Assembly (NCBI RefSeq): GCF_000017845.1
Contig: NC_010547.1
Coordinates: forward strand, 397,702-429,701
Source of the DNA: Crocosphaera subtropica ATCC 51142
GTDB taxonomy: Bacteria > Cyanobacteriota > Cyanobacteriia > Cyanobacteriales > Microcystaceae
Length of the DNA stretch: 32,000 bases
Reading direction: 5' to 3'
Shown: one piece after another, positions 1 to 32,000 of the stretch
Layout: each line of letters begins with the position of its first letter
Numbering within the stretch: the stretch's first letter is position 1
The notes under the pieces: model-generated
Seen by the model: the letters and a program-made list of their open reading frames with translations, nothing else
What the model was told of the DNA's origin: nothing
Databases searched by the model: none
Position numbers and translations under genes: made by a program

Positions 1-1
1 T

Positions 2-922
2 GTCAATACTATCTATGGTAAAGGAAGAACCATCACGCCACCTTTAATGGAATCAGGAAAAATTGATGCTTTAGCTTTTATTGGTGGTAGTCGTGCGGCT
101 AACAATCTTAAAAAACAACATCCAAAATCTCATCGCTTACGTTCTATTTTAGGATTAGAAGCCAAAAATCCAGGGATTGTTTTACCCCACGCTGACTTAG
201 ATTTAACCGTCAAAGAATGTATTTTAGGAACCCTTTCTTATAATGGACAACGTTGTACTGCCATTAAAATTATTTTTGTTCATCGGTCAGTGATTGATAC
301 GTTTCTAGAGAAGTTTACTGTAGCCGTTAGTGAGCTTAAATTCGGAATGCCTTGGGAAGATAACGTTTTCTTAACTCCCATTGCTGAACCCGGTAAACCT
401 AACTATCTCCAAGAATTAGTAGAAGACGCAAAAAATCACGGGGCAGAAGTGATCAATGAAGGAGGTGGGATGATTAATGAAACTTTCTTTTATCCCGCCA
501 TTGTTTATCCCGTTAATGACAAAATGAAAATCTATTCCGTTGAGCAATTTGGTCCGGTCGTTCCTATTGTTCCTTTTGAGGATATTGAAACACCGATTAA
601 TTATTTGGTGAATTCAGACTACGGCCAACAGGTCAGTATTTTCGGTCAAAATACAGAAGCAATCGCTCAATTAGTTGATCCATTAGTTAATCAGGTTTGT
701 CGTGTCAACCTTAATAGTCAATGTCAACGAGGCCCTGATACTTTTCCCTTTACCGGCAGAAAAGACTCAGCAGAAGGAACTTTATCGGTGCATGATGCTC
801 TGCGAGCTTTCTCTATTCGCACCTTAGTCGCAGCCAAAGAAGTTCCTCTCAATAAGCGACTGATTACTGAAATTGTTAGAGAACATCAATCTAATTTTCT
901 TTCAACAGATTTTATTTTGTAA
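2..922 (+). CDS. gapN: Aldehyde dehydrogenase superfamily, non-phosphorylating NADP-dependent glyceraldehyde-3-phosphate dehydrogenase-like; 5'-partial, continues upstream of the window
   Basis: The frame is open from base 2, and the ORF track starts at an internal Met (47). It has the ALDH catalytic-Glu context LGLEAKNPGIV and the catalytic-Cys context SYNGQRCTAIK. Overall it resembles GapN-type ALDHs. Confidence 0.65.
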   Translation, partial: VNTIYGKGRTITPPLMESGKIDALAFIGGSRAANNLKKQHPKSHRLRSILGLEAKNPGIVLPHADLDLTVKECILGTLSYNGQRCTAIKIIFVHRSVIDTFLEKFTVAVSELKFGMPWEDNVFLTPIAEPGKPNYLQELVEDAKNHGAEVINEGGGMINETFFYPAIVYPVNDKMKIYSVEQFGPVVPIVPFEDIETPINYLVNSDYGQQVSIFGQNTEAIAQLVDPLVNQVCRVNLNSQCQRGPDTFPFTGRKDSAEGTLSVHDALRAFSIRTLVAAKEVPLNKRLITEIVREHQSNFLSTDFIL

Positions 923-1028
923 AACATCTTGCTTTATGTCAAATAACTCTGGGTTTTCCTAAGTATGATGTTATTATCTGAACGGCTAAGCCTAAAATAC
1001 GTTGATTATTGTCTAGGAGCTTATAAAA

Positions 1029-1856
1029 ATGCCGAATGAAGAAAATGTTACTCCGACCAATCTAGCTTTGAATTCAAATTTAGAAACCGTTTTTTCTCTC
1101 GATCATGTCGACATTTATTACGGAACCTATCGAGCCGTTCGGGATGTCACTTTTACTATTCCTAAAAATAAAGTGACGGCCTTTATTGGTCCGTCTGGAT
1201 GTGGAAAAAGTACCATTTTACGTTGTTTTAATCGACTTAATGATCTCATTGATAGTTTTCACCTCGATGGAAAAATCAACTATCACGGACAGGATTTATA
1301 TGCCTCCGATATTGATCCTATTGAAGTTAGAAAACGTATCGGCATGGTGTTTCAAAAGCCTAATCCTTTCCCTAAAACTATTTATGACAATATTGCTTAT
1401 GGTGCTAGGGTTAATAATTTTCAAGGGGACTTAGATGAATTAGTAGAAACCTCCTTAAGACGGGCTGTTTTATGGGATGAAGTTAAGGATAAATTAGGGG
1501 AAAGTGGGTTTTCTTTATCAGGAGGACAACAACAACGACTGTGTATTGCTCGTACCATTGCTGCTCAACCTGAAGTGGTATTAATGGATGAGCCTTGTTC
1601 AGCATTAGATCCGATTTCTACCTTAAAAATTGAAGAATTAATGCACGAATTGAAAGAAAATTATACCATTGTCATCGTGACTCATAATATGCAGCAAGCC
1701 ACGCGAGTGGCTGATTATACCGCTTTTTTTAACGCCGAAGCAACCGATAAAGGCAGTAAGGTGGGGTTCTTAGTAGAATACGACCAGACTGAAACAATTT
1801 TTGGTAATCCTACTCACCAGGATACCAAAGATTATGTGAGTGGGCGTTTTGGTTAA
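1029..1856 (+). CDS. pstB: Phosphate ABC transporter ATP-binding protein PstB (copy 1)
   Basis: Walker [13 protein letters not shown] signature LSGGQQQRL, Walker [14 protein letters not shown]-loop VTHNMQQA and the PstB-typical C-terminus DYVSGRFG. Confidence 0.9.
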
Positions 1857-1903
1857 TTTCTCTAAATCTATGATTATTTAATCGTTAATATCAAGGAAAA
1901 AGG

Positions 1904-2695
1904 ATGACTAATTTATCAAACCAAACCGTATTGAAAACCGAAAATCTGAATGTATTCTATGGTTTTAATCTAGCAGTTAGAGATGTAACTTTAGACATTC
2001 CAATCAATAAAGTTGTCGCTTTTATCGGACCTTCGGGTTGCGGAAAAAGTACCGTGTTACGGTGTTTTAATCGTATGAATGATCTCATACCTAGTGCCAG
2101 AATTGATGGGACGATAACTTATCATGGCAAGGATATTTATACTAAAAAAGTTGACCCAGTCGACTTACGGTCTCGTATCGGCATGGTCTTTCAAAAACCG
2201 AATCCTTTCCCTAAATCCATTTACGAAAATATTGCTTTTGGGGCGCGATTAAATGGCTTTACAGGAGACATGAACGAGTTGGTAGAAATGTCGCTTAAAA
2301 AGGCATCTGTCTGGGATGAAACCAAAGATAAATTAAATCAAAGTGGTCTGGCTTTATCGGGAGGACAACAACAACGACTGTGTATTGCTCGCACCATTGC
2401 TGTTAAACCTGATGTGATTTTAATGGATGAACCCTGTGCCGCTCTAGACCCCATTTCGACCTTAAAAATTGAAGAATTAATCCACGAATTGAAGAAAGAT
2501 TACACTATTGTCATTGTTACCCATAATATGCAGCAAGCGTCGAGAGTCTCAGACTTAACGGCATTTTATAACGCAGAAGCTACTGAAAAAGGAGGCAAAG
2601 TCGGTTATCTCGTTGAATACGATGATACGGAGAAAGTTTTCCATAACCCCGCCCAAGAAGCTACCAGAGATTATGTCAGTGGGAGATTTGGTTAA
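1904..2695 (+). CDS. pstB: Phosphate ABC transporter ATP-binding protein PstB (copy 2, tandem paralogue)
   Basis: Same motif set as copy 1 ([37 protein letters not shown]). It starts 48 nt downstream of copy 1. Confidence 0.9.
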
Positions 2696-2727
2696 ATCCA
2701 TTCCCTTTGTAAGTATCCATCAAACTT

Positions 2728-3057
2728 ATGAATAATTCTACCGTTGGTTATCAACATCCCCATTCAGGAAACTATGCACCGATAGAAGAATCAACTTGGC
2801 ATCATGCTATCTATCCTTTGGGGGCGCATTATCAAGACGATGACGTTACTTTTGCGGTGTATTCCAAACGGGCTACCCATATTCTCTTAGAAATTTATCT
2901 TTCCTCCACAGGAGAAGATGCTAAATACGATTATTGGTTAAAAAAGAATCCAACGGATCAGATTTGGCGAGCTAAGATTGCTGAAGTTCCCCCAGGGACT
3001 TTCTACGCCTTTCGTTGTTGGGGTCCTAACTGGGAATACGAAGAGGGATGGCTATAA
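2728..3057 (+). pseudogene. glgX: N-terminal fragment (~108 aa) of a glycogen debranching enzyme / isoamylase (GlgX-type), cut off by an IS3-family insertion
   Basis: Isoamylase N-terminal (CBM48-like) sequence: GAHYQDDDVTFAVYSKRATHILLEIY ... FYAFRCWGPNW. The reading frame ends exactly at the IS terminus (TGTACCC at 3058). Confidence 0.6.
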
Positions 3058-3093
3058 TGTACCCCAGAAACTGTACAAAGGGTTAAGATAGAA

Positions 3094-3417
3094 ATGCTGC
3101 TCCTAAACTATCAACAACAAGAGAAAAAAATGCAGCGTAAAAGATATAGTGCAGAGTTTAAAGCTAAAATTGCTCTAGAAGCCATAAAAGGGCTTAAAAC
3201 TGTCAATGAAATTGCAGGAGAGTTTGGGGTGCATCCTACCCAAATTCAACAATGGAAAAAGCAACTTCTTGAACGATTACCAGACATCTTTAGTCAAAAA
3301 CAAGAGAAACGAAAAAAACAAGATGAAGAGCTAACAGCCCAATTATATCAACAAATCGGTCAACTCAAAGTAGAGCTTGATTGGGTGAAAAAAAAAGCTG
3401 GACTGCTCGGTAAGTGA
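3094..3417 (+). CDS. IS3-family transposase OrfA (HTH); the likely true start is ATG 3130 (MQRKRYSAEFK...)
   Basis: Classic IS3 OrfA N-terminus RKRYSAEFKAKIALEA, followed by a C-terminal leucine-zipper-like segment. It ends just after an A9 run. Confidence 0.85.
   Translation: MLLLNYQQQEKKMQRKRYSAEFKAKIALEAIKGLKTVNEIAGEFGVHPTQIQQWKKQLLERLPDIFSQKQEKRKKQDEELTAQLYQQIGQLKVELDWVKKKAGLLGK
3388..3396 (+). other. A9 homopolymer at the orfA/orfB overlap (putative recoding or slippage site)
   Basis: Nine consecutive A residues. The orfB frame opens at 3389 and orfA stops at 3417, so this is the only overlap window. Confidence 0.6.
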
Positions 3418-3544
3418 TAAACGGACACTAATCGAACCCGAACATTCACAGATTAATCTGTCTCGCCAGTGTGAATTACTGGGATTAGCACGTTCTAGCT
3501 ACTATTACGAGTCAACAGGAGAAAGTGAACTTAATCTAGAACTA

Positions 3545-4234
3545 ATGAAACTAATTGACCAACAATATACTCAAACGCCTTTTTACGGCATTAGACGCAT
3601 GACAGCTTGCCTTCAAAAGCAAGGTTATCAAGTTAATCATAAACGAGTAGCTCGTTTGATGAGAAAAATGGGGTTAGAAACCATTTATCCGCGTCCAAAG
3701 CTAAGCCAGTCCGATGATAATCATCGTCGCTATCCTTATCTACTTAACGATCTGACCATTGATCAACCGAACCAAGTTTGGTGTAGCGACATTACCTATA
3801 TCCGAATGCCCAAAGGATTCGTCTACTTGGTGGCCATCATGGATTGGTATTCTCGCTTTGTGCTGGCATGGCAGTTATCCAATACTCTCGAAGTCAGTTT
3901 TTGTCTACAAGCGTTGGCGATCGCAGCTAAATGGGGTAAGCCTGAGATTTTTAATTCAGATCAAGGCTCTCAATATACCAGTCGTGAATTTGTGGACTCC
4001 TTAGAAAATCTGGGAATTACCATTAGTCAAGATGGAAGAGGCCGAGTCTTTGATAACATCTTTATTGAACGTTTATGGCGTTCTGTAAAGTACGAAGAAG
4101 TTTATCTCAAAGATTATTCTACTGTAGCGATCGCCTTAGAAAACCTGAGCAACTACTTTGAGTTTTATAACTATCGTAGGTTGCATCAATCTTTGGGTTA
4201 TCAATGTCCAGCTACAATACATTTTCAAGATTAA
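3545..4234 (+). CDS. IS3-family transposase OrfB (DDE/RNase H-like integrase core); the frame is open from 3389
   Basis: The upstream in-frame sequence reads ...LSRQCELLGLARSSYYY, typical of IS3 OrfB. The DDE core is DITYIRMP..., NSDQGSQYTS, IERLWRSVKYEE. Confidence 0.85.
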   Translation: MKLIDQQYTQTPFYGIRRMTACLQKQGYQVNHKRVARLMRKMGLETIYPRPKLSQSDDNHRRYPYLLNDLTIDQPNQVWCSDITYIRMPKGFVYLVAIMDWYSRFVLAWQLSNTLEVSFCLQALAIAAKWGKPEIFNSDQGSQYTSREFVDSLENLGITISQDGRGRVFDNIFIERLWRSVKYEEVYLKDYSTVAIALENLSNYFEFYNYRRLHQSLGYQCPATIHFQD

Positions 4235-4340
4235 GGAGGTGATTTAATTAAATTAACAAAAGTCTAAAATCTAGTCAGGTCAAAAGCTAACAGCTTTCTA
4301 TCTTAGTTTTATTAGTTATTTGTCTAGACAATTGGGTACA

Positions 4341-4609
4341 CTTCAGGTGATCGCTGTATTTGGTTACGCATTGATGGCAGTGAGGTTGAAGGCCATGATT
4401 TTTTGTTACTGATCAATATGCACTCTGAAGCGGTTTCATTTTCTGTTCCCATCGAAGAGAACTCTTCTCAACAATGGCTACTTCTCATTGATACAGCAGC
4501 TTGGGCAGAAACTCACTGTAATTATTGGTCAGTGGAAGACGCTACAATCATCTCAAATAATTATCAAGTTAACCCTTTTTCTATCGTGGTTTTAGAAGAA
4601 ATTATGTGA
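4341..4609 (+). pseudogene. glgX: C-terminal fragment (~89 aa) of the same GlgX-type debranching enzyme
   Basis: The frame is open immediately after the IS end: SGDRCIWLRIDGSEVEGHDFLLLINMHSEAVSFSVP...NPFSIVVLEE. This resembles the GlgX C-terminal beta-domain. About 500 aa of central catalytic domain are absent. Confidence 0.55.
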
Positions 4610-4857
4610 GAACTTTTTACCCTATGTCTAATCATCTTCAATATCAAAGACTGAGTCAATCACAACAAGAAAAAATGTCAGCCTTATCTGATGCCCTAAG
4701 TAGTGTTTTAAACTATGGAGAAGAAGGATTATTAATTGCCATTCAAATCTTAAACAATGAGAAGGGACAAATGAGATTATCTGCTTATGATTTACTGTGG
4801 GAAAAGTTAGATGATATCGGCAAAAAAAAATTAATTAAACTACTCTTAAAATCTTAA
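4606..4857 (+). CDS. Hypothetical small protein (83 aa)
   Basis: ORF only. It overlaps the end of the glgX fragment by 4 nt. The composition is helical and no family was recognised. Confidence 0.3.
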   Translation: MRTFYPMSNHLQYQRLSQSQQEKMSALSDALSSVLNYGEEGLLIAIQILNNEKGQMRLSAYDLLWEKLDDIGKKKLIKLLLKS

Positions 4858-6875
4858 TCAGGAAAGAAGTTAATTAATTCTGCTTTAATTAAGACTTTAC
4901 TTAATTCTCTAATTAAATATTGGGCTTGATGTTGATAAAAGGCCATGGGTAAAGTGTTGGGGATAGACTCCATCAACTTTCTGGCTAAAGCTAAATCACA
5001 TCCAGAGATACGAGTAATTGCATTAGCCCCTTCAAAGGCAGCATCTTGATGGGGAATCCAATTAATTCTCACCCCCCAACAACGAGAAGTCAATAAAATA
5101 TTACCTTGTTCAATCCGTTTTAAACCATCAACTGTCCCTAAAATAATGATGCGATCCCCAACTTCTACCCTAATCTCTAGAGAGGGCATTAATTTAATTT
5201 CTTGAAATTTATTTTGATAAAAAATAACTAGCACATCATAACCATAAGATATTTCTACAATCAGTAACCCATTAAGAGTATCATGGCTTTCAATTTGATA
5301 TTCTGTTACTAAAACTGTCTGATTTTGTTGACGAAATAAACTTAAAATATTTTCTCCAAAAGCAGCTCCTGCAAAGGCTTCAGCAGCAACAGCATAAGAA
5401 CTAATCACTTGAGCATTTTTTAGAAGATGAGTTAATTTTTCGCTTAATCCTTTACGATAAGCACCAATCACCAAACGGCCTTCAGGATTGACTGATCTTG
5501 CCATTAAAGCTATTTCTAAATTTAACATTTCATTTTCTGTGGTGATAATTATACTTTTTGCTTTGCTAATATTACCTTGGATAAAAGATTCTTTTAAGTT
5601 GCCAATAATTAGGGGAATATCAGACAAAATAGTGCGGTCAAAATCGGGATTAAAAGTTATTCCTACCTGGGGTTGTTTAACTTCTTTTAAATAATTAGCG
5701 ACTCGCTGGCCGACTTTTCCTAAACCAACGATAACTAAATGATCTTTTTGTGGAATAATAGGGCGAGGGCGAATTAGTTGAAATTTAGCTGATAATAAGG
5801 CTTCCGTTAAAGCTGCATATAAAACTCCGACAAAAGCAGTCCCAATAACAGTTAAACTAAGGGCAAAAAATTGTAACCAAGGAGGAATGGGCGCAATGGG
5901 TTCAAAGTTCCCAAAAAGATCAGCATAACCTCCTAATAACAAGATAGCTGTAGCATAAAAAGCATAAATTAACGTTGTGTCGGGATAATAAAATTGAAAC
6001 AGAAATGTTCCAATAATTAACAAAATTATAATCAATAAACTACAGACTAATACTACAGTCCGAACTTGACGCAACAAACTAAAATTACCTAATTGTGATA
6101 ATTCTAGTTTGAAGCGACTCAGAAAAATTGTGACCCCTTCTTGCCATTGTTTTCGTCGCTTTTTTACTTGAGGTAAACTTTGATAGTTTCTTAGAGAAAA
6201 TTCATCTACTAATTCCACATAAATTAAAGTATCTCCTACATTTAGGGGACTATTTAGTTCCCATTTATAAAATCCTTTAAAGTTCTTATTTTGAGTATTA
6301 ATATGACTTAAAACACGGCGTTTTTTATTGTTTAATTCATAAAGTTTTCTTCCATAAAACCAAGAATTACTCCCTTTTATTTGATGTTTAGTTACCTCAA
6401 AGCGATAATTATTAATCGCAAAAAAACCAATGGTTTCATCTCCTAAACCTTCCAAAGCAAAGGCAGAAGCAGTGAGTTGCGTGGGATCATCGGCAAAGAA
6501 GTTTCCTAACTGTTGATTGAGGAGTTGATTTAAGTTTTCTTGACCACACCGCATCACTATACGAATATTATCATTAAGTTCCCTAACCGTTAATGCTGTT
6601 TGAGCATTAACTTCTTCATCACTGGTAACAATTAAAACAGAACGACATTTTTTTAATTTTGCTCTTTCTAAGATTTCAATTTGACGACAATCTCCAATAA
6701 TTAATTCTTCAAAAAAATTAGGTAATTCGGGAAACTCCCAACTTTTAGGCATAGTTTGTTCAATGGCAACAACTTTCACCCCAAACTTTTTGAGTGCCAT
6801 GGCACAATGTTGTCCTAAACTTCCTAGGCCACAAACTAGAAATAATGTTGTTTCTTGAAACATAGATACTATCAA
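4854..6875 (-). CDS. Ion-channel-like membrane protein with two RCK/TrkA-N (Rossmann) domains flanking a 2-TM pore module
   Basis: N-terminal LVCGLGSLGQHCA and a second VIVGLGKVGQRVA, both GxGxxG Rossmann motifs. Hydrophobic segments lie at aa 272-295 and 335-360, around a pore-loop-like AILLLGGYADLFG. Confidence 0.6.
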   Translation of the reverse strand: MIVSMFQETTLFLVCGLGSLGQHCAMALKKFGVKVVAIEQTMPKSWEFPELPNFFEELIIGDCRQIEILERAKLKKCRSVLIVTSDEEVNAQTALTVRELNDNIRIVMRCGQENLNQLLNQQLGNFFADDPTQLTASAFALEGLGDETIGFFAINNYRFEVTKHQIKGSNSWFYGRKLYELNNKKRRVLSHINTQNKNFKGFYKWELNSPLNVGDTLIYVELVDEFSLRNYQSLPQVKKRRKQWQEGVTIFLSRFKLELSQLGNFSLLRQVRTVVLVCSLLIIILLIIGTFLFQFYYPDTTLIYAFYATAILLLGGYADLFGNFEPIAPIPPWLQFFALSLTVIGTAFVGVLYAALTEALLSAKFQLIRPRPIIPQKDHLVIVGLGKVGQRVANYLKEVKQPQVGITFNPDFDRTILSDIPLIIGNLKESFIQGNISKAKSIIITTENEMLNLEIALMARSVNPEGRLVIGAYRKGLSEKLTHLLKNAQVISSYAVAAEAFAGAAFGENILSLFRQQNQTVLVTEYQIESHDTLNGLLIVEISYGYDVLVIFYQNKFQEIKLMPSLEIRVEVGDRIIILGTVDGLKRIEQGNILLTSRCWGVRINWIPHQDAAFEGANAITRISGCDLALARKLMESIPNTLPMAFYQHQAQYLIRELSKVLIKAELINFFPD

Positions 6876-7065
6876 AGCTTATCTTTCATCCAGGTATTCC
6901 ATCATTAAGTCAAGTCTATATTCTCAACTTTTTGGATTTGGAGGCAATTTCAATCAGCCAGATTCGATCATCGAAATTTTCCTATCACTTACGTTATCAA
7001 CATGAGTTCGATTAATGGTTGATTTTAATCGTTTATGAGCTAAATTTGGGTAGATTAGGAATAGT

Positions 7066-8118
7066 CTACCTTTCCGGTTCAAATTTGGCCTGTTTGCGTA
7101 AGAGTTCCTCAATGGTCAGATTAAACTCTGAGGAACCTTCAAAAACTGTTCCGACTTCAAATTTTTGAAATTGAATCCTTGCCAAATGATAGCCTTCTTC
7201 GGGCAGAGGAATATAACCAACTTCACTAACAAGCTCCTTAGCGTTATCGAGATAGAATTCTACGAACGTTTCGAGGGCCCGATTTTCTTGGGCTCGCTTG
7301 GCATTGACATAAATGAACAGAGGACGAGTTAAGGGACGGTAACTTCCATTTTCTACCGTTTCGCGGGTGGGAGCAACCGGATCACTGCCACTGTCAATGG
7401 CGACAGCTTTCAATTTGTTGGCGTTCTGTTCGTAGTAGGCATAGCCGAAATAGCCTAGAGCATTGGGATCTTGGGCTATACCGTTAACCAATACCTCATC
7501 ATCTTCGCTATAAACATAATCCGTACGACTACTTCCTGCTTGTCCGACAATCGCTTCGGTAAAGTAGTCAAAGGTTCCTGAATCTTTGCCCGGCCCATAG
7601 AGGCTTAAAGCTCTCGACGGCCAGGACGCACGCACCTGCTGCCAGTTATTTATCTGAGCTTGGGCTGACGGCTCCCAAATTTGTTTTAACTCAGCAATGG
7701 TCATGCTTTGAACCCAGTCATTGCCTGAGTTCACGGCTACGGTGACGGCATCAAAGGCGATGGGCAGTTCGATATAGCGGACTTGATTGCGGTTGCAATT
7801 TTCCATCTCCACAGCAGAAATGGGGCGGGAAGCACCGTTAATGTCGGTTTCTCCAGAGCAGAATTTGCCGAAGCCTCCACCGGTTCCTGAAAAATCAGCC
7901 TTAATTTTTATTCCTTTGGCTATTTTCTCGGACTGCTGAGACTGTATAGACTTCAAGATAGCTTCAGTGATGGGATAGACTGTACTGGAGCCATCAATGC
8001 GAATGGGTTCACTTTCTTCGGTAATAGGGCGACTACAAGCAGGTAAGAAAAGAACAGCCGTGAGCAACAACTGTATAAACGATTGACCCAAGTTGATTTT
8101 GCGACGTTGAATTGCCAT
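7066..8118 (-). CDS. pstS: PstS-family periplasmic phosphate-binding lipoprotein
   Basis: Lipoprotein signal with lipobox LFLPAC. PstS-family motifs GSSTVYPITEA, FSGTGGGFGKF, DINGASRPI. Confidence 0.75.
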   Translation of the reverse strand: MAIQRRKINLGQSFIQLLLTAVLFLPACSRPITEESEPIRIDGSSTVYPITEAILKSIQSQQSEKIAKGIKIKADFSGTGGGFGKFCSGETDINGASRPISAVEMENCNRNQVRYIELPIAFDAVTVAVNSGNDWVQSMTIAELKQIWEPSAQAQINNWQQVRASWPSRALSLYGPGKDSGTFDYFTEAIVGQAGSSRTDYVYSEDDEVLVNGIAQDPNALGYFGYAYYEQNANKLKAVAIDSGSDPVAPTRETVENGSYRPLTRPLFIYVNAKRAQENRALETFVEFYLDNAKELVSEVGYIPLPEEGYHLARIQFQKFEVGTVFEGSSEFNLTIEELLRKQAKFEPER

Positions 8119-8404
8119 GATGTTACTCGATCCTTAATTTGATTTCACGACTTTTATTTCAATTTAGGCATTTACAAAACTCCCTTAATTAGCACTGCCA
8201 CAATACCAATTTTTAGGCTTATTCAAAGGCAATACGATGAATAATAGAGTATTCAACAAATGCAAGACCATTTGGTACTTTATCTATCATTATAATGCTC
8301 AGGTTTCCAACAGTTTGTAAATTTTCAATCAATGAGAATTGCTACCCTGTAGAGCATGATAGACAGCGTTACAACCTTTTTTTATTAGGTAAGAAGTCGG
8401 TTAT

Positions 8405-9097
8405 TTAATTAATTGACACATGAGAAAAGTCTTTAATATGACCGATTTTCACTTCTCCTTGTTGATTGGTTTGCCAAATTTTTCCGGTATCCACATCCAA
8501 ACAACTTAACCATCCTTGACCACAAGCCCAAGTATCAATACAAATTTGATGACCCATATTGACAGGACAACCATCTTTTTGAGAGGTATGACCGCACACC
8601 ACGATTTTTCCTGAATAATGACCATGATGGGGATACAGTTTTTGCCAAAATAAGTTATGGTTGGACTGCTTATGAAGGGGTAAATGGGGATCTAAATTAG
8701 CATGAACAAAGATATGATTATCAGTTTCGTACCAGTCTAAACAACACTGTTTAAGAAAGTCCCAATGGCTGTCAGGAACGTTTAATAAAGGACTATCATT
8801 CGTTTGGGGATAAGATTCTAGGGTTGTTTTACCCTCAGTCAATAACCAAAAATTGTCCTTTCTTTTTCCCTGAAAAGCATCTAACATCATCAATTCATGA
8901 TTTCCTTTGAGGGGAATTAATTGATGATTTTCATAGAGGAAAAGTAACCGTTCTAATACTCCTTTAGAATTAGGACCTTTGTCTACATAGTCCCCTAACG
9001 TAATTAACTTATCTTCTGGACGTAAATCTATGGCCTCTAGAAGTTGGTCAAAAGCCGTAGTACATCCATGAATATCTCCCACGGCTAAGGTTCGCAT
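8405..9097 (-). CDS. Metallophosphoesterase (PPP-family Ser/Thr phosphatase / ApaH-like)
   Basis: Calcineurin-like phosphoesterase motifs GDIHGC, GDYVDKGPNS, GNHE, and GH in VCGHT. Confidence 0.8.
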   Translation of the reverse strand: MRTLAVGDIHGCTTAFDQLLEAIDLRPEDKLITLGDYVDKGPNSKGVLERLLFLYENHQLIPLKGNHELMMLDAFQGKRKDNFWLLTEGKTTLESYPQTNDSPLLNVPDSHWDFLKQCCLDWYETDNHIFVHANLDPHLPLHKQSNHNLFWQKLYPHHGHYSGKIVVCGHTSQKDGCPVNMGHQICIDTWACGQGWLSCLDVDTGKIWQTNQQGEVKIGHIKDFSHVSIN

Positions 9098-9333
9098 TTT
9101 TTTTTTGATTAGATTTTTACCACTTTAATCATAGATTTCTTAGTTTAAGTTTTGGTTAAGGGTATTTTTTTCTGACTTCTCGTTGCAAAAGCCCCTCGTT
9201 ACATTTTTTAATGAATAAAAGTTAACAAAATAAAAAACTGATTAAAATAGATGAAGATAAATAAATAGACTTGTCCGAAAATTAAATTTGTAAGAAAAAA
9301 GAGAAGGAACTAGAGATACACTCGTTACAGTTA

Positions 9334-9586
9334 ATGACCAATACTTTAGAATATATTCATCAACGACCTCACTTAGCCAAACAAATCATTGGACTGAATT
9401 TAACTCAATTAGACCAACCCATCTCTGTAGCGATCGCCATGGATGCTGAAATTGCCCTAGAGTAATGCCCTTATTCTCAGTCTAACCCCTGGTAGAATTC
9501 GCATGAAAGTTGCCTTGTCTCTACGTCAGGCAAACCAACTAATTTTGATTGGGTTTAGTCTAAAAAATCAATTAGCCATTGAGTGA
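9334..9586 (+). pseudogene. Decayed N-terminal remnant of an IS5/Harbinger-like (HTH_Tnp_4 + DDE_Tnp_4 type) transposase
   Basis: A 43-codon ORF (MTNTLEYIHQRPHLAKQIIGLNLTQLDQPISVAIAMDAEIALE*) continues after a frameshift (9482-9586) as ...VALSLRQANQLILIGFSLKNQ. This resembles the N-terminus of cyanobacterial ISY203-type transposases. No DDE core follows. Confidence 0.35.
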
Positions 9587-9745
9587 GTTAGAGTAAATAG
9601 CTATAATGACACGATTACCATTTTTTACAACCCTAAATCCGTCAACTCTGCACAAATTTTTGATAAATTAAAAAAACTAGGGTTAAACTTTTCCGATAGA
9701 CTTGCAAAATTTTCTCCTGTTATTCCTGAATATTCAAGAGCAGCA

Positions 9746-9976
9746 GTGGAAGTCACTCAAGTCACAAAAAATTTAAACCAGGGCATTAGAACAGCCAGTA
9801 AAAGCATCGTAGATTTAAGTTTTCTGATTCCTTTTGGTTTTGGACTTTTAGCCTGGCGACAATTAATTCTCAAAGGATGGCAATTAGAAACAATTCCTTG
9901 GTATGTTTTAGCTTGGTATGCTTTCGATAGTTTTATTAAGTTACAGAGAATAGATGAAACTTCCGAAGATAGTTAG
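9746..9976 (+). CDS. Hypothetical small membrane protein (76 aa, GTG start)
   Basis: ORF with two hydrophobic segments. No recognisable family. Confidence 0.3.
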   Translation: MEVTQVTKNLNQGIRTASKSIVDLSFLIPFGFGLLAWRQLILKGWQLETIPWYVLAWYAFDSFIKLQRIDETSEDS

Positions 9977-10084
9977 AAGCAAATTTAATTAAACTTTAAC
10001 CAAAAGATAATCGAATTTAGTCCACTTCTGTGATTTAACAAAGGGAGATAGGACAACCAGACATTAACACTCTCTAAATCTTCA

Positions 10085-12370
10085 ATGGATCAGTGGATTA
10101 ACTTATTTATTAAAGTCAGCAAACCTATATTAACCAGCATAGTCTACACAGGCATTAATAGTTGGTTAGAGGTGTTTCAAGAAGAAATCACAGAGGTTCA
10201 TAAACAACAGGCCAAAAATACCATCAAGTCTTTGACCCTTCAAGACGGTATGATTCATAGGGAAGGGAAAGACTTTACCTCATGTCATTCGACTTTAATG
10301 ATGGCCGAAAACAAAGCTTTAAACAGAAATTACATCGAAGAAGAAAAAGCTTGGCCATTACGTTTATCCCCTGAAAAACTATTGCAAAAAGTGGCCACTG
10401 ATGGTCATAATTTACTATTTTTTTTAGTTACCCCTAAGACGACCTTTCCAGAATTTTCCTCTTTCGACTATACACCATCTAATTGTGAACAACGACTTTG
10501 GCAAAATTTACGACAATTTATCCAAAAAAACTATTCTTTTCAGATTCCTAATAAAGGAATTAGTTTTATGGGGGGATTATGGGATCATCATCATTTTTAT
10601 GGAGAAACCAGTATTCAACTATTATTTGAACAATTAAACTCCATTTCTTGTTTAGTTTTAGAGACGGAAATTCAGGGAAAAAATATTAAATTTAATCTGG
10701 TGTATTGGAGAAAAAAGGCTAAAAAATATCATTATACTAATATATTTACCCTAAATTATCAAAACTTGTTGATAGAATTAGTTAAAACAAGAGTTCAACA
10801 ATGGCAAGAAACTCGGAATCAGCTGTTAAAGTTAGGAAAATCTAGAGAAGATATAGAAAGATTAGGGGGAATTTGTGAAAAAAATCATCGAATATGTGAA
10901 GAATTAGAAAGTTTAGACAAAGAAGGAATTAAAATAGAGCAACTAACAGTAAATTATCAGTTTGATCAACAAGATTATGAATCATTATGTCAAAATTTAA
11001 GTATTTGTTGCTGTTTGTTAGGGGGTTGGGTAGCAGATATTCATTATCTAATCGATGATAATATTCCTCCTCATTTACCTATGTGGTTACTCTCTTTAGA
11101 AGAGAGTTGTTCTCAGTTCCAATCTAAACCCGATCTTTTAAATATAACCCTCTCCTTATATGAAGATATTTTAATAGTTTTAGGTCATGAATCTCTCCAT
11201 GATGTGCCTGAATTAGCCTTAAAATTAGCTGAAAGTTTTATGCACTGGCCAGATCAAACATGGGCGATTGAACCCCTCATTTATTCTTTTAATTGTTGGC
11301 AACAACAGCATCAAGATATTGATAGTTTCTCTCAACAAGATCGAGACTATTTAAACCATCTTAAACAGTGTTTACAAAATTTGACTGAACAAGAAAAAAC
11401 AAAAGAAATTAGGGAATTTATCAAAAATTTAACAACAGAATCAACTAATAACCTTGTTCCTCAATCTCACTTTAATTATTTTCAATTACAACGAACAATC
11501 AGCACTGCTTCAGAAAAAGTATTATCTTTAAAAATTGATAAAAGAGGATATCAATTTATTAGTCAAAGAGAACCTAATTCTTTAAAAGTCTGGCATTATA
11601 ATCCTCAAAAATCTATATTATCTTTAAAATATGATTTAGGGAGATATGCAGGTCAACTATCGGCAGCTACTTTAAGTCAAAATGGGCAATTTTTAGCCAG
11701 TAGTGAAATCACAGAAAAACGGAGTTATATTAAGATTTGGAAATTATCAACTGGTCAAATTTATCGCACTTTATTCGGTCATCGACAACCAATTCAAACC
11801 CTAGCAATCCATTTAGGTAATCGTCCTTTTATTGCTAGTGGTAGTCATAAAATCAAGCTATGGAATTTTTTAACAGGAGAATCTTTATTAACTTTATTTG
11901 GACATAAACAACTCGTTTCTTGTTTAGCTATTAGTCCCGATGGGAAAATTTTAATCAGTGGTAGCATCGATAAGACCTTAAGAATTTGGGACTTAAAAAC
12001 AGGTAATTTGCTCAAAACTTTAACAGGGCATAAAAATTTTATTACCACTTTAATTCTTAGTGAAGATGGAGAAACAATTGTTAGTGGAAGTACCGATAAA
12101 ACCATTAAGCTATGGGATTTGAAATCAGGAAAATTGTTACAAACGTTGACAGGACATTTAGGGGGTTTACAAACTTTTTGTTTGTATGATTGTTATTTGT
12201 TTGCTGGTGATGACACGGGGAAAATTTATCTTTGGGATCTTAAAACGGGAAACTCATTATCTAGCTGGAACGCCCATCAAAAAGGGATAGAAGCGATCGC
12301 TATTAGTGAAGATGGACAAACATTGGTGAGTAGTTGTCAAGAGGGGAAAGTTCAGTTATGGAGCAATTAA
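10085..12370 (+). CDS. WD40-repeat protein with ~500-aa uncharacterised N-terminal region
   Basis: The C-terminal ~240 aa contain repeated GH...(S/D)GS.D.T(I/L)K(L/I)W(D/N) units, for example LTGHKNFITTLILSEDGETIVSGSTDKTIKLWDL. No Walker A or other known motif appears in the N-terminal region. Confidence 0.85.
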   Translation: MDQWINLFIKVSKPILTSIVYTGINSWLEVFQEEITEVHKQQAKNTIKSLTLQDGMIHREGKDFTSCHSTLMMAENKALNRNYIEEEKAWPLRLSPEKLLQKVATDGHNLLFFLVTPKTTFPEFSSFDYTPSNCEQRLWQNLRQFIQKNYSFQIPNKGISFMGGLWDHHHFYGETSIQLLFEQLNSISCLVLETEIQGKNIKFNLVYWRKKAKKYHYTNIFTLNYQNLLIELVKTRVQQWQETRNQLLKLGKSREDIERLGGICEKNHRICEELESLDKEGIKIEQLTVNYQFDQQDYESLCQNLSICCCLLGGWVADIHYLIDDNIPPHLPMWLLSLEESCSQFQSKPDLLNITLSLYEDILIVLGHESLHDVPELALKLAESFMHWPDQTWAIEPLIYSFNCWQQQHQDIDSFSQQDRDYLNHLKQCLQNLTEQEKTKEIREFIKNLTTESTNNLVPQSHFNYFQLQRTISTASEKVLSLKIDKRGYQFISQREPNSLKVWHYNPQKSILSLKYDLGRYAGQLSAATLSQNGQFLASSEITEKRSYIKIWKLSTGQIYRTLFGHRQPIQTLAIHLGNRPFIASGSHKIKLWNFLTGESLLTLFGHKQLVSCLAISPDGKILISGSIDKTLRIWDLKTGNLLKTLTGHKNFITTLILSEDGETIVSGSTDKTIKLWDLKSGKLLQTLTGHLGGLQTFCLYDCYLFAGDDTGKIYLWDLKTGNSLSSWNAHQKGIEAIAISEDGQTLVSSCQEGKVQLWSN

Positions 12371-12592
12371 TGATGATTCAAAAGTTTAAATTTAACAAAT
12401 CTTAAGTTCAAGCCAATTGCTCTAGTTATTATTAAGTATAATATTAGTCAGAAATTATCGTTACTTTTAGGGTTGAGATTTTAACTAAACTCAGCAATAT
12501 TATTGAATCTCAATTAATTGCAATGTAACTTTAACTTAATACTTATCACTTCAAACTTATTATTAATAATTAAATAACACAAACGTAGGAAA

Positions 12593-15340
12593 ATGAGTAA
12601 GTGGCACAAACTAGACAGAGAAACCGTTCTCAGGAAATTGGGAAGTGATCGCAGTTGGGGACTTAACCACGATGAAGCCATTCATCGCCTAGAAACCGGC
12701 GGACCTAACAAACTGCAAGAAAAACCCCAAAAACCCCCTTGGCGCATTCTTTGGGAACAATTAATCGAACCCCTAGTCTTGCTGCTAGTGGCTGCAGCTA
12801 TCATCTCTGCTTTACTGGGAGACTACCAAGAAGCAGTGGTCATACTGATTATCGTCATTCTCAACGCTTTGTTAGGCTTTAGTCAGGAATATCGCGCTGA
12901 AAAAGCCATGGCTGCCCTAAAAACCTTAGCCATTCCCAAGGTAAAAGTTCGCCGTGGGGGACATTGGCACGAAATTCCGGCTTCAGAACTGGTTGTAGGG
13001 GATATAGTTACCCTAGAAGACGGTAATATTGTCTCGGCAGATATTCGTCTGCTGGAAGTAGCTAATCTACGAATTCAAGAATCCATCTTAACCGGAGAAG
13101 CCGAGGCTGTTCCTAAAAGCATTGACCCTTTAACGGAAAAAAAAATCCCCTTGGGCGATCGCCTTAATATGGCTTATATGGGAACTTTGGTTACCTATGG
13201 ACGGGGTTATGGGGTAGTAGTAGGGACAGGAATGAAAACCCAACTAGGAAAAATTGCCAAGTTATTGCAAAAAGTTGAGGCCGAATTAACCCCCTTACAA
13301 CAACGACTTCAACGGTTAGGGCAACAAATATTAATGGCTTCTGTGATCCTAGTGGTGATTATTTTTAGTTTGGGACTCTTAGAAGGAGAAGGGTTAAAAG
13401 TCATGTTTCTCACTGCCGTTAGTTTAGCAGTGGCTGCGGTTCCGGAAGGACTTCCGGCTGTTGTGACCATTGCTTTAGCGTTAGGATCACAAAGAATGCT
13501 GAAACGAGGGGCTTTAATTCGTAAATTGCCCGCCGTAGAAACCTTAGGGTCGGTCACAGTGATTTGTTCGGATAAAACGGGAACTTTGACAGAAAATCGT
13601 ATGACTGTTAATGTCTTAGATGTGGTAGGACGACGGTTAAACCTGACCTCGGAGTTGATACGAGATGGCCACGATCTCGATCTGCGTCAACAACAACCCT
13701 CCCTGTTAAAAAAACAACCGCAGCTGGTATGGTTACTGTTAGGAAGTGCCTTATGTAACGATGCGTCTCTTGAAGCTGATTCAGATGATCCACAACTGTT
13801 CCATGTGGTAGGAGAACCCACCGAAGGGGCTTTAATCACCGCAGCAGCCAGTTTAGGGCTGAGAAAATCTGACTTAGAACCCTTATTTCCTAGAGTGGCA
13901 GAAATTCCGTTTGATGCCCAACGTCGACGTATGACCACCCTTCATCACGTTCCGAGGGATGGCTATTGTTGGCCTGAACTACTGCAACAACCTTGGCAGT
14001 GGCATCAGAACTTAGGTGGAATGCCCTATATGGCCTTTACCAAAGGGGCAGTAGACAGTCTTTTGGACATTTGTACAGAAGTTTGGGTTAATAACCACCC
14101 CAAACCCTTAACCGAAGTATGGCAAAGTTGGATTCAAGATAGCAATGACGAATTAGCGGCCCAAGGCAGTCGGGTGTTAGGGTTGGGGTTTCGGCCTCAT
14201 TTGTCTCCCTATATCGACCACGGAACGATTATTGAACAGAATTTAATTTTTCTGGGATTGATGGCTATGAGTGACCCCATTCGTCCGGAAGTCAAAGAAG
14301 CGGTACAAACCTGTCGGACAGCGGGGATTCGCCCCGTGATGATTACGGGAGATCATCCTTTAACGGCACAACATATCGCTAGAGAATTAGGCATGATGGT
14401 TAATGGAGGGATTCTGACAGGACAAGACTTATCCTGTCTTAACGCTGATGAATTGACAGAAAAAGTATTGCAAACTTCCGTTTATGCAAGGGTTAGCCCC
14501 AAACAAAAGCTACAAATCGTCGAAGCATGGCAACAACAAGGGCAAATTGTGGCCATGACTGGAGATGGGGTAAATGATGCCCCAGCCTTGAAAAAGGCGG
14601 ACATTGGTATTGCTATGGGGGTGAGTGGAACCGATGTAGCTAAAGAGGCGGCTGATATGGCGTTATTGGATGATAATTTTGCCACCATTATTGCAGCAGT
14701 TAGGGAAGGACGGATTATTTACGATAATGTTCGCAAGTTTATCTTTTATATGTTTAGCAGCAATTCTGGGGAAATTTGGGTGATGTTGGCTGCTTTTTTC
14801 TTGGGAATGCCGTTACCCTTGTTACCATTGCAAATTCTTTGGATTAATTTAATGACCGATGGTCTACCGGCCTTAGCGTTGGGGATTGAACCGGCTGAAA
14901 AACATATCATGCACCGTCTTCCTTATCCTCCTAGCGAAAATATCTTTAGTCGAGGTTTGGGTTGGCGAATTATTTGGGTGGGTTTATTAATGGGGTTTGT
15001 CTCTTTGGGAACAGGTTACTACTATTGGCAACAGCAGAACCCTGCATGGCAAACTATGATCTTTACTATTGTCACCCTCTCTCAAATGGGTAATGCCTTA
15101 GCGATTCGGTCTGAACGTTATGCTTTATGGAAAATTGGACTGTTTTCTAATCCGTTTTTGATTATGGCTGTTATCTTAACCGTTATCTTACAAATTGGCA
15201 TTATTTATGTTCCCTTCTGGCAAAATCTCTTCCAAACCACTGCTTTATCCGTCAACGATTTACTGTTATGTTTACTGTTAAGTACAGTCGTTTTTTGGGC
15301 AGTGGAAGCAGAAAAATGGTGGTTACGTCGTCAATTCTAA
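12593..15340 (+). CDS. P-type ATPase, P2 (Ca2+/cation, PacL/SERCA-like) subfamily
   Basis: Phosphorylation motif CSDKTGTLTENRM, TGE motif LTGEAEAV, TM4 PEGLP, hinge MTGDGVNDAPALKKADIGIAMG, TM6 NLMTDGLPALAL. Confidence 0.9.
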   Translation: MSKWHKLDRETVLRKLGSDRSWGLNHDEAIHRLETGGPNKLQEKPQKPPWRILWEQLIEPLVLLLVAAAIISALLGDYQEAVVILIIVILNALLGFSQEYRAEKAMAALKTLAIPKVKVRRGGHWHEIPASELVVGDIVTLEDGNIVSADIRLLEVANLRIQESILTGEAEAVPKSIDPLTEKKIPLGDRLNMAYMGTLVTYGRGYGVVVGTGMKTQLGKIAKLLQKVEAELTPLQQRLQRLGQQILMASVILVVIIFSLGLLEGEGLKVMFLTAVSLAVAAVPEGLPAVVTIALALGSQRMLKRGALIRKLPAVETLGSVTVICSDKTGTLTENRMTVNVLDVVGRRLNLTSELIRDGHDLDLRQQQPSLLKKQPQLVWLLLGSALCNDASLEADSDDPQLFHVVGEPTEGALITAAASLGLRKSDLEPLFPRVAEIPFDAQRRRMTTLHHVPRDGYCWPELLQQPWQWHQNLGGMPYMAFTKGAVDSLLDICTEVWVNNHPKPLTEVWQSWIQDSNDELAAQGSRVLGLGFRPHLSPYIDHGTIIEQNLIFLGLMAMSDPIRPEVKEAVQTCRTAGIRPVMITGDHPLTAQHIARELGMMVNGGILTGQDLSCLNADELTEKVLQTSVYARVSPKQKLQIVEAWQQQGQIVAMTGDGVNDAPALKKADIGIAMGVSGTDVAKEAADMALLDDNFATIIAAVREGRIIYDNVRKFIFYMFSSNSGEIWVMLAAFFLGMPLPLLPLQILWINLMTDGLPALALGIEPAEKHIMHRLPYPPSENIFSRGLGWRIIWVGLLMGFVSLGTGYYYWQQQNPAWQTMIFTIVTLSQMGNALAIRSERYALWKIGLFSNPFLIMAVILTVILQIGIIYVPFWQNLFQTTALSVNDLLLCLLLSTVVFWAVEAEKWWLRRQF

Positions 15341-15486
15341 TAGCCAATTCCAACATCACAATATCTTAAGTTATATAAAAAAATTTCACGAATTAGCTAA
15401 TCTCAACTGCCAAAATCCAACGATTAAGCCAAACCGAGTTATACTAAAAATAGAAGGTAAAGAAAAGTTTATAAAAAGTTAAAGAG

Positions 15487-15786
15487 GTGATAATAATGAC
15501 ACTTAAAGATTTTGTTCCTCACATCGATTTTAAAGATGTTGCCGAAGACCTTGGCATTCCCGGAATCACAGCGATTGTTCTCTTTCCTGTATTAATTCCT
15601 GTGGCGGGAAAAGCAGCTAAACCTATCGCCAAAGCAACCATCAAAGGAGGGGTTATTCTTTATGAAAAAGGCAAAGGAGTGATTGCTAATGTGGGTGAAA
15701 CCTTTGAAGATATCGTTGCTGAATCGTTAGCCGAATTAGCTGAAGAAAGAAGTCAAACGTCAGCGATCGCTGAAGGTGATGGCTAA
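15487..15786 (+). CDS. Small membrane-anchored protein (DUF5132-like); the likely start is ATG 15496, preceded by AAAGAGG
   Basis: One hydrophobic helix (ITAIVLFPVLIPVAG), then KPIAKATIKGGVILYEKGK and an acidic tail. It sits between the two P-type ATPases. Confidence 0.5.
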   Translation: MIIMTLKDFVPHIDFKDVAEDLGIPGITAIVLFPVLIPVAGKAAKPIAKATIKGGVILYEKGKGVIANVGETFEDIVAESLAELAEERSQTSAIAEGDG

Positions 15787-16070
15787 TGAGAACAAATCAG
15801 TTCCGTTAGGTGAGAACTAACAGAATTGGTAATAAAAATGGAAAAAATTGTGTTAGTGGTGGATTGTTTCTAGTCAACCGCTCTCCAGGGGCAAGTTGCT
15901 GTTAACATGAAGCCCTTTTAAAAACAATCAAAGTGAGTCTGAGAACATTTTTTATTAGTCAAAATATCAAGTTTTATCACCAAGTGAAATGAGTTATTCT
16001 TGAATTCTTTTAAGATTGTAGTAAGAAGAGTTGATATAGATTATTCTCTTGGTCAATCATCTTAAAGACA

Positions 16071-19000
16071 ATGAATAAAAAACACTCAATCAACCATAAT
16101 CATCAAAAACAACGCTCTTCGATCAAAATTCTCCACAAAACTGTCAAAGGAAGATGTCGGTGTAAAGTTCAAGGATTACTTTATTCAAAAGAGCTAAAAC
16201 AGTATTTAGAATTTAATTTGTCCCTACAGAAAGATATTAACTCAGTTCGTGCTAACTCGGTTACGGGCAATATTCTCATATACTTCAATCCTCGCACAAA
16301 AGTCATTGAAATTGCTAAAGCCGTTAACCAACTGGTTGAACAGTATTATCAACATCCCCAAGCATTCATAGAACTCACGAAAAGGCCAAGGGAGTCTTCT
16401 GTTACCTCACCGAGTGCTTGGCATATCAAAGAAATAGAGACAATTCTATTAGAATTTAACACATCCAAACAAACAGGACTATCCAACGAAGCAGTCCAAG
16501 CTAACCTAACGAAATATGGCGTTAATGCCCTCACAGAAAACCCAACCCGTTCAGGATTAAGCATTTTTATCGACTACTTTAAGTCCGTTCCCGTTGCCCT
16601 TTTAAGTGGTGCAGCCTTGCTATCTGTGCTAACGGGAGGTATTACGGATGCTGTGGTAATTATGGGTGTGGTCACTATTAATGCCATCTTAGGCTACGCA
16701 ACCGAGAGTCAATCAGAACGTATCATTAATTCTCTAAAAAACTTTGTCAACCCTTCAGCTTGGGTCATTCGAGACGGTAAATTAATTGAAATTGAAAGCC
16801 AAAATCTCGTCCCAGGGGATCTTTTACTCCTGCAACCAGGATCTTATGTACCTGCCGATGCTCGCTTAATTGAAGTTGATCGCTTAACCTTGGATGAGTC
16901 AGCCTTAACTGGTGAAAGTCTGCCCATTAGCAAACAAGATAAAGCCATTACCATCCAAGAAGAGACCATACCTCTGGCTGAACGGAATAATATGGTTTAT
17001 CAGGGAACCTTTGTCACTGGGGGACAAGGAAAGGGGGTAGTGGTGGCCACCGCAAATTTAACGGAAATGGGGAAAATACAAGCTTTGGTAGGGGAAACCA
17101 GTCATCCTACTACCCCCCTAGAACGACAACTCGAACAGGCAGGAGAACAACTGGTCTGGTTGTCTAGTGGGGTTTGTGGTCTGGTCTTTGCCATTGGCTT
17201 ATTGCGGGGCTATGGGTTATTAGAAATGGTAAAAACCTCCATTTCTTTAGCGGTGGCTGCTGTTCCTGAAGGCTTACCCACTGTCGCCACCACCACCTTG
17301 GCTTTGGGTATTCTGAATATGCGTCAACAAAAAGTCTTGATTCGTCGTTTAGAAGCCATTGAAGCCCTGGGTTCGATTCAAGCTTTATGTCTTGATAAAA
17401 CAGGAACCCTAACCGCAAATCGAATGTCGGTCTTGCAAGTCTGTTGGGATGGTCGAGAAATTAACCTAGAAGATGGTCATTTTTGGTCAGATCAACAGGC
17501 AATTAATCCTTATCAATGCGATGAATTATTAAAACTTATTCATATCTCAGTTCTCTGCAACGATAGTCAGATCAATTACCATCACCATGACACTTATGTC
17601 TTGGATGGTTCTTCGACGGAAAATGCCCTGATGGAAATGGCGATCGACGCAGGGATAGAAGTAGAAGAACTCCAAGAAAAATATCCTCGCTTGTTAACTT
17701 ACCATCGTTCTACAGAACATAATTTCATGGCCACGGTACATCGTATCCATCAATCGGTCTATTTGATGGCCGTTAAAGGCAACCCGTCAGAAGTCTTAGA
17801 ACGATGTTCAACTCGGATAGAAAACGGTCAATTTATTCCCTTAAGCCAGGTAGATAAACAAGCTATCTTAGAGCAAAATGAGCGTATGGCCGCCCAAGCT
17901 TTGCGTGTCTTAGGTATGGCTTACGGACAGGAAGAAATCACAGACGTTGAATCTTTACCTGTCTCCCATCTTATTTGGGTGGGACTTGTGGGTATGGCTG
18001 ATCCCATTCGTTCAGGAGTCAAAGAAACTATTGCTAATTTTCACCAAGCGGGAATTAATACCCTGATGATTACTGGAGATCAAAGTCCCACTGCGTATGC
18101 TATTGGTAAAACCTTGAATCTTAGCCAAGGGCAGCCCTTAAAAATTCTTGATTCGACAGAATTAATGGATCTCTCCCCAGACGCTTTAGCTAGTTTATCA
18201 GAAAAAGTGCATATCTTTGCACGCATTAGTCCCACTCACAAACTACAGATTGTCCAAGCCCTACAAAATCGGGGGTTAGTGGTGGCGATGACAGGGGATG
18301 GCATCAATGATACCCCGGCCTTGAAAGCAGCTGAAGTCGGTATTGCGATGGGTCATACCGGAACCGATGTGGCGCGAGAAGTCGCCGATGTGGTTCTTGA
18401 AGACGATAACCTCGAAACCATGATTATCGCCGTCAGTCAAGGACGTACCATTTATAACAATATTCGTAAATCGGTTCATTTTCTTCTGTCCACCAATCTC
18501 AGCGAAATTATGGTCATGTTATTGGCTAATGTGGGTGGTTTAGGACAGCCCCTGAATGCGATGCAGCTACTTTGGCTTAATTTAGTTACTGATATCTTTC
18601 CAGGGTTAGCTTTAGCCCTAGAACCCCCTGAACCCGATGTTTTGAGTCTTGCCCCTCGTTCCCCTGATCAACCCATTATTAAGCGTTCTGATTTTCAACG
18701 GATTATTTTTGAATCTAGTACGTTATCCGTTAGTTCCTTGGCTGCATACAGTTACGGGATCGCCCGTTATGGCATCAGTCTCCAGGCTAGTACCGTTGCT
18801 TTTATGAGTTTGGTCAGTGGACAATTGCTACACGCGCTTAGTTGTCGATCTTCTCAACCATTAGGTTCCCAAACACTTCCCCACAACCCTTATTTGACCA
18901 CCGCCTTGACAGGTTCAATGGCCCTTCAATGGGTATCCTTAGCTACCCCTGGACTGAGAAATCTCCTACAGGTTACCCCTCTTAATCCCCTTGATGGCTT

Positions 19001-19073
19001 AGTGATTGGTAGTAGTGCCATTTTACCTTTAGCTATCAATGAAGGGACAAAATTTTACCCTATCAGTAAGTAG
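16071..19073 (+). CDS. P-type ATPase, P2-like, with ~110-aa N-terminal HMA-fold-like extension lacking CxxC
   Basis: CLDKTGTLTANRM, LTGESLPI, PEGLP, MTGDGINDTPALKAAEVGIAMG, NLVTDIFPGLALALEP. The N-terminal segment VKGRCRCKVQGL...VRANSVTGNILIYFNP resembles a ferredoxin-like metal-binding-domain fold but has no CxxC. Confidence 0.85.
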   Translation: MNKKHSINHNHQKQRSSIKILHKTVKGRCRCKVQGLLYSKELKQYLEFNLSLQKDINSVRANSVTGNILIYFNPRTKVIEIAKAVNQLVEQYYQHPQAFIELTKRPRESSVTSPSAWHIKEIETILLEFNTSKQTGLSNEAVQANLTKYGVNALTENPTRSGLSIFIDYFKSVPVALLSGAALLSVLTGGITDAVVIMGVVTINAILGYATESQSERIINSLKNFVNPSAWVIRDGKLIEIESQNLVPGDLLLLQPGSYVPADARLIEVDRLTLDESALTGESLPISKQDKAITIQEETIPLAERNNMVYQGTFVTGGQGKGVVVATANLTEMGKIQALVGETSHPTTPLERQLEQAGEQLVWLSSGVCGLVFAIGLLRGYGLLEMVKTSISLAVAAVPEGLPTVATTTLALGILNMRQQKVLIRRLEAIEALGSIQALCLDKTGTLTANRMSVLQVCWDGREINLEDGHFWSDQQAINPYQCDELLKLIHISVLCNDSQINYHHHDTYVLDGSSTENALMEMAIDAGIEVEELQEKYPRLLTYHRSTEHNFMATVHRIHQSVYLMAVKGNPSEVLERCSTRIENGQFIPLSQVDKQAILEQNERMAAQALRVLGMAYGQEEITDVESLPVSHLIWVGLVGMADPIRSGVKETIANFHQAGINTLMITGDQSPTAYAIGKTLNLSQGQPLKILDSTELMDLSPDALASLSEKVHIFARISPTHKLQIVQALQNRGLVVAMTGDGINDTPALKAAEVGIAMGHTGTDVAREVADVVLEDDNLETMIIAVSQGRTIYNNIRKSVHFLLSTNLSEIMVMLLANVGGLGQPLNAMQLLWLNLVTDIFPGLALALEPPEPDVLSLAPRSPDQPIIKRSDFQRIIFESSTLSVSSLAAYSYGIARYGISLQASTVAFMSLVSGQLLHALSCRSSQPLGSQTLPHNPYLTTALTGSMALQWVSLATPGLRNLLQVTPLNPLDGLVIGSSAILPLAINEGTKFYPISK

Positions 19074-19118
19074 TCGGATAAAAATTGATAATCTTAAGAG
19101 AGTAAAACGTAGCTATAC

Positions 19119-20342
19119 TCACATCTTGCACCTGACGAGACAAACTTCTAAACCGTGTTCATAAAACCAGGAATTTAGTAACTTTAACCTCCTGAGAAGA
19201 GAAAGGAGTAAAATGTGGGGAAGCAGTAAAACTAAGGCTTGTTGTGCTGAATCATACCAGTCTAAATTATCAAAATTACCATTGTGTAAATATATCCAGT
19301 AGGCTAACATATAAGAAAGAAAAGAAAGAATTAACCAACGATAAACCCCTAATAAAGTTTTTTGCCCAAAACGGTGAAGACTAAACTGATGTTTAGCGGT
19401 TTTAAAGAAACCTTCAATTTGCCAACGATATTTACCCCATCGGGTGATAGTTTTTCCCTTCATAGGTTTCGTAGAAATGACAAATCGTTTAACTCGTTTT
19501 CCATTGCGCTTTAGCCAGACCCATGACACAAATACAGGACAGTTTAAACCGTATAAATATACTTGTTGTCCACGAGTTTTTAAATCGGATACTTTACGTC
19601 CATCCGTTAACTTTCTCCTATTAGGAATTCCTAAGATGCCATGATGATTAAACTTTTGACTACGGATTTTCTTAATAAATTGAATAGTCCCAAAAGCTGT
19701 ATCTCCTAAAACATAAATTTGGAAGGATTTGGTTAAAATAGAAGGTAATGTGTTCAGTAATTTTAAAGCTAATTGAGATGGCGATGGAGTACCTTTGCCC
19801 CTATAAACCCGAAAAGTCCAAGGAATGCGCCAATTTCCTATAACTAAGTAAAGAACAACAATATGTAAACCCTTCTTATGATTATAGACTCTAACTAAGT
19901 CTTTTAGATGAGGAAACTTCCCAACTTTTTCTAAGGTAGTTAAATCTATGATAACTTGTAAAATGGGTTTTCTTCCTTTTTTTCGTTGGGATAAAACAAG
20001 ATTCAAAATAAAAGAACGAATGGTACGTATCAGAGAACGAGTCGACTGCCGACCCACCTTGAATTCAATTCAAGGTGGAAAGCGGCAGTGCATTCCGCAC
20101 CAATTATAATGATTCAAGAATCGACTAATAGCACTTTCAGATTTGGTTTCACAATGATGAGGAACAGCATTTCCTTGTCCATCTAACAATAATCCTATAA
20201 TGGATTCTAACGTATCTTTTTGATAAATCGTCGGCATTAAATCTTTTAAAGTAGAAAGTAATTCCTCCTCGCGCGTTCCCATGCGCCGTTCGACGGCGCG
20301 GGGTCGCTCCTCCACTTGAGGTAAAATAGTGTGTGCTGGCAT
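19119..20342 (-). pseudogene. IS4/IS701-like DDE transposase interrupted by one in-frame TGA (20070-20072) inside a hairpin-forming 54-nt segment
   Basis: The two track ORFs (20070..20408 and 19119..20057) are in the same frame. DDE-type motifs: IIDLTTLEK, YVLGDTAFG, YRWQIEGFFKTAK (R-x3-E-x6-K). The likely start is MPAHTILP at 20342. The transposase stop lies inside the left IR. Confidence 0.7.
20046..20088. repeat. Compound hairpin: outer stem CTGCCG/CGGCAG, inner 12-bp stem CCACCTTGAATT-c-AATTCAAGGTGG
   Basis: Read directly. The inner arms 20054-20065 and 20067-20078 are perfect reverse complements. Confidence 0.9.
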
Positions 20343-20401
20343 AGTTATCTTATTAAACAAGAGAATTATAATAACACAGTTGCTCAAGATGAAAGTGGGA
20401 A

Positions 20402-20803
20402 ATGCCAAGAACTGAAAGTGAACTGCAAAAAAATCAACGTAAAGACCGTATTAGAGAAGCAATAGACGCTTTAAAACGGGAAATATCTGAAATTGAGGCT
20501 TCAGGATGGATCGCCCCTCGTGATTGTTACATAGTGAGGTATCGAGCTAAAGGCGCGAAATATCGTTATTGGTATTATCAACTTAAGGCATCATCAGCCG
20601 TCTTTCCAAAAGCTAATAAAAAAGGTGAGTTTTCTCGTTTTAAACATTTGGGAAAAGCAGGAAGTCAAGCACATATAGATGGTGTTAACGCTGTTATTAG
20701 ACGAAGTAAAATTGACCAGTTAACTTCGGCTATTGAAGCCCTTTACGAAAGTTTGCTAGATTTATATCCTGATGAAGAAAAACCCGGCCATAGGGTGGAG
20801 TAA
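20402..20803 (+). CDS. Hypothetical protein (133 aa) carried inside the IS boundaries, divergent from the transposase
   Basis: ORF with protein-like composition: a coiled-coil-like N- and C-terminus and a basic/aromatic core, RYRAKGAKYRYWYYQLK. A TATAAT (gaatTATAATaac) lies in the 59-bp divergent spacer. Confidence 0.4.
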   Translation: MPRTESELQKNQRKDRIREAIDALKREISEIEASGWIAPRDCYIVRYRAKGAKYRYWYYQLKASSAVFPKANKKGEFSRFKHLGKAGSQAHIDGVNAVIRRSKIDQLTSAIEALYESLLDLYPDEEKPGHRVE

Positions 20804-21000
20804 AATAAAAAGTACCTTGGGTTTTAATTAATTCTTGATTATTATTCTCTATTTTAAAAAGAGAACAAACGCCAACCCCCATCAGATAAGGATTTTAGGC
20901 AGCGTTTCTCATATCAATTTTTCTTGGTGCAAGATGTGAGTATAGCTAGACTCAGGGCAAACGCATCTTAAATGTTGGGAAAATTGAGTTATAATGTTTT

Positions 21001-21036
21001 CAGGATTTCAAATTACCAGGTAATTTGAAAAACCTG
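21001..21036. repeat. Compound hairpin CAGG-a-TTTCAAATTACC-a-GGTAATTTGAAA-aa-CCTG in the ISAs1 3' non-coding part
   Basis: Read directly. The 12-bp arms 21006-21017 and 21019-21030 are perfect reverse complements, and the outer CAGG/CCTG also pair. Confidence 0.85.
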
Positions 21037-21192
21037 CAAAAAACTTCTATCAAAAGAAAAAAAGCTTGTTAATGCAAGCATTTAGGATAAAAACAAACAG
21101 CCCTTTATTAACCTCGCACTGAAGTCATTTTTAGAAGTTATTCAGGCACAGGCGATCTGGCGAAGCCAGATCCGCTTTGCGGTGCGCTATTA

Positions 21193-22369
21193 TTAAATAC
21201 CCAAAACTTTAGCTAGATATTTATTATCCCAAGCTGCTTTGAGACGTTTATTCTTTACCCCTATTTTAGCTGTTTTTTCTTGGGAGAGAAGATTAAGGGA
21301 TATTTGTCGTAACCGGACTAAATTCTCAGGAGCGTTGTCTTTATGCACGGGACAATCATCTTCATTGAAAGCCACATTCAAAACCCAATGAAGGTTATTT
21401 TCAATACTCCAGTGACTCCGAACAGCCATCGCTAATTTCTCTGCATTACTGATAAAACTATTGAGATAATAGCGTGTGGCTATTGTTATTTTATCTCCAA
21501 TACGTCGAACTGATTCAACAACACCAATACTTCTCAGTCCAGCCCATTTATCAGTATTTTGTGTTAATAGCTCCACAGAAAATGTCCAATAATGACGGGT
21601 TTCAATGCGACCATAACCTTTCTTGCTCCGTCCTATACGCTGAGGACACCTCAGCGCGGGCGGTGCGCTTTTCAACGGTTCGATGAAAGCTATGTTCAAT
21701 ACCAATCCATTCAGTTTGTTGAGCATTATCAAATACTTCTTTAACTTCTTGAAATAAACCTCTTTGATTGCCTTTAAGTGCAAGGCAATAATCAGCACCT
21801 TTTGAATGTAAAAGTTCGGCAATATCCGTTTGAGTCCCCATCGCATCAATGGTTACTAAACAGCCATTAAGTTCCAAAACTTTGATGAGATGGGGAATAG
21901 CAGTAATTTCCTTCGTTCGTTCATGAACTTTTTGCTGTGCCAAAACTAATCGTTGTTCAGATGCCCAAGCATTTACCAAATGAATCGCTTTTTTTCCTTC
22001 TACTTTATTCACTGAATGCTTTACTGTTTTTCCATCAATATTAACCACATCTCCTGGCATTAATTCTGTTATGGAACTAACCCAATCTCGAAAATATTGT
22101 TCAAATTCATCTGGGTCAATTCGAGCGAACACCCGTGCAAAAGTATCGTGAGAAGGAATCCCATTTTCTAGCTCCAAAAACTGCTTTAACCATTCGTATT
22201 TTGAGTTTCCGTAAGTTTCCATGGCCACAAAGCTATCAGCCCCACAAATCATGGCACACAAGGCGATAACAATAATATCAATCAGCTTGTGGTCTTTGGT
22301 TCTCTCAACTCTTGGGTCAGTCAATTTTTCAAAATGGTCGATAAGCGTTATTTTCGGTCTTAATTTCAT
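21193..22369 (-). pseudogene. ISAs1-family transposase (H-repeat-associated type), frameshifted
   Basis: N-terminus MKLRPKITLIDHFEKLTDPRVERTKDHKLIDIIVIALCAMICGADS is typical of ISAs1 transposases. Downstream are GYGRIETRHYW and WSIENNLHWVLNVAFNEDD. The gene is split into two overlapping frames (21602..22369 and 21193..21849) at a GC-rich 31-nt block. Confidence 0.8.
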
Positions 22370-22494
22370 TCTATCTTACTAACAAGAGCTTTTTCTCATT
22401 ATCTCTCATCTATAAGTATTTGTTAAAAGACAGAGTTTTGTAGCTAATCAGCTTAATCAGCTTCTTACATTGAAATGAAGAGAGAGAGCCGATA

Positions 22495-22524
22495 AATTTG
22501 AAATTAGAATTCTAATTTCAAATT
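22495..22524. repeat. Perfect 30-bp palindrome AATTTGAAATTAGAATTCTAATTTCAAATT (dyad on GAATTC)
   Basis: Read directly. The 15-nt arms are exact reverse complements. It lies between the ISAs1 transposase start and the right IR. Confidence 0.9.
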
Positions 22525-22557
22525 ATGACCTTATTATACCTTAATTTTGCTCATATT

Positions 22558-23118
22558 TTAGATGCGTTTGCCCTGTTTCCAATCACCGATCCCATCCCAC
22601 AACAATTCGACCGTATGCTCAAAAGCATCAGGAATAAACAACCAAAAGAGAGTATCGTGCATTCCATGAAGGTCACTCATGCCACCCTCGTCATATAACA
22701 TTTGTCCTCCGAGTCGAATTTGTTTTCTAGCCTCAACATCTTTAGAAAAAAGATTACCATCAAGAAAATCATGAATAGTAATGGTTTCGGTTAGATTGAG
22801 GACACCTTCATAAATTAACCATCTAGCTTTTTGGAAGGGAAGACAGCTATCAATATCATGATCATAAATTCTCTTAATACCATTAAGTTCGGTTTCTAGT
22901 TTTGCTAATTGCTTGTTAAGGGGGGTGAGGATTGAATCGGAATCAAGATATTTTTCAAGTAGTTGAACTTCAGCAGAAGACTTGGAACGAGAGGGTTGAG
23001 AAACCGTTTCGGGTAATTTAGATTTCTGTTGACCCGACAAAAGTTTGTACTGAGTCGAAGGAGATAATTGAATAGTCGATTGCTGAGATTTTCGGTTTCT
23101 TCTTCTTCTTTTGCTCAT
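22558..23118 (-). CDS. Hypothetical protein (186 aa), 3' end replaced by the ISAs1 terminus
   Basis: Basic, low-complexity N-terminus (MSKRRRRNRKSQQ) followed by a globular C-terminal half. The last codons (QGKRI*) are encoded by the ISAs1 inverted repeat, so the native C-terminus is missing. Confidence 0.5.
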   Translation of the reverse strand: MSKRRRRNRKSQQSTIQLSPSTQYKLLSGQQKSKLPETVSQPSRSKSSAEVQLLEKYLDSDSILTPLNKQLAKLETELNGIKRIYDHDIDSCLPFQKARWLIYEGVLNLTETITIHDFLDGNLFSKDVEARKQIRLGGQMLYDEGGMSDLHGMHDTLFWLFIPDAFEHTVELLWDGIGDWKQGKRI

Positions 23119-23177
23119 AGTTTTATTCTGAATAATATGGATTTAGAGGTCAGATTGATAGGTTGTTTCAATAGTAA

Positions 23178-25769
23178 TTAATCCTCTATCAAAGGGAGAA
23201 CAAAAGCTTTAAGTTGTTCAGAATCTTTGCCCCGATTATGAGTACGAGGATTAGAAACATTACTATTGCTATGAAGTTGCTCAATCTCTGATTGATGTTC
23301 TTTCTGAAACTCAACTGCGGCCTGGCGGTGAATACCAAAAGAAGTCTCCAATAAACAGGTATTAATCGCCCAAGTCTGGTCAGGATGTTGTTGGTTCCAT
23401 TGAGTAACAGCATCAAGGACTTTTTGAGCTTTATCTTTGGCCGCACCCTTGGGTCCACGAGTTCTACGAGTTTTTTTCCTAGTGGTTTTACTTGTCGTCT
23501 TGGTTTTAGTCTTCTGAGGGGTTTGAGAATTGGTAGTATCGCTATCAATAGGTAATTCAATCTGTTCACCTAAAAATACTTTTTTGACAGCTTCAAAACG
23601 GCTGACTTTTTCCTTAAGTTTTTCATTCTCCTGTTGATAATCATTAACTTGTTTGTTCAACTGAGTGACTTGAAATGAGAAAGACTCATTGTCTTTCTGA
23701 AGTTTAGTAATCTGACCTTGTAATTGTTGGATTTGTGTTTCATAATCGTCCTTATCAGCTTGAGGGTAAGTTTGTGTTGGGTTAGCATCTTGTCTAGCCA
23801 ACTGTTGAGTCAATAAAGCAATGGTTTGAGCTTGATTATGTAGAGTTTCTTGAATCATGGGGTCAAGGCCAAAAATAACCCGTGGTTGGGATTTCATCGA
23901 ATCATCATGATCATTAGTTTGTTCAGTGGGTGGTGTCTCTCGAAGAGAGCGTAATTGTTTAGTTGTCCATCTAAGAAGACCATGAATAATTTGTGATGGT
24001 TCTCCAGTCAGGTTAAGCTGTTGACCAATTTTGAGTAACCGGTTTGTGTCATCATCAGAAATTAAAGAAGGTTCCGACTCTTCTGTAACTGTATAATCCC
24101 TAGTAGTTTGTCGATAAAAATCAATCAGTGCATCAAGATTATCAAAAGGAAGATGAGCGCGAATCGCTTGAGTGACATAAGGTTGACAATGGTTATCAAT
24201 ATAACTAGGGGTTTGGTAACGTAAATCTTGAACGTCAAGATGCTGTCTAAGCTTTTGTACAGACTCAACGACAAAAGAAGCATCAATCAAGGTTTTAAGG
24301 GTTGATTTAGCCCCTAAACCTGTTGGGGAAAAAGTAACAGTAAAAGGATCATGACTAGCTTCAAAAGTTCCTGACTTAATCAACTCACCTGGAGAACGAC
24401 CTGTAACTGCCATTAACGCAGCAATTAAAACTGTATAACTATCACTACTCAACATTTGGGATAAAGCTAGATTAAGTGATCGCTTTAATTCATCATCAAA
24501 CTCTGAATCAATGAAATCGAATGACGGTACTTCTTTTATCTCTGTTTCAGGTTGAGGGTCTTGAGATTGATTCAAAGGTTCTGGTTGGGTTATTATTGCT
24601 TTATCTGTATAATATCGTTGGTCAGTTAAAGGAAACTCAGCTAATTTGACCCCTTTATTCCCCAGTCGGTTGCCTTCTGTGTCCACTAAATAATAATGGA
24701 AATAATGGGGAGTAGCAGGGCTGTTAGGAGCCACCTGTTCATCAAGGACGTGACCTAAATAATTCTGAAGAAAACGGTGTTCATGACGGAATTCAGGACA
24801 GAAAAAGTGGACAGCGATCGCCCCATAAACACCCCTTAAACGATGGATAGAAACATAATTCTTACCAGGAATGACAGGAACTATCTCCGTCTCTTGAAAG
24901 AGTTTTTGAACCATTCGATTAACTTGTACATTAAAACCCTTAACCTCATTACTTTGGCTACTAAAGTTTTGAAGCTTAGCCACAGCAGGAAGTTTGCGAA
25001 ACTGTATAATAGCTTGAATAACCTGAGTAGCAGGAAGGATGGTCAAAATATCGAAGTTAGTGGGTTCCCCTTCTTTCTTTTTCTGCTGTCCTTCAAAGTG
25101 GAGTAAATAAGGATGGTTAGTAAGGGTAAAATTCCCTTTAGTTAAGACTTCCGTGTGTCGTCGTCCGGTAGCACCAGCAATAGCGATCGCTAATTTATAC
25201 TCTAACCGATCTTTATTTTTTGTCTGTATTAATTTCTGAATCTGCTCTAAGTACCGATGAAGTGGTACAGGTTGTAAATTATCCTGACGTTCGTTATTAA
25301 TTGAAGTGGTTTGATTTCTGAGGGCTTTATAAGTTTGTGGGTCATACTTAAGATAGGTTAAGGCATAGTGTTCATGAGCTTCTGCCTGTTCCCCTGTATT
25401 ATGTTTATGATAAGTGTAACGATGAGAATTGTGATCGGTCAAAGGTAGATCCCCATCATTGATGGCTTGTTCAATAGCATGACGGTACTTAGCCAAGATA
25501 TCAGAACCAATGGTACTCTTGGGATATCCTTCTTCTAATAAAGCGATTTCAGCCTCACATAAAGCCTGTATGTCAGCTTCATTATCAATGGCCTTAAGGC
25601 TTTCAATGAACCAATTGATGAGGGTTTGCCTTTCATGAGAAGTTAGTTTAGTTCGTTTACAGGCCTGAATGCGATCACGGTAATCAACGAGGATTTCTTG
25701 ACGAAGCGAAGTTAAATCCTCTCGTTGACAAAAATGAATTAAGCTCTGAGTCTGCTGTAGAGATGTCAT
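23178..25769 (-). CDS. Protelomerase / telomere resolvase-like tyrosine recombinase (863 aa) with a long C-terminal extension
   Basis: Ordered catalytic signature: ATGRRHTE (aa 200-207), QQKKKEG (228-234), SIHRLRGVYGAIAV (307-320), YLGHV (337-341), HYFHYY (355-360). A large helical N-terminal region precedes the core. The C-terminal half has a coiled coil (QIQQLQGQITKLQKDNE...KLKEKV) and a basic tract (KTKTKTTSKTTRKKTRRTRGPKG). Confidence 0.65.
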   Translation of the reverse strand: MTSLQQTQSLIHFCQREDLTSLRQEILVDYRDRIQACKRTKLTSHERQTLINWFIESLKAIDNEADIQALCEAEIALLEEGYPKSTIGSDILAKYRHAIEQAINDGDLPLTDHNSHRYTYHKHNTGEQAEAHEHYALTYLKYDPQTYKALRNQTTSINNERQDNLQPVPLHRYLEQIQKLIQTKNKDRLEYKLAIAIAGATGRRHTEVLTKGNFTLTNHPYLLHFEGQQKKKEGEPTNFDILTILPATQVIQAIIQFRKLPAVAKLQNFSSQSNEVKGFNVQVNRMVQKLFQETEIVPVIPGKNYVSIHRLRGVYGAIAVHFFCPEFRHEHRFLQNYLGHVLDEQVAPNSPATPHYFHYYLVDTEGNRLGNKGVKLAEFPLTDQRYYTDKAIITQPEPLNQSQDPQPETEIKEVPSFDFIDSEFDDELKRSLNLALSQMLSSDSYTVLIAALMAVTGRSPGELIKSGTFEASHDPFTVTFSPTGLGAKSTLKTLIDASFVVESVQKLRQHLDVQDLRYQTPSYIDNHCQPYVTQAIRAHLPFDNLDALIDFYRQTTRDYTVTEESEPSLISDDDTNRLLKIGQQLNLTGEPSQIIHGLLRWTTKQLRSLRETPPTEQTNDHDDSMKSQPRVIFGLDPMIQETLHNQAQTIALLTQQLARQDANPTQTYPQADKDDYETQIQQLQGQITKLQKDNESFSFQVTQLNKQVNDYQQENEKLKEKVSRFEAVKKVFLGEQIELPIDSDTTNSQTPQKTKTKTTSKTTRKKTRRTRGPKGAAKDKAQKVLDAVTQWNQQHPDQTWAINTCLLETSFGIHRQAAVEFQKEHQSEIEQLHSNSNVSNPRTHNRGKDSEQLKAFVLPLIED

Positions 25770-25836
25770 GAGACTGTTGAGTTGATAAAAAGATTGAACT
25801 GATCTGTTATTATTTTATCTGTATAATAAATAAAAG

Positions 25837-26487
25837 TCAAGGTTGTATTCCCAGTCCACACCAAGCAGTATAAGCAACAGCAATGGCATCAACCTCCTGA
25901 TTCAAAAGGATACTCTGCAAATCAAACAACTCCTCAACAATAGCACTCAAGTCTTCTCGTTCGGCTTTGGGATGATCAAGATTACTTTTCCAGGTTGCAG
26001 GATAAATCATTGTAGGTAAGCAACCATGACGATAAGCCACTAAATTAACCACACCTAACACTTGCAGTAACTTAGTTGTTGAGGGGTATTCAGCCTTGAT
26101 AAAGGGCTGTTCGATGGCAATATGGTTAGGTTGATATTCAACTAGGATTTCCCGTAAATCCGTCTCGATTTCCCCTAGTCGGTAGGGTAGAGGATCATGG
26201 GAATCAGTTTCAATCAAACCAAAATCAACCATGTTGGGTTCTTCTGTAGGTTCTCCTTCAATGACAGCCCATCCTAAATTAGAGATGCTAGGTTTGATCC
26301 CAAGCCATCGAGGAATCTGGGTGTTATGGTTAGGATTATAGTCTAAACTACGAGCATAGGTGGTTATTTCTTCGATAAAACATTCAGGAACTCGAATGGG
26401 TTTAGTCGGTAAATGATTCCAATTCGGTTTTTGTCGAATCAGGTTTTTATATCGGGCGTTCTGGATAGCCATGTTAGGAGTGTACAC
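25837..26487 (-). CDS. RuvC-like Holliday-junction-resolvase-fold protein with ~60-aa N-terminal extension (GTG 26487, alternative ATG 26472)
   Basis: Collinear with E. coli RuvC. WLGIKPSISNLGWAVIEG aligns to ILGIDPGSRVTGYGVI. LPYRLGEI...YQPNHIAIEQPF aligns to LPSRLKLI...FQPDYFAIEQVF. EVDAIAVAY aligns to AADALAIAI. Confidence 0.65.
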   Translation of the reverse strand: MYTPNMAIQNARYKNLIRQKPNWNHLPTKPIRVPECFIEEITTYARSLDYNPNHNTQIPRWLGIKPSISNLGWAVIEGEPTEEPNMVDFGLIETDSHDPLPYRLGEIETDLREILVEYQPNHIAIEQPFIKAEYPSTTKLLQVLGVVNLVAYRHGCLPTMIYPATWKSNLDHPKAEREDLSAIVEELFDLQSILLNQEVDAIAVAYTAWCGLGIQP

Positions 26488-27089
26488 TCGAATAGAGATA
26501 AACTTAACTAAATTAATAAAATTCTTATTTTATCATTCCATGACTAAATGAATTATTGATAGAAGGATATAGAAAAAACTCATAATTTAGGTCTATTGTT
26601 GATTAATATTAATGAGTAGATATTTTTCAGAAAAAAGAAAAACAGAGCAAAAAATACTATATCTAGCTAATCTTGAATCTAGGTAAGATTAAGAAATTAT
26701 TAACAGTTTTCTGAGAAAAATATTAAAGGTTTTAACAATTTAGTTAATTCGTTAAGAAATGTTGCGATTGCTGTTGAGGGGTTGCTAGGCTGTGAATGAA
26801 CCAAGATTGATAAGTATTTTTACTTGTCGGAGGCTCCATTATGACTACTGATTTTTTACCGGTTGTTTTAGTTTTAGTTGTTGGCTGGTTATTAGCTGCC
26901 ACATTAGGGACTTGGGCTTAAACAGAAGGGGCTAAAAAAGCAGGATGTCTTCTGAGTAATGGAGTAGTAACCATTGCCTTAACAGGAGTATGGAATGGGC
27001 AAACAGGGAAAGGGAGTAACCTTAAAGGCAGTCTCAAGAAATTTATCGTACCGGGCCGTCCCATCTATTTAGCCTTCGATGCTGATGTA

Positions 27090-29447
27090 GTGGTCAAAGA
27101 ATCAGTAGAAAAGGCTTTAATCCAGTTTGGACGGTTATGTAAGAAAGCCAAAGCCGAAGTGTTAATCATGCAGTGGGATTTAACCCTTGGGAAAGGTATA
27201 GATGATGTGGTAGTCAACCAAGGGACAGAAGCCTTAGAGAAAATTATTAATCAAGCCATAAGCTATGGAAATTGGTTAAAAGAGCTAAATACCAGCAATG
27301 AAAATTCAAAAACAAAACAAACTCAAAAATATCAACAAATACCAAAAGCGGATGTAATCGGAATGCAAATCACAGAGAACCACAGAGATCGATTAATCTA
27401 CTGCGATGAACTATCATCCTGGTTAGCCTACGAAATCGATGGGGAAACAGGGATTTGGGAGATGATCTCCAAAGATATCATGCTCTCAATCATAGATAGG
27501 ATAGTAGAATCCCAAGGGATAAGAGGTTACGGTTCCTCATCTTACATTGAGAACATAGAGAAAAAGATGAGACGGCTGTTAGTGTGCAAACATTGGGAAG
27601 AGAAAAACGAGAAACATTTACCCTTTGAAAATGGGGTATTAGACCTAGAAACCTCAAAATTCCATCAACACGCCCCAGGATTTAGGTTAACCTCAAAATT
27701 ACCTCGACAATATAATCCTCTCGCCACCTCTTGGTCAAAGACAGACCAATGGCTTACCGAAGTGGTCAAGGGGGATGAGAAAGCCAAAGAACTTTTACTG
27801 TGTTACATGGCCGCCGTACTCAGAGGAAGATATGACCTGCAAGTGTTTTGTTACCTCATTGGGAGTGGGGGTGCCGGAAAATCTACCTTTACAAACCTTC
27901 TAACCCAACTGGTAGGAGAACAAAATACTGTCGAACTAGATTTTGACGAATTAGATGATAAACACGAAGTCATTCGATTATTCGGGAAAAGATTACTGAT
28001 TTTAGCTGATCAAGACAGAGTAGGACGGAAAATAGCCAACTTCAAGAAATTAACAGGAGGCGATCGCTTATCGGGTCGTTACTTATTCAAAAACTCCATG
28101 TCATTCCAATTCAAGGGACTGGCCTGTGTCACAAGCAATCCCCCCAATGTCTTTCCAGCTAGTACCGCTAAATGGTTATTAAGGCGTATGAGGTTAGTAG
28201 AATTTAACGGACGGTTCCAACCCAATTATCACCTGATGGACGAATTAGAACCGGAACTACCCGGATTAACCAATTATCTTCTCAACCTACCGGAACATCA
28301 TATAGAAAATATCCTCAAAGGACGTGCCAAAGAACTGACAGCCACGACATGGGAACATCAATGTCGCAGCGATGGGTTAGCATCGTGGATTAATGATTGG
28401 TTAATTCAAGATGAGAACGCTTTTTCAATCATTGGTTCCAATGGGAAAGAATGGAACGACTCGGAATATAATGCCTATTCATCCACATTATATGGTTCCT
28501 ATGTGCTGTACTGTAAGCAAACCGGAAGAACCCCGAAAACCACCCAAAACTTTTCGGCTGACCTCATCGAAGTGACAGAGAGGATATTAGGGTGGCCAGT
28601 GAAAAAAAGACGCAAACGGATCGCAGGAAAAATAGTCAGGGGAATAGAAGGAATCAGACTGAGAACCAATGATGACGATGAGCAGTTGCTCGTAGAAGAT
28701 ACTTTGTATAGCTGTGACAATGGTGACAACCAAAAAGAGAATGTGACAACAGAGCGAGACAGGCTAGAATTCCCCATTGACCTAGGTTGTGACAACTTTG
28801 ACCACTTAATTACTAATGAGCAACAAAATGAATTAGAAAAAAGTTTAGTGGCCTTAAGTGTTGCCCCTCAAAATAACATTGAGAGTAATGGGCAAAAGGT
28901 TGTCACAGAAACCGTATCTTCTACAACGCAGGCAGAGAAAGGGTTAGCAGAAAATCAACCAGTTGTCACAGCTAAAAATGGATCAGAGGTGTTGTCACAA
29001 GTTGATTATTCAACCTTTCCTCATCTGACCAGTAATGACCTCAGAGCTAAGGAGAAAAGAGCCATATCGATTAAGAAGAGGATGTTAGCTTGTTCTCATC
29101 GAAACCATTTAGTTCAATTGAGGGAAAATGCAGGATATTCCCCGAATGAAATTCAATGGGTTTGGAAGCATAGTTTAACTTCATCACAAAAAAAACAGAT
29201 AGATCAAGCAGCCAATCTGACGCAAAAAGACATCTTTGAATCATTAGATGAGCGATCTGAGTATGATTGGCACGAAATTATCCAAGGGATTGACCTTGAA
29301 TTAGTGCGACTGGGTTGGACTATTGAACAAGCTCAACAGTACATGAAAGAAAAATATGGTAAACACTCAAGGCAACTCTTAGAAGATCATCAATTACTTA
29401 GCTTTTGGCAAGATTTACAACGGATGTCTGTTGAAGTTAAAGAGTAA
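27090..29447 (+). CDS. Plasmid/phage primase-helicase: DUF3854/Toprim-like domain + P4/D5-type primase C-terminal NTPase; 5'-truncated (homology starts at 26922, upstream of the called GTG)
   Basis: The in-frame upstream sequence TEGAKKAGCLL...VWNG...PIYLAFDADVV gives the Toprim E and DxD motifs. GKGIDDVV follows. Walker A GSGGAGKST and Walker B-like LLILADQD fit a P4-family primase C-terminal domain. The long C-terminal tail was not recognised. Confidence 0.7.
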   Translation: MVKESVEKALIQFGRLCKKAKAEVLIMQWDLTLGKGIDDVVVNQGTEALEKIINQAISYGNWLKELNTSNENSKTKQTQKYQQIPKADVIGMQITENHRDRLIYCDELSSWLAYEIDGETGIWEMISKDIMLSIIDRIVESQGIRGYGSSSYIENIEKKMRRLLVCKHWEEKNEKHLPFENGVLDLETSKFHQHAPGFRLTSKLPRQYNPLATSWSKTDQWLTEVVKGDEKAKELLLCYMAAVLRGRYDLQVFCYLIGSGGAGKSTFTNLLTQLVGEQNTVELDFDELDDKHEVIRLFGKRLLILADQDRVGRKIANFKKLTGGDRLSGRYLFKNSMSFQFKGLACVTSNPPNVFPASTAKWLLRRMRLVEFNGRFQPNYHLMDELEPELPGLTNYLLNLPEHHIENILKGRAKELTATTWEHQCRSDGLASWINDWLIQDENAFSIIGSNGKEWNDSEYNAYSSTLYGSYVLYCKQTGRTPKTTQNFSADLIEVTERILGWPVKKRRKRIAGKIVRGIEGIRLRTNDDDEQLLVEDTLYSCDNGDNQKENVTTERDRLEFPIDLGCDNFDHLITNEQQNELEKSLVALSVAPQNNIESNGQKVVTETVSSTTQAEKGLAENQPVVTAKNGSEVLSQVDYSTFPHLTSNDLRAKEKRAISIKKRMLACSHRNHLVQLRENAGYSPNEIQWVWKHSLTSSQKKQIDQAANLTQKDIFESLDERSEYDWHEIIQGIDLELVRLGWTIEQAQQYMKEKYGKHSRQLLEDHQLLSFWQDLQRMSVEVKE

Positions 29448-29472
29448 GTTATTTTGTCTGTATAATAGCGGA

Positions 29473-29667
29473 TTAGATGGTTCGGACATTGACAGCGCAA
29501 GGGCCTTTCCTTCCTTGCCCAACTTCATACTCGACTGTTTGCCCTTCTTCTAGGGATTGGCTTTGGACTTCTGAATAATGGACAAAGAGATCCTCTCCTC
29601 CATCCTGTTGTGCGATAAACCCATAGCCTTTTTGGGTATCGAACCACTTAACTTGACCTTGTGCCAT
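29473..29667 (-). CDS. Cold-shock protein (CspA family, 64 aa)
   Basis: RNP-1-like KGYGFI and RNP-2-like LFVHYS motifs, with the typical VKWFD start. Confidence 0.9.
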
Positions 29668-29843
29668 AAAGCTGTTTAAATCTCATAGGAAGAAAAATTG
29701 CGCTCTGAGTTGATGGTGTTAGTCATCCCCCAGTCAGCGTCCAGTCTGATTATATAACTTATGTTCTAACTTGGCACTATAAGTTAGAGAAGTCTGTTCT
29801 TGATGATGTTTACCTGAATTAAGGGGATTACTAAGGTTATCTG

Positions 29844-29849
29844 TATAAT
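29844..29849 (+). promoter_or_regulatory. Consensus -10 hexamer TATAAT, 7 nt upstream of the ATG of Rpn copy 1 (predicts leaderless or near-leaderless mRNA)
   Basis: tctgTATAATaaagtgaATG. No Shine-Dalgarno sequence lies in between. Confidence 0.4.
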
Positions 29850-29856
29850 AAAGTGA

Positions 29857-30692
29857 ATGTACGACTCAACTTGTAAGTTCATCGCAGCTAATTTTAAAAG
29901 GGATGTAGCAACTTGGCTATTAGGAAAGCCAATGGAATTAACAGAACTAAAGCCATCAGAGCTATCATTAGAGCCGATAAGAGCGGACAGTCTCATATTT
30001 TTGGAGTCAGAAGACTTGGTACTTCATATTGAGTTTCAAACAGACCCAGATGAGGATATACCGTTTAGAATGCTAGATTATAGGCTAAGAGTACATCGTC
30101 GTTATCCCGATAAGGAAATGCACCAAGTAGTGATTTACTTGCGGCCAAACAGGTCATCATTAGTGTATCAAAATGTTTTTGAACTGTCGGGGACAAGACA
30201 TGAATTTCGGATAATTAGGATGTGGGAAATGCCTTATGAACCATTATTAGAAGCACCTGGATTATTGCCTTTTGCGGTTTTGAGTCTAGAAAGCGATCGA
30301 GAAATGGTTTTAGAAAAGTAGCAAGGCAAATCGATGAGATTAGCGACCGCACTAACAAAAGCAATATAGCAGCGTCAACAGCACTTCTGGCTGGTTTATT
30401 ATTAGATAAGGACACCATAAACAAATTATTGAGGGAAGACATTATGAAAGAATCAGTTATTTATCAAGACATTAAATCTCAAGGAAAAGCAGAAGGAAAA
30501 GCAGAAGGGAAGCAGGAAGGAGAAGCAAATTTGATAAAAATACTACTGAACAGTCGTTTTGGTCAAATTGAACCCGATTTAACCGAAATAATTAATCAAT
30601 TATCTGTTGAACAACTAGAAAGTTTAGGCACTTTATTATTGAATTTTGAAAGTGAATCCGATCTTCGTGACTGGTTGACACAACAAGATTAA
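29857..30692 (+). pseudogene. Rpn-family (PD-(D/E)XK) recombination-promoting nuclease/putative transposase with DUF4351-like C-terminus, copy 1, frameshifted
   Basis: Nearly identical to copy 2 over the first ~455 nt. GAAAA at 30313-30317 corresponds to GGGAAA in copy 2, a 1-nt deletion that creates TAG at 30319. The rest is open in the +1 frame through 30692 (track ORF 30429..30692). Confidence 0.75.
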
Positions 30693-30715
30693 TTAGATTT
30701 TTGATATTTTGTCTG

Positions 30716-30721
30716 TATAAT
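30716..30721 (+). promoter_or_regulatory. Consensus -10 hexamer TATAAT, 7 nt upstream of the ATG of Rpn copy 2
   Basis: Same arrangement as at 29844: tctgTATAATaaagtgaATG. Confidence 0.4.
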
Positions 30722-30728
30722 AAAGTGA

Positions 30729-31565
30729 ATGTACGACTCAACTTGTAAGTTCATCGCAGCTAATTTTAAAAGGGATATAGCAACTTGGCTATTAGGGAAG
30801 CCAATGGAATTAACAGAACTAAAGCCATCAGAGCTATCATTAGAGCCGATAAGAGCGGACAGTCTCATATTTTTGGAGTCAGAAGACTTGGTACTTCATA
30901 TTGAGTTTCAAACAGACCCAGATGAGGATATACCGTTTAGAATGCTAGATTATAGGCTAAGAGTACATCGTCGTTATCCCGATAAGGAAATGCACCAAGT
31001 AGTGATTTACTTGCGGCCAAACAGGTCATCATTAGTGTATCAAAATGTTTTTGAACTGTCGGGGACAAGACATGAATTTCGGATAATTAGGATGTGGGAA
31101 ATGCCTTATGAACCATTATTAGAAGCACCTGGATTATTGCCTTTTGCGGTTTTGAGTCTAGAAAGCGATCGAGAAATGGTTTTAGGGAAAGTAGCAAGGC
31201 AAATCGATGAGATTAGCGATCGCACTAGCAAAAGCAATATAGCAGCGTCAACAGCACTTCTAGCTGGTCTATTATTAGATAAGGACACCATAAACAAATT
31301 GTTGAGAGAAGACATTATGAAAGAATCAGTTATTTATCAAGATATTAAATCTCAAGGAAAAGCGGAAGGAAAAGAAGAAGGGAGACAAGAAGAAGCAGTT
31401 AATCTAATAAAACTTTTACTGAATAGTCGTTTTGGTCAAATTGCACCCGATTTAACCGAAATAATCAATCAATTATCTGTTGAACAGCTAGAAAGTTTAG
31501 GTACTTCATTGTTAGGTTTTCAATCTGAATCCGATCTCCGTGATTGGTTGTCTCAACACAATTAA
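30729..31565 (+). CDS. Rpn-family (PD-(D/E)XK) recombination-promoting nuclease/putative transposase with DUF4351-like C-terminus, copy 2 (intact)
   Basis: The N-terminal core has RADSLIFLESEDLVLHIEFQTDPD (D...E.Q-type PD-(D/E)XK strand pattern). The C-terminus ESVIYQDIKSQGKAEGK...LSVEQLESLG...SESDLRDWL is typical of cyanobacterial DUF4351 tails. Confidence 0.7.
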   Translation: MYDSTCKFIAANFKRDIATWLLGKPMELTELKPSELSLEPIRADSLIFLESEDLVLHIEFQTDPDEDIPFRMLDYRLRVHRRYPDKEMHQVVIYLRPNRSSLVYQNVFELSGTRHEFRIIRMWEMPYEPLLEAPGLLPFAVLSLESDREMVLGKVARQIDEISDRTSKSNIAASTALLAGLLLDKDTINKLLREDIMKESVIYQDIKSQGKAEGKEEGRQEEAVNLIKLLLNSRFGQIAPDLTEIINQLSVEQLESLGTSLLGFQSESDLRDWLSQHN

Positions 31566-32000
31566 GGGTATTTTAAATTTGCAGTTTGCTTGTATGATTT
31601 TGACTGTATAATGTATTAAGCAGATAGAAAATTGTTTCACTGCTCACTGCGATCACGAAGTACCGCTTTTAGCGATCGCCACAGATGATGAAGCTCAAAA
31701 ACGCCGATAGAATAAGTTTCTTGTCAATATGAACAAATAACATATAATGAGGTGTCAATGCTTGAAAGGGTATTTTTAATGGGCTATGAGACTATACACG
31801 AAGATGGTTTCTTGATTCTCCCACAAATGAATTAGCTATTGCTCTTTGGATATCTTCTTTTCATTCTAACAAAACTGATTTGCCTTGTCTGTATATAAGT
31901 TTATGAATGTATAATACCTACTCCTATTTATTCATATATTAAGGGGAATTCCCTTCTAACCGATAGATAGGTAAGGGGGCTGAAACCCTCTCCGCATAAG

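Follow-up and report, generated by a model that had tools for sequence, protein, structure and literature searches.

An intact telomere resolvase gene on a chromosome reported to be linear in Crocosphaera subtropica ATCC 51142

Telomere resolvases (protelomerases) have been described in the phages N15 and phiKO2 (TelN and TelK), in Borrelia (ResT) and on the linear Agrobacterium tumefaciens chromosome (TelA; PDB 4dwp, 4f43). In cyanobacteria, TelT from the PAST telomeric transposon of Leptolyngbya ohadii resolves an inverted repeat into hairpins in vitro; it is a protein of 81.7 kDa with a predicted DNA-binding C-terminal extension, and PAST telomeric transposons are reported to capture and move cyanobacterial protelomerase genes (bioRxiv 10.1101/2024.11.13.623437). 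The 429,701-bp replicon of C. subtropica (Cyanothece) ATCC 51142 has been described as a linear chromosome of 430 kb (PMC3187577, PMC4674748). The literature that we searched treats its origin and gene content and does not discuss its ends. To our knowledge, no photosynthetic bacterium had been reported to have a linear replicon before this one. Here, we analysed a stretch of 32,000 nucleotides (hereafter, the window; 38% GC), for which the linear chromosome of this strain had been named, from the bare DNA, as one possibility among others. This possibility proved right, as the 863-aa product of cce_5211 (23178-25769, minus strand) is 100% identical to ACB54557.1 / WP_009547583.1 on the 429,701-bp contig of ATCC 51142. 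The neighbours cce_5210, cce_5212 and cce_5217 lie on the same contig. The predicted coordinates and sizes of the open reading frames were also exact (186, 863 and 216 aa on the minus strand, 785 aa on the plus strand).

The profile, the catalytic residues and the predicted fold all bear out the proposal that the 863-aa protein is a telomere resolvase. It matches PF16684, the ResT/TelK catalytic domain, over positions 1-181 of 181 (E=1.8e-61; 207.3 bits, well above the cut-off of 27), and TelA and TelK were the sole matches in a PDB sequence search. The signature motifs are found in the order and spacing originally described: ATGRR at 200-204, QQKKK at 228-232, HRLRGVY at 309-315, LGH at 338-340 and HYFHYY at 355-360. 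The tyrosine, arginine and histidine positions do align with the catalytic residues of the solved TelA structures. Specifically, Arg204 aligns with TelA Arg255, where the chains of the R255A mutant read TGRA, Tyr356 aligns with chain position 425, which is TelA Tyr405, and Lys230, Arg312 and His340 also fall on TelA catalytic residues. These residues are invariant across 16 diverse family members. TelN/TelK and ResT have the Pfam family and the catalytic residue set in common with cce_5211, and the spacing matches that of ResT Arg199, Lys224, Tyr293, Arg296, His324 and Tyr335. In agreement with these data, the top eight Foldseek matches of the structure model (pLDDT 72 overall, 80-90 in the relevant domains) were all TelA, TelK and ResT (E 3.9e-10 to 4.7e-4). 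Resolvases ranked far ahead of any integrase: TelA was found at E=3.9e-10 (TM 0.66), TelK at 2.6e-8 and ResT at 4.7e-4, whereas Tn1549 Int, XerH and Cre appeared only at E values of at least 0.04 (best integrase, E=0.04). RefSeq labels cce_5211 a "protelomerase family protein" and UniProt likewise names the protein. Together with the activity of TelT in vitro, published in 2024, these names contradict the statement that cyanobacterial telomere resolution had not been characterised.

TelA is the best sequence and fold match to cce_5211, and both are chromosomal and not phage enzymes. They share the arrangement of TGRR, GQxK, LR, LGH and the tyrosine, and the N-terminal helical segment aligns too. 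However, the two proteins are only about 20% identical and cce_5211 is twice as long. Unlike TelA, it has in addition a degenerate second copy of the catalytic domain, a coiled-coil segment and a C-terminal domain that is conserved. The N-terminal helical domain (aa 1-160; 25290-25769, minus strand, like all domains of this protein; pLDDT 77-92; dN/dS 0.08) aligns in part with TelA, aa 51-110 corresponding to TelA residues 134-190 (chain 154-210). The catalytic domain (aa 164-359; 24693-25280; dN/dS 0.07), which gives the full-length PF16684 match, holds Arg204, Lys230, His309 (at the position of TelA Tyr363), Arg312, His340 and Tyr356, the tyrosine codon lying at 24702-24704. The second copy (aa 415-590; 24000-24527) is partial. 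On its own it matches PF16684 at profile positions 14-120 of 181 (E=2e-9) and the true catalytic domain of cce_5211 by BLASTP (E=2e-4), and its helix/strand order is that of the catalytic domain (pLDDT about 90). VTGRS replaces ATGRR in this copy, and the half with HxxR, His and Tyr is absent. Among the 16 family members compared, it is restricted to a subclade of Crocosphaera, Microcystaceae and Aphanothece. The coiled-coil segment (aa 637-733; 23571-23861), with predicted helices at 637-662 and 673-733, gives weak matches to coiled-coil Pfam families such as ZapB and DUF3450. The C-terminal helical domain (aa 775-863; 23181-23447; pLDDT 85-92; dN/dS 0.06) has no Pfam match, is conserved throughout the cyanobacterial family and probably binds DNA. 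Going by its published description, TelT resembles cce_5211 in size, in its C-terminal extension and in the subtelomeric location of its gene. In contrast, phage protelomerases show at most 30% identity to cce_5211, in alignments that cover less than 20% of the protein.

Downstream of the resolvase gene, cce_5210 (22558-23118, minus strand) encodes an orphan protein of 186 aa, a conserved resolvase partner within Crocosphaera. In C. chwakensis, the orthologue (92% identity) adjoins the resolvase gene in the same orientation. On other Crocosphaera contigs it is also linked to a resolvase gene, although the two are arranged differently. A word-indexed search returned only 6 clusters, and the C-terminal half has about 85 distant relatives, all uncharacterised. 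Its dN/dS is 0.21, and its structure model (pLDDT 53) was too low in confidence for a structure search. The original prediction held this frame to be truncated by an ISAs1 element. The IS end is indeed there, CAGGGCAAACGCATCTAA providing the final five codons (QGKRI) and the stop codon, but the loss is cosmetic, as the IS-derived tail stands in place of just one residue of the orthologue, which has 182 aa. Upstream of the resolvase gene lies cce_5212 (25837-26487, minus strand), a RuvC-fold protein of 216 aa with a conserved N-terminal extension of ~60 aa. It matches PF02075 (E=2.5e-16) and RuvC in the PDB (E=1.6e-12), GIKPS being aligned to GIDPG. The catalytic residues of RuvC are Asp7, Glu66, Asp138 and Asp141 in Escherichia coli and Asp7, Glu70, His143 and Asp146 in Thermus thermophilus. 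Of this set, cce_5212 keeps Glu126 and Asp200 and has Lys65 at position 1 and Gln197 at position 3. Position 1 is Lys or Arg in 12/12 close family members, and all close relatives show the same loss of two residues. Hence, although the fold profile matches, we rejected a canonical RuvC Holliday-junction resolvase. The dN/dS of cce_5212 is 0.10, and a paralogue is present on the 39.6-kb plasmid of the strain.

The proposed operon pairing of the resolvase with a RuvC-like nuclease did not hold. Homology with C. chwakensis starts at 25841, immediately past the stop codon of the RuvC-like gene, the gap between the two genes holds a promoter-like site, and a RuvC-like neighbour was found at 0/59 loci related to the resolvase locus. 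The neighbourhood survey thus supports the 186-aa partner, within Crocosphaera, and not the RuvC-like one. The promoter-like site (TTGACT-17-TAAAAT; 25812-25840, minus strand) matches the consensus at 10/12 positions and is the best in the region, where the overall number of matches is not above chance; C. chwakensis reads TTGACT-17-TATAAT at this position. Judging from this arrangement, cce_5211 and cce_5210 may be co-transcribed from the putative promoter in the gap. A more elaborate proposal is that Crocosphaera and its relatives have a distinct hairpin-telomere variant, with a dead second catalytic copy, a partner of the cce_5210 family that keeps its linkage to the resolvase gene when the locus is rearranged and a RuvC derivative that, lacking the metal site, would bind junctions or cruciforms on behalf of the plasmid-type replication and telomere cluster instead of acting as a nuclease. 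We consider this conceivable but unlikely.

On the other side of the cluster lies a primase-helicase gene with DUF3854(Toprim), D5_N and DUF5906 domains, identified with Pfam and NCBIfam (26922-29447, plus strand; 785 aa when read from the first start codon, 27090-29447). As predicted, it is 5'-truncated. An in-frame TAA (26919-26921) stands directly 5' of the Toprim TEGAKKAG motif, and no start codon is usable before GTG 27090, which is 3' of the DxD motif. The product aligns with a 994-aa Aphanothece protein from residue ~170 on (43% identity). Its relatives are 994-1043 aa long, and nothing in the whole window corresponds to their first ~170 residues. The AT-rich spacer described between the divergent genes (26488-26840, no strand; 26% GC versus 38% in the window) was confirmed and lies where the primase gene is truncated. 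It contains only short imperfect inverted repeats, and we rejected it as the published oriC-L of the linear chromosome, since neither the primers nor the Lbox oligonucleotide nor the TTATCCATA box occurs in the window. The predicted neighbourhood of resolvase and primase is found elsewhere, as a primase-helicase recurs beside relatives of the resolvase gene, a likeness to telN-repA. Cy782202, a replicon of Gloeothece verrucosa (Cyanothece) PCC 7822 whose record is annotated linear, has three resolvase copies (41% identical to cce_5211), and a DUF5906/DUF3854 primase-helicase directly adjoins the resolvase gene. The primases of this record are intact, and neither a RuvC-like gene nor a cce_5210 homologue is adjacent. 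Unlike N15 and phiKO2, the cce_5211 locus has no adjacent tel site and no phage genes. An N15-type plasmid-prophage module was rejected on these grounds: the only long palindrome is inside an IS, the primase lacks about 170 residues, and phage structural genes are absent from the window.

These plasmid-type flanks, that is, the primase-helicase and the RuvC-like gene with its plasmid paralogue, could also indicate that the resolvase sits in a cassette of mobile or plasmid origin, for example a telomeric transposon or a linear plasmid that has integrated, and serves the telomere of that element or another replicon in the cell, without a housekeeping role for the whole chromosome. The capture of protelomerase genes by PAST elements would agree with this, as would the loss of synteny with the closest relative on both flanks of the two-gene unit formed by the resolvase gene and cce_5210. 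Nevertheless, we regard a cassette of this kind as quite unlikely. The transposon of TelT carries TnsBCQ and TnsP, whereas Pfam scans of the window ORFs detected only IS-type transposases and ordinary chromosomal genes, without TnsB, TnsC or TniQ; the sole rve-type protein is a 229-aa IS3-like integrase. Membership in a PAST telomeric transposon was rejected because the TnsB-TnsC-TniQ operon (with TnsP) was not found in the window. Moreover, the HIP1 density and GC content of the resolvase gene fit the host. HIP1 octamers occur where they had been placed, at 24814, 25183 and 28060, and the window holds 11 versus 0.09 expected. If the cassette forms the present telomere of the chromosome, this explanation merges with the one that we favour, a working resolvase of the linear chromosome.

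The cluster was originally read as a remnant, a visibly decayed module. Taken further, it would be the relic of a linear plasmid or prophage, with the resolvase unused and the ends kept by other means. The primase-helicase is indeed truncated with an in-frame stop, many IS elements surround the resolvase gene, and no target dyad was found next to it. However, cce_5211 is full length with every catalytic residue present, and judging from its sequence it is intact and under purifying selection. It is no remnant, because its dN/dS, calculated against the orthologue from C. chwakensis, amounts to 0.22 for the whole protein and to 0.06-0.08 for the conserved domains. In addition, cce_5210 is essentially intact, the replicon is reported to be linear today, and we saw no alternative end-maintenance gene in the window. 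With only the primase degraded, a decayed relic seems very unlikely. The missing dyad deserves comment. The original prediction reported no long dyad in 22576-32000, which is correct, yet a perfect 30-bp palindrome lies just outside that range, at 22495-22524. This palindrome was rejected as a tel site, as it is located 51-80 nt inside the right end of the ISAs1-family element (20953-22575, minus strand; 1623 bp), with a matching subterminal palindrome at the left end (21006-21030). We assign it to the IS; in both C. chwakensis loci, homology ends precisely at the edge of the element, at 22576. The element has perfect terminal inverted repeats of 16 nt and a transposase split into two ORFs (DDE_Tnp_1_assoc and DDE_Tnp_1), and a search for other copies in plasmids gave no match. 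An Rfam scan of 20000-32000 had no matches either, and the gene cluster contains no relevant tandem repeats.

Relatives of the resolvase gene tend to lie near contig ends with their 5' end outward (18/40 loci, versus 8.5 expected), and one is 3.9 kb from a perfect fold-back of 1,148 bp, a hairpin signature, at a contig start. From the order of locus tags relative to oriC-L at 373.5 kb, cce_5211 itself would be roughly 10-25 kb from the right chromosome end. Homologues are not confined to circular replicons, as PCC 7822 illustrates, the second Cyanothece-type strain for which linear elements are reported: its three relatives are on a record of 473,846 bp that is annotated linear, and one lies only 5.2 kb inside the left end. 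No terminal inverted repeats were found on this record, whose left end resembles a cloning-vector polylinker and whose right end stops in a transposase. Relatives also occur in records annotated circular (PCC 7424 pP742401, the Altericista chromosome), so the gene alone is no proof of a linear, hairpin-ended replicon. Although these records, together with the annealing activities of telomere resolvases and the reported conversion of one into a Cre-like recombinase by few mutations (PMC7861564, PMC12270096), could suggest that cce_5211 is a site-specific recombinase on circular DNA or acts in another DNA transaction, such as strand annealing, and forms no hairpins, this is highly improbable, given that its nearest structural and sequence matches are resolvases only, that the annotated topology of hairpin-ended replicons cannot be relied on (the contig of one relative has the fold-back) and that the host replicon is linear.

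Altogether, cce_5211 is probably the telomere resolvase at work on the 430-kb linear chromosome in ATCC 51142. The original interpretation stands as regards the resolvase, the linear chromosome and the recurrence of the primase, and fails on the remnant, the RuvC pairing and the uncharacterised status. By analogy with TelA, TelK, ResT and TelT, covalently closed hairpins would cap the chromosome ends, and replication from the internal origin would pass around them and produce inverted-repeat junctions. A dimer of cce_5211 would bind each junction as its target site. Tyr356, assisted by Arg204, Lys230, Arg312 and His340, would attack each strand at a distance of a few base pairs from the dyad, on either side, and each strand would be resealed to its own complement, regenerating two hairpin ends. 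The resolvase gene would be subtelomeric, on the right arm and reading inward, transcribed from its own promoter together with its Crocosphaera-specific partner cce_5210. The RuvC-like gene and the truncated primase-helicase would be what is left of a plasmid-type replication cluster, a frequent companion of such genes, and would not be needed in the resolvase unit.

A resolvase is a plausible but unsurprising explanation for the maintenance of these ends, because databases already name cce_5211, and existing knowledge of telomere resolution is unchanged. Those who engineer this model diazotroph, or who develop protelomerase tools, will find the result of use. For the biology of C. subtropica, an intact and conserved resolvase gene near one end of the chromosome leads us to predict that its ends are covalently closed hairpins made by cce_5211.

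The 863-aa product of cce_5211 (23178-25769, minus strand) is a telomere resolvase, as the original prediction had proposed, and on this point the profile, catalytic-residue and fold evidence agree. The protein matches the full Pfam profile of the ResT/TelK catalytic domain (E=1.8e-61, 207 bits against a cut-off of 27) and gives a sub-threshold match to TelA in NCBIfam. When the PDB was searched by sequence, TelA and TelK were the sole matches, both with the single cce_5211 sequence and with a 16-member family profile. All of the motifs previously read from the sequence were located: ATGRR at residues 200-204, QQKKK at 228-232, HRLRGVY at 309-315, LGH at 338-340 and HYFHYY at 355-360. In the profile alignment, Arg255 of TelA corresponds to the second Arg of TGRR, an unambiguous assignment because the deposited R255A chains show TGRA at that column. 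These chains also set a 20-residue numbering offset for the TelA alignment, by which the TelA motifs GQAK, LR and LGH pair with Lys230, Arg312 and His340; the profile alignment places the TelA nucleophile Tyr405 on Tyr356. The aligned catalytic residues are invariant in 16 relatives sharing 36-83% identity. In the AlphaFold model (mean pLDDT 72; 80-92 in the folded domains), the eight best PDB fold matches were TelA (E=3.9e-10, TM 0.66), TelK (2.6e-8) and ResT (4.7e-4), and ordinary recombinases such as the Tn1549 integrase, XerH and Cre appeared only from E=0.04. The profile, PDB sequence, residue and fold results therefore leave the identification standing after every protein-level check that the original prediction had named as able to refute it. 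GenBank had listed the protein as 'unknown', whereas its present name is 'protelomerase family protein' in RefSeq and 'Telomere resolvase ResT/TelK catalytic domain-containing protein' in UniProt.

The cce_5211 sequence matches ACB54557.1 / WP_009547583.1 from Crocosphaera subtropica ATCC 51142 (formerly Cyanothece sp. ATCC 51142) with 100% identity, and cce_5210, cce_5211, cce_5212 and cce_5217 all lie on the same 429,701-bp contig. This contig represents the linear chromosome of 430 kb that earlier work reported in ATCC 51142 (PMC3187577, PMC4674748), so that, among the replicons initially considered, the linear chromosome is the one that applies. The published origin, oriC-L, maps to 373.5 kb, flanked by cce_5168 and cce_5169, and a search of the window did not find it. 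Judging from locus-tag order, the cluster would lie about 40 genes to the right of oriC-L, leaving some 10-25 kb to the right end. We predict that cce_5211 is likely the end-maintenance enzyme of this chromosome.

Beyond a TelA-like core (residues 1-360), cce_5211 contains three further parts. Residues 415-590 (24000-24527, minus strand) repeat part of the catalytic domain in degenerate form, as a second copy that clears the Pfam threshold by itself (E=2e-9, profile positions 14-120), carries VTGRS in place of ATGRR and lacks the half with HxxR, His and Tyr. This copy is limited to a subclade of Crocosphaera, Microcystaceae and Aphanothece. The other parts are a long coiled coil and a C-terminal helical domain, the latter common to the entire cyanobacterial family.

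The module had been described as a decayed remnant, a view that holds for the 5'-truncated primase and not for the resolvase, whose ORF is complete and whose dN/dS is low. Against the 83%-identical orthologue of C. chwakensis CCY0110, dN/dS is 0.22 for the whole protein and 0.08, 0.07 and 0.06 for the N-terminal, catalytic and C-terminal domains, respectively. The frame of the primase-helicase ORF (785 aa, 27090-29447, plus strand) is open upstream of its GTG at 27090 through the Toprim motifs (TEGAKKAG ... FDAD) and is interrupted by a TAA at 26919-26921. Abutting the primase remnant, in frame and ending at this TAA, is a 26-codon hydrophobic mini-ORF, MTTDFLPVVLVLVVGWLLAATLGTWA (26841-26921, plus strand), unrelated to the missing primase N-terminus. 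Similarity to a 994-aa Aphanothece relative (43%) begins only around residue 170 of the latter, other relatives measure 1012-1043 aa, and the missing N-terminal part was not found anywhere in the window. On the other hand, the supposed truncation of the 186-aa cce_5210 is not meaningful, as the adjoining insertion sequence simply supplies QGKRI-stop in place of the last single residue of the 182-aa orthologue.

The ORF map agreed exactly with the coordinates and sizes first assigned. The three minus-strand ORFs, cce_5212 (RuvC-like, 216 aa, 25837-26487), cce_5211 and cce_5210 (22558-23118), are separated by gaps of 67 and 59 bp, and the AT-rich spacer at 26488-26840 has a GC content of 26% versus 38% window-wide. 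The HIP1 octamers noted in the resolvase and primase genes are present at 24814, 25183 and 28060, and the whole window holds 11 against 0.09 expected.

The proposed operon pairing of the RuvC-like gene with the resolvase did not withstand comparison with related loci. Between 25841 and 22576 the window is 86.6% similar to the C. chwakensis locus at the nucleotide level, so that the similarity starts four bases past the cce_5212 stop codon and ends at the insertion sequence. The gap between cce_5212 and cce_5211 holds the region's best match to a promoter consensus, TTGACT-17-TAAAAT (25840-25812), and C. chwakensis has TTGACT-17-TATAAT at the same position. Moreover, in 59 related genomic loci the resolvase gene had no RuvC-like gene nearby. 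Because of these synteny limits, the promoter-like site and the missing RuvC-like neighbours, the conserved unit is the resolvase with cce_5210, rather than the RuvC-like gene with the resolvase. This 186-aa partner is conserved within Crocosphaera, the only genus in which it was found, and its linkage to the resolvase gene persists even in an altered layout, in which the two genes are convergent with a toxin-antitoxin pair between them. A profile search of 1.8 billion representatives recovered about 85 distant relatives of the C-terminal half of cce_5210, all uncharacterised.

The RuvC-like family is small, comprising 34 clusters from Crocosphaera, Cyanothece and Aphanothece, and includes a cce_5212 paralogue on the 39.6-kb plasmid of ATCC 51142. 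Its members tend to lie close to a primase-helicase of the kind seen here, in some cases with a resolvase gene at a distance of 8 kb. Every close member has Lys or Arg (Lys65 in cce_5212) where RuvC has its first catalytic Asp, and Gln or Ala at the third catalytic position, with Glu126 and Asp200 retained. The gene is under purifying selection (dN/dS 0.10) and encodes a conserved N-terminal extension of about 60 aa, W..LPTKAIRVPE.F.EEI..YA..LD. cce_5212 probably does not act as an ordinary junction nuclease and may be a non-nucleolytic junction-binding protein.

The primase-helicase is the commonest recurring neighbour of resolvase genes in this clade, adjoining them in Aphanothece hegewaldii, a Nostocaceae MAG, Cyanothece BG0011 and, twice, the linear replicon of PCC 7822. 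This pairing resembles that of telN and repA in N15, with which it had been compared. Further downstream, at 29857-31565 (plus strand), there is a tandem-duplicated Rpn-family gene (recombination-promoting nuclease / putative transposase). The first copy is broken into two ORFs of 154 and 87 aa, the second is intact (278 aa, matching the locus tag cce_5217, 30729-31565), and both carry a tandem repeat of 12 bp, AAGGAAAAGCAG, that is translated as KAEG repeats. Three related loci (L005, L007 and L056) likewise have Rpn-like ORFs in the vicinity of resolvase genes.

The insertion sequence abutting cce_5210 is a 1623-bp ISAs1-family element (20953-22575) with 16-nt perfect terminal repeats, CAGGGCAAACGCATCT, and a transposase split into two overlapping ORFs. 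Its inverted ends are imperfect and unusually long (63-79 nt), each with a palindrome on AATTTGAAA/TTTCAAATT. The flanking bases, TAGACT and TTTCCA, show no target-site duplication, a sign that the DNA may have been rearranged at this IS. The earlier failure to find a long dyad within 22576-32000 holds for that interval; however, a perfect 30-bp palindrome, AATTTGAAATTAGAATTCTAATTTCAAATT, for which the chance expectation is none, lies just beyond it at 22495-22524. We rejected it as a telomere site because it sits 51-80 nt within the right IS end, a related palindrome of 25 bp occupies the mirror-image place in the left end, and both C. chwakensis loci diverge exactly at the IS boundary. Searching the whole window revealed no further long dyads, as would be expected if the targets were the chromosome's own ends, outside the window.

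Relatives of cce_5211 number more than 330 and are nearly all cyanobacterial, the phage protelomerases being distant. Among 40 loci, the 5' end of the resolvase gene lies less than 2 kb from a contig end in 18, against 8.5 expected, and the 3' end in six. By this bias, resolvase genes tend to be read inward from a presumed telomere. The contig of Stenomitos frigidus ULC18 (L045) starts with a perfect 1,148-bp fold-back without spacer (1-1148; centre ...TTTTTTGGAATTCCAAAAAA...), 3.9 kb from the resolvase gene, which is probably read-through of a hairpin telomere, an expected artefact. Shorter terminal palindromes were seen at L047, L056 and L017. Apart from ATCC 51142, Gloeothece verrucosa PCC 7822 is the sole 'Cyanothece' for which linear elements have been reported; its 473,846-bp record, annotated as linear, holds three relatives, including one situated 5.2 kb inside the left end. 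In the RefSeq linear replicon NC_014534.1 (L067), the opening ~55 bases at the left end resemble a cloning-vector polylinker (GAGCTC, GCCGGC, GGGCCC, ACTAG) and its right end breaks off within a transposase gene; neither end of this record is therefore a true telomere. In pP742401 of Gloeothece citriformis PCC 7424 (L066), annotated as circular, 1 kb separates the protelomerase gene from the start/end junction, and the topology of this replicon may be worth re-examining. The chromosome of Altericista sp. CCNU0014, annotated as complete and circular, carries at ~2.36-2.44 Mb two resolvase-bearing segments (L019 and L051), each at least 22 kb long, that face opposite ways about 59 kb from one another and share 99.97-100% identity; a piece of 8.2 kb inside them is inverted in one relative to the other. 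Either a telomere junction or an assembly artefact could account for this arrangement. In six loci of Thermosynechococcaceae, Acaryochloridaceae and Altericista (L019, L020, L024, L025, L030 and L051), a co-oriented ORF of ~398 aa with weak fatty-acid-hydroxylase and short-chain-dehydrogenase matches follows the resolvase gene by 82-144 bp, a conserved partner differing from that of Crocosphaera.

The 2013 TelA structure paper already counted cyanobacteria among the bacteria with hairpin telomeres, and the cyanobacterial protelomerase TelT of the PAST telomeric transposon resolves an inverted repeat into hairpins (bioRxiv 10.1101/2024.11.13.623437). The text and supplements of the latter mention neither Cyanothece/Crocosphaera nor RuvC or primase, and among the papers searched none combined 'Cyanothece' with 'hairpin telomere'. 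It was thus already known that this class of enzyme exists and occurs in cyanobacteria, and cce_5211 itself already bears such a name in databases. Altogether, the original finding is real and its core identification right. To this the locus adds minor variant features, namely a duplicated, dead domain, an orphan partner and a RuvC-derived neighbour with an incomplete active site. What had apparently not been stated before is the link between cce_5211 and the classic linear chromosome of Cyanothece 51142, as the enzyme that likely maintains its ends.
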